Origin: Utricularia gibba
Taxonomy: Eukaryota > Plantae > Magnoliophyta
Assembly (NCBI GenBank): GCA_002189035.1
Contig: CM007991.1
Coordinates: 4,154,001-4,218,000, forward strand
Direction of reading: 5' to 3'
Length of the DNA: 64,000 nucleotides
Position numbers and translations under genes: made by a program. Shown one piece after another: positions 1 through 64,000 of the stretch. The stretch's first letter is position 1, and each line of letters begins with the position of its first letter. Under the pieces are notes generated by a model. That model was not told where the DNA came from. It made no database searches and was given only the letters and a program-made list of their open reading frames with translations.

Positions 1-7
1 TTTATAG

Positions 8-450
<443 letters not shown>

Positions 451-1584
451 GCTTGACAGCAGCCAGCCTTTGGTTTGCAGCAAATGTTTTGCCGCCGTTT
501 GCATTGCTGTAGTTGCCGTACAAGAGAAAAAAAGAACAGGGGGTGATGATACTTGACGGTAACTACTGAACCATCATCATCATTCATCATTCTTGAGTGT
601 TGAGATTGATGCATCTGTTTCTTTCCGAGTCATGGCAGAAATAGGAGTCTTCTTGTTAGCCTGAGCCTTGGCAGACTGAATCCTCTTTCACTGTGTAATT
701 AAATCAATAACTCTTGGGGGTTCATAAATGAGCATCTGCCATGACAAATGACACAATAGCAATTACGGTATCTCATTCGTTTCTGAGTTGCTGGTAAACC
801 TTGAACAGAAATGAGAGTTTCCTTAGTTGCATTGTCTGACGAAAAGCCTTGGAACTGGGAGAGATTTATTATGATGGTGTATTGCATTGTCTTCATCACC
901 TCCATGGGGTGCTTCATCTGCATGCAGAGACAAGACTTCCAAAGCATCCAAATGACCAACTGTAGAAGGTGCGCTGGACCGTTCGGGTCGGACTCTTTTT
1001 GCCTCAGATTCACCAGCACCATCTCGCTGCTTCTGCACATCGACCTTTTTCACTGAATCCAAGCCCTGGTCACATGTTGCTGGCTATGCACCACAATCTA
1101 GGGAAATAATTAGGTTATGTTTAGTTTTAATAAAATAAAAGCTAGATATTTATAGCTTATGAAAAATAAGAAATGTTTTTAAATTTATAGGTTTTTAAAA
1201 TAAGAGTCACTAATAAAATTGTTTTTAGAAAACTTTTTCAGAAACAAAATTATTTACAAAAGAACAAATTTTGATAATTTTTATGTACTCTTATTCATTA
1301 GTTTTAAGACCGAATAATGCATGTTAATTATTAATTTATTAATTAAATATATATTTGAATTTTTTGTATTTAAATAAATAATTATTATGTGGTTATAATT
1401 AAAATATATTTGGTATATAATTTTTGAAGATATATAATTAAGATATTATGAATCCCAATTCTTAAATTGGGATGTCTAAGTATGAATAGAGTTATGTGAA
1501 TTGATTATAAGTGGTATGAATCACGGTTTGAATTCTTATGAACTATTTGTCCGAATCAATTATTTTTTATAATACTAATTATAT

Positions 1585-1601
1585 AATATATATATATATA
1601 T
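1585..1601. repeat. (AT)n microsatellite in AT-rich, MITE-like intergenic tract
   Basis: Run of atatatatat seen directly; the flanking 1100-1860 region is very AT-rich. Confidence 0.7.
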
Positions 1602-2023
1602 GATATACATTATTTATCATTTATACATTAATAAAATAAAATACGATTGAGATTTAAGATAATTAATATTTAAAATTTATAAACGATTTTTATTTGGAAC
1701 CGTACCGAAATCGATTAAGAATCGAACTAAAATCAATTGATAATTAGATCAAAACGGATTAAAAACTGAAATTGACCATTTAGATAAAAACTAGTTAATC
1801 AAAATATTTAATCGGGTTGAATGCCGGTTATTGCCATAGGGGACCGATGCACAAACATCTCTAAATACTTCTTTAGAGTTGAGTTTGATGTTTTATATTG
1901 GAATGTAATTAATATGTAAAAAAGGAGGAGATTAGAAAACGAAAAGAACTCCCCATCCGATTTATGTGGATGGGGTTGAGATGCTGAAAAAGAAGAGAGA
2001 ATACCCAGGGCAATCGATTTGGG

Positions 2024-3537
2024 ATGGAGGCGGGAGTTTTCGTCCGTTCCTCGGTTCCGTTGACCCCTATGCGCCGCCGTCTTAGTCCTTGCTCGTTATT
2101 GATTGGGGCTTCTCTTGGAACACCGGTATTCTAGGCTCGATGAACTTCATTTCTTCCTTCCTTTTCTTTTTTTTTTTGTTTTTTTTTTGTAGCATGAAAA
2201 ATTCGATTAATGATGGTCTTGGACTGAAGGAAAGGTTGGGAATAGTGGGTCGAAGTCGAAGAGGGAATGGGTCGCAAATTGGGTGCGAAAGAATGACGAT
2301 ATTGTGCGAAATTTGCCGATTTCTGTTGGTGGAGTGTCGCTTGTCGCCGTGCTCTTAAATCGAACTATTTCAGGCATTGCACCTGTTGCCGATGCCAGCA
2401 GGTTGACTAACTCTTCGTTTTTTGTTCGATCAAACGATTGTTATTGATTGCTAAAGGCAATTATAATTAAGCGTTGCGTTTTCCCTCGACTGCCAGTTCA
2501 CAGTCTAGAGCGGATCTCCTAACACTAGGTTTGGCGGTGACCAACATTTTGAATGGTCTTGTATGGCTCTCTATTCGCCCAAAGGCTGTTTCTGTGGTGA
2601 GAAAAGATGCGTCTTTTTGAAGTCTCTATCTTTCGTCTCGCTTTTCGAATATGAAGTCAAGTTTTCAGGTAAATCCTGATGGGCTGGAATGTGAAAGGGT
2701 ATCTCATCACCTACCAGATACAGTCGTTTCTGAGTTACTGTGGTAATGTTCCTTCTTCAATGGCAACAATAAGAAGATAGTGATTATCACCAGCCAGCGA
2801 GTTCCAAAAGTTTTTTGAAATTCAAAGTCATGCTTGTTGTTGTGATTCGTATCAGGTCTTGGAAATCTCTATCAGATGCTACATGCTGTAGGTCTCTGGT
2901 TATTGTTTACGAAGGCGTGCGTATTTTGCAAATAGGGTATGCGAGCATATCGAGTGTGGATGAAACTGAACCCGTTTCTGTGGATGTTGATAAGCTGATG
3001 CAGGGTTCCATCTACAGTGCCATATTGAAATCTGGATCACGTGAGATGTTTTCTTTGTTTTGTTAGCTGTTACTTTTTAACATTTTCTAGCTACACTTGA
3101 GTAAAGTGGATAATTTGTATCCTATTTTTCAGAAAGTTACTTGGCGAATCTCTCTCTCTACCCTGGGAAGTCTGAGCTTCCATTTCTACCTTCAAACACT
3201 CAGGTGCTCGTGGCTTACATTTTTCGTCTTGTTATATCTTCTATCCTCACGATTTGAAACTGAAGATCGACACTTTCTAGGCGGTTATATTACAACCCCT
3301 TGGGGACAAAGGAATTATGATTGTTGGTGGCAACACAATTCGTGGATTTAATGTTTCTGATCAGGTAAATTCTGGGTCAAAGTATGTGTACTTTTTTGAG
3401 CTCTTACTGTTCTATTTCTAAGTTCACATCCCAAATTCTGGTGATGAATTCAGGCGTGGATCACATTAATTGCCGAAAAGTTGGATGCAACGCTTGCAAA
3501 AGTTGTGGACAAGATTCCATTTGCAGAGAAAAGCTGA
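2024..3537 (+). CDS. CCB4: Cofactor assembly of complex C subunit B CCB4 (heme ci attachment to cytochrome b6), chloroplast-targeted
   Basis: Eight exons: 2024-2125, 2235-2401, 2497-2596, 2669-2742, 2856-3040, 3133-3203, 3281-3364, 3454-3537. All phases are consistent; the exon 2 acceptor is the least certain. Translation includes SQSRADLLTLGLAVTNILNGLVWLSIRPK, SYLANLSLYPGKSELPFLPSNTQAVILQPLGDKG and SDQAWITLIAEKLDATL, matching the CCB4 family as I recall it. Confidence 0.93.
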
Positions 3538-4522
3538 AAATTACCTGGCTTTTTCGACTGCCACTGGATATCGTTGGAAGAGAGAGCAGAGAGATAGAGT
3601 GATCTAGAAATAAAAAAGTAGCGTTTTTTTCAATACCAAAACGTCAATTTGTTCAATCCACGATCTCGAAAGACCACGTTGCTCTATTCGCTCGTGAGAT
3701 TAGGGAATCTCAGAGCCCTAAAAACCCTGATTATGATGTACTTCAAAAAAAAAAAAAAGAAGAATCACTGAGTAGATGGATACTTTTTTCTTTATGGATT
3801 TCACCTTTTACCCGATTGTCTGGGTCCCCGCCCCAGCGGACAATCTCGCAAGTACTCATTTTCCACCGCTGGCTTTCTTGCTCAACTGGCAGAGCACCCT
3901 CATCCTCCATCTGGACCCTCATTCTGAGGTTTTAACTATCCCTACTGGTTTATGAAGAATCTGCATTCTCCCGTTCCAAATTTTTTGTATTTGCTGTGGG
4001 TTGATTCATCTGGGTTGAACCTTTGCTTTTTCAGGTGAAATGAATTTTTTTCGGGCTGACCCATCTGATGTCTTCTTCATTTCATGGAATGAGTTGGAAA
4101 GATAGCGCTTTTCTTCACGCTTGGGGCAACTGCATTCGGTACGGTTGCAGGGAAACCTTAAAAGAAGGTAGCTTTTAGTGATTTCTTTTCAGCGTGTAGT
4201 CCCTAGTTTATCTAGGGAGTGAGATACTGTGATTTGATTTGACGGTAGGAAAGTGATGTTCTGAAAGACGGATGCTTTAGGGGAAAAACACCATTGCACA
4301 TGGGCTTGTGAGTGTCGGCGTTTCATTTTCTTATTCTTGTCCGCATCTGGGCAGCGTTCTTGATCTCCGTTGGATTTGTGGAGTTAAAGAAGTTGCAGCA
4401 CCTCTCGCATTTAGAATTGTTGATTGATCGGGATTCTGCTCGTTCCCATGCTAGTCCTATCTCTGTTCTGGTTAACTTGTTGCAGGTTCCAGGAAAAGGC
4501 AAGATCTTGAACTTTGGAATAG

Positions 4523-6417
4523 ATGGATCAGTCTGATGCAAGACTGGAAATGTCGGTTTCCTTTGGTAGGTTTGAGAACGACGCACTTTCATGGGAGAAA
4601 TGGTCATCTTTCTCACCGAATAAGTATCTGGAAGAAGTTGGAAGTTTGTCGACTCCTGGATCAGTAGCGCAGAAGAAGGCATACTTTGAAGCTCACTACA
4701 AGAAGATTGCAGCCCAAAAAGCCGAGGCACTGGAACAAGAAAAGGCGACGAGCCAAAATGTTCCGGATCTGGATGTTTCAAGTGATGAAGCTTCTGTTGA
4801 GAATTCATGTGAGATTTACCATGGATCAGGAAGCTCGAATGGTGCAAAGCTAATTGAACACAAATTTGAGGAATTTTGCTTCAGTATTTCTCCTCATGAG
4901 AGTATTAACAGGGAAATATTGGATGACAGTGAAGCCACATCCTCTGGAGTCTTCGAACCTGGTTCATGTCATACTGCTTTGATGGATACAGTAACCTGCG
5001 ACGATGAACCATTAAATGATGTGATTGCAGTGAACGATGGTAGCTCTGTAGTTGAAGAAGCTCCTGATGATTTGAATGGTTTTGCTCATCTTTCGATGAC
5101 AGATGCTGAATCCAATACGATTGATTTTTATCCCAAGTGTTCTCCGGGTACTGCTGCTCTAGGGAGACCTGTTCCAGTTGAGGTGGTGGACTCCAATCCG
5201 AATGATGCTGGAAATGTGGCTCCGAAGGTAACATTGGAGACATGCAAGCATTTTATCCATTGTTTTTGGTGATGCTCATCATGTTTTTTCTTGTCTTTTT
5301 CTGTTTTGCATATGATTTCCAGATAACTCGGACAAAGGAGAGAAGTTTATCTAGCAGTAAGAAGAAAGTAGCATCACCAGTGATCAAGCAAACGCCTACT
5401 TCTATGAATTCAAGGACGCGGCGAATATCCACTCCAACCTCTGCTGCTCAATCTCTGAAGCAGAAGAATGGAACGCCACAGCTACAAAACAAGAATCATC
5501 CTGTTGTAGATTACAAAAGAAGACTAGTGCCCACATCATTGCACATGTCCCTTAATACGGGCTCTGCAGTTTCTTTAGGTGACCCATCTTCGATGATGAG
5601 GAAGTCGTCAATAATGGAAAAGCTGGGGGATAAGGATATTGTTAGACGTGCTTTCAAATCTTTCCAGAAGAGGGACTTCGCTTGTTCCGTTTCCCAGAAT
5701 CCAAGTCCATTGAAGAATGTAAGCGAAGTAGCTTGATGACATTGTGCTGTATTTCTTGTGTCTCATATTGTACTGCTAATGCAGGAGTCACCCGCTGCCA
5801 TCAAACCGAAGATATCAGTTCCTCGCACACTCGTAAAGGTGAATGGAAGGTAAATCATTTCCTGCATCACCTTCACTCTGAAATTGATGTGGCAAAAAAA
5901 CTGAGGGTCATGTTGAATCCCCTCCACTTCTGATGCACTTGCTGATTTTGTCCTGTCTGGTGCGTATGAATTCCAGGCTTAGTGCATCTACTCAGAATCC
6001 TGAAAAACGTGTAACGCCAAGATATCCATCTGGAGCAAGATCAAACCCTCTGCCTTCAGGGTTAGACTTTTCTCTTCCCTGGTGATGATATCAAAATGCT
6101 TTCTATTTAAAGTCATTTTGATTCGTACTGTAAACGCAGATCACGTAAGATGCTTACCCCTGATAAGAAATATGCGACTGGTTCATCACCTCATACCTTG
6201 ACGAAGGATGAAAGAGCCGAAAAGCGGAAAGAGGTATGCTTTTGCAGTGAGCTAGATTTTCTATCTCTGGTTCCTTTCATGGTATACTCCATTTCGGCTT
6301 AGTTATGCGTTTAACGACATGAACCTGAAGCAGTTCATCAAGAAGTTGGAGGCAAACTCAATTGCCAGAGCAGCTGAAAATGCTCACCGCAGCACAACAT
6401 CCAAGCCGAACTGTTGA
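4523..6417 (+). CDS. WVD2-like 7-type / TPX2-family microtubule-associated protein (~475 aa)
   Basis: Exons 4523-5227, 5323-5718, 5785-5849, 5977-6060, 6140-6233, 6334-6417, all in phase. Hallmarks: N-terminal SVSFGRFENDALSWEKWSSFSPNKYLEEV...VAQKKAYFEAHYKKIAA, central PTSLHMSL/MEKLGDKDIVRRAFKSFQ, C-terminal DERAEKRKEFIKKLE. Confidence 0.88.
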
Positions 6418-6870
6418 CTGTTTCTGATGACTTACATCACTCGAACACCGATATGCTGCCATGCAAGTTGGTGTGTCAAGAGCAAAGAACTTCATCGTCC
6501 ATCAAACTAGTGAAATTCTTCGTTGCTGTGTTAGAAGAGGTACTTTATAACAAGCATGATATGCATACTTTTCTGTAATATGTCTGGGGGTGCATGCCAT
6601 CTTCCTATCTGGGGGCACCTCAAGGCTTTAAAAAAAATCATGGCGATTCTTAAGATCTACTAAAAATCATGGCGGAGTTGTGCCCAACTTTTACATTGGA
6701 AAGTTAGTTGAAGTCCATAAGAAAAAGAAAAGAGTATCCGTTATCTCAATTTACTCCTTTAAACTGTAAAATCGATGTCAAGTGTTTTACACTCGAGAGA
6801 ATTAAATACGCAGCAGCGGCCATTTCTTCACAATCTATACAAAAGCTCACCTTCATTGACGGGTGGTGAG

Positions 6871-8914
6871 TCATCCTGCCTGGGATTTCTCCTGGTCACT
6901 AGAACTATTCTGGGAAGCATCAACCATGAAATTTGTCGGAAGTTTGGGGAACTTGAAGACCCTTGGAGATGATGCTAATGATGTATCGGCAAATGATGAT
7001 CCAGGCTTCCTCTTCTGTACGTTTCTTGCAATCTCAACACAGGCTTGATCAACCAATGTTAAGAAATCATTTGCAATCACAAATAGGGAGAGAGGATTTG
7101 TGTCACTTAATGATCCAGGGTAATAGTATCCTGTGGTTTCTTTCAAAAAATCCATTACTCGGGTTCGCTCTTCTTGGATCAGTTTCATCTCAATCTCAGC
7201 TGTTGCAAGGAACCCCCTCATTCTTTTGTAAAATTTTCCTTCAGTTCCACATTGCACCAGCATTTGCTGTACATCAGACATCTGGGTTGCTAAGCTTGAT
7301 ATTGTCTGAAAAAGAGCATCATGGTCTATGGCTGCTACTTTTTTGACGTTGGGGAATTCTGAACTTAGACCACCTACAACTGGCAGTCCCAGTATCATGT
7401 AGTCTCTTTCAGTATCACTGTTCATCACTGAGGAATCGGAATCGCTTTCGCTATAACTCCGGTTTCTGTTAAGCACGCAGCGCTTTCCCTCAGAGCGAAC
7501 TATTTCATGGACAACAAAATGAAGGAGAGTTGTCTTTCCATCATAGCTTTTGACATCAGACAATTTTTTCAGAGCTGTGATGTTGAAAGCCTGCTTCATG
7601 CTTCCTCTTGATGCACTGGAGCTCAATCTTTCCCCAGACTTGAGAACAGCTTCCAAAAGCTTCAAGAACAGCCCACTGGCTCTTAGTTCTTTGCTGGCTG
7701 ACTCAATGAACTGTAACGATTCCTTAACTTGCAAAACCTTGGACTCAAATGTTGTCCTAAAGAGCATCACATTGAGACGAGTGAAGGCAGAAGGCAAATC
7801 CTTGATGAGATGATAGAGGAACGATTCAGCCTCTGCAAGTCTAGCGGGATCTCCATTGAATGCAACAAGTTGAGATGCTTCTTGTTGACTTGGAGCAATT
7901 TTTGCAAGCTTTTCAATGGTGTCTGTGTTTAATCCTTGTCCTTCAATCAAAGCATTAGTGATTTCTTTACCTGTGACACCTAGAGACTTGAGCAAAACTG
8001 CAGTGCTCTGAGATTTAACTGGATCAAAGATGAAAATATGGGAAGGTGGGGATGCTTTTTCCCCTCTGGGAGATTTCCTGTTAGCCGCCACGGATCCAAA
8101 CAAAGCTTCCATGAGATCCCCTTCGTATCTGCATTGACAGAGTAATAAGGCAACATCCTAAACCTAAAAGAAATTGACTTTCGATGGAAAAGATTAGAGT
8201 CTGAAGGAGATACCCTTTTTCAATCTTGCGCAACTCCATAGAATGATCAGAATCTGCAGATTTGGGTATTCTCAATGAAGCATCGGACATCCGCGGTGCC
8301 TGCGGAGGTGCAGACGGCGGAGGGGTTACTTGTGTATTCTCCGACCACACAGGGCTATCGGAAGTAGAAGATTCGCCTAGGAGTAGAGGGACTTTTTGTA
8401 CTTCCGACGGCTTCCTTCTTTCTCTGCCATCAACCGTTACTCTCTTCTCTTGTTCCATGTGCTCCTCCTTCGACCCCTCGTAAATCTGCTTCTTGAAGCT
8501 GACGCTATTGGCTTCCATCTTCTTTAAATACAAAACATCCAAACCATTCTCATCCACGATCACCCCCTTCAAATTCGAATTCACGCGAAGAAACCCATCG
8601 CTCACCGGCAAAGCCTCAATCTTCTCCCCTCCCCAAAACTTCCTTTTTCTGAACCGCATAAACAAAAATAAACCAAGCGCAAATAAACCCACAGTGGCAG
8701 CAAACGTCGCACCTACAGCTATCCCCACGGCCCCACTCCTCGATAGCCCAGTCGCCGTTGGCTCCACCGGCGGTGGCGGCGGCGGCGGAGGCGGTGGAGA
8801 GGTGATAGACGGGTAGTAATACGGGTAATCATATCCCGTCGAAAATGTTTGTGAAAATGCGCCAGTCACATCGGAAACGAAGAGAAGAATCAAGAGACAT
8901 ACGCATGCACCCAT
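6871..8914 (-). CDS. Class I, group Ie formin (FH4/FH7/FH8-like), 652 aa, divergent FH2
   Basis: Exon 1 is 8914-8214 and exon 2 is 8128-6871, with an 85-nt phase-2 GT-AG intron. Order of parts: signal peptide, extracellular S-P10, TM helix (AVGIAVGATFAATVGLFALGLFLFM) plus RFRKRK, GOE motif KGVIVDENGLDVLY, then FH2 (GDLMEALFG, KLSDVKSYDGKTTLLHFVV). Confidence 0.92.
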
Positions 8915-11133
8915 CGGAAGCCCGAACTCGAATCCAACCCTTAATCTCCGTCGACTCAAGCTGCCGCCGTCAGCTCAAAGCGATGCTGGTACCGTGTATT
9001 TAAGCTGCCTTCCGCAGTCCCACTTTTCTCCTCCTGGAACTTCAACAACGAAGAAGATAACTAAAATACATTTTGAAAATTAAGCACCGTCTTTATCTAA
9101 TAATCCAGGTTTAAATTTAATTAATTTCCAAACCATTTTTTATTTAATTTATAGGTATTTATTTTCGCCAGTACATTATAATAAATTTTTTTAATTAAGT
9201 GGCTGGAGTAGATGAGCTCACATTCATTTTCCCCTCAATTTAATTATATTTTTCCCAAAATAATAAAAATTCACAACCAACCACCTTATCCAATCATAAT
9301 TGACGACGCAGTCAACTGTACAGCGCACATCCGGCATTCAAGACGTATGCAATTTACATGATTTAATATTTTCCGATAAATATATAAAAATTAAATTAAT
9401 TTCATCGCTATAATGCTACCAGAAAAAAAATTGAAATAGTTTTTTTTATTGACTTTTGGAAATTAAATAATGGAAATAATAGGAAATGATTTTGTTAAAT
9501 AAGGATGGGGGCGTTAGGGGGGCTGAGGTCAAACTTCCGAGGACTGATAGCCCTGTGTGGTTTGACTTGGGCCAAGTCAAACTTAGAATATTGTATTCTA
9601 ATGGGGCCAAAGTGTAAACTCTAGAAACTTGTGGTTGGCTGACGGGTGCGGTTGGCGCGTCGCATCTAGAACACAGGCGGACGTACAATGAACGTTGGAC
9701 TCGGACACCTTGACTCGGCCTGCGTTTCACACTCTGGACGCCCTAATTGTCAACCCTGATTCAAAACTTGTCTGCATTATTGAGATTTTTAATATTTTTT
9801 ATTTAATTATTTCGCTTTTATGTCTAAATGTTTACTATTTTTTTAATGTAGAATTGGGGTGTCGCTCTCATGGATGATATAGACACTTTGTTTTTTTTAC
9901 CCCAATTGAATATTATTTTTCACAGATTTAATAAAATAACAATATAAAAAAGTTTTAATATTTGGTTTTAATTAGAAATAATATAAAATGGTATGATAAC
10001 GAGGGCACGTTCAACGTTGATTTAAACGAATCCGTGCAAATAAAAAATACCATAATTTATTATATTATTTTAAATTCATTTAATTCCATCATGAAACCTT
10101 TAATTAATTTAAGAACATGTTCACCTTGGGCTTGTAAGCCCATTACGTTTTTAAGCCATAGCCCATTTAACTAATGGGCTGAAAATAAAAGCATTTTGAT
10201 TTCATCAATGGAACATTAATTTTTTTGGGCCGTAGCCCATTTAATTTTCTTTTAATGAGTTGGCTGCTATGGCCCACTATGTGGTCAATGGGTCAAATCG
10301 ATGCAGTGATGTCATTTTGGATGTAGTCAACTACCGTATCTCTGACTTGGACGATATGCGCATGATGCATGTACTTGGTAAAGACTTTTTTTAATAAAAT
10401 AAAATAGCTATGTATGTTTAGGTTTCATTATATAATTTGAGGTGCATCTAATCAATAAATATTCAATTTACTAAATATCAAATATTTTAATTTCTCGTAT
10501 TCATTGATAGTTAACAAATTTTAAATAATTACAATGATGTAAGTTGAAATGAATTTCACACATTGAATTATATTGAGCCTGTTGTATATTTTGAATCTAT
10601 AATTTGAATTATTTAAAATATAATCAATGCTGAGATTATGTAAGAATAAAATCAGTTTAAAATTATAAATTATTTTATATAATAATATAAAGTTATATTA
10701 TAAAATAAATTATATATTATAGAGTTTAATATATTAAATTACATATATAAATTAAAATTATAGGATATATTTTTTAAAGTAGATAAAAATAAACAGAATA
10801 TTTTTTTAATTAATCTATTATTTATGTATTAAAATATAAAATTAAAATTAATAATTTATTAATTTAGTTATAGACTATGAATTTTTAGTTTTGTAGAATA
10901 TAATAAATAATATTTTTAAAATAACTACAATGATGGAAGATGCAATGGATTTCACAAATTGACTTATTTTGAATTGTGTGATTCTTTTTATTAAAAAAAA
11001 TAATGAAATTTATTACATACTTTGAGACAGATATTCTCTTGTCTAACCAATGAAAGATGTCGACGAGGTTAGCCAAACTCGTATCCTTGTATTCACATTC
11101 ACTCTCATTTCTACCGAAAATCAAATTAGTGGT

Positions 11134-12607
11134 TTAGCTCGGGACGATACAGTCCTTGGGGGCGATTCTGTCATCACCCTCCGAAAGCGGATCCTTGGGA
11201 GGCTTTCTGTCGTTTTCTTCGTCCTCGAGGAGCCCCGCCAGAGGAGAAGAATGTGCATCCTTGGGGGTGGTGTTTCTGTCTCCATCCTTGCTCTTGAGGA
11301 GCATCTCCAGTGGGGAATGTGGTGCCTTAGGGAGGGTGCTATCGGGGCCTTTGTCCTTGAGGAGCATCTCCAGTGGAGAATGTGGGTGATCCTTGGAGGG
11401 GCTTTTGTCCGCATCTATGTCCTTGAGGAGCATCACCAGTGGAGAATGTGGAGGATCCTGGAAGGGGTTTGTGTCGGCATCTTTGTCCTTGAGGAGCAAC
11501 GCAAGTGGAGAATGTGGAGGGGGATCCTGGAAGGGGTTTGTGTGGGCATCTCTGTCCTTGAGGAGCAGCGCAAGTGGAGAATGTGGAGATGTGGGAGACA
11601 TGGACGAAGACGAGTCGGAATGAGGGGAATTCAGGGATGGACTTGATGGGGTGTTGTCTCCAGAAGGCGGCGCTTTGTTTGGATTGTCATCGGGTTCTTT
11701 CTGGATGTCCACGGTGGCGCCGCCCTTGTTGTCGTCTGGAGCTTCTCCGAACATGGCCTTTTTCAGTCGTTTGATGTCCGATAGCTTCACTGGCTTCACA
11801 ATGAAATCTTCAGCACCTTCTTCCAAACATCTGGAGAAGAGCGTAACGAAAATCAGAATCTGGTTCACGGGATCCAACAAGGTAGAGCTTGGTCTAACCT
11901 AAAGCGACTAATTCATAGAAGAATGCGCAGACATTCCATACACAGAAGCAGCAAACGAATTGGAACACAGCAACTACTGGAGATCTACCTGTGAATTCTA
12001 GCTAGAACATTTTCAGAAGACATGATCACAACCGGAACTTTTCGAAAAGCAGAGGAGCCCTGATCGAACAGATCGAGTTGAAATCAGTTGAGCCAATCAG
12101 AAACAGTAAGGAAATGCATTTAGCTGAGGAGGGAGCAAGGGAATGACCTTGATCTTTTTCAGCAACTCATAGCCGGTCATTCCAGGCATGCAGTAGTCTG
12201 TGATTATCAGATCCACCTTCAACCTCTGTGTACCAAAAAAATGTTGGATCAATCAATCAAAGGAGCAGAAGTGAATGATAAGAGGTAAGAATTTTACATC
12301 TAATTCAACGGAATTTTCACCCCCATCCAATCCCAGAAACTGCAAAGCTCTCCACCCACTATCCACTGCTGTCACTGAAGCAAAATCAATCATTTAGAGA
12401 CGGAATGGAAACCACACACTTCCAGAAATGAGATTTAAAACCTTTGAAGGAAGTGATTCTCAGCAATCCCTCAATAACTTTTCTGTCAACAAGACTATCA
12501 TCTACAGCAAGAACATGAACTTTCTCAGAATCCCCACGACGACTAGATAATTCATCCACCATCCCTTCACTGCGCTCCAACCGCAAGAAGACGCCATTTT
12601 TCGCCAT
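11134..12607 (-). CDS. ARR3/ARR4: Type-A cytokinin response regulator, ARR3/ARR4-like, 362 aa with long repeat-containing C-terminal tail
   Basis: Exons 12607-12442, 12374-12298, 12225-12148, 12059-11989, 11830-11134, all in phase. Receiver D-D-K residues are intact ([25 protein letters not shown]). The N-terminus MAKNGVF resembles ARR3/4. Confidence 0.95.
11170..11586 (-). repeat. Coding tandem repeat, six imperfect 63-69 bp units
   Basis: Plus-strand core ccttgaggagca...agtggagaatgtgg recurs about every 66 bp. Units translate as PHSPLxxLLKD... Confidence 0.95.
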
Positions 12608-12634
12608 ATTCAGGAACACCCAGGTGACCAAAAA

Positions 12635-13020
12635 AGCTCAAGATTCTGACCTCGAAACTCGCCGCAGAGAACAAAAAAAAGGGGGAAAAGACAACGAAAA
12701 TCCCGTTTTGAAAAAAAATCCCGTGCGCTATAAATAAAACTCCATCCCCATCAGAAGACACCCATTATTCTGTTTTTACGATTCACCCACCAAATCCCTT
12801 ACCAGTACAGGACTTCTCTTTTAAAGGACGAGACTTTCGAAAAAGTAAATCTGGCAAAATCTTCTTTTTTATTGCGCAAAAGCGCATACGGGTGGGATTC
12901 TGAAATCCACTTTGTCGGTTGTGTGATCTCCCGATATCAACCAAAGATCTCGAGACTTGGCAAAAAGTTCAACACCGCAATTATTCCCAGGATCGCGTAG
13001 TAGCGCCGGCAAGATCGAAA
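12635..13020 (-). promoter_or_regulatory. Type-A RR 5' UTR/promoter with clustered type-B response-regulator cores (AGAT[C/T])
   Basis: AGATT/AATCT/AGATC cores at about 12641, 12848, 12858 (extended AAGATTTT on minus), 12925, 12945 (AGATCT) and 13012. A TATA-like element lies at about 12728-12736. Such clusters are typical of cytokinin primary-response genes. Confidence 0.55.
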
Positions 13021-15003
13021 CGAAAACCCAATTTCCGTGGCGGTGAATCGAGATAAATCATTTCCTACGACTACATTGACTAATCCGCCATAGAAGAGAT
13101 TGCATCACTTAAAAGACTCCATTTCTCAGTTGTGCGATCAGAATCCTCATTCCATTTAACCACCACTTGCTAATCCCCTACACCATCCTCTGTTTTCTTT
13201 CCTTCAATGGAATCCCCCCATCTTTAATTTCAGAATATTAAATAAAATATCCCAACACTTAAATTGTTCCATTACTAATTAGTTTATAAAATAATTACAC
13301 ACAAGAAATGTAAATACACGTGTCACTATCAGAGATCTTCCTCAATCTCTAGTGGGGTGTTATCATTTAATTTTTACACATGTACCGTACTCTTTTAGAA
13401 TTTTCCATGTTTTCAAATATTTTTTATTTAAAAAGTTAAATATGCTTTTACAATTTTATTTTATGATAATATTTCTGTCTAATTTTGAATTTTGATGTGC
13501 ATAAAATGTATGTATATTTTTATATTTATTTATTTTCTAATTAAATTATAAAAATAATCAATCGCCTTCTCCATCCCAACGGCTAAAACTATAAATTATT
13601 CATTTTGGAAAAAAAAAATATTTAATTACCATTTGACCCCCGGAAAAGGAGCAAACTGGGCTGGGCTCAAGTGATTTAACAGTCTAAAGCCCACTTATTT
13701 TCCGGAGTTTCCTAGGAGGCCTACTCCCTCTGTGCAATCGTTACCGGAGTTCCGGTTCTATCCACTCTCCACCGTCACGGAGGAATTCTGGATGTACTCT
13801 GAGCGCTCTGTACGCTAACGAATGTCTACAGGATAAGCTCTGTCACTGTTATGTCGTCCGAAGGTATGGCAGAAGCCGCGTACACCGGCGCTTTTTCTGC
13901 GTTTTCGTTCCCAGTGCGTGGGCGTCATCGTTTTCTAGATAAAGGTTGAGGAGAAATGTGGAGGATAGGTGAAGTAAGCTATCGGATAAATGGGTGGCTC
14001 TGCGTTATTCCCCGGCTGACGCTGGTCAAGATCACCACAAGACGATTACGTTTAGGAAGAGTTGTTATCATGGCGGTGGCTTTTTCTGGTTCCGGAGGCG
14101 GTGAGTCTGGGAGTGGCCTTGGTTCCGCTGTTCTTCCTGGGGGTGCCTTTGTTGTTGTCGTTTTTGGTATGCTTTTTTGGGTGGATATTCTTGTCAATAA
14201 TAGCGTTGCATAATTATGTAATTTTGTGGTTGGATATGCTCATTATACGATCTAGAAAGTGGAATGAAATCCATAAAGTTCTGTTTGTCTCGATGCCAAG
14301 GCCAATCCTTTCTTAGTGTAACCGACTTGAATGGTGTATTCTGAATGGGTAATTGATAAACAAATAATTTTGTTATAAAATAATTTAATTTTTATATTAC
14401 ATGATTTTTAAATTACAATTATCAATTAAACTTAATTCAAATGATACAATAAAATAAAAAATAAATATAAGCAATGAAGTCTAGTACTTGATGTTTAAAG
14501 GTTCATACATTCTCATGCCAAAGCTATCCGAATATGTGGATGTGCCAAGCAACACCGGTCGTCTAAATGCTCCATTGCTCCGGGGAAAAGTTTGCGTTCA
14601 CACCTTGGGGACAAGGCAAAGGGAATCAAAGTCTATGCTTAATGATTTTGCAAAGGAGCTTAGGAACTAGAAATATTGAGATTTCAGGTAAGATTCATGT
14701 TTTCTTATTAAATTTTTTCTTAGGATTTATGTATGTGTTTTACAAAACAAGCATGGATGTATAACTTGCTCATGTAATATGCACAAATATTACATATATA
14801 TCCAAAAGTCATGATTTTGAAGATGATGAGCATTTTTTCATGGTAGAGAAAGCGCACCATCAAGTGAAAACTTTTGAGAGATCTATGTTTGTTTGCAAAT
14901 ACATACTCATTGAGAGTTTCTTGGTTTTTTATTCTCTTGTCCCTTCATAGTTTTGGTGTCAATGGGAAAACTGTAGAAGTAATAAAAAATAAGAATCACA
15001 AAG

Positions 15004-15023
15004 AGAGAGAGAGAGAGAGAGAG
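15004..15023 (+). repeat. (GA)n microsatellite at LINE 5' end
   Basis: agagagagag run seen directly. Confidence 0.85.
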
Positions 15024-15185
15024 AGCAAAACCCATACCCCTAGGATTTCAAACTCATGAGATCTGCACTGAGATCACCGCTCATCTTCCAGCAGCCAGTT
15101 CAGAGGGTCTTGGTGGGGTGAGACCTTGGGAGGGTAGAAATAGAGCATTTGAACCCTATTAGAAGGCATTTGCTTACCTTTTCCA

Positions 15186-15650
15186 TGTTGGAAGATCTAG
15201 ATTTTTGAATGAATGGAAGTTTTGAATATGCGAGCAGAGCTCTGAAGTTGTAAAAATGTTTTCTAAAGACCTATAATTAGCTTATTTTGACATGATTGAG
15301 ATCTCTCATTTATAGGCTTGGTTGCAGTCCATTGGAATGTTACCGTTGCATCGTAATTCTTCAGCATTTACTCTTCATTCGACAAGTTGATTTCGTTACT
15401 TAATTCTTCAACCCTTAGGTCTTGGGTCAACCTTACACCTTATGGTAATGAGCCTTCATGACTTATGGTTCATCTGTGAAAGGGCTTCAGTTGATATGAC
15501 TCTAACACTATGAAAAAAGATCCATCGTGCACCTCCTTCTTGTTCTTCCTAAATTCTAGGGTTTGCCCATCTTCCTCAAATTTTCACTTTCTCTCAAATT
15601 TTTCTTCTATTTCTTAGAAACAGGATCAATTTCTTCTTCACCCACCAACA
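15186..15650 (-). repeat. 3' LTR of copia element (465 bp)
   Basis: Direct repeat of 17593-18059, roughly 85% identical by eye; TGTTGG/CCAACA termini. Confidence 0.9.
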
Positions 15651-17592
15651 TTCCTCCTTGATGAAGTAATTTAGATTATAATTCATAGTGTAGAAGATTC
15701 AGCCTCAACCTAGCATATGTCGAATTCTATTGAAGTTTTTCTGAAATAAGCACTTCTCAAGATATCATTGGCATGTTCTTCTGAGGGTATGTAGTCTAAA
15801 TTGATAGATCCTTCTTTAATGTAGTCACTGCATGATACTTGATTTTCACATGTTTTGTCCTTTTGAACAACATCGGATTTTGGGCTATACTGATAGCAAA
15901 CTTGTTGTATATTTTGAATACCACGAGTCTAGTGATATTGATCTTTGGTCATGGTACAAGTTGATTAACCATTGAGCATGATTGGTAGCAGAGTCTCTGG
16001 CCATGTATTCTGCTTCGATGGATGATTGGGCAATGATGTCTTATTTCCTTGTATTCCAAGAGAACACGGCCGAGCCGAGATGAAACATGTATCCAGTAGT
16101 GGAATGACAATCAATTTCATCCCTTGCAAAGTCCAAATCTACAAAGCCGTGCAGGTCAGTTTAGTTCCCTTCTTGAATACAAGTTGAAATTCAAATTTTT
16201 TTCAGATAACATATGATTTTTTTTTTTGTTACCTCCAAGTGCGTGATGTGTGGATTGTGCATGCACTTGAATGGAAAGGATACTACAAAGGTAATGTCGG
16301 GTCATGTGGCAGTAAGGTATATTAGTGCTCCCACAATTCTTTGAAATGCTTGAGGGTCGGTTCAGTTGGCATCAATGTTTTTCAAGTTCTGCTTAATTCC
16401 ATGTGGGAATGAGACTAAACTATCCTTGGCATTTTGTTGTCCAAATCTCAATATCTTATCTTCGATATATTTTTTTATTCAAAAATATGCACTCATCTTG
16501 ATCTTCATTCCCAGAAAGTAACAAGCAAGTCCAAGTTCAATGAGTTTGAATTTATTCTTTAAATTTGCTCTTTGTGCTTCAATAAGATCAGTGTTGCTTC
16601 CAATGATTAGGATATCATCAATGTATAGAGTTATCACAACTCTAACTATTGAGATTTCCATAACTTACAAGGTAGTGTTGTTTTTGCTTCTCAGATACCT
16701 TTGTTCAATAAAGTATGTATCGATAGTGTCATATCATTCCTTAAAAGCTTGCTTCAAACCGTAGAGAGTCTTTTTCAATTTTAACACCATATTTTCCCTT
16801 CTTTGATTTCAACACCCGAAGGGAAATGCACATAGACATCTTCATGTAGTTCTTCATTTAGGAAGGCACATTTTATGTCTGGCTAGTATAATTTCCAATC
16901 AAAACTAGCAACCATGACAATCACAAGTTTGATTGTATCAAGTCGGGCTATTGGAGCAAAGGCCTCCATATAATCGACTCTGGCCTTTTGCAAGTAACCC
17001 AAAGCCACCAGCCTTGACTTCAATTTATTCACTATTGAATCAGGATTGAGTTTGGGCTTTCGGATCTATTTGAGACCTAGAATTTTGACATTGCCAGGTT
17101 TGTCTACGACTTCTCAGACATCATGCTTATCTATAGAGGTCAGTTCTTCATACATTGACTTGTTCCATCCAAGATTATTTAATGCCTCACGTGTACTAAT
17201 AGGTTCATAAATTAGAAAGCTCCTGTCTAGAATTTATGCAATGATTTTGTACCTGGTCTGTAGAGGTCTATCACACACTTCATGATAATCTTCATTTTTC
17301 CCAGAACTCACACTAACAAAGTGTAGAACATAGTTTGTGTACAAATTTTGTTCATCTTTGATTTCATTAGTTAGTCTCTTTGAGTCAGGAATTTCATGCA
17401 ATAATTTGGGAATGAAGCTAGGGGATAGCTCTTAGTTAACGTGATCTCCAGTTTCTTCTTCTAAATCAGAACTTTCTTGGTTGACAGATGAGAGCAATAG
17501 GTAATCTTCCCCATCATTTTGCTGCTTTCTTGAGCATAATGAATATTTCAGAATTGTTACGCAAGTGGAGAAGCTTCAAATTGGGTTCACCA

Positions 17593-18059
17593 TGTTGGAA
17601 GATCTAGGTTTTTTAATGAACGGAAGTTTTTCATATGTGAGTAGAGCTTTGAAGTTGTAAGAATGTTTTCTAAATATCTTGTAACTAGACTATTTCGACA
17701 TGATTGAGATCTCTTATTTATAAACTTGCTTCCGGTCCGTTGGAATGTTACCGGTGCACCGTAATTCTTCAGCATTTACTCTTCATCCAGTTAGTTGATT
17801 TCCTTACTTCATTCTTCAACCCTGAGATCTTGGGTCAACCTTACACCTTATGACAATGCGCATTCATGATTTATGATTTATTTGTAGAAGAACTTCAATT
17901 GATATGACCCCAACACTATGAAAACAAATTCATCGTGCACCTTCTTCTTGCTCTTCCTAAATTCCAAGGGTTCATGCATCTTCCTCAAATTTCCACTTTC
18001 TCTCAATTTTTCCTCTTGTTTCTTGGAATCGGGATCAATTTCTTCTTCATCCATCAACA
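17593..18059 (-). repeat. 5' LTR of copia element (467 bp)
   Basis: Direct repeat of 15186-15650; followed on the minus strand by TGGTGAACCC (PBS position). Confidence 0.9.
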
Positions 18060-19089
18060 TATCACACTTCATCACCATGTTTTCGGATAATTGGTGGGTG
18101 GCAGAGCTCCGTCACCTTTTTTCTGAATGTGGGACATTGGTAAATGTGCATGTGAGCTCTTGATTGTGTAGGAATGGAAAGCGCATTTTATTTCTGAGAT
18201 TTAGTAAACAAAGAAACATTCAACATTTGGAAACTTATGCTATGGAGAAAGCATCGAAGGGTGACCCCCATTTGGTCATGCACTCGTACTGGTCCAATGG
18301 AGATAACAAACGACATGATGGAGCTACGACAAGAGTGCCTAGTCCTTAGAGCTCTCAATCTCTGGCGGTTGGAGGACATCATTATTCCAAAATGGACAAG
18401 TGGGGATGGGCATGGGTTGAATTCGCATGCACCAGAGCTAAACAACATCACCAATTGAAGAAATGTAGAAATCCAAAAAAGAGATTTGTTCCTTTGGAGG
18501 AAGCATTAGAAGCAAAGACTTGGGCAATAAGATGCACTGTTAGCAAGGCTAAATAGTTCTATGAAACCCTCACATTAAGAAGTATGGTAGCGGAGACTAG
18601 TTTTCAAGGAATAAGGGTGTTGAGTATGGGAGGCCTCTGTTTTCTATTGGAATTCAAGGATATGGCTTGAATGATAAAGTCATTTCAGTAGGCAATCCTT
18701 GGTTTGAGGAACATTTCCATTGGATTCAGAGTGCTAAAACTATTGATTTGCAAGATCCCAACAATTGGTTGAGGGTTCAGGAAACGCCCTTAGAGGTGTG
18801 GTAAAAAAAAAATTTAGAAGAATGGCACAGGAATGGGGAATGGTAATCACAATAGAGGAATCCACACTAAGCCGCAGCCAAATAAATTTTGGGTGTATTC
18901 TAGTGTGTACAAGAGTAATGAGTGGGATCTGTAGCTCTTGGTGGATTAAGTGGAAAAGTACAAATAGACAAATAAAGGTTTTTGAGAAGGATGACTTACA
19001 CCTTGCTTGCAATATGAGGGTGATGGGAAGCAACAGTGTGGGTTGGAGTGTCATGGACAACTACAATTCAAGAAGCAAGACAGAATCAG

Positions 19090-20310
19090 TGATAATCCAT
19101 GTTTTTCAATGTCTTCGGATTACAATATGAGTAACATTATGTAAGAAAACTGGAATTTAATTAAGTATTTCTGCATCTTTACAATTTGCAATGAATTTGT
19201 GTTTTCATTGTGAAGACAATCACAATAGCTGAATCTTGGATTTAGTCACAGTCTGTGTTCTAATCACTCTTTTTGTGTTATGCAGTATGTTTTTTACATT
19301 GTAAATTCCAAGTTGCCAGAAATGCACATTGAAGGTGGCACGGAATGGTGACAAAAGTTGAGAATAGAAGACATCAAATCCCAAGGTTGCGAAAAGAAGA
19401 TTTTGAGATATGATAAGGAGTGAGAAAATATCATCATGATTTTTGAACAACATACAACAATTTTAGAGAGATCAGAAAGAAAATCACAAAAGAAATGAAA
19501 GAAACGAAGAAGAAAAAACTAGGAGCCAACTAGATTTTTCAAGATTTTCTTTATTTACGAGGAATATTGCTCCTATTAAAGATAGCTTTAGCATTCCATC
19601 TTAATTATTTATGATTCCTGTTTATGCTTATTTTTCTTTTCTTGTTGTTGAACTCTGAAATGTGGATAATGTTGATGCTATGTTATGAATGTGTTTTATT
19701 TTTTCTTAACATGAGTAGCTAAACACCAAGGGGTGTTTTGGGATAAAAAATGACCAATGTGCATATTGATCTTTAACCCATGTTAGTCATATAATCACAA
19801 TATTTGTTTAATAAACTAGGATAGATCAAGAAGAGGGAGTTAGTGAAACTCATGTTAAACAATCTTAGTTAGAGGTAAAACAAAGATTACGACAAAACAA
19901 ATGTTTTGGCAGACTTAAACTTTTATTGACTAGATGCATGATTATAGGTTGAAAATGATGATTATAATGATGAGCATGTTGTACCTAGAAGTCTCAAGGC
20001 ACCACATTATTTTCATTTAGACAAGAATATGATTTACTTGGTTATTTCTTTACTACATTTTGTCAGAGACTCGCATTAGTCCTAACTTAAACCAAAACTT
20101 TCATCATGACAAACACTAAATGCATTAGCTTTCATATAACAAACACTAAATGTATTAGCTTTCATATAGCAAACACATAGCTCATTGTATTTGACCATAA
20201 TCCACTATATTTGTATATGTTGTATGATTAAGTATGTATTAGGTTTATAAATTTATTTGATACATGAAATTTGCATATTTACAACATGTGCATAATTTTT
20301 TTGTTTATCA
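19090..20310. mobile_element. Solo LTR, probably Ty3/gypsy (Athila/Tat-like), inserted in LINE ORF1
   Basis: TGATAA...TTATCA terminal inverted repeat with a perfect 5-bp TSD ATCAG at 19085-19089 and 20311-20315. Contains ATGAGTAGCTAAAC, a motif I associate with Athila-type LTRs. The family call is inference. Confidence 0.85.
20110..20178. repeat. 30-bp tandem repeat (two copies plus partial) inside solo LTR
   Basis: acaaacactaaatg(c/t)attagctttcatata twice, then gcaaacac. Confidence 0.85.
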
Positions 20311-23300
20311 ATCAGATGATAATGGAACAATAGCTAATGGAAAGATTGATTAGGATTTCAACCTTCGAGGGAAACTTGAGCCTAAAAAGAAAACATCTTT
20401 TAAGAGTGACAAGCCAATTGTCTAGCTCTGAGAGAAGCTTCGAAAAATAAGGAACCTAAAAAAGGCTTGAATTTGATCCAATTGAGTCAACGGTGCAACC
20501 TAAGTCAACAAGGGTTACCAATCGACCATGAGAAGAGGAGGAAATAATTTTGAATAGTAATCTTGGAATTGCCTTCCATCATGGTAATGCTCAGTATTTG
20601 CTTGTATATCCATGACGACTGTAGTGAGTGCGAGTATTTGAGACATTAGGAATACTAAAAAGAGAAGGGCTCTTAGAAATCATTGATAGAGCAAAAGTCT
20701 CAAATAGTGCTCTTGTAGGAAACACTATTTGTAGAGGTTCATTAGTTTTGGTTATTCTTGTAACCTTGCTAGTGGACACCCAGGTGGTTTGACGTGCATT
20801 CGAAATAAAGAGGAAGTTGAGATAGTAGATTTAGTGATATATGCGAGAGTCATCATTTTACGAGTAAAATCGGGGCCTATCAACCCTTTCGAATTTCTAT
20901 TTATAAATGCATATGGCTCTCATATTATAAGAGAGAAAATTGGATTTTGAATTTTCTTATTAGAGATAATTGGATAGTGTCATGCTCCTTTTATATTTAT
21001 AGGAGATTTTAATAAGATGATCTATGTAAGTTAGAGATGAGGATATAGGAATAGCAATATGGTAGATTAGGAATGCTTTAGAAAATTTATGATCCGAAGT
21101 AGTGTGAAGGATATGTTGTTGGAGGCAAGACGATGCACATGCAGTAGTCCAAATATGCAGCAAAGAAGTCAGCTAGATAGGGAAGAAATCACCAAATTGA
21201 TCCCCCACTTTTTTGATACTTTCCTTGCAAATTCAAAAAGAAAGGTGTTTGAAATGGTATGTGTGCGTGAAGGAGATTCTAGGTTTCCGTTTGAGTCATC
21301 TTGACTCACTCTCTACTCTACCACGAACAATTCCGAAATGGGAGGGGTTAGTTGTGTAGTCTCTCGCTTTTTCCGTTAAGTGAATATGCGATTCAGTAGC
21401 TCAATTAGAGGAGATAGAAGGGAAATCAATGGCGGTCTCTATTATCTAAGAATATGCTGGCATGATTCTTGCAATACTCTCTTACAGCCCTACAAAGAGA
21501 TAGCACAAACTATTGCCCAATAGTATTAAAATAGAGTGGATTGATGATGATATGAAGTTTTCTAAGTTCAACAGTGGGTGGTTGAAGCATGAGGAGCTAA
21601 AGGATGTTGTCTGAAACAATTGGGAGCAAGCTTTCTATTATCACTCAGATGGATGCGCTCTATGGTCCAATCTAAGACGGCTAAAGTATGAACTAATGGC
21701 ATGGAATGCGAACAAAGGTGATCGCATAGAACAAGAACTGAAGATGATTGCTATGGAGGTAGAGATATGGGAATGAAACTTGGAAAACCACCCTTTAATC
21801 GGAGAAGAATGGAGGGTGGGGGTTGAACTTCAGTCCTAGTGGTTAAACAAGAGCTTCGAGTATGATGTACATTGTCAAATATGATCTTGTAATCAATGGT
21901 TACAAGTAGAGGACAAAAATTGTAAATTTTTCCATCGATCAATGGTACTTCAATGGAATTGAAATAGATGTCGAGATTTTATGCTCAATAGTGAATAGAT
22001 TCTTGAAGCCATCCGAATGATGACCGAAGCCTCTAATTATTTTCGAGACGTATTCCCATAAAGAATCCCCCAGGTGCTATGAAGTAGATTGGGTGGATAT
22101 GCCTCAATAGACTATGGTAAGGACGAATGCTCGGGCCTTGATGATTTTACGATTGAGTTCTTTGCTACTCATTGGGATACAATTGGCTTAGAAGTTATTT
22201 CGTAGATACAAAGATTCAAGGCGACAACGGATGTTGGTGTGAGGTCTAATGCCACTTTCATCAATCTTATTCCAAAAAAGAGAAACCCATAAAATCTGGA
22301 TGAGCACAGGCCAATGAGCTTGGTTACGAGTCAATACAAGATCTTAGCAATGATGCTCTTAAATTGTCCACAAAAGCTAATACAAGGTGTGATAAGTGAG
22401 TAGCAAACAACATTCTTAAAGAGGGGGAATATCTTTAACATTACACTCACAATGGATGAAATTGTCGCAGCCACTAGAAGAGGGAAGCAACAAGTTGCTG
22501 CAATAAAAATTAACTTCCAAAAATCCTATGATAGTGTAGATTAGGAGTTTTTATTTATGATGATGAGATTGAAGGGCTTTGGTGAAAGATGGATTAGGTG
22601 GATCAAGGCATGCGTATCTACAACATCCTTCTCAGTTCTAGTAAATGGCTCAGCCTCTGCAAGGGAAGCCTTTATCCCCCTTTCTTTTTCTAATAGTAGT
22701 TGAAGGGTTGAGTTACATGCTTTGTAGAGCTCGTGATTCACAGTCAATTAAGCAGGTTAGGGTGAGGAGGGATAGATTTCACATTTCCCATTTATAGTAT
22801 GTAGATGATACATTATTGTTTGTTGAATGGGACAACCAAAACTTGCATAACCTACTTTCTCTTCTTAATATTATTTTTTTATCTCCCCTTAAGCTTGCAA
22901 GTCAACCTACCCAAGGCTAAAGTTATGGGGATCATTGTATGCTAGGAATCCATCACAAGCATGGCAAATCACTTGAGATGTGGTGTGAGTGACTGCCACT
23001 GAAATATCTAGAACTCCCTATCAGGATGGATATGGATAAAATAAAGATATGAGACCAATTAACATATAGAGTCAATCTTTGGATCAACTCATGGATATCA
23101 AAATGGTTTTCTAAAGGAGGTCATCTTACTATGTGTAAAGTAGTACTGGGGAGCCTACCCATGTATTATCTCTCACTTTTTCAGGTTTCAAAATAGTGAT
23201 TTTTAGACTGGAATGAATATAGATGTGGTTCTTATGGGAAGGAGCATCTTCGGAGAATAGAAATATTGTTTGGATCAGCTAGGAAAGAATTCTCAAATCT

Positions 23301-25246
23301 TGCGAGGAAGGGGGTTTCAACATTGAAAGCTTGGAGGTGGCAAATTTGGCTTCATTGGCCAAATGGCGGTGGCGATACAAGGCAAATGAAGGAGGATTAT
23401 TGAGACAAGTCATTTAGTCTATTTATGAAGCAGGAGGTGGCCTTGATACTCCACTAGGCCTTTGACTACGAAACAAAACTTGAGACCACATCATAAGATT
23501 ATAGTCAAGGGTGGCACTCGAATTCACTTTTGGGAATATGGTTGGGGCTCGCTTGGAGGCAACCTGAAGAATTCCTTTTCGAATTTTGATGGTTATGGCA
23601 TTCATGCAGGGTCCTCTCTTTGCTTAGCAGGATATGAGCTCTCCCAACCTAGCATGCTACTATGACCCCAAGCTATCCAACAAAAATCAACAGTTTGGTT
23701 CTGATTTTTTTAACACAAAAAAGGATCACATCGCTGATTGGAGACGGAGCCATACATCATAGGGTGATTGCAAAGACACCATTAAGTTCAACCCACAAGG
23801 ACAAGCTTTCACGATAAAGATTGCCAAGGAATTTCTAAGCCCAAAATCAAATAAAAACTAATGAAACCCATTCACATCCATTTAGAGACTGATATTGCTA
23901 GAGATTAGAATTTTTTTGTGGCAAGCTAACATGAACAAATTGCCTATAGGGGACAATCTGATGGTGAGAGGGGCACATGCAGAGATAGGCACATGTGCTT
24001 GGTGCGGCCAAAGTATGGAAATAATGGATCACCTCATGTTTACATGCACCTTGACAAACTATTTGTGGAGACGTATATTGGACTGGTGGCATCATGATAG
24101 GTCAGCCATATCTATCTTAACATGACACTCGTTCTGTCCTTTCTCAATTCGATCGAAGAAAGACAAACAAGCATGGTTTCTACCATCACTTTTGTGATGT
24201 GGCATATATGACAATGACAAATAAGAAGTGGTTCAATAAAAAAAGTCATGGGAATGGTGGGAATGGTGGAAATGGCTGAAAAGAGCTTATACTTCGTACA
24301 AAGTAAGGTAATATCGTGGGAATTGAGGGACCCAATCCTAGCAATGGAAAGAACTCCACCTTGAAATCTGACAGTTATTGGTTAATAGGGGCTAAAATAT
24401 GGAAAGGTGTTGCCGAATAATGTTGAAAAGAAATGTTGTAGTTTCCTACTAATATTTATAAGATAAGGAGATTTCTATAATAAAAAACTGCAGAAAGAAT
24501 AAATGTATTTGATAGTATTTTACGATCAAATGTTGTTCTAAAACATCTTGATCTTTTAGGAATTTCTATCAAAAATGAGGGTCTAAAGGTGAGCATCAAT
24601 CCAAGATGTATTGCATTCAATCTTGATTAAGGAAGGACATATATAGTGGAATCATAGACCCTAGTCAAAATGCATACATTTGTCTCATACACTATGGTGT
24701 CTGTGAGATTTTGTGAGGAACGATATTTAATGTTTACCAAATTTCCAACTTTGTGTTCTAAGAGTCTTATTTTTTCATAGTATTTTTAGAGTGCTTTGAC
24801 AAAAAATTCTGGTATTCAAAAGCTACAATTCAATAGTTGTGCTTTTGAGGATGAGATTACCTTACTTTAACATCAAGAGTCGAGACAGCTTTAAATGTAT
24901 ATTTCAAATCATGTGCATTTCATCTTACCAGATTTGCTTTCTGTGGTCATTCTATAGGGAGCAAAAGAAATCGCTGAGATGCAGAATAACTCAACTTTCC
25001 ATCTTATTGATTTCAACAACAATTTAATTGATTCCTCTGTAATAAATCATAACTTATATCAATGCCAATATTCAAGTCTTTGAGGTGCTTGTCATGATAA
25101 TTAAAATTTAGGATTCCAGTGGTGATGCATTCCATTGAAGCAATGGAAATTATGGTGATCCACTTGGTGAAGCTGATCTTTGAAATTGTTTAGAGGAAAC
25201 AAGTATGTAGGATAAAATTTTTATGGTAGTCATTGAGTGTAAAATT

Positions 25247-25893
25247 GGTAATATACACTTTTTAAAAATACTAGTTTGTAAAATACCTTATTTTTATGCA
25301 ATTTGTGAAACAGTCCTTGTCGTTTTGTCAAAATTATATCATTCAATATTTAGGTATTATTTGGATAGAGTACATTTTATTTTAAAATTATATTATATTT
25401 GATCTTTAGATATTATTGAGATCAACTATATATATTTTTATTTTAAAATTACATTACACTCTACCTTTAGGTGTTATTTGAATCAAATATATTTTTTATT
25501 TTAAGTTTGTATTATGTAACATTCAATTGTTTTAAATATTTTGGATGATTGTTTATTTATTTTTTATTTCACTGATTATATTATTTGTTTATTTTATATC
25601 ATACATCATTTTATTATTTGGATTGATTGCATATTTTCTATTTATTATCAACTTGTATTATACGCTCTCTTCAATTTTTAATTATTAATATGTTCAAGTG
25701 TGAATTTATTATTTATTTTAAACATATTTTTATATTATTATTTATTATTTATTTTTCATTACACATTGTCACTCCATCCAAATAATACGTAATAAATGAA
25801 TGATTAATTCTGATAAAGTTACATGAGGTACTCTATAAACTACGCCAAAAATAAGGTATTTTATAAACTAATTTTTATAAAATAAGTATCACC
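25247..25893. mobile_element. AT-rich MITE (Mutator-like), copy 1
   Basis: Subterminal inverted repeat gtttgtaaaataccttatttt / aaaataaggtattttataaac (20/21). Shares internal motifs (catcattttattattt, aacttgtatta, ttacacattgtcact) with 44979-45567. Confidence 0.7.
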
Positions 25894-26834
25894 AACGAAG
25901 CTCCACCTCTTTATTGGTTCTGTGTAGGAGGGTTTCATGTTCTGCAGCGTTGGTAGATTTTGTAATTGATAATAATTTATAGCTTTTTTAGCTGATTTCA
26001 TTGTGCATCAATAATACACAGGAACTATTTTTACAAGGAAGCTCGATAGGGGATAGAAGAGTACGTGCATTGATGTCAATGAGATAAGGGTACAGAACAT
26101 TAGCCAGGGTCATTATGCAGAAAATACAGGCCTCTCGTTATATGTTCTACACAAGATGATGGAGCATATCCTATAGCTCAAGCACACAAGTCTGGAGAAG
26201 ACGTTAAATTTGTGTCACTCAGTCTAATGAGCAACTTCATTACCAAATTGGGGCGGGTTTGAAAATTCACATCTCATACTGTTATGTTTCCATCACAGAC
26301 ACAACTGATCATGCATAGGAGATGAGTGAAGAGGAGCTGAACGTTGTGTTCTAGATGAGAATCTATGATCTCTTGGGTAGTCCTCTATCGAGAATGGGGC
26401 TTGGAGCAGGGGAATTGAATTTTTAGATCATTGAAGTGGTAGAGGAGTCTCTTGGTTCTTCGAGCAAAAATACATATGTCGAAGTCTTCACATGTTTTTG
26501 TGGACATTCATACATTAGATATCGATTCCGTCATCTTCGGTCCCCACTCTGCTACATTCCCATGGCTTTCCTCGGTTCCAATCAGGCGAATGATCCTTTG
26601 TTCTGCAAGCTTGTGGAAACACTTGTCCACCATCTTGTTGCGTTTCAGGGAAATTTGCTACAATGATGCGGCAGGCTGGAGAATTAGTGACTTGGTTGAG
26701 CGAGAGAGAGGTTGGATCAAGGCATCATGCTCAGATAGTATTTTCACACACCGATTTTTGATCGAATGGCAACTACTTTGAGATGCTGTGTTTCTACTCG
26801 GGAACAGAGATATGTACCTCAACAATATGGTGTT

Positions 26835-28428
26835 TTAAGAAGCTATCTGCTCACTCCCAGTAACCCTTGTGGTTGCAGCAGGACCACTTCCATATTTGGA
26901 GAGAACGCCGGTAAGGATTGCCTTGTCTCGTGTCTTCAGCCTACAGCAACCACAACAGGGTTGAGGACAATCAAACGAGAAACAACATCTTGTAGACCTC
27001 GAGGTTTACCTGTTGGCTGCCCCAAGGATGCCGCTGTTCCTCGTAGGCGTCTTGTCTTTCCTTCTTTTGGTTTTTGCTTTTTTCCCATCTCCCCGGCTAA
27101 TTTCTTGTTTCAAGGATCCTGTGCCGGATTCGTCTTCTATGTTCGGTTCGGAGCTGTCGTTGATATCTTCTTCATCAAGAGCCTGCAGATCCGCATCATC
27201 GGAGTGGCTGTTCTCATCCCATGACCCTTGCAATGAGCCACCAGCTTCAGTAACAGGATGATCGGAGGCTGCGTCTCTGAGTGACATGGGGCTCATTACT
27301 TCACACTTGATCTGCTTCTCAACCTTGCCAAAGACGACACCTTTACCTGAAAAATTCTGCACAAAACTAGAGATGCCAAGCGTCTGAGTCATTTTACACG
27401 ACAAATGAGGATTGGGAGCAGCAGCATTCAGATACATTCGCGTACCTCTCTGCCTGGTCTTCATACTTGAAAGTGATGAAGGCAAGTCCCTTGCAGATGG
27501 GGTCCCTGGTCTTTTTGTTACCGGAGACGACGGGGAGAATCTTGAGGATTCCGGGAACACCGCTGAAGGCATCCTGCAAATCCCTGTGAATGTTCTTCTT
27601 CTTGGGAAGATTGAGCAGACGCACCTGATAACCATCCTCCACATCTGTAGAGCCTGTCAGAATTACAGTGCACCTTCTCACGTTTAACTCAATTTGTAAT
27701 AAAACATCAAAGCAAGCACCATTTAGACGGACGAAACCAGGTTTTGCAACGAAGGGGGAATAAAGCACACGCCATGAATGTAAAAGTATCTCCAAGATTG
27801 GAAACGATGAGACTGGTTCTTTGCACATACAGAAGCAGATTATCAACGACAGAGAGGCAACACAAAAGGCTGCAGCAGCAGCTAGCAGCAGATAAAAAAA
27901 AGAACGAGGTAATCGATCAAACTCGAGAAATGGCCAACCTTGGTTCTTGGAAGCGGGCTTCATGCCTTTGTTCTTCAGTCTATTGAGGTTCAAAAGCTGT
28001 GCTTTTCTGCTTTGCTCTATTTCCTCCATCAACTTGTCCTCAATTGAGGTATCGTAGACTTTACCCTCACCAAATCCACGCGGCTTATTCGCCTCCCATT
28101 TCTTCATATTCTCCAGTGGAATAAAATCCTCCTGCTCCTCCTCCTCTTCTTCTTCTTCAATGTCATCATCCTCAAAACCCAGCCATTCGTCAGAATCTTG
28201 GTCAATTTCATCGAGAGCGCCCTGCTGTGACCCTCGGAAACCGCCCTTTTTCTTAGCGTTCAAGACGCTGCAGTGCAACCCAGTTCGCGATTCACTGAAT
28301 TTGGAACAGCAAAAAAGTGGGAAGGCCGGGTCAGAGGAGAACTGAAAATGCCGCCGAGTGGGGGGTTCGTCTATTTGCCGAAGAACATTGCTCTGCGCTT
28401 GCCATTGAAACCTTCCAAGACTCAACAT
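26835..28428 (-). CDS. RBD1: Chloroplast RRM RNA-binding protein, RBD1-like (~386 aa)
   Basis: Exons 28428-27939, 27653-27446, 27366-27010, 26940-26835, all in phase. Transit-peptide-like N-terminus, acidic tract, KPRGFGEGKVYDTSIEDKL, RRM (VRLLNLPKKKNIHRDL...ICKGLAFITF) and C-terminal RDKAILTGVLSKYG. Confidence 0.85.
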
Positions 28429-28549
28429 TTTTCACTCAAGACTAGAAACAGGAATCAATCCGGTATTCCCCTATCCAGAGCTCATTAAAGCCCACCCCTA
28501 AACCCATAAATTTGTGAGCACTCACCGGACTTCATTTATCAAGTATGAA

Positions 28550-31500
28550 TGTTTTAGAAAATCTTTGAAGCAGCTCACCTGTTTTCACATTTCTAAATTA
28601 TAAAATGATGTGATTTAGTTTTAATAATTTAATATATATAATATTTTTATATAAATATGTATAATTACAATTTTATAGAATTAAAATAGTCAAAATACAA
28701 AAAAAATAAGTATTCTTTGTGAGCATTTTTCATGATACAATTTTTAAGTAATTTTATTATGAATTTGTCGTCTAAGTTTTTAAAAATTAAAAGGTATTAA
28801 TAGCAGAAATTGTTTGTTAAAATTCATTTTCAAAAGAAAATATAATATATCTAATTTAAACATTTTAATAAAATAATATTGAAATGAAAAACAAAATGGA
28901 AATTTCATATTCACATAACCAAAAATCTATCTAAAATGATTCCTTTCTATCTATAAGTTCAATTCAAATTGTATCATAAGTGTTGTGGTCGAAAATCGGT
29001 GTCCAAGAGGAGACCGATTTTTGGATTATGGGTGCAATTGGAGGCATCGTGCCCGGTTGTGATTTTGATGTTTTATTTGGTTCGGTTAATAGAAAAGAAG
29101 ATAGACATAGATTTTTTAAGTGGAAACCATCGGAGAACGGAAAAAACAACGAAATTGTCGGAGTTTGCCGAAAAAAATATCTTTACTAGATGAAGGGGGA
29201 GAGAAAAATACTAGTTGAAGGGCTTGGAGTCAAACAATTTTCTCGTCATAATTTCTTCTATTTATAGAAGAGGTCGATCTGATCGAATCCTGACTTTTTT
29301 AGCGGTCGGCTGCTTTTTGAGCCTGCAATATGTATTATGGTCCTACTCTTCAGATAAACGTCGCTTGCTCTGCTGTAATTCGGCCACTTTTTAGACTATG
29401 CATAACAACTACTGTTGTCAAATCTCTAACACATATCGGTCTATTGACTGGTGCCAGGCTGTCAAAACACCTTTAGGCTCTTTTTCAGTAGCTGATTAAC
29501 CACGTCCAATTTGCTCCTCATCAATAAGAATTAAAAAAATTCATTTAAATAATTGTTATTATTCAATATTAATTCAATTAATAAAAAATGATGAAAAATA
29601 TTATCTAACTAAAGTTTAGTTTGTTTTCATTTAAAATGAGTACATAAAAATTTCAAAATTAAATTAAATTAAATTTTTTATTTTAAAATTTATATTTACT
29701 AATTTTAAATTATAAAAAATAAAATTAAATCTAAAGATATCGAATTAAATAATAAAGAATAAAGAATAATCTTTATTTAATTAAATCTAAAGGTTTGCTT
29801 AAAGTTAAACAATAATATTTATTCAATAATAAAAGGTAAAAAATAATACTTGTTTAGTTAAATCTAACGGTTTACTCAAACAATCAAATTAAACAAATTT
29901 TATTTATTTTATTTTAAATAACTATATTGCTTAATTTATTCGATAATATTATATATAAAAACTATGATAAATATTCAATGTTAAGATAACTCTTTTAAAT
30001 TAAATTTACTATTGGACGTTGTTTTAATTAAATGTTGAGATAACTCTTGTGTATGCGAAATAGAATATCTTGTGGGAATTCGTTCTTCATAATTATTAGG
30101 TTATCCTTTAAAGTAATTTTAATTTTTTCCATAAAAATTTGATTGTTTATAAATATTTGGCTTTCCTTCTTTAAGATTTGATGACATCAATATCATGTGA
30201 TAGCACTGGGGTGAATAATACTATTCTAAACGATGATGAACATATTCTTGTTCCACAATAATATCTATAATTGTTTTACGTGGTTTTTATTCTCTAACAG
30301 TATGATGTATTTAGACAATTTTGAAAATAAATAGCACTTTGATAACGTGATGCCTTCTCATGACCAATCCTTATATTTTCATATTCAGGATCAACATGAA
30401 GTGTAAAACTAATATATGACCAATATGACTTATCTTGATAACGACCTCGAATACATTAGTTTTTTTCCATCAAATAAGTATAATAAAATTGATTTGCTCT
30501 TGTTATTAGATTTATGTTAAATTTATGACAAATCTAAAATAAGATATTGTGTTAGATATAAAAAATAAAATACATATTATTATAAAACATACCCTTTGTG
30601 AATGAAAACATGAAACTGATTTTATATATCCAAATCCACAATCACATGTTCAATTTTGTATATTTATTCTAAATGTAATAGAATTATAAGTTCTCATCTC
30701 ATTAATATTGCATTTTACGTTCCAATCGATGTATCATTTGCAAAGAAGGTTTGTACTTGTTCCTTATGATATTTGCAAACTTATTCAACTTTTTCTATAA
30801 AATACTTTTATTGCGCTAAATAATTAACAATTGTCTCTTTACATTTCTCAAATTAATAAATTTATTTCTCAAATATGATCGACATAATCATTTGATTATT
30901 TATATTTACTCTAATAATGATGATTAAGAGTCAAAAAAAAAGAAACTTTTGCAATAACAGTAGAAGGAATACCAAGTTTTTTTTTAACATACCATTTAAT
31001 GACTCCACATGATTTCTCATCATGATTATGTATTTGATCAAATATTAATATACTAGGAAATTAATTTAGAATTTAAAAATATATTATGAAATTGCATACA
31101 TATCTCCATTCAAGGATACATCCATCATATATTTATATACTCTAGGACATGAATAAAAAACCGTTTGTATTCTTTTCAAGTATTTATTTTTGTTCATACA
31201 ACAACAATATATCATATGAGATCTTTAATTGGTGATATTTAAATTTTTTTTTTTTATATTTCAAACTGTTACTCATTAGATGATATAAATATCATTTATG
31301 ATACCAAGAGAAATATTAAACTTTGAAATTTTTTTAATACACATTTTACATTCATGAACAATATGAATATCAAGATTCTCTATGAATCATTTTTAAGATT
31401 AATTTGATTTAAAAATTATAAATGAATATTCTATAAACAATATATGCTTATTTACATTAATAATATTATAGCCAACAATATATACTTATTACTATCGAAG

Positions 31501-34500
31501 ATATGTGTTGCATCAACACAAATAATTGGTTTACAATATTTAAAATCTTTTATGGCTAATCCAAAAGCCTAAAAAACATATTTTAGGTATTGTCTTCTTT
31601 TAACATCTATATTATTCTCAAATTTCACAATAGTATTTGAATTCTATCATTTCACCTCTTCAAGATAATTTTATCATTTCAAAATAGTATATGAGTCATC
31701 CATGAACTATATTGTAACTTATATGTTTTACTCAAAGTCATCCATGCTCGTCAATAAAAAATTATAAATTTATATTCTCTTTACATGTAAGTTTAATTAT
31801 TCTAACAACTATTATCTTAGTATTTATATTCAATATAAAATGAATAGATTGATGAGCAATCAAACTGAATATCAAGCTAACATGTTTATTAGTCAAAGAA
31901 TTTCTTAACTCATATGTATATAAGTCATTATATAAAGAAACATTTCATGTAACTTTTCATTTTTATGACCTTGCATTCAAAAAACTAAGAACAATGTGAT
32001 TACAAACATTTAACAATGTCTTCTTCTTAATATCTATTTTTTTTATGTTGATATTTATAATTTTATAGAAATTTTTAAAATTTGCTTGTTTTTAAAATGC
32101 ATATCAATTGATAGTTCTTTCGAATCTTTATTATATTTACTCATTGAATAGTTGATTTGCATAGATGCATCATGCAAAATTTTGGATGGTGGGGATAATT
32201 CATTTTTCAATGATTTATATTCAGGAATATCCTCTTCATATTAGAATTACTATCTACATATATTTCATCTAAGTCATCGTTATCAATTGATATATATGTC
32301 GAGTCATTTTCATCAATGTTAACCTCATCACAATGTTCGAAAGTTTAGGATATATAAACATGATATATTTATTAAATACTGAAAAAAAGTATGTTAACAT
32401 TATAACATTATAAATCTAACGATTTTCTTGTGTTGGTTGTTGATAAGACGTGGAAAAAACAAAATTAGGATAAAAGAGATCAAAGTTGGAATGATAGTTA
32501 ATATCTCTATTTGTATTTTGATTCTTGCAGTATAGAATATTATATGTCAAATTGTAAATTTTCACAAATTTTATATGAAAAATAAATTTCAAATAACAAA
32601 ATAATTATCATGCCAATTAAAATAAGAAGTAAAACTCAAACTTTCCGTATTAACATGAAGTTTAATATTCAAATATATGTTATGTGACATTAATATCCAG
32701 CGTAACAAATCTCTATTTGAAAATAGAACATAACTAATACCACTTGTATGTTTATTTTAAAATTTGGCAGTCATTTGAATTGAATACAAATTTGGATTTA
32801 TAATCAATTTCGTACAGATATTCTAGAATAGTTCTACAAAAACGCATATAATTGAACAATAATAGTGTTTATAAGACATGAAAATCATGTATGTACATGA
32901 TTGAACTTGTGAGTGCAAAGTTTGGCAAATAAATAAACATTCATGTTCTCATGCCCAAATGACAAGTATTAGATTTTAATTTACTTCATTTTCCCTTAAC
33001 TAAATCTAAAGTGAACATCTTGTAGGCATATCATCATTTCAATGTAAATCCCCTACATTAGATGAGTTTGTATTATAGAACTATGTTTTTGGTCAATATG
33101 TATGCAAAGAGAATTAATCCTTTATAGGAGGAGTATCTTTGGGTAGATATCCCATTCCAACTCATCGTAAATCCATTGAAAAAAAAAAATGGTGACAAAA
33201 TCATAAGGTAAAAGTATATCATTGATTTTCAGCAATCTGGAAAATATAAATCATCACTTAATACAAAAAAGTCGTATAACCTTTGGTGGATAAATGATGA
33301 GATAACATTCTTTCTATATTACTTCAGACCTTTTTTTCAAATCAATTACATAAGTACTCCTCATTCTAAGAGGGCACTACATATTAGTAAGTATGGTTAC
33401 TTCCAATACATGACATTCAATATAGTTTATACGATTTCTGTTATTGACCTTACCATCAATGTCAAAGTCAAAACAGAATTCTACTTTAAACAAGTCTAAA
33501 AAGATTGTAGGTAAGTGGAAAAAATGATATTATAATTTGTATTATATTTATGATTTTATTGATAAAATTTTTTGTAATTATAATTATTAGGTTTGTTCTA
33601 CATTTTCAATCAAATAACGAAATTACATATTAATCTATTGAAAAATGAATAAGACTTTGAAGTTTTTAAAAATTTACAAATTAATTTATCTTTTAATATT
33701 TTTTTATATTCCAAATCAATTATTTTTAATATTTTAGGTAATAATAAATTATATATTTTCTGATAGTATAATTATATTAAAAAATCATTTAACATACTAT
33801 CAAAAATCATTATAACTAATCAAAGTTATCAAAAGCATTTTTATAATATTTTTAAAACATATTAATCAAAATATTTTTAAAATAATTTTTAAAAACATTT
33901 TTTATGTTTACAAAAATAATTATACAATAAATTAAACAGTTTAGAATATTGATAGTTTTTATAAAAATATAAGAAATTAAACTTTAATGATTAAAAAAAT
34001 GTTAAAATAAAAATGTTTTCAAACAATATCAATAACGTCCATTTTACAATTTATATTTTTAAAAATATGCAATTAAAAATACTTACAAAACAAATTATCT
34101 AACTAATTGTTAGCAAATTCATTTTCAATATACCTATAATCCATTTTTTAAATGCTACATTTTATATCACTATTGTTTTAATATGGTACCATTATATTAT
34201 TTATGGTAAATATTTTTATATAAATTGCATCTTTAAATAACGATGGTATAAATTACACTTAAGCATGGATCGCAACTCACCGAATAACAAGTCTGACTCG
34301 TTGAGTCATGACCCTATTATAGGTTCACAAGTTGACGGGTTGATGGGTTTTGACCCCCAACTCGTATTGTACCCAAGTTGATTCGTCGAATTGACCTAAG
34401 TATGGACTCGTCAAAGTGTATTTTATCTTATTTTTTATATAATTATTTTATTTTTTAGTTACTTTTTTTGTTATAAAGTAATTTTTTTATTTATATATGA

Positions 34501-35700
34501 TATATTTAATTATTAAATATACGATTTCAAAATATGTACTAAAGTTTTTCTTCGTACTTTATGATATTTGGACTGATAGATATATAATATAGGTAAAATT
34601 AATTAATATCAAATTATAAATATTAAATAAAAAAAATATAAAAATTAAATTAAGAAATTAATAATTTGAACTACAAATCATTAATTTTTCCATGAGTTAC
34701 CCGAGTAATCTGTCGATTCGAAAATCATCGACTCGATTCGTACTTGTTTTTCATAAATACGAGTAACTCGTATCTAATCCATACGAGTCGACTCGCGGCT
34801 AACTTGAGTTGACTTGTACCTATGCCTAGGTTCAGTATCAATTATACTACATTAAAAAAAATCACATTTAACAAATTTGACGGTGATTGTATTAACTACA
34901 TATACGCAAAACAATAATAATAATTCTTATAATTTTTCTTAAAAATACATATATTTTAAAATATTTTTAATTTGCAAACTAAATGTATTTTACAAAGAAT
35001 TTGCATAAGGTTTCTCCAAGTACATGGAGAAATGCTTGGAGAAATCCACAGAAGCTCATGTGACCAACTACACGATTTATCACTAAATTAAATAAGAATC
35101 AATAAAAAAAACAACTTTGATGGAAAACATAGATCCAATTCTAGAAACTCAACTACAAATTCAAAAATTACAATTTCTTTTTTCAAATTTGAAATGCTAA
35201 AAAAATGAGTTAAATCACATAAGGAAAAAAAAAAAGAGAGAAAATTAGGATATCAAAATATTCACAAAAAGGAAAATTAAAGAATACAAGAAAATGTGTT
35301 TATTGATTGATTCTACATCATCAGAGGTTGGTGAACTTTCATGGTTGCAAGTCAAGCACAAAGTGATAAGATTTGAAGCCAAATTATTGAGGAATAAAAT
35401 GATTTTTGATGCATAACAACTTTCAAATCATTTATTACTTTCAAAAGAAAAGAAATATTTCTTTTGAACAATTGTGAATAATAACATGATGATGTTGTTT
35501 GGCAAGAGGGCATCCTTCTTCAATTAAGTAAATAATGTTGGGAATCGACAAGGATGTGTAAAAAAGGTATTTTAAGAATATTTTCTTTTATTTTTTTTCT
35601 AGTAATAAAAGAAAATTCATTTTTCTTCCAAATTTATTTTTATCCAGTATCACATGATTGTGATGATTTGTTCCTTACTCAGATAAATTAATCCACCAAT
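28550..35700. mobile_element. AT-rich tract of degenerate transposon debris (family not assignable)
   Basis: About 7 kb without ORFs of 60 aa or more after 29200. Very AT-rich, with patches of decayed coding-like sequence on the minus strand (~32100-32350, ~33000-33480). No confident TIR or TSD found. Confidence 0.35.
34260..34828. mobile_element. hAT-like MITE
   Basis: Imperfect termini TAAGCATGG...CTATGCCTA. GC-richer ends carry many GACTCG/CGAGT subterminal repeats around an AT-rich core. No 8-bp TSD recognisable. Confidence 0.5.
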
Positions 35701-35971
35701 AACACATAAACATCATTTTCTTTTCTCATCAAAAGCCTCTATATCAAGAGTTAGTAACTTAGGTGACTTTTTTAGTGAAGATTTTAGATGGCCAAAAACC
35801 AGTGTTTTGGAGCCTGAACAGTTTAGGAGGGAGCCCTCTTCCAAAAGCAGTGATTGAAAGAAGCAGAAGAGCATTTGGGGCCAATGTGATGAATATAAAG
35901 AAGCATGGATGAGTATGTCTATAGAAACAGCAAAAAGCTTATAGGAATGCAGAGGAGAGGGAGAACCCGGT

Positions 35972-38676
35972 CTACACAGATGGGAAGAACTTGTTGAGAT
36001 TGAGAGGCAGAGAGTAGAACTCCTCACTTCTGGCATCAGTCTTATAGGACCTGAATCTATCCCACCATTGCATCCCTCTGTCCTTCCTGGTTGCCGCATC
36101 CTTGGGGGGCAACGTCGTGTCCAGGATCATCGCAACTACTCCGCCCACAAACGCCTCCGAAGAAAACGGAACATTGACCATGTCATTGAACTGCACCATT
36201 GAACAACTGATCATCATCAGCATTGGGCAAGCTCCAGAGATGGTAAATTGTGTATAACAAAGTTGCAGTTGCAGCCTACCCATCTTGCATTCGTGTGGAC
36301 TGGACCGTGTCCTTTAACAGAAAGGTACTGATTGAAGTACTGCGGCACGGAGAGCCCCAGGAAAAATGAGATGGCGAGGATGAACATTGTTCTGAAGCTG
36401 TTCAAGTGGCAATACTGCAGGAGTCCTATGCCTCCAACGCCTGTTGTTGGATCTCGTTATGTTTCGTGGGTTCGGCCTAATGCGCAATCTTGAAAACACA
36501 GAGGGATCAGGCTTACCTACGTAGGCGAAGAGAATGCAGTACAGAGCAGCAACGATGGAAGGAGGTATGGAGGCAAACACAGCTCCGAACTTGCCTGTAT
36601 AACAAGTAATCATGGTGCTTGAATATGGTTAGAGGGAAGTGGTTGGTTTTTGAGGTGGATGTCAAGGAACTTGCCTAGGACTGAGAAGAATATCATGAAG
36701 CCAGCAGATATTTGGACCACTCTTCGGCTACCTACTTTTGTGAATCCAAGCAATCCGGCATTTTCCCTGCATCGAGATCTATGGTTAGATATGCAGCTGA
36801 ATCAGATGGGAACATTGTCAAAGGAGCTGCACTCACACGGATACTGATGAACCATTTCCAGTTCCAAATATACCAGACAACAGCAACGCCATACCCTGAA
36901 ATGATAAGAGTTTAAAAAAACGAAAACAGAGCCTTGACTCTCACAAGCAGCAGCTTTCTGACTTTACCTGCCAGCCAACTCCACGGCTGAGAACAGACTG
37001 TGGAGTGGGAGTTGCACTGGAGTATCTCGAAACAACGACATAAAGACCAGTCGACTGCGAACAAAAGGAGTTTTGCCATGATCTAAGGTACTTGGGTGAT
37101 GTATTACCTCATGGTCAGAAATGGAAGTGTACCTCAACAAGAGCTACAAAAGAAGTAGCCATCATGGCAAATGATTCTCCGGCGTCAAATGTAGGAGCTC
37201 CCCACTGAAAGGGGTAGGGTATTCTGATCCTGGACATGGTGGAAACATTGTAACTTCTACAACTAACATGCTACCGGAAATTCTCATCTAATTTAGATAG
37301 ATTACAGAAGAGTTTCATACCAAGGAGCACCGCTTATGATCCCAGCTCGATCTGTTCTGCAGCTCATTTGAGTGGCTAATGGTGCATCCTTATATGCTCC
37401 CCCAACCGTGAGTATGTGAGCGTATATCCAGACAACGATAACGGTGAACAGTACAGAGAAACGATCCAAGACGTGCCTTCCACCTTTCAGGATTTGAGGT
37501 AAGTACTGAAAAAGTCACTACACTTATAGTAAGGTGATGTTTCCATAAAGCAATGTTTAATGAAAGACTCCTAGCAAGTTCACTTAAAGCAAGATAGGTG
37601 AAGAAATCCCACCTGTGAGAATATGATCAGTAAGACAAGCTGTGGAAGACCAATCTCCACACATTTTGCAAGCTGAAAAAGATTATGAGAGTGAGTCATT
37701 TGTAACGGAAATGACTGACTTCAGTTTGATAAAGAAATCGAAAAGAGATTAATGTAGCAGAATGTATTTCACCAAAGGAAAGCCCAACTCGTATAATCCG
37801 AATCCCGCAAGAGCCACCAAAGGAACAGTAGCGAGAGGGCTCAAGAAGCTGCAACAAAAGCAAAAACAGGTAAGAGAAAAACAAATACATCCAGCATCTC
37901 AGGGTACAGTTCATTTCTGCTACTCTAGATTTCGTTCACCTGATTATGTTTCGCCATAATCCACTAAAACCAATGATAATCTGAAGAGTAGAAGCCACAA
38001 TCATAGAACCCTGAACTCCTCTCATTGTCCTCCTGAATTTCTGTATTTGGAAAAAAAAAACATAAAGTTGAGCACATTGTTTACTTCCCAAATGCTTGAC
38101 AAGGCTTGCTCTATACCTCATGTGGATCCAAAATGTCGCCATATCTGCCAGCCAAGACTATGGACAACGTTGCAGGCACGTAAGTGTAAGAACCTCCAAT
38201 GACGGTTGGGAGTCGAGTCCCAAACAATGTTTGCGCTAGCGTATTCAGACCAGCAACAAATTGAAGTGTCTGAATCGTGAGAGCCTTCTCTTCCTATGTT
38301 GGAGCCAACAGTTAGCTTAGAAATCATGAATCCGCAAGTCTACTCATTTTTTATTGCAAGTCTTACTTTCCCTCCTCCCATTTGGGGAACAAGATATGTT
38401 GGTATTAGCACAGTTGTTCCCAGCATCACAAGGTAGTGCTGGAAGCCTAGCAGTATGGCTTCAGCTACAAGTTCAGATTATCCAGAATGTTGTAACAGAT
38501 AAGTAAGTGATGAACGAGACACAACGTTGGCACCAGATACAAGCAAAGAGAAATAACTTACGCCAAGGAGGAGGGCTAGTGATGCAGTAAGAAACTCCAA
38601 GCAACTGATCCTTCACTGGATGTGGGAGTAAATCCTCTTGTTTCGTTTGCGGCGCAGCTGTCGTCCCACCAGCCAT
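35972..38676 (-). CDS. NAT: Nucleobase-ascorbate transporter (NAT/NCS2; NAT6/7/8-like), 534 aa
   Basis: 14 exons: 38676-38562, 38464-38367, 38293-38117, 38040-37940, 37848-37773, 37672-37613, 37505-37321, 37229-37133, 37054-36968, 36895-36837, 36766-36675, 36594-36517, 36440-36280, 36190-35972; total 1605 nt in frame. TM1 QH motif (GFQHYL), NAT signature ENAGLLGFTKVGSRRVVQ, C-terminus EEFYSLPLNLNKFFPSV. Confidence 0.96.
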
Positions 38677-40586
38677 GGCTACCGCCTCCTTTTCACTTGC
38701 AGAAACTAGAAGCGTTAAGCTTACAGAATCTGAGACAGTGCTCAAGCAGAATAGTTAACTACAGATGTTTGCTGAAACCTTGCAAGATCCAAAAAACTTT
38801 TGTTACCTCTAGAAGACAGTGCTAGCCAATCTTTATGTGGTCAACAAAAACATGCCATGCAAAGAAGATGTCCCGAAGAATGTAAAAAAGGTGAAGAGTG
38901 CTTCACAAGTAGCCGAGCTGGTGATTTTACCGCAAAAAAAGTGGCCCCGGACCGCTGTCATGATATTCAAAAATAACCCATAAAGCAAATCTGAAGGTAG
39001 GACAATATGGCCAAATCAACTGAGGTGAAATAGAGTAAAAGGAAGAGACAGGACAGTAAAAAGAAAAAGCAAGGAACCAACGTTCTGCAACTCCAAGGGA
39101 ATCTCGTTCATGGTAGTCTTTTGTTCCCTTTGGATTGGCATCAAACTTTGAATTTTCCCTGTCTTTAGCACTAAGCATTTCCCTTTGTTCTCCTCTTACT
39201 TGAGAGATAAGCTTGATTGGCATCTTCTTCTCGCTTGATAATGATACAGCTATGTTACAAATGAACATTTAGCCATAGCGACAAGCCGCATATTCCTAAT
39301 TTTCCACTTAAATGGACAGCCATAATTCAAGACAACCCAACGGGAAACTGGAACACTCTTCACAATTTAGAATAAAGATTTTCACTTGCTACATAATTCT
39401 TGTTCTCAAATCTGCTTTAACCCGAGATCTTTTTGTTACATAGGTCTCACTGTTATTCAAGAATTCACAAACCTTAATAAGGCAAACTCTCTACCACAAA
39501 ATAGATGCAGGGTGTACCCCAGAGCTTCAGATCATCAAGTTTTCATTCGACACTCACTGAGTTTGAATTCAATATCTGAAAGTAAAACAACATAGGAGTG
39601 CATCATTAACACAAATAGTAGATTGCTTAATACAAGTGAAGATTTGTACATCATTGACTAATCCCTGGATTGCAACCTGCACGTCTCCAGTTCAAGCTGA
39701 AGAAGAGATTTAGAGAGAATGAGGAGAATACAAAGGAGTCAAGTATGATGATTGATGAGCTCGTGCTGCGATCAAAAAAGTAATCAAAAGTCAGCAAAGA
39801 TAAAGCAGTAACTCGAGAACTAAAACTAAGACTAACATACGTTTTAGATAAAGCAATAAAACTCAGCAGTGACCCCCCACTCCAATCCTCTCGGCATCAG
39901 TTTCCGCTTGTCCGAAATTAAAAGTCCGTACAGAGAAGCATCGCGAACCACTACGAAAAGTGAACCACGTCAAGAAACAAAAGGGACAAAAAAACACGAA
40001 ATAGGACCGACCTTGCTGAAGCCCCTTCCTAGCCTGCAGAGTATTGAGATCAGCAGAACGCCTGCTTAACATCAAGTGGGTCTTCACCCTGCCCTGAAAA
40101 GCCGAATTCTTTGATATAATTAGCCTTCAGCAGCCTTACATTCCTCTTGCACCCAGACGCAGACCCAGTTCCACGCCATCTTGTGATTTGACTAGTAGAG
40201 TTAAAGAATGTTAACAAAATGCATGAGACTCTTCTCGAAGGGTCGTCTTGATCGACAAAATGCATCCTAATGCAAATTCTTCATCTCACCCAATTACTTT
40301 TACGCTACCCTGGTCCCTTACACTACAATTATACCTCAACGATACCCCCATGTCATTCTTCTTCCATTTCTCATTTCCATGAAAGCTAAAACCTGGTAAA
40401 ATTCAAATCTTGACCAGTGGTTTTTAACATCAGGTGATTTTGTCGTCAACTTTATCATCAGAAGAGCGGATGATCGTGTATAGATGAATATTGTTGCAGA
40501 CTTACGCTCTTTTGAATGGATCTACTGGTTCGCTTTCAAAAAAAAAAAAAAAAAGGTTGCAACTTCCACAATGGGCATAGTAATTT

Positions 40587-42154
40587 TCATGTCATCCGGA
40601 ATCTTCCTAGTACTTCCGTGGTGAACAGAGATATCAACTGAAGTTCCTTTACACACTCCTCCATTGAAGGCCTCTCTCGACCATCGACTCGAACGCACCG
40701 AGATGCTAGTTTCGCAAACCCGATAATGGATTCCATCATGTAAGAATGCCACGCCATATCAGGATCAATCACCTTTTTCAGTTTCCTCTTGTCATCGAGT
40801 ATATGTCTGACCTGTGAAAATCAAGATATACAGACCAAAAGGATCAATCATCCATTGGTGTCTTTCAATTTTGCTAAGTTCTAGGAATTTAAAGGTTCAG
40901 AATCACCTCTAGTACTAAACTTTTTTCATTCAGGTCCAGTGCTCTTCTTCCAGTCAAAAGCTCGAGCAGAACCACCCCGAATGCGTAGACGTCACTCTGT
41001 AGAGTAAGTTTACCTGTCTGTTCCCAATGCTATTTACGATCAGAAGATTAAGCTATGTTACAGCCATGAATGCTTTTGAATGAAAAGCATACCAAGGCAT
41101 ACTCAGGATCAAAGTATCCAAAGGTACCAAGAACCGTAGATGTCACACAAGTTTCCTGCCCATCCAACATTAGCTTTGCCAGTCCGAAATCCGATATCTG
41201 TTTGGTAGATGAAGAATAGAGAAACATGGTTATCTGACAATGATAACAAAAAAAGATTTTTTTTATTCTTGAGTTAAGTCACTTGTTCCTACCTTTGCTT
41301 CGTAATTCTCATCGAGGAGGATGTTAGAGGACTTCAAGTCTCTATGAATAATGGGACTCCCTAAATGTGGACATGAGTGGAGATATGCAAGCCCTCTTGC
41401 AGCACCAAGGGCGATTTTGATCCGTAAGGGCCAATCCATCTTTATATCTCTTGTTCCTATATCATCAATTTCATGCAGCATTAGAGGATTCAATGAAATG
41501 GACAATAGAACCTGTCTGCCATGTGCTGTTAAAAACCAACCATTTAAGTTATCTTGCAAGTTCCCTTTACGCATGTATTCATACACGATAAATCTTTGCT
41601 TCCCATCAGCACAATATCCAATAAGGCTTACGAGATTTGGATGAGACAACCTGCTCAAAAGATCAACCTCTACCCGGAACTCCCTTTCCCCTTGTGCTGC
41701 TTTGAATTGTGGTAGCTGGAGCATTCGCTTGATTGCCACAACCTGAGAATTCAAAAGGCATCCTTCATACTAGTTTACCATCATCAATTCGGGTTGACTG
41801 AAAAAATGCGTAGTAAAATATGTATACCTCCCCAGACTTCAGAGTTCCCATGTACACTTTGCCAAAACCCCCCTTTCCAACCACTTTCTGCTCTCTAAAA
41901 CCATCTGTTGCTTCTTCCATTTCTCTCTGTGTAAATACTTGTGATGAATTTCGTCTTTTTGTTTGTGGGAACTGGTAATCCATTGTCCACAACTCCACAG
42001 GCTTGTATATCCCTGGGAAACAGGAATTGCAGCTGCAGTCAAAAATGTTCATGATCATGCACAACAGGACGGTAAATACATTACATGGATTGATGTGGTC
42101 CTCTGACTTGCTTCTCCTACGTTTGCTCCAGGCATGGGCTAATGCTAACCGCAT
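40587..42154 (-). CDS. PBL28: Receptor-like cytoplasmic Ser/Thr kinase, PBL28-like (353 aa)
   Basis: Exons 42154-42085, 42012-41828, 41742-41541, 41456-41293, 41197-41093, 41017-40907, 40811-40587, all in phase. Motifs [21 protein letters not shown] and [10 protein letters not shown] are intact. N-terminus [10 protein letters not shown]...PWIYK is characteristic. Confidence 0.9.
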
Positions 42155-44978
42155 TTTCGGAAACGTTGGATGCTACCCTCTGGAGCAAACACTGTAAGGT
42201 TAGACAAACTGAAGCGAGAAATGATGCTGATTTGCAGGACAGTTGTACAAACTGCCGACAAGATTATACCATCGAGTAGAATGCAGAATCCCCATTGGAG
42301 TACGATTAAAGCAAATAAGAAGTTGACAATGTTTATGCTTAGCTCTACCCACCAAGATTTCTGCCTTGAAGGAACAGAGAAAAGCTACCTTATGTTAAAG
42401 GTGCCATCGTATAGTTTTTTTATCTGTCTCATTGTTTTTTACAGGAGAGACAAACTACCCTCTCATGGTGCCTGATTCTGTATAAATTGTTTTTGTATGC
42501 GTTGTAACATAAAGCTCCTTTTTTTCCAAACCCGAACTCCCATGAATCGGAACCTCTCAAAACCACAGACAAACTTGAACGAAAATCACCAACAGACGTG
42601 CAAAATACGCTTGTACGATGATAAAGTGGTTACGGTTGAGAGGTAACTTTCTCATGTACCTCAAGTTACCATGGTGAGAGCCCTCCATCGAGCCTTCCTT
42701 CTTCAACACTTTGATAGCTCTGGTTTACTCACTAGACACAAGAACTCCACTTCATGCGATGCGGCTATTGTGATCCAACGGCTTTCTGCAAATGGTGTAA
42801 TCAATGAAGATGCCAACCACGCACGGGACGACCATAATCATGTCATCCCTACCCCACCGATCAAAAGCAGGAATTTTTATGACTCCCATCCCATGTCTTT
42901 CGCCCAACTCATTCCTAGAGTAATAACCGTAAGCAAAGATGCATTGTTATGAGAGGTATGAAACACATACCTCCACAAACACCACATTCTGTGGTATCTG
43001 GATTCAAATACTCATCTCCCAAAAAGGTTGCGGGTTCTTCTAGTTTTTAGATCAATCCCAACAATACATCAAATGCGAGAATCACTCATCTCTAAAGGGA
43101 AAGAACAAGGAAGGCGGTTGCATCCGTAAAATGTCTCACTACATATTTCCGAAGCATCATGAACCCCAGTCCTGAATGCTCACGCCCATGGCGCAGCATG
43201 CTTCCTACTCCATCACCTCCTTCTGGGCTCGTGCAGAGAATGATCCCCTCATTAATGGGCCTTCGTATTTACCCCGTACAACAGCTGCACCCATTAAAGT
43301 TGTGCGCTTGGGCCAACAATTTTCAGCATGGAGATGCACTCTGCTGAAATTGTGCGTGTGAACGCAAGCACGCAGCGGCTGGACACACGACCCATTCAAA
43401 AAAGAGGACATTTTTACCGACCTCCCCTTCAACTGGCACCCGAAACTTCCGACTATAAATAGGGCATGTCATGTAAATGTTTAACGGTTGTGTAGTAATT
43501 ATGCCAATTTGTAAGTATTCTAATGTTTAACGGTTTTATAACAATATTAGAAATTCAGATTTTATAATTAATTTTATAAATTATTGAATTTTTTGAATAT
43601 TCATATTAATGATTAAATAATAAATTAATTTAAAAAATTATACTATTCCTTTTACATATTTTTTTAAAAAAATACATTTTTATCATAATATTAAATTATT
43701 ATTAAATCAATTTAATATACTATTTTCTAAGATATTATATTAAATTATTATATAATTTAATATATTAAACTTTATTTTATTAAATTTTATATTATCTCAT
43801 AAAATAGTTTTACAATCTAAAAACTGATTTTATTTATATAATATCACAATTATTCTATTTTATATAATTTGAAACATACAGAATATACTCATAATATTCT
43901 AAAAATCATACATTGATCGATCTTTTAGTTCAGTTCCTCTTAAAATCTCTATTTTTTTTTCTTTTTAAGCACCATAAACATTATCTTCAAACATGTGTTC
44001 CTATTGGGATTATGTAACATAGGATCTCAAATTGATGTTATAGACTACTCAAGTATTGATATTTGATGAGAAATGTCCATTTAGAACACCTTCTGTTTCT
44101 ATAAACCCTATTATAAAAAGAATAAAATTAGGAAAAAAACAATATATTGTTTTTACAGTATATGAAAATGATTGAAACATTTGGTCTGAAAAATGAGTGA
44201 AATGCAATGATGGGAGATGCATGGCAATTGGCATCCAGCTCCACCACTTCCAAACACACACATTCTCTTCCATGGAGATGGAGCCGCCTCTCTGTTCAAA
44301 CCAACACTCATTTCCTCAAGTGGCGACTGCTTTTACTACCCACAGGCCACAGACCACACTTGTAGTTGGATCCACCCATCGCATCGCTTATCCTTCCAGT
44401 TCTTCATTATTGCTCGCTCCACAAAACCCCATTCCCCCTCCTTTCTTTTTCAGTTCGGCAATTCTGTAGTAACTTAACATATGCGCACTGCTGAATGCTG
44501 ATGGGTATGATGACTGTTCTGTTTTTGTGGAATCCCATGTAATATTCTTGCCGAACCAAAGGATCGGTCCATAGATCCATCCATCATTCTGTGCTCTGCG
44601 CTGCGCCCGCCAACTGCGAAAAGGCTGCTGCGACACAAGGCAAGGCACACAACTAACGAAGCGGTTAAAATGATTTTCACCAAACTGCAAAAGGGAGGGA
44701 GATGATGAATGAAGCCTGTGCAGTCATGATGGATGGAGTCTGTGGTCTGTGTGCGTGGTGGTTAATTGGTGAATAATAAATACTCCATCCACAAGCGCAA
44801 GCCACCCTTCCTCCTCTTCTCTTCCCTGCTCTCCATTTTCAATGCAAGCTGCGGGCTGGGGGTGGGGCGGCTGGCGTACGCACCACCACACCCCACCAAC
44901 TCAACATAAAATAATTCATTTTTAATCCACTTACAATTAAATATATATAAAATAAGCACACTAGAAAAAAATAAAATT

Positions 44979-45567
44979 GGTGATATAAAGTTTTCATAAA
45001 TATTACTTTGTGAAATACCCTATTTTTTATAAGATTTGTAAAATACCTTTTATAAATTTATCGGAATTATGTAATTTGATAATTAAATGTTATTTGGATT
45101 GAGTATATATATATATATATATTTTATGTATTACGTATAATTTGATCTTTTAAAATATTTTGGATAGAGTATTTATTTTTTTAATATTTTATTAATTATA
45201 TTACATATCATTCGATTGTTTTAATTATTTGTATTGACTGTTTGTTTATTCTTTATTTTAAATTTATGTGACACATCATTTTATTATTTGAAAGTATTTG
45301 GGTTGAGTCCTTATTTACTATTTATTATGAACTTGTATTACACATTATTATTCAATCGTTAATTATCAATATAATCAAATGTAAATTAATTATTTATTTT
45401 GAACATATTTGTATATTTTAATTATTATTTGTTCATATATTTATTATTTGTTCTTTATTACACATTGTCACTTGATCTAAAAAATACTTAATAAACAAAT
45501 GACATAATTCTGAAAAAATAACAGGGACTATTTCACAAACTAATTTTTGGGCAATAGGTATATCACC
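44979..45567. mobile_element. AT-rich MITE (Mutator-like), copy 2
   Basis: GGTGATATA/TATATCACC inverted ends; internal similarity to 25247-25893; contains (TA)n at ~45103-45122. Confidence 0.7.
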
Positions 45568-46261
45568 CATGAAGCCAAACACACTGTATTTCCAAAATTA
45601 TAAAAGAGAATTTATTCCAAATATATATTAGGTTTCTGTCTGATCCCAATTCTCGAAAATCATTTTTTGTAAGTGTTTATAATCAAATAATTTGTTTAAA
45701 AAAGAAATCCTGTTTTTCTTTTTTAATCGAGTTTTGCTACTTACCCTAACATGACAATATTTCTAAATGAGCTCCTCGGGTTGGATGGTTTGGTGGTGGA
45801 TGGATTCTCCATCCAATCCACGCTAGTCATTCATCTCATCTTACAATAATATGTATTTTATATATTTTTTTAGTACAACATTTAAGAAAAAAAAAGTTGG
45901 TGGGGGCGACGACCCCTATCTGTCCCCCGCGCCCTGGATCCGTTTGAGAAGATGGGATGGAGAATATGAACACACACACACACAAATGAGTAAGATGCTT
46001 TTAATCAATCAATCCCATGGAGATGGAGGTGGAGGTGTCGAGATTCTCCCTTAGAATGAATTTAGTTTTGTGTTACGTTTCTCGATGCGATGAAAAAAGT
46101 GGTTGCGGTGTGATGCATATAAATGGTGTCGAGAGGGGGGCGCAGTCGGTTTAGCATCCAACATGGAGAAATTTTGAAAAGAAAATGATGAAGAAGGCAG
46201 ATAAAAAAGGCTGAGAGCGACTCATCTTTTTTCTTTGCATCAAAGGAAGCAAAAGCAACCC

Positions 46262-47870
46262 ATGGAAGAGCAGCACCTGCCTGTGACTCATCTTCTTCAA
46301 CACACACTCAGAAGCCTCTGCCTCCATGGAAATTCTCAATGGGTTTACGCTGTTTATTGGAGAATCCTCCCAAGGAACTTCCCACCTCCCAAGTAAGCCC
46401 TCTCCCCTCTCTCTCTGTCTCTTCTCTTGAGGCCGGTGTGCTGTTCTTGATTGGGCTCTGCATTGTAGGTGGGATGGTCAAGGGGTATCTGTGACAGATC
46501 CAGAGGAAACAGAAGGAACTGGTGTGTGTTTCAGTTTTTACCATACGCACAAATACGAGATCTAGTACGACTCATAACTGAACTGGATCACGTTAAAAAC
46601 TTTGAACCCAAGGCAACTTGAAGGAATAATTTGTTTTTAACTCTTTTCATTATTTGAGTTTTGGAGCTGTTTTCGTTGGATTCAGGATATTGGTATGGGA
46701 AGACGGCTTTTGCAACTTTGCGGAGGCGGGCAGCGCAGGCACGTCGGCTTACGGCAGCAGCGACTTCCATCTTTATCAGGGACTGCAGCCAGAGCTGTTC
46801 TTCAAGATGTCTCATGAAATCTACAACTACGGAGAGGGGTAGGGGAAATTGAAAAGGGAAGGGAGAAAAAAAAAAGCATTCTTTCCTCCCTAACGCTTCA
46901 TTATATTTGACATGCAGTTTGATCGGGAAAGTAGCAGCTGATCAAAGCCACAGGTGGATCCACAACGAAGCAAACGTTGAACAAGCGAAGTTGATGTCTG
47001 CATGGGCTCATGAGTCACTTGACTCAGTACGTTGCTATCAGAGTTGTACAATGATTCAGCTTCATTAATCAGACCAGTTACTTTACTTCCCTGTTACAAG
47101 CTCTGATCCTATCTGTGTTTTCCCTTTCTCTCTTCTCCTTCACCTGTCAGCATCCAAGGACTTGGGAAGCACAGTTTCAGTCTGGAATTAAAGTAAGTGG
47201 CTTTCTTTTACTCTAAATACACTTAGTTGTTTCACGGTGGTCACACATAATACTACCCTCCTTTTCACATCCTAAGTGGATCCAGAAACCGGCTCCTTTT
47301 GCGTTGATTGTTTTGCAGACAATCGCCTTGATTGCTATCGGTGAAGGCATCCTTCAACTAGGAGCAGTTCACAAGGTTTCACCCCATCTACGTCCCATAC
47401 ATCATCTATCTGTTCTGTCCTCCCTTAGCAGCAGCAGCAGTAGCCAACAGAACGTGAACTCGACTGATGCGCAGGTGATGGAGGACTTGAGCTACGTGGT
47501 GATGGTGAGGAAGAAGTTGAGCTACATAGAGAGCATCCCAGGGGTGTTATTGCCGCATCCATCCTCCGGCGGAGCATGCTCTCTGAAGGCTCAACCCGCA
47601 CCATCCGATGCATGGAATCTTCACAGTGATTTGTTCCCAAATGACCATGTCGCCACTCCCCTCCAATCAAGCTGATAACCCCATCGATGAGCAGCCTCGA
47701 AGCCCTTCTCTCGAAGCTCCCCCCGTCCTCCCGTCGCTCCTTTCGAATCGCAAGATCACCCATTCCCGATCGAAGACAACCGCGCGGATGAAGTGGAGGA
47801 GAGTGGGGTTGGGGACGGCTCGATTCCGCCGAATCTGCAACATCACCAAAATTTGCGCCAGTTCGGTTGA
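46262..47870 (+). CDS. RICE SALT SENSITIVE 3-like protein (bHLH-MYC N-terminal domain); reading frame broken as assembled, so either a pseudogene or an assembly error
   Basis: Exons 46262-46392, 46469-46521, 46686-46838, 46918-47026, 47151-47192, 47319-47375, 47475-47870. Motifs: THLLQHTLRSLC...WVYAVYWRILPRNFPPPKWDGQG, DRSRGNRRNWILVWEDGFCNF, QGLQPELFFKMSHEIYNYGEGLIGKVAAD, HPRTWEAQFQSGIKTIALIA, ITPSMSSLEALLSKLP. Frame breaks at ~46482, ~47658 and ~47719. Confidence 0.88.
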
Positions 47871-50854
47871 CATGGAAGAGAGATGTAGATTTTGTTGGCA
47901 TTTCCGTGTGTGTTGCCGTCTATGCATTTTAGTAATTTAATGATTAATTTAGTAATGATTTCGTATGTTGTAAAAAAGTTTTTAAATGTGTTTGATTCCA
48001 AATGTTTTAAATTAACTAGACACAAATTGGAACAAAAAATAAGGCTTGAAGGCTGAAATTGGAATGATGTACGTGGGCTTGATTATGTCGTCGACCCCCT
48101 TCCCTCTTAAAAATTTGGTTGTATGTCGTAGTAGATGGGCTCATTTTAGAGTTGCCACCGATTTCTGTTCGGAACCCAATAGTTTTTTAGAACAATCACT
48201 TCATAAACTGCAATTCATTATTTTGCAATCTTAAATTGAACCAGAAATGTTGAACTAAATCGAAATCGTATAATTTTTTAGATATTAATTTTCAAACATT
48301 CACATGAGTTGTTATGAATACCTGCAAAACATGTTGTTCTTTTACAATATTTTTTAAATTTTTATAATGATTGTTAAAAATATCTAAAGATAATTCTAAA
48401 AATAGAAAATGTTTTCTGAGACTATTTATAAACAAAATCAATGGTTCATTGGTTTTGAACCATCAGATTCCACACATATCGAAACAATAATTTTTCGATT
48501 CCAAATATTCCGAACTGAAATTATACGATTTTGGTATGGATACTCACATTTTCAAATCGAACCGAATCAGAACTACGGTTTCAGTTCAAACTGATTATAA
48601 ATCTAGTTCATTTCAAAATATGGGCATTTGTACAATTTTTCATACATTCAATTAAAATTTTTACATTAATGCTAGTCACTTTTATTGTACACTTATGAGG
48701 AGATGTCCATTTTTCTAATACACATGCGTTCGATGTGCTTAATTCAAGCATATAGGTAAAATCTAATGTATTTACCATCTATCTAACAAAACGAGAGAAA
48801 AATCGTTACACCTAATCATACCCCTACATAAAACTACCAACCATATGAACATTTAGTCAAGGATACGTACTTTTAATATGTCTTTTTAGTAAAAGCTCCT
48901 CGACAAAGCTGGCATCACCTTCTTTGAGTTGAATTATTATTCTCTATTTGGAATTAAATGTTGATGCTGACAAAAATCTCATTTTTTAAAATTAATTGTG
49001 AACAGGTTCATGTTTTAGATTTGCGTTTGCATAGATTGAAAACAATAAATCTTGAAAATGAGAATCATTATAAAATTCATCAGAACTAGAATGTTCGAAA
49101 ATTACAAAATCAATATTTTAAGTTTCAATCATTATAAAGAGTCAAATATTAAAATTGAAAAAAATACACTTCAAATTATCAAAACTGTTCAATAAAGATT
49201 CATTCGGTTTTTTCGAATTTTTAGATCTCAAGTTGGGAGGTAAACTATTTACAAAAAAAATTAAGTTGAAGAATCCATAACGTAATTTTAAAACTTTAAA
49301 TTTAAATTATTCATTGATTGTAACTTGGAGTGTAAACGACAAATACCACACAACTAGAATGAATGTATGAATTTTTGATAGAATACTCCCTGCAGGGGAT
49401 GAATTTGGTATTTGGCAGAATAAACATATTTTTTAGAATTTTCCAGCATCAATTTTTGTATTCGTTTGTAATGGTTGTGCTTATGAAGAATGAAGTATTA
49501 CACACCCTTATTATTTTAATCAGTAATGCATTTGACTTGCTTGTGTATGCTACTATTAGGGCTCTATACAAAGGTGAACATTGGGTTTCGTTTTTGCAAT
49601 ACCTTTTTCTTTAAAAAAAATAATTGGATTCTTTTATTCTTTTTCTAAATATCTTGTCGTTTCCCTGTGCCAGTTACTGTTTGGTGCATTGAAGAATATG
49701 TGGATATGCTGGGAACATAACACGTTAATTAAGAGGGGCCATTATCCTTTTTTCTAAATTTATTTTTTAAAAAAATTATTAAAATTAGATGAGAAGGGGC
49801 CACAACATACTTTGACCCGTAACGCTGTTCCACCCCAATGAGAATAAATGCCATATCATTTTTTTTTTATTTCATTGGTTGTCATTCCCGTTTTTTCATT
49901 TTTTATATGTATAATTGAGTCTTTTTTTGAAAAAATTACTTCAAAATTGATTTAATAATTAGAATTGAAATATATTTAAAATATCTTTTTAAAAAATTAT
50001 TATTGTATTATAATAGAATTGATTAATATTGTTGACATCCATACACGTAATGCTTTTATATATGCAATTGAGTCACTGTAAGACTCTTATTTTATGAGTT
50101 ATTGAATTTATTAAATTGGGGAATTTATTAAAGTGTGTATGGTAGGGTATATAATGATAGAAATTTGAGATAATAGAAAATGAAATGTGTTGTTTAGTAT
50201 GCGGAGTAGAATTTGCAGGGTATTTTTAATAAAAATTAAATTCCATCCTATTTATAAATACTAATTGAATCAAATCACATCTCATTTTTTATTTGAAATT
50301 TATTAACCATCTGATTAACCTGCTATTTCCTTATTTCAAATATTATGATATATTTTCAATTAAATTAAGGAGCATATTTCATAATATATTACAAAACATT
50401 TTTTTATCATTTTATTGAAAAAAATATGGAATTGTACATTTTGACTTTTGGTCCGGACCGTTAAATGGCCTGAACCCCGTGACCGAGTGAGGGTTAAATT
50501 TGTCAATTCCTTTCATCGTAGCCGTCTGGTCGGCGTTCCATAAGAAACCCCACTACATACCTGTTCTTCAACGTTCCGTTTCCGATCCGGGCGCTGGTTC
50601 CTCCTCCACGGAGGCGAATGAACGAATTTCGCTCTCCTTCTCATCGAACCCCTAATCCATACCATTGATTTCGATTCCTTTAACCTATGTTTTGTTTATA
50701 ATTTTAGTGCTACAAGTTCCGTATTTTGCGCGGAAACCAAGGCAGCTTTTTTACCTACTTTTCGGTACTTGCTTCCCCGTTTTTTTTTTTTTTTTGTAGC
50801 TTTTTTACATGGTGCCAAGTGCGGGGGTGAGTTCTTGCAGAAATCATTTGATCA

Positions 50855-53800
50855 ATGGAGGCTGAAAACGTCAACGCCGTAGGGAATTCGAAACTGGCGT
50901 TGCCCATTGATTTAAACGAGATACCGAGGCCATCTCCTCGTGGGGGTGTGCATAATGCTGCTGGTAGGAGAGATGATGTTCCTATTTGCCCGGTTTGTCG
51001 ACAAGGGGTTTCGGTGGGAAGGGCGACGGAGGGGCAGACCGTGGAAGATAAGTGCTTCCGATGCCTCTTGAAGAATAATGAATCTGGTTGTGGCATCAGT
51101 AATTCGAGGGATGGAATTGGATTGGAGCGTCTTGATATAAACGCCCCACCTCCCTGTGACGTAGGGGAGGCTGATGACATCGTGGTAACTGGCTGGAATG
51201 GTGGCAAGTTCGTCCTCTTCTTTCTTTCATTCCTTTTTTTTTTTTAATTCTGATGCGATGAATTCATAGGTTACTGCAAATAGATTATCTTTTTTTTTAT
51301 TGGACTCATCTCTGTTTCTTTTCTTTCTACTGTGGTTATTCCAAATTTCAGAGTACCAGCTTCTGTGAATTGTTCTTTGCAGCAACCTTCTCATGTCAAC
51401 TTCATATCACCTTTTAGAGAGTCTACTCATGGTGTTGGACTTAATTCTAGCTATCGCACTGTGTTAGAGTCAGCACCTGAAAGTCCAAGGTCACTGTATC
51501 TACAGACTCTTAAAGAATTAATAGCTGAAAGATCAGGTCTCATTATAGAAGGCTGGCGTGTGGAATTTGATTTCTGTGATAAAAGTTACAAAACCAGTGC
51601 TGTTTATATTGCACCTGATGGGACTAGGTGCAAATCCACGGAAGAAGTCGCCCGACACTTGGGGTTGCCATCCCAGTCTGATTCTTTTGATCCTGAAGAT
51701 GGAAGCAAGCAATTTGCTCCCATACAAAGCAGGACAAAATCTGACCCTCAAAATAAGGAACCAGCAGCTTCTCTATCAGCCTTAAACTACAGGCAAAGAC
51801 ATGCATCCATCAGCGGCAGCTTCCAGGTTCTCCTCCATCTATTAATTTTTTTTTTTTCCGTGAAGGTGGAAGCACCATAATTGCATCTGTTTTTTTTTTC
51901 TTTTTTTCAAACATCTAAAGATCCATTAAATGGTTCCCGTCCTGTTTCCTAGCTGAACTACAGTTTCGACCAGGATGCTTATCTTCTATGCTTTATCTAA
52001 TATTTTCTAGGAACTAATTCTCAAAACTTTCCAGGATGGATACCCTATTCAGTTCGAGGACTTCTGCATTATTTCAGTTGGCCACATAGACGCACGACCT
52101 TCATATCACAGTGCAAAACACATATGGCCTGTTGGTTACAGATGCAGCTGGCATGACAGGGTTACTGGATCTCTTTTTGTGTGTGATGTTGCTGATGGTG
52201 GTGACTCTGGTCCCCTTTTTAAGGTTCAGAGATACCCTTGTAGTGCACAGTCCTTACCTGTTGGCGAAACTATTCTGTTGAAGAAAGATATGCACTCTGA
52301 AAATGAACATGACCTGGATGCACGAGATAGTTCATCTGCATTTCAGATGCTTGAAGACAGTATGTCAACAGTAACCTTGCTAAATACAGATGATCCGCCA
52401 TGCCTAGATGATTTTATTTTTGATTCAAAGAAAGAATGTGAACTTGATAACCCTCAGGAGGACACTTGCTCAAATTCTGAATCGGGCGTATCACCCAAAA
52501 ATGGAAATTTAAAAGGAGAAGCTGTGGTGCTTAGTGATATCATTGGAGAGTTTCAGGTTGAGGGCCGGTCAATATCATCTGTATGGGAAATGGTGTTGCA
52601 GAATATCCTGCATTCTTGTCGAGAAAAGTTTAAACAAGGGGGTACTTTTAAGCTTTTTTGTAGCCATGACATTAATCGATCAAACACAGAATCCTCAGAT
52701 AGTAGTGATTCCTTATCAATTCTTGGATGTCCAGCTGAATTCATGAATCCTCCAGTTGTTGCTCAGAGCGAAAATGACCTTAATAAGGCATCTCGGATGC
52801 TGTCGAAGTGGCTCAAACAGGACAGATTTGGACTAGACTTGGATTTTGTTAAAGAAATTATTGAACAACTTCCTGGAGGTAGTAGTTGTTCCGGGTATAA
52901 GTATCTGAGGGAAAGAGTTCTATCGGATACTCAGACGGTGAAGAGTGGATTTTTTTACATTGAAAGAAAGATGCACAGGGCCCCTTGGAGCTCTAAAGCA
53001 TATCACCTAAAATGGGGTGACACAGGTTACACTTTTGAGCGGGATCCTTGTCCTCTTGGGAAGCCACTGAAATCAAGGCTTCCAGCATACCTGATGGGTG
53101 ACGCTTTGCAGGTATCTTCAAACTTTTCCTTGAGTGTTATGTATTTTGCGAGCTTACTTTAATCCATACTACGTTATCAGGTTTGGGAGCTCATGTGGCG
53201 TTTTTCAGAGGATATTGGGCTTGCAAAGCCTTTCTCCTTTGAGGAACTTGAATCAGAAATTTTAAATCCGTGGTTTGATCATTTCTCTCTTACACATGGA
53301 GCCACAGATTTTGGAAATGTTAGGCCCTCTGGTGCCGTTTCTCATTGTGGGCCTACCGTTCCTGATAGACGTTCAGGCCTACTGTTAACTGATGTCTTTC
53401 AGTCGCTGCTGAAGCTTCTTGTTAGAGAGCTGTTGTCGAAAGCTGCAGTGTATGTTTGTCATAACTGTGATGCAGTAGAATCCAAAGCAAGACGAGGAAA
53501 AAAAAGGGACTTGGATTCCTTGGCAGCATTAAAAAAAAGAAATCTGGAGATTCTTTCTGTTAATGAAATTACATGGCATGAAATTGCCAGGAGGTACATT
53601 TTGGCTGTATTGGCCATGGAGTGTAATCTTGATTCCGTAGAGATTATACAACGTGAAAGTGGAAAAGTTTTTCATTGTCTTCAAGGTGATGGTGGGTTAC
53701 TTTGTGGATCTCTTACAGGTATAGATGCGCTGGAGGTTGACGCATTGGTGAGCTTTATTATCTTGTCTGCTTTGTAGTTTTAGCATAATGTCATTGCAGT

Positions 53801-56800
53801 TCAAAGAGGCATATTGGCGATGTGGTACTGAAACTAGGACAAAATTAAAGGTGCAGCATTCCAGTTTTATTGTGGATTTAAATAACTTAATGGAAAAAGG
53901 AAATTTTAGTATTTTCTTTAAATTCATACATGCATCATTTTCTTCCGTAGACAGGTTGCCACCTGAGATATTTTTTCTAATGCAGGTTTTCTTGCACATT
54001 AATATCTTTTATTTGCAGGTGCTTGCAGATGCTATGAAGGAGATATACGGTTCTTTGAAGGGTGAAAACGAGATTGTTACTGTATATGAGAGAAACACTG
54101 TATTGTGTGATGGGCAAATGCTCGAGGTTAATGACAGCACGACTAATGGCAATACCTTCCCTGAGTGGGCTCAAGTTCTTGAACCTGTAAGGAAGCTCCC
54201 TACAAATGTAGGAGCGCGGATAAGAAGATGTGTTAATGAAGCACTGGAGAAAAATCCTCCAGAATGGGCTAAAAGCATATTAGAGCACTCTATCAGTAAG
54301 GAAGTTTACAAGGGTAATGCATCGGGGCCAACTAAGGTTTGATGCTTTGTCTAACTTAAGATGTACACATTTCAAATTTTTTCACATAATGTCCAGATGG
54401 TGTATTGAATTTGACATGGATGTTAACTATTTGTTGTGGTTGAACACAGAGAGCTGTTATCTCCGTGCTTGCAAAGCTCAACAGCGATGGACCCCAAGAA
54501 AAGACTGAGAAAAAGGAAAAAGTGAAAGTCAAAACCAACCTAATCGACCTTCTCACAAAACAATGTCGTATTGTGCTCAGAAATGCAGTTTCATCTGATA
54601 AAGATAGGGTTTTCTGTAATCTCTTGGCTAGAGTAGTGTTGAATTCTAGTGATAACGATGATGAAGGAATTCTTGGCCATGCTGCTATGGTGTCCCGTCC
54701 TTTGGACTTCAGGACTATTGACACCAGATTGGATGCTGGGGTCTATGGCCGATCTCATGAAGCTTTTGCCGATGATGTTCGGGAGGTAGAATATATATTG
54801 TTCTAAAACTTCTAGTGTGATAGCAAGTGTTACCCTTATTTAGGGTGGGCTGGAGGGGGGGGGGGTCTGCATAATCTATCTTGTGAGAAGCTGTATACTA
54901 ATTGTTTGGATGTTTAAACTGTTATTTATTTTTGTGTCTTTTAATTGTGATCATGCCTTCATGGACTGCTGTAGACATTGATATCCTATTTTTGACTCTT
55001 GGTGTATCTGTAGGTGTGGCGCAGCATACTCATTTCATATGGTGATCGTGCTGATTTAGTGGACCTGGCAATGGGGTTGTCCAAGAAGTTCGAAGATTTA
55101 TATGAGAAAGAGGTTAATTAGCGTTCCTTACCCCCGTGCACTTCAATTGGGATTTTTCTGTATGAATTTAAAATCTTATTGCTGCTTACAAGGTATTTTG
55201 TAGTTAAGCTGTCTTCTGTAATTGCCTAATTTTTTTCATCTCAGGTTTTACCCCTTGTCAGTAAAGTTGCTGAAGCTTTGAATGTTGGTGAGCCAAATGA
55301 AAGTGCTGTAAAAGAGAGGGATGATTTACTCTTTCGTGTATTCACCGGCTCGCTTCCTAAAGCTCCTTGGGAAGAAGGAATCTGTAAAGTATGCGGCATG
55401 GACAGGGATGATGACAATGTTCTCCTTTGTGATAAATGTGACTCAGAGTATCATCGATATTGTTTGAATCCTCCACTTCAAAAAATTCCTGATGGGAATT
55501 GGTACTGCCCATCTTGTGTTGCGGGTGTTTCTTCTAGAGCAATGTACAGCTCTTCTGCAGCTCAGTGTAGAAAACGAAGAAATCATGGGGAATACTCTAG
55601 TCAGTTTTTAGAGGATTTGTCTCGTTTTGCAAAAATGCTGGAGATTAAAGAATGTTGGGAGTTCACAATTGAGGAGGTCTCTTCTTAAACCTTTGTTCTT
55701 TGCTTCAACATTTGTTTATCAGCAAGTTGTCCATTTTGATTATTATCAGTACGTTACTAGGTTTTTCTTCCTTGGGGCACATTTCCTGACATGTCTCTCT
55801 TGTTGCAGAGGATGTTCTTACTGAAATTTTTGTCTGATGAGGCACTCTATTCCGCCTTCATTCATGACCACATATCTCAATGTGCCACCCAAGTTGCTGA
55901 TTTGCAACATAAGCTGCGTTCACTAACATCTGAATTAAAGCTTCTGAAATTCAAGGAAGAGCAGTTAAATTTGAGCGTAGAAAAAGCAAGATCAGGTGTA
56001 GTTAATGAGCTGGGGTATCCAAATGCCAATGAATCTGTATCCCCTCTCAAGCGAGAAGATTTTTCCAAGGGAAAACAAACTCGTGATGCCCCAAATCTTC
56101 CGAGTGTTGCAGATTCTGCACAATGTGAACAGCTTCTGGAGGATCAGACTAATGAATCTCTTGGACACCATCGTCTTGAACAAGGTGATGCATTGTCTTC
56201 AGAAGATGGTTCTGTCAAGAAGGATACATCTTCTTTGCAGGATTCAGTCACGTCTATAGAATTGGAACTTGCCAAGATGTCCGTTCGGAAGGATTTCTTG
56301 GGTCGAGATTCGAATGGGAGGGCTTACTGGAGCTTTTCCAGACCCGGTACTCGTCCATGTATAATGGCCTGTGGGGTTTTAAAAACCATGGATAGATCTC
56401 CAGAGGAGTTTATTGGGATTCCTGATTCTGAACAGTGGATGTCTTATGACTCTGACACTGATATTGAGAGGCTAGTCAAATGGCTTGGGGAGAATAATGG
56501 GAGGGAGAATGAACTGCGAGACGCCATCTTACAGTTCCAGGCATCTAACAAACTAAATAATTTGGAAAGTGTGCAAGCCCACACGTTCAGCAGAAAAGAG
56601 TCGCAGCAAAACTTTGTCTCGCCTGATCTTTTGGCCACAAAAGCAATGGGTGTTTTGGAGAGTAGACATGGTTCTTTCTGCAGGAGCCGGGCTGCAATTT
56701 CTCAGCATGATACATCTACCCCGGAATGCACAGATGCGAGTGCCTCCAGTTGATATGGGCGACGAAAAATCATTGCCCCTCTTGTCACCAAAGTTTTCCC

Positions 56801-57965
56801 ACTATAGAAGAGCTGAAACTGCATTCAGCTGAGAAGTGTAAAGCAGAAAGATCTGTTGTTACGAGATGCTCGGAGGCTGAAGATTTCTCTAGGAGCAAGA
56901 AGCCAAGACTTGCTGCAGATGAAAAACTAAATTTGAATGCAGGCCTTCCTCAAACATTAGTGGACAGCATGGAAGCGAATGATGGTTGTCCATTTAATAT
57001 TCAGGAGATAATGGCCAGGTTTACTGTTCAAGGATCAGTCAAGGATGCTGTCAATGAAATTGGCCTCATCGGTAGTGAGGGCATCCCATCCTTTGTGCAT
57101 TGTGATTCTCCATATCTCAACGATCCCACACTATCAGTTGGACCACCAACGAACAACTCTTGGTCAAGTGAAATGACCATTGAATCTGGAAATCACCGTC
57201 AACGCTCAAGCTTTGAAGCTAGTTGTCCGGATACGGTGAAGGAAAATAAGGGATCAAGGGGCCTGTGTATACCAACTGAACGCTCTGCAGTTCAGGAAGG
57301 ATCTACAGTGGATGCATTGAAATCTATGCGTGATCAAGTGTCCTGCGGAAGGGACAAGGTTTCACAGCAGGGAGTTTTGAAAAACAGTATAATTCACAAA
57401 CATGCATCGAGACCACTGCATGGTAAAGCTGCAGACGTTCTGGGGTTTCTCAAGATGATCTTACTTGACATCGATGCTGCCCTGCTCGAAGATGCTTTAA
57501 GAACTTCAAGGTCAAGTCATGAAAAGAGATGTGCATGGCGTGCATTCGTCAGGTCCTCCCGATCCATTTATGAGGTCAGCGATGGCAATGTCTCTTGTTT
57601 CATTCCACATGTATATTCTGTGAAGATGCTCAAGAACAATATTTCTCTTGCAGATGGTGCAGGCATTGATCACACTTGAAGACGCGATCAAATCGGAATA
57701 CTTAAAAACTGACTGGTGGTATTGGTCATCCCCTTCCACAGCTGCCAGGATCAGCAATCTTTCTGCCTTGGCTACTCGCATTTACTCCCTTGATGCCGCC
57801 ATTTACTACGACAACCCTCCTAGCTTCCAAACCAGAGTCCCAGACGAGGAATCGCCTTCCACTGCAGACCATAAGAACTCGGCAAACCAGAGCAGTCCAA
57901 CAACCCATGAGGGTGATACGTCTGAAACCCCGAGAACGCGAAGTGGGAAGCGGAGGAGGGACTGA
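50855..57965 (+). CDS. MBD9: Methyl-CpG-binding domain protein 9-like (MBD, FYRN/FYRC, PHD, WHIM-type regions), ~1910 aa if one frameshift is corrected
   Basis: Exons 50855-51207, 51352-51826, 52035-53111, 53181-53747, 54019-54336, 54450-54785, 55014-55112, 55245-55676, 55809-57574 (frame break at ~56719), 57654-57965. Motifs: MBD-like EGWRVEF...YIAPDGTRCKSTEEVARHLGL, FYRN IWPVGYRCSWHDRVTGS, PHD CKVCGMDRDDDNVLLCDKCDSEYHRYCLNPP, RKDFLGRDSNGRAYW. Confidence 0.9.
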
Positions 57966-59279
57966 AGAAACCACATCTGCCCTCCGGTTTCTCTTCATGA
58001 CAGTAACACTTTTGCAAATGACAAGTTCTCTTCATTACATCAGCCAGCGGGCGGTGTCTGTAACATCTGATTCTTGTGAAGCAAAATGTTGTTTTGGATG
58101 GATGAAGTGGTGGCATCTACTACAGATTCTCGGGATGACACAACAAGCACCTCAACAAGTTTACTCAGAATGCAGCCCAAAAGGAAGCCGTAACTCAAGA
58201 TGTTGCTCCTTGTGGAGGTAGTCAGGAAGCCTAGAGACTTGTATAAATCAGTGGATGGGATATAAACCCCCCGCCCTTGTAACTTTTCTTTAGGTTGAAT
58301 CTTAAGCTCTTTTCCTGCAATTTTCTCCCTCCTTTCGCCTCCATTTCTTTCATGAGTTCTTTCTCGTTCTGATCCTCTGAGTTTGCAGAACTGTGATTGC
58401 ATTTATATTATTCGATTTAATCATATATTTGTATTGAAATATTTTTATATCAATTTGAATCAATTTCACTCATTTTTAATTATTTTAAATATTTAAAAAA
58501 TATTTTTTTTGGATTTAGCTGTTTTTTTATTTTATCAGAGAGAAAATCATAAAAATAACATATAAAATTTAGATTTTAATCTTTAAGTTTTAAAATTATA
58601 AAAAAAATAAAAAAATTATCAAAATCATGTAATGAATACACACAGTTTTCAAAATTTTTAAAAAGTGAACTCATTTATGATGTCATGTATTGGATATAAT
58701 GTAAAACCTAACCAAATTTCATGTTAGTATTTTATGTATTTATATTTGGAGTTTGGAAAATCGAATAATACTTTTATTAGTATTATATTATGTTCGAGTC
58801 TCGTATGATTCAAAATATTATAATTATATTGTGTTCGCATTTGATGCACTGTTATGATGTCATTAGAATCAAAATCGATTAATTTGATAACATTAAGAAT
58901 TAAATATGTTATTTCTTAAATTCTAAAGTAAATTATTTATAAAAAAAAATTGAATATCCTATGATATAATTTTCAAAATTGTGATTTTAACTATTTATAT
59001 TCATTGTAACTTATAGTGTTCCTGACAAATCACCCTTTAGTCAGATCTAATTTCGAAATTGAACCTAAATTGCCGTAAAAATCCAATATTTATCGTGTTG
59101 ATAAAATTAATTCTTACTTAATAAAATTAAAAAAATTGTGTGAAAATTGGGGGCAATTACCCATCAGGGTACCACTGTTGCTGGGCGGCATGGGGAGAAG
59201 AACGGGGGAGCTGCGAACAACGGCGGAGTGATACCCATAGGCGCATGCGCCGTGTTCCCTAGCTAACCCCAACAAATGC

Positions 59280-62200
59280 ATGGCTGAGGGAGCGGAGAAC
59301 AAGAGGAAACGGGGAATCGATCTTCACTGGGACAGTCTATTGGATTCCGGCGCAAGCGACGAGGAACCTTTGCCTGTTGTGGTGATTCGAAAGGGTTTAC
59401 AACAGCCTATGCAAGTGGAGACTCCCATGGTTGACTTGGACCAATCGGATAAGGATTTGAGATGTTTAGCTGATAAGGAACTGGAAGAAAAGATTGGTAA
59501 GTTGAAAACCACTATGATTCCAGCGTTATCTTCTAGATTGCCCGACGGAGGTGAGAAATTGCGAGCTCAGTTGAAGGCACATGAAGATGAGTTGGTTCGG
59601 AGGAAGCTTCAAAAGGTTGGTACTTGGAAATTTTTGTCTTTGTCTGGTATTTGTTTTTATTTGTTTGGTTTCTAGAGCCAATAGAAGTTTGCATGATTAC
59701 TTGATTCTTGTGTATCATTGACTCAATCGGCAAGGGAAATTGCTGTGTTCCTTCAACCAGTGATGATATTTTTCTTTATTCCTACTTTTTTTGCAGGGTG
59801 ATGCCAAGATCAATGATATTTCGTTAGTTGATTTGCCGACTCATGGTAATGCTACGCCCAGTAAATTTGAATTGTTTCCAGTAACGTTGATATATATGGT
59901 CCAACCTCTTTGAGAGTTTCTCTTCTGTTGGCTCATGTACTTTACAAAAGTATGATAATTTTCTTGTTGAAGAATAATGTGTTCGTCAATAGCATTTTTT
60001 TAGACCATGTGACATGTTTTTAGAAAGTATTTTGATGATTTCCTAGAAAATGTTAGCTCCATTAAAATGCTTCCACAAAAGCTTTGGCTTGCGTTATATA
60101 GTAGGTGAATTGGGTACAACATAATGATCATTAGCGATTTAGGAAGATGGCCCAAATCATAGGATTGGAGAAGTGAAGAAGCTGTTATTGCATTCTGCAG
60201 ATGCAAATGATGACTCTCCTATTGAAGCCTCCCATCTTGAACCTGCTTCAAAATCTGCATTTGCTCAACGTTTATGCAGCAAATTAGATGAAAATGTAAA
60301 TATTTTTTTCTTTTTTGGTCGTGTTGGTAGATCTAGGGGTAGCAACTCGTTGATAACTTTATCTTTTTTCTTTCTTCTAAGGAAACTAAGTCTTTCGCTG
60401 GAGAACTATCTACTCTAAATCATGGTCAGACTATCAGCTTATCTTCGCAAGCGCATTTTAAGAGTCCATGGAATGTTTCAGAAGATAGACATGTCTCCTG
60501 TCAATCCAATTCGAAGCTAACATCAACCCACCGTTCCACATCACGTACAGATCTTTTTCATAAAGATGTTCTGGACCATTTTCGGAAAAGGTTAACTCTA
60601 TTGCACAGACTCTTTCCCTATTATCTGGTTTACCTAGTTTAAAATATTTATTTGGTAAAGGATTTTTAGGGGGAACAGAGACACCTAAACATGTCACCAG
60701 AGGATCAAGTATTAAATGATCCTGTGGCCCAACGACAGACACTAACTTTTCTTGTTTCAATTGAATGATCCTTTAAAATATAAATATTAGTGTTATTTTG
60801 TTTAAACATTTCATATTGGCACTCGTAGGGATGATACTCCTCAGTCTGGATGTTCACGGAGGGCTAAAGGGAAGAATGTAAGTTCACTATGTTCTAGTTG
60901 AAATCAGAGCCTTTTTATTTTCTCTTTTAGGTTTCTTGATTCTTTTTCAATTATATAGTATAATTTGTCAGAGATGAAACTGAGGTCAGCTTTTTTGCAG
61001 AATTCTGTTGTTTTGGTAGATGAGGAGGAACATGATTTTGATATCGCTTGGGAAGGTGGTCATAGGTATCCAGCTGCTGTCCAACTCTTTTTGTTGTTAG
61101 GCGTAGGTTCAAGCATAACTATCATATTGAGTTTCGATATACTAACTTCTCATTATCATTTCAGCGGCAAAGCCTCCAGAATATACTACCCGTCCAGGTA
61201 CTCCATTTTTCAGGATAGCATAAGTACTTCCTTCTGCTTCTATTCAGAACTTATGGATTTTGCTAGTTCACTAAAACAGAGATGATCCAGAAGCTATTGA
61301 AATTCAATTTTCGGAACTAGAAACATTGGCTCCGGAGCAATATTTGTCTTCAACAATCATGAATTTCTACATTGGGTATGCCATTTATCATGTTTAAATT
61401 CATCTACACATATTCTTTTTTTCTGATCATGGCTCAGCTAAACTTCAAAATACTTGGGCGTTTCTTGGAAATTAATGAATATTGTTTTGTTTGCTAGTCG
61501 CTGGCTTTTTGTTAAGAATTTTGCTCTTTTATAGTTCTTAATGCAAAAACTTGGTTTCTTGTTAATGTGGCTATTATCTGACCTGTGTTTAGGTACTTAC
61601 AGAAAAAGGCATCTACAGAAGCAAAAACTTTATGTGATTATCACTTCTTCAATACATACTTCTATGAGAAGTTGAAACGGGATGTCTTGAACAAGGTATG
61701 TATTTCATGTTATAAGAAACTGTGTAGCCTTTCCTCTGCTTCAACACCTCATTCCTGTTGTTGGAAGATCGAAACTTTAAATTATTTTAAATCCTAAATT
61801 GTTCTGTGGTGCAAGTTTATTTGAGAAGACCATGCTTTCACAGTACCATGCACTTAGTTGTATATGGAATTAGGTGCTGAACTTGGTAACTGCTTTTTTT
61901 TTTCTGAATCTCATGCGATGACTGGAAAGTGTACAGATTTCTTGGAGTCAGGAAGTTGATTGAAGTTCATATTTCCTTGTTTAAGTGAAAAGGCTAGCTG
62001 TAGTTGAGTTCCATATCGTAATATTTTTTTCATTGTGCAGGCTGATAGGAAGGCCTCATTTGAGAAGTTTAGAAGGTGGTGGAAAGGCGTCAATCTATTT
62101 GAGAAGTCGTATATCTTTCTGCCAATCTGTGAAAGGTGAGTACGTTTTGGAAAAAATGTTTCAGTACCCGACTTTTGATGCCAACTGATGACTCATAGTG

Positions 62201-63285
62201 GTTTAGAAGACATATAACTGAAATCCTCTTACCTTGTGGCTAGACAATGAAATGGGTGATATAGGTGTTACTGCAGAGACTCACATGAAACTACCTTAGT
62301 TATGTATATCGTATGGCTCAAGTATTTTTTCTTGGCAGAGAGCACTGGAGCTTGGTCATTATTTGTATACCAAGTAAGGAATCTGAATCAGGACCTATCA
62401 TACTTCACATGGATTCTTTAGAATACCATACGAGTGGGTCAATTTTCAGGGATGTCAAGAGGTAAGTCGATTACAGTGCATGAGCATGCTGCAAATTTTC
62501 ATATGGTCAACACATCTTTTTTAGTATTTTAGATCCACCCACATGAGTAGTTACTATGACTGATTGTCATAGCAGTATGGTGTCCCTTAAGTTTACGTTA
62601 TGTACAGGTTTTTCTATAGAAATAAGCAAGCGAGGTTCCATTCATAAAATTAGCCTACGAACATTCATCTAAAGCCAATATGATAACTGAGCGACTTCTA
62701 GCTTGTTGTGCTTCTTAAATTACTTCACTGATTTTCGCATGTCGTCTTAGATAATATTACGTGTTGTTTATTTTCAGTTTTTTAATAGAAGAATGGGAAT
62801 TCCTTAAACAAGAAGAATTTCCACCTGGGCATCCCATTGCAAACCATATCTGGGAGAAACTCTCACGAAGAATTGACGAGAAAGTAGTTAAGGTAAATGA
62901 TTTTGCTATTCCTGCAGATAATTAACTACCAATCCAAACCATTCTATTACTGATTTCCTTTTGTTTCTGTGTGGTGGCGTTACCTTCCAGGTACCCCAGC
63001 AAGAAAATGTATATGACTGTGGCCTCTTTGTCCTCTACTTTCTCGAACTTTTCATTGAAGCAGCCCCTTCAAGACTGAAAAAGAAAGACTTGGACATGGT
63101 AATTCTTCTCTTTTGCATATTCCACTTCTGTTCTTTCTGCCACGTTTATATTTTTCACACCTTCCCATCCTCAGTTTGGTAGGCAATGGTTCAAACCTGA
63201 AGAGGCGTCCAGCTTAAGACATAGGATAAAGAAACTTTTGATAAAAGAATTCATTGCGCAAACGAAGGAGGAGCTTGTAAATTGA
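59280..63285 (+). CDS. ULP1D: SUMO protease ULP1C/ULP1D (OTS2/OTS1)-like
   Basis: 14 exons: 59280-59615, 59797-59845, 60201-60295, 60382-60590, 60829-60877, 61001-61065, 61165-61197, 61280-61375, 61593-61695, 62041-62135, 62339-62461, 62778-62892, 62991-63098, 63175-63285, all in phase (N-terminal exons less certain). Catalytic motifs HWSL, HMDSL and PQQENVYDCG; also LPDGGEKLR and WFKPEEASSLR. Confidence 0.92.
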
Positions 63286-63560
63286 AACTCCAACCGGATT
63301 CTGTGCCCAGGCAGCCGTTTTCCTTGGAATGGTTTCGGTTTCCAGGCATCATGATTTGCTTGCTGTACAGTTCGCTGATTTGAGAATAGGGATGCGAACT
63401 TGGAAGTTGGACTATTTCATAACACGCCTCCTCAAGGGACGGAGATGGTTCTGCGGCAACTTCAGAATGTCATCATGTGCATTGAATTTTGGTTGCAAAG
63501 ATTTTGCATCACCCGGCGACTCTGTAGTAAAACTTTGAGGAGCACCGACGTGAAGATTTT

Positions 63561-64000
63561 CTAGATATCATCAACGAAACATGGCCCCGAGCAGGCCGCC
63601 CCATCACCTCTGCTACGCCCAGGGAAAACATTGCATCCGGATTCTGATTGGATGTCGCCAGGAATTCGGTCATTTATCATCGTATAGCCTCTTTGGTTTT
63701 TCCATTCGATGTCCCTCTCCAGTCTCCACTGGAATTGGAAGATATTTTTTTGGTATAACAACAACACACCTATGAGTTCTCATGTTACAGAGTCGGTCTC
63801 TAAAAAGCAAAAACAATCTGGCAACTTAAACTATGAAAAACCAGCACAGGCATCATCATTCTTTCAGGACACAAATCCGCCTGGAAACTCAGAAACCTTC
63901 TTGCCCAATATCCATGGGGTGGTAATCCAGGCTCCAGTGTAGACTGAGGTTGCCTGCTTGCTTCTCTTTTTACCAAAAGGTCGGTTAGTCCCTGGAAAAG
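63561..64000 (-). CDS. 3' end of an unidentified protein-coding gene (partial, convergent with ULP1)
   Basis: Putative exons >64000-63842 (LFQGLTDLLVKRE...HGYWARRFLSF...PVL) and 63728-63561 (WRLERDIEWKNQRGY...SRGDGAACSGPCFVDDI*), joined by a 113-nt phase-0 GT-AG intron. An alternative frame ending ~63866 cannot be excluded. Confidence 0.4.

Follow-up and report, generated by a model that had tools for sequence, protein, structure and literature searches.

A transcribed and selectively maintained transmembrane formin of Utricularia gibba with degenerate lasso, post and knob motifs

Can a formin in which the motifs for dimerisation and actin nucleation are degenerate be maintained by selection, and if so, for which function? 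The question is raised by a gene in a 64,000-nt stretch of the Utricularia gibba genome (GCA_002189035.1, contig CM007991.1, positions 4,154,001 to 4,218,000), hereafter the window. To our knowledge, FH2 domains are regarded as obligate dimers, with a lasso/post contact that hardly varies among eukaryotes. The lasso of one subunit wraps the post of its partner, where two aromatic side chains dock in the post pockets, and a survey of animal formins found this aromatic pair in every one of them (PMC5047451). An earlier note, made from the letters of the window, had described an open formin frame in which lasso, post and actin-contact motifs had degenerated together, and had proposed a non-nucleating or monomeric membrane formin, perhaps a microtubule or wall linker or a dominant-negative regulator. 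A literature search for formins in Utricularia returned nothing on formins, only matches to the word “forming”.

The coding region consists of two exons of 701 and 1258 nt, i.e., 1959 nt in total (Table 1). This model was compared over window positions 6300-9500 with contigs from four public runs: X1 is a DNA run, X2 and X4 belong to one study and X10 to another. In the contigs of X2, X4 and X10, position 8214 is joined directly to 8128 at the predicted GT..AG, and a transcript contig with this single joint covers 8938..6819. Because these contigs skip the intron while the X1 DNA keeps it, they are RNA-derived, and the gene is hence expressed and spliced as modelled in two studies, although the contig depth figures provide no basis for ranking its expression. 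The single joint also leaves no extra exon able to supply a lasso, which rules out a wrong gene model or a missing exon as the cause of the motif losses. Similarly, the X2 and X4 contigs are identical to the window throughout the coding region and the X1 contigs agree with it except for one letter within the 6902-7969 piece, so that misread letters do not account for the degenerate motifs and a sequencing or assembly error is ruled out; neither cDNA nor DNA contigs restore LHWDKV or GNRMN. X10 represents a slightly different genotype, a within-species variant with 25 listed substitutions (11 synonymous and 12 nonsynonymous codons), none of which lies inside the lasso remnant. The intact, stop-free frame of 652 amino acids first seen in the letters is thus that of an expressed and correctly spliced gene. 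Neighbouring ORFs, searched as raw ORFs, gave no Pfam match.

Table 1. Features of the formin gene in window coordinates
Feature	Position	Strand	Basis and remarks
Formin gene coding region	6871..8914	minus	652 codons and stop, two exons; ORFs, sequence, transcript contigs
Exon 1	8214..8914	minus	ATG at 8914; signal peptide, extracellular Pro-rich part, TM, GOE, FH1 remnant, lasso remnant
Predicted signal peptide, residues 1-22	8849..8914	minus	Putative assignment from hydropathy >2 over residues 1-21
P10 run, residues 40-49, extracellular, extensin-like	8768..8797	minus	Position between signal peptide and TM
TM helix, residues 61-86, followed by RFRKRK	8657..8734	minus	Hydropathy
GOE domain (group Ie microtubule-binding domain), kept	8345..8611	minus	Alignment to 30 homologs
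FH1 remnant TPPPSAPPQAP	8294..8326	minus	Cytoplasmic polyproline of PPP and PP only
Lasso remnant RMSDASLRIPKSADSDHSMELRKIEK	8216..8293	minus	Aromatic residues absent from both lasso positions
Intron	8129..8213	minus	85 nt, GT..AG; skipped exactly in X2, X4 and X10 contigs, contiguous in DNA run X1
Exon 2	6871..8128	minus	FH2 body and C-terminal tail; stop 6873-6871; Pfam FH2, AlphaFold model
Knob helix motif KSQSTAVLL (canonical KSQNTAIVL)	7990..8016	minus	N to S, I to V; STAV at 8007-7996
Degenerate post motif GERLSSSASRG (canonical GNRLNAGTSRG)	7603..7635	minus	Model pLDDT <50 at residues 172-178
KLSDVKS, conserved actin-contact Lys kept	7546..7566	minus	Homolog alignment

The N-terminal part of the protein has the architecture of a class I formin, as far as hydropathy assignment goes, with an N-terminal signal peptide, an extracellular Pro-rich part and a single TM segment. 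The only long polyproline run was said to be extracellular, and it is placed there since it precedes the TM segment. The exon 1 product gave no significant family match in Pfam. However, alignment with 30 homologs revealed that the GOE domain, defined as the microtubule-binding domain of AtFH4 (PMC3820618), keeps its core KGVIVDENGLDVLY as well as VQKVPLLxGESSTS. Signal peptide, TM and GOE are therefore retained, as previously described. The replacement of the GOE tryptophan by leucine is also real (DVLYW to DVLYL), but the same change is found in the otherwise canonical homologs P0087, P0090, P0102, P0108, P0077 and P0097. It is hence a common natural variant among canonical homologs and was dismissed as a sign of decay, contrary to its listing among the degenerate motifs.

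The FH2 domain is recognised by both profile and fold. All searches and alignments were done exon by exon, the alignments with 32 full-length homologs and with 119 homologs. On exon 2, the Pfam FH2 profile (PF02181) is matched with an E value of 6.3e-72 (243 bits) over positions 46-371 of 372; the match begins only at position 46 and thus leaves out the lasso part of the profile. An AlphaFold model of exon 2, predicted from a 50-sequence alignment, has a mean pLDDT of 77.8, with most helices above 90 and the post loop (residues 172-178) below 50. The best 31 PDB matches of this model are all formin FH2 structures, with matches to mDia1, DAAM1, INF2, FMNL3, Bni1p and Cdc12 at E values down to 2e-10, and the top PDB match by sequence is the monomeric core FH2 of mDia1, 1v9d. 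About 87 columns of the FH2 body are at least 95% conserved in the 119 homologs, and about 75 of them are retained in the window protein, a count obtained after three misaligned columns were corrected by eye (T625, Y628 and F689 are retained, the apparent changes being alignment slips).

The losses lie in the parts of the protein that serve profilin binding, dimerisation and actin contact. Between the end of GOE and the end of exon 1, the window gene encodes about 45 residues, compared with about 135-150 in canonical relatives, and the profilin-binding polyproline of FH1, present as several P5-P8 tracts in those relatives, is reduced to one PPP and one PP, in agreement with the original description of the cytoplasmic FH1. 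A canonical lasso is present in about 25 of the 32 full-length homologs. At its place the window protein carries RMSDASLRIPKSADSDHSMELRKIEK, which lacks tryptophan, and neither of the two conserved lasso aromatics (W, W/F) is found. A tblastn search of the window with a canonical Lamiales ortholog gave no match to ortholog residues 137-273, and reading in three frames, intron included, uncovered no hidden lasso; a lasso or FH1 encoded in an alternative frame, within the intron or at another place in the window is thereby ruled out, and both lasso tryptophans are absent as claimed. The post motif, GN[RQHK][LM]N(AGT) in homologs, reads GERLS at 7635-7621 in the window gene, exactly where the replacement of GNRMNAGT by GERLSSSA had been reported, and lacks the asparagines N449 and N452 (P0005 numbering), which are conserved in 119 of 119 homologs. 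The knob motif is altered as well, and STAV was correctly placed at 7996-8007, but the loss of the actin-contact isoleucine is milder than had been implied, since it is a conservative change to valine. The second actin-contact residue, the lysine of KLSDVKS, is kept, as the first reading of the locus held. Because the isoleucine is changed only to valine and the lysine is kept, actin binding may persist in the window protein.

The losses are shared with a second genus. The window's own protein is absent from the protein collection that was searched, and that collection holds no closer relatives from other Utricularia or from Pinguicula. All best database matches are annotated as “formin-like protein 4/7/8”, and the nearest proteins are Lamiales “formin-like protein 4/8” with only 55-61% identity (61% for the best match). 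In a maximum likelihood tree, the window FH2 is sister to M569_16486 of Genlisea aurea (support 93/94) within a Lamiales clade (100/99). Membership in group Ie follows from the conserved GOE core and from the position of the gene within the formin-like 4/7/8 clade. The terminal branches of the window and Genlisea proteins are long, 0.53 and 0.55, compared with 0.03-0.18 in other Lamiales except Penstemon (0.41, partly mis-annotated). As the grouping joins two long branches, long-branch attraction is possible; however, both proteins share derived residues (RLNVMLFRxTF, LPxSDGFxRVN, YMILGLP and T455A), which argues that the grouping is real. Part of the branch length is explained by the very high substitution rates that are general in Lentibulariaceae (PMC5749785).

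The Genlisea gene (P0015, contig KE535951.1) has an intact frame of 687 codons. Reading of its genomic contig in three frames revealed that exon 1 ends with ...SSSLGEGSSSAMVSHK directly before the intron, and the lasso is hence deleted. Its post reads GSRLYPGAS, its knob KSLAAAAVL, in which the isoleucine is replaced by alanine, and its lysine motif KLSDVRS, in which the lysine is replaced by arginine. Among the roughly 87 near-invariant FH2-body columns, only five are changed in both proteins, N324 and I327 of the knob and N449, N452 and T455 of the post, and the lasso PLHxxK is also absent from both. Alignment with this ortholog thus places the losses of lasso, post and knob in two genera, the two lineages to which the comparison extends. 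The Genlisea gene resembles the window gene in its lost lasso, degenerate post and altered knob (AAAAV), but differs in keeping one P7 tract and the GOE tryptophan. In addition, the replacing residues differ, with alanine and arginine in Genlisea at the positions occupied by valine and lysine in the window protein, so that motif decay must have continued independently after the split. The window gene is best read as a lineage-specific derivative of the plant class I, group Ie (AtFH4/7/8-type) transmembrane formins.

Pairwise comparison of the window and Genlisea genes by NG86/YN00 was saturated at synonymous sites (NG86 undefined; ML branch of about 2.5 per codon), hence ML codon models were used and the omega values are approximate. 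Over the 404 codons of exon 2, omega was 0.158 for window, X10 and Genlisea and 0.099 for four canonical Lamiales; omega=1 was rejected (2dlnL 182) and the difference from the canonical genes gave 2dlnL 5.3. In the post block, omega rose from 0.014 in the canonical genes to 0.143 in window, X10 and Genlisea (difference, 2dlnL 15.2), while the knob half differed non-significantly (0.162 vs 0.115) and the C-terminal half marginally (0.19 vs 0.10). Every FH2 block rejects neutrality in these models, as does the GOE domain (omega 0.30 in window, X10 and Genlisea; 2dlnL 19.6), whereas for the 27 codons of the FH1/lasso remnant (omega 0.17) neutrality was not rejected. Between the window and X10, omega is about 0.26-0.32, a value that derives from few changes, the nonsynonymous ones being clustered in the C-terminal half; as this recent value (about 0.3) exceeds the long-term one, there is room for ongoing relaxation. 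Overall, the protein is under purifying selection in its FH2 body, GOE and anchor, and relaxation is concentrated in the post block, where the constraint that usually holds the post fixed has been lifted. The suggestion that the gene is kept under selection is therefore supported, and the dN/dS near 1 that the earlier note associated with plain decay is not what the FH2 blocks and GOE display.

These values bear on the possibility that the gene is becoming a pseudogene, its function having been lost with roots and root hairs or after a duplication and its frame remaining open by chance or because relaxation is recent. Such decay would fit the loss of function-critical motifs, an omega above that of the canonical genes in the long term and of about 0.3 recently, the clustering of recent nonsynonymous changes in the C-terminal half, a FH1/lasso remnant that does not reject neutrality, and the existence of a paralogous GOE formin. 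However, omega=1 is rejected over a saturated synonymous distance, in every FH2 block and in GOE. Moreover, frames of 652 and 687 codons have stayed intact in Utricularia and Genlisea since their divergence, correctly spliced mRNA is present in two studies and most of the near-invariant FH2-body columns are retained, all of which makes ongoing pseudogenisation the least probable of the readings weighed here. Strong conservation of the FH2 body, which is predicted to fold, would suit a protein that still works as an actin nucleator, dimerising by other contacts or being clustered by its membrane and wall anchor, with valine and lysine preserving actin binding and the lost motifs being dispensable. 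The lasso-less FH2 of Plasmodium does keep a weak tendency to dimerise (PMC3302767), and the window protein has kept the lysine and changed the isoleucine only to valine. But no cytoplasmic polyproline longer than PPP is left for profilin, neither partner of the lasso/post contact is left, the lost residues including post asparagines kept in all 119 homologs, formins tested without their lasso fail to nucleate (PMC3302767), and the isoleucine to alanine change of Genlisea corresponds to the one that makes mDia2 (I704A) defective in actin assembly (PMC2364705). Retained nucleation hence appears improbable.

A further proposal is that the protein restrains actin assembly: tethered to the membrane, a monomeric core FH2 would cap or occupy barbed ends or bind filament sides, and would thereby damp locally the polymerisation driven by canonical formins. 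According to work cited in PMC3302767, a core FH2 without lasso inhibits polymerisation in mDia-type formins; 1v9d, the closest PDB sequence, is a core FH2 of this type, and the window protein retains the knob valine and the lysine. However, Genlisea carries changes at both actin-contact residues (isoleucine to alanine, lysine to arginine), and a conserved function shared by the two genes is consequently less likely to need tight actin binding. A dominant-negative role, as suggested from the letters, is unlikely too if it were to act through heterodimers, because with neither the lasso nor the post half left, lasso/post contact with a normal formin would not form. Negative regulation of actin is thus rated as unlikely, albeit less so than retained nucleation.

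The account that we favour, with moderate confidence, is that of a maintained membrane formin derivative without dimeric nucleation, whose conserved role is most plausibly linked to microtubules or membranes. Judging by motifs that were defined in yeast and animal formins, the window protein is very likely unable to dimerise through lasso and post or to nucleate actin. Removal of the lasso renders FH2 domains mainly monomeric and abolishes nucleation in the formins tested (PMC3302767). By analogy, the head-to-tail dimer would not form, neither nucleation nor processive actin elongation would occur and the protein would be anchored in plasma membrane and wall as a monomeric core FH2. The non-nucleating membrane formin first proposed from the motifs fits the loss of exactly lasso, post and knob in two genera. 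Since the anchor, GOE and the FH2 core are retained, a microtubule- or membrane-linked role is suggested, and the microtubule or wall linker of the original proposal is consistent with the retained GOE domain. Through GOE and the FH2 body, the protein may link or stabilise microtubules at membranes, weak binding to barbed ends or filament sides of actin being a secondary possibility. The mDia2 mutants I704A and K853A, defective in actin assembly, and W630A, defective in dimerisation, still stabilise microtubules (PMC2364705).

The canonical activity could be carried by a second GOE-type formin of the same organism. Short contig pieces that match the window only at 8544-8574, with flanks encoding NDVFVRKNWDLKGVIVDENGVNMVYWRIL, are present as DNA and RNA, and the GOE-like transcript of this paralog in the same runs encodes ..LKGVIVDENGVNMVYWRIL. 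Supply of the canonical activity by this second expressed gene may have freed the window copy to change. AtFH4 and AtFH8 act in roots and root hairs. For group Ie formins, roles in root hairs, defence and symbiosis are described (PMC11194305), and Utricularia is rootless (PMC3141634); it may be speculated that the change in this formin came after roots and root hairs had been lost. A more specific version, which we put forward tentatively and regard as possible rather than probable, is that rootless carnivorous Genlisea and Utricularia possess a natural “pseudo-formin”, a monomeric and non-nucleating FH2 scaffold selected for an actin-independent task, in which GOE and the FH2 core anchor or stabilise cortical microtubules (or the ER) at the plasma membrane and wall.

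Several known systems resemble the window gene in part. AtFH4, AtFH7 and AtFH8, as well as Medicago SYFO, share the signal peptide, the extracellular Pro-rich part, the single TM, GOE and FH2, and in the AtFH4/7/8 group the intron lies at the identical position, just before the conserved MEALFG motif. Unlike these genes, the window gene lacks the lasso tryptophans, the GNxxN of the post and the knob asparagine, and FH1 is nearly absent. Actin nucleation in vitro is established for AtFH4 and AtFH8 (PMC3820618), while the window protein is predicted to lack it. In C. elegans, FOZI-1 and its relatives also represent a selected FH2 without other canonical parts of formins, on a long branch inside a normal subtype (PMC5047451). 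However, FOZI-1 is a zinc-finger protein that keeps the lasso aromatic pair as W/F (PMC5047451), while the window gene has kept its membrane anchor and lost the lasso aromatics. The elements missing or disabled in the window gene are the same as those of engineered lasso-less core FH2 domains (mDia1 1v9d and Plasmodium Frm1 FH2 delta-lasso) and of mDia2 W630A, I704A and K853A. These lasso-less constructs and mDia2 mutants are mainly monomeric and non-nucleating, some being inhibitory, and microtubule stabilisation persists in the mDia2 mutants (PMC3302767, PMC2364705). They are laboratory constructs, whereas the window gene is natural, kept by selection in two genera and has in addition lost the post pocket motif.

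Large plant formin families are expected to include divergent members, and as the function proposed here is deduced rather than observed, the stakes are moderate. Both sides of the lasso/post contact and FH1 have been lost, yet expression and purifying selection have persisted in two genera, and the gene thus represents a natural separation-of-function allele. It offers a route to ask what the FH2 core and GOE do without nucleation, be it microtubule binding, capping or scaffolding. The locus further illustrates the repurposing of a cytoskeletal gene in plants that combine an extremely reduced body plan with fast molecular evolution. If the pseudo-formin reading is true, the FH2 fold would have a selectable function in plants apart from dimeric actin nucleation.

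A second formin of the same organism was encountered through loose-ended contigs in three public sequencing runs, the DNA run X1 and the RNA-derived runs X2 and X10, whose match to the window is limited to 31 bases of the GOE core. The flanks of these contigs translate as NDVFVRKNWDLKGVIVDENGVNMVYWRIL, which is a second GOE-type (group Ie-like) formin, present both as DNA and as RNA. In X10, which comes from another study than X2 and X4 and from a slightly different genotype, its contig depth is 73 versus 18 for the window formin.

At the 5′ end of the window formin, an extra C relative to the window is found in contigs of X1 (DNA) and X4 (RNA) and is absent in X2; the site is either polymorphic or slightly misassembled. 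Another transcript lies close downstream of the 3′ end, separated from the end of the formin transcript by a gap of only ~140-490 nt. The RNA contigs of X2, X4 and X10 all cease to match the window at the same position in this neighbour and continue into unrelated sequence, which is consistent with a splice junction.

Window coordinates of the sites discussed, with one site on the Genlisea aurea contig L001
Position	Feature	Remark
8937	extra C behind this base	5′ UTR, 23 nt upstream of the formin ATG; outside the coding region
8544-8574	match to second formin	GOE core
7601	variant residue	exon-2 residue 176
6819	formin transcript end	
6300-6682	neighbouring transcript	
6332	end of window match in RNA contigs	
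L001:503-620	N-terminus of P0015	signal-peptide region

Several homologous gene models deserve comment. In P0037 (Penstemon smallii), the polyproline region is directly joined to ALFGYVA, probably through a mis-predicted intron. In P0015, the Genlisea sister gene, the signal-peptide region is partly spliced out by the annotation and the contig reads through in frame. In the annotated Apiaceae proteins P0077, P0097 and P0098 (Heracleum, Apium and Daucus), the lasso is missing its first half and the knob Ile position is occupied by V, but VWDEV and GNQMN are retained. Either the three annotations have an artefact in common, or this is a second lineage in which the lasso has been altered.

Within the post block, the window formin carries a Ser where the X10 genotype encodes Asn, changing RGS to RGN. 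Because this RGN is the same as the canonical one, the divergence of the post block is partly still polymorphic or very recent.

Follow-up and report, generated by a model that had tools for sequence, protein, structure and literature searches.

The question raised by this locus is whether a tandem array of peptide units in the tail of a cytokinin response regulator is a set of functional motifs held by selection, or a coding minisatellite tolerated where sequence matters little. The gene lies on the minus strand (12607..11134) of a 64 000-nucleotide stretch of Utricularia gibba DNA, the whole of which is referred to here as the window. It is a five-exon type-A response regulator gene encoding 362 amino acids (counted exon by exon), and all four introns are of the GT..AG type. 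Its features are as follows.

12608..13407, minus strand: promoter and 5' region, rich in the RGATY cores bound by type-B response regulators
12442..12607, minus strand: exon 1, with the ATG at 12607, the N-terminal leader and the first part of the receiver domain with its DD pair; aligns to homologues
12298..12374, minus strand: exon 2, receiver domain, with flanking junctions in runs X3 and X11; aligns to homologues
12148..12225, minus strand: exon 3, with the phospho-accepting Asp in ITDYCMPGM and a match to Pfam PF00072
11989..12059, minus strand: exon 4, receiver domain, with junctions 12058>12147 and 11830>11989 in X3 and X11
11134..11830, minus strand: coding part of exon 5, with the end of the receiver (conserved Lys in KPVK), the 220-aa tail and the stop codon at 11136-11134
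10991..11133, minus strand: 3' untranslated region, ending where an X3 contig ends, with AATAAA just upstream of that end

The gene model was compared with contigs from X3 and X11, runs of two different studies whose type was guessed. Spliced contigs from both carry the junctions 12374>12442 (skipping 67), 12225>12298, 12058>12147 (skipping 88) and 11830>11989 (skipping 158), and each joint reads CT..AC on the plus strand, that is, GT..AG on the minus strand. Since exactly the four predicted introns are skipped, these contigs derive from spliced RNA, and the 362-residue length and five-exon model agree with them at every predicted junction. An 831-letter X3 contig (record 8) covers 10991-11821 with zero differences, so the mature transcript includes the complete array together with ∼140 nt of 3' UTR. 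The first-pass annotation of this DNA had asked for the last exon to be confirmed by RNA, in case transcripts spliced out the array or ended before it; neither is the case. The mRNA is covered by several contigs, none spanning all of it, with a break at 11794-11821 in a stretch shared with a paralogue. The gene is expressed and correctly spliced, as expected of a working type-A regulator.

Part of 12608..13407 is 5' UTR, as the X11 contigs extend to 12757. Two tiny upstream ORFs lie on the minus strand at 12728-12765 in a longer 5' UTR form, one of 4 codons with its ATG at 12765, the other of 7 codons with its ATG at 12751 and its stop at 12730-12728; the second is included in the X11 contig alone, which ends at 12757. 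The 800 nt upstream of the gene contain 21 RGATY cores, the highest count among 316 tiles of the window (mean 7.5, SD 3.3), and the promoter test found no enrichment of the extended cytokinin response motif AAGATYTT. Such a density of cores is typical of cytokinin primary-response promoters, and induction by cytokinin is predicted from it.

The receiver domain is well preserved. Separate alignment of each exon fragment with 104 homologues showed agreement at 73 of the 76 columns that are at least 95% conserved; the three deviations compare with a homologue mean of 0.63. The conserved Asp-Asp-Lys residues are all in place, in a 13-residue stretch and in KPVK. Exon 3 alone (26 aa) matches the Pfam family Response_reg (PF00072; 28.4 bits, E = 2e-06), which the homologues also carry, and equals the homologue consensus save for its first residue. 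A Pfam search of exon 5 (231 aa) at E up to 1 gave no family, and no GARP/Myb or other output domain. The protein is therefore what it had been proposed to be, an intact type-A response regulator with an Asp-Asp-Lys receiver and a C-terminal extension that lacks an output domain. The nearest receivers are those of Salvia ARR5-like proteins (∼85% identity), followed by other Lamiales. The likeness to the Salvia miltiorrhiza 'ARR5-like' protein (P0002) and its Lamiales relatives extends beyond a receiver that is 80-85% identical, with D-D-K present and no output domain, to the same leader (MAKNGVF...), a Ser/Pro-rich tail after KPVKL...MFGE and a promoter rich in type-B cores. Among the type-A cytokinin response regulators, the gene is an expressed ARR3/4/5-like paralogue.

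Some allelic and paralogous sequences were seen in the same material. A haplotype ∼1% different is present in run X5, with 10 differences in 1004 nt (11794-12797), including a cluster of four in intron 4 (158 nt). Of the four that lie in exons, three are synonymous and one changes Glu to Asp, a pattern that fits purifying selection on the receiver. Position 12572 shows two different alleles across runs. Contigs from at least one further type-A regulator of the same organism match 11742-11821 and 12442-12517 with 6-11 differences and then diverge. The start of this paralogue's tail resembles the canonical ...RxQxKxQD of the relatives, so that a canonical-tailed copy coexists with the repeat-tailed gene.

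The tail itself is organized as follows.

11185..11586, minus strand: six full in-frame tandem units, each consisting of a (P)HSP site, the core PLxxLLKD and a linker rich in proline and acidic residues
11586-11518, minus strand: unit 1, 69 bp
11517-11452, minus strand: unit 2, 66 bp
11451-11386, minus strand: unit 3, 66 bp
11385-11323, minus strand: unit 4, 63 bp
11322-11254, minus strand: unit 5, 69 bp
11253-11185, minus strand: unit 6, 69 bp
11137..11184, minus strand: truncated seventh unit (linker part only) and C-terminus, identified by DNA alignment to units 5 and 6

Minus-strand translation of 11134-11829 reproduces, letter for letter, the six units that the first-pass annotation had listed. 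The consensus is P-H-S-P-L-x-x-L-L-K-D followed by an acidic proline-rich linker, ∼22 residues in all (21-23 aa). A Ser-Pro site followed by LxxLL had been claimed for every unit and is found in all six (PHSP in five, SSP in the sixth); units 1 and 2 both read LALLL, which fits LxLxL as had been noted. The truncated seventh unit, the last 48 coding bases, was absent from the earlier list. Its local DNA alignments to units 5 and 6 score 22-24, and 23 of the 28 positions aligned to the unit 5 linker match, with one 3-nt gap. Tandem Repeats Finder detects a period of 66 bp at 11248-11588 (scores 217 and 341), and a 33-nt core occurs five times at three or fewer mismatches, always within the array, where shuffles expect 0 occurrences.

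Other reading frames also run through this region. An antisense plus-strand ORF (11050-11646, 198 aa) crosses the array, and further partial ORFs lie in other minus-strand frames. The repeat unit is stop-free in several frames, which accounts for these ORFs, and the 198-aa ORF was accordingly rejected as a gene and taken as a by-product of the stop-free repeat. Just downstream of the gene are two large adjoining ORFs of 413 and 292 aa (6871-8959, minus strand).

How unusual is this tail? At 220 aa it is far longer than the tails of its relatives (median 92, maximum 191), as the first-pass annotation had suspected, and its internal periodicity is the strongest of all 121 tails examined. Among the best 120 relatives of P0002, none exceeds 324 aa and none has such an array. 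A word search with the tail alone at E up to 10 gave no match. An exhaustive HMMER search of 1.84 billion protein representatives returned two spurious repeat proteins, one bacterial and built of LRV/HEAT repeats, the other an internally repetitive carboxylesterase; both are unrelated repeat-on-repeat matches. Look-alikes from the ESM Atlas were discarded as meaningless (best score 0.75), and a literature search for repeated type-A response regulator tails found nothing relevant. The view that the array has no described equivalent, and is not common in orthologues, is thus borne out by a tail without relatives in very large protein collections. Small tandem duplications do occur in other type-A tails, for example those of P0038 and P0118.

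The idea that the array had been 'grafted onto' the regulator fares less well. The Salvia and Lamiales tails, ∼92 aa long, combine a Ser/Pro-rich stretch with a basic NKRKL cluster and, at the end, a DSPxRR(L/F)K block, whereas the present protein has a 220-aa tail with a 6.5-unit array and neither of the two conserved motifs: in alignment A1 both the NKRKL cluster and the terminal block are absent from the tail. Since both motifs have been lost, the change is not a simple addition. We also considered that the unit might be derived from the terminal block (SPxSPTSLDSPxRRxK), and rejected this, as the block matches the tail no better than it matches composition-matched shuffles: with a profile from 78 homologues the best tail stretch scores -0.6 bits, and 418 of 2000 shuffles score as well. 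MAFFT places unit 1 at the position of the terminal block, which is a positional lead only.

The number of units varies between samples. In X11 one stretch of the array is missing.

11453..11521, minus strand: 69-bp stretch missing in X11, a one-unit in-frame deletion allele (five units)

Record 1 of the X11 contigs contains the joint 11452>11522; the shorter side of the joint is 254 letters long, and 22 letters are common to both sides. These 22 shared letters are shorter than the assembler word, which we assume to be 31, and on that assumption a collapse during assembly does not explain the skip. The missing 69 bp are covered by no other X11 contig; the five-unit form is the sole form in the run, which argues against a minor reverse-transcription artefact. 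The reading frame stays open after the deletion. In a near-identical relative ('organism B'), a 492-letter contig spans 11087-11578 with five differences and no gaps, so that this relative keeps six units. Four of its differences are coding, two synonymous and two non-synonymous, one of the latter changing His to Leu inside one of the cores. The comparison of unit number across samples that had been proposed therefore gives a divided answer: six units are kept in 'organism B', but with five in X11 the number is not strictly fixed. With its head-to-tail units of 63-69 bp and whole-unit copy-number polymorphism, the array is a coding minisatellite.

Does selection act on it? The two halves of the unit do not diverge equally. 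Variable nucleotide columns number 10 of 33 in the core and 23 of 33 in the linker (Fisher p = 0.003), and the core holds 15 of the 51 differences from the unit consensus (simulation P = 0.0012). The earlier observation that the core is kept while the spacers diverge was thus correct. Its reading as selection on the peptide goes further than the counts allow, as the ratio of non-synonymous to synonymous changes, 3:3 for the fixed core, does not differ significantly from the 22:7 of the linker with so few counts, and synonymous variants do not differ significantly either (4/58 in the core, 7/45 in the linker, p = 0.2). The lower synonymous trend in the core could also mean homogenisation at the DNA level. 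Similarly, it is true that the indels preserve the frame, all unit lengths and the population deletion being multiples of 3, but most of these 3n indels duplicate a triplet (TCT TCT, ACC ACC), something that slippage produces unaided. The open reading frame was dropped as evidence of selection, being uninformative (P = 0.33 under random substitution). Overall, the data fit selection on the core peptide without proving it.

A mechanism consistent with these observations can be outlined. Type-A receivers are phosphorylated by histidine phosphotransfer proteins and attenuate cytokinin signalling, and the present receiver would do so as in any type-A regulator. In the tail, which is predicted to be disordered, the two family motifs have been lost and a lineage-specific coding minisatellite (6.5 units of ∼66 bp) stands in their place; it would have arisen by slippage or unequal recombination, with whole-unit changes probably ongoing. 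Each unit would place Ser-Pro immediately ahead of a short amphipathic helix (S-P-L-x-x-L-L-K-D), with the Ser of PxSP as the putative N-cap. PxSP is the optimal consensus of proline-directed kinases, which would make the array a cluster of candidate MAP-kinase or CDK sites, and the S-P-L-E of units 4 and 5 is what we take to be a classical helix capping box. In a single-sequence, low-confidence AlphaFold2 model (mean pLDDT 50, pTM 0.15) the tail has helices at four places only, coinciding exactly with the cores of units 1, 3, 4 and 5. The array may then act as a multivalent set of short linear motifs, in which phosphorylation of Ser would tune helix formation and hence binding or turnover of the regulator. 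That helices form, that the serines are phosphorylated and that partners or stability are affected is what we infer from the motif and the model. Functional constraint on the array, as multivalent phospho-tunable helical motifs that modulate partner binding or turnover, is our leading interpretation, at what we would call even chances.

The main competitor, which falls short of being probable but has to be taken seriously, is that the array is a near-neutral coding minisatellite tolerated in a dispensable disordered tail, with the conservation of the core due to homogenisation or to uneven mutation or alignment. Much of the above would be expected in that case. Copy number differs between samples (five or six units), and no other species represented in the collections has the array, not even those of the closest Salvia and other Lamiales homologues. 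The tail no longer has its canonical motifs, and the receiver departs slightly more from the conserved columns than a typical homologue does (3 deviations, homologue mean 0.63). Few synonymous changes are seen in the core either, slippage favours the triplet duplications that make up most of the 3n indels, and small duplications occur in the tails of P0038 and P0118. Resemblance to coding minisatellites in disordered tails is close, comprising head-to-tail 63-69 bp units, graded divergence, whole-unit variation between individuals and 22 nt of microhomology at the deletion junction. However, one half of the present unit is clearly better conserved than the other, which is unexpected for a purely neutral array: linkers differ at as many as about half of their positions, cores remain 73-97% identical, and homogenisation of whole units would not give this contrast. 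In addition, the reading frame has survived at least five indels, transcripts of the gene exist, and its receiver appears to be under purifying selection (three of four exonic X5 differences synonymous).

Within the favoured interpretation of functional constraint, a stronger version can be formulated in which the array is a selected and multivalent docking module switchable by phosphorylation, its six Ser-Pro-capped amphipathic helices providing a new kinase-gated binding activity whose strength is set by unit number, itself different between accessions. We regard this version as speculative and rather unlikely. For the favoured interpretation as such, a precedent is the type-A regulator ZmRR1 of maize, in which a MAP-kinase phosphosite controls proteasomal turnover and a natural 45-bp deletion removes the site (PMC8342596). 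Shared features are the type-A class, a proline-directed phosphosite outside the receiver (a candidate site in the present protein) and a natural in-frame indel affecting such a site. ZmRR1 has one N-terminal site, Ser15, which is experimentally proven (PMC8342596), whereas the present protein has six predicted C-terminal sites in a tandem array, each beside a predicted hydrophobic helix.

An improbable alternative is that the array recruits co-repressors, with LxLxL in units 1 and 2, or LxxLL in all units, binding TOPLESS-type co-repressors or another transcriptional cofactor. The likeness to EAR (LxLxL) repressors and LxxLL cofactor boxes lies in the strings alone, LALLL in units 1-2 and LxxLL in 6/6. 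To our knowledge, a preceding SP and a following KD are not the flanks of described EAR motifs. LxLxL fits only two of the six units, one of these two is lost in the five-unit allele, and type-A regulators have no DNA-binding domain. EAR-motif adaptors do act in this pathway: TIE1 and TIE2 dampen cytokinin output through type-B regulators (PMC9462699).

It is very improbable that the array folds as a repeat solenoid like the bacterial LRV/HEAT-like proteins. The top match of the exhaustive search was such a protein (P0121, 1371 aa; E = 2.5e-14, 39% identity over five stretches), in which TP..VLELLAKDED resembles, and lines up with, an 11-residue stretch of the plant core, and the unit of 21-23 aa is near the LRV period of ∼24. 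Membership of the LRV family (PF01816) was largely refuted, since Pfam, searched at E up to 1, assigns the tail to no family, a unit contains one hydrophobic segment where an LRV unit has two, and the structural model is of low confidence (pLDDT 50, pTM 0.15). The linkers are rich in proline and charge, the unit length is variable, the tail is predicted to be disordered, and the host belongs to another kingdom. The resemblance is chance or convergence rather than membership, and for P0121 it looks like convergence between short capped helices.

Least credible of all is that assembly created the array, or that the gene is a dying pseudogene copy; DNA run X5 gives no contig over the array and a paralogue with a canonical-looking tail start exists, but contigs of three other studies reproduce the array exactly or with 1 to 5 differences, and the gene has spliced transcripts, an open frame and a conserved receiver.

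The action of type-A regulators beyond phosphate competition, and the role of their variable tails, is a poorly understood field. If the docking module were real, it could recruit a co-repressor, or a degradation or stabilisation factor, to a cytokinin feedback regulator. Of the partners proposed in the first-pass annotation, the KMD F-box proteins have been described to act on type-B rather than type-A regulators. If instead the array is neutral, it would be a clean example of the disordered tails of signalling proteins growing by minisatellite expansion. In either case, six copies of one motif, five- and six-unit alleles and close relatives with canonical tails together form a natural experiment on whether the tail of a type-A regulator can carry a docking or stability code.
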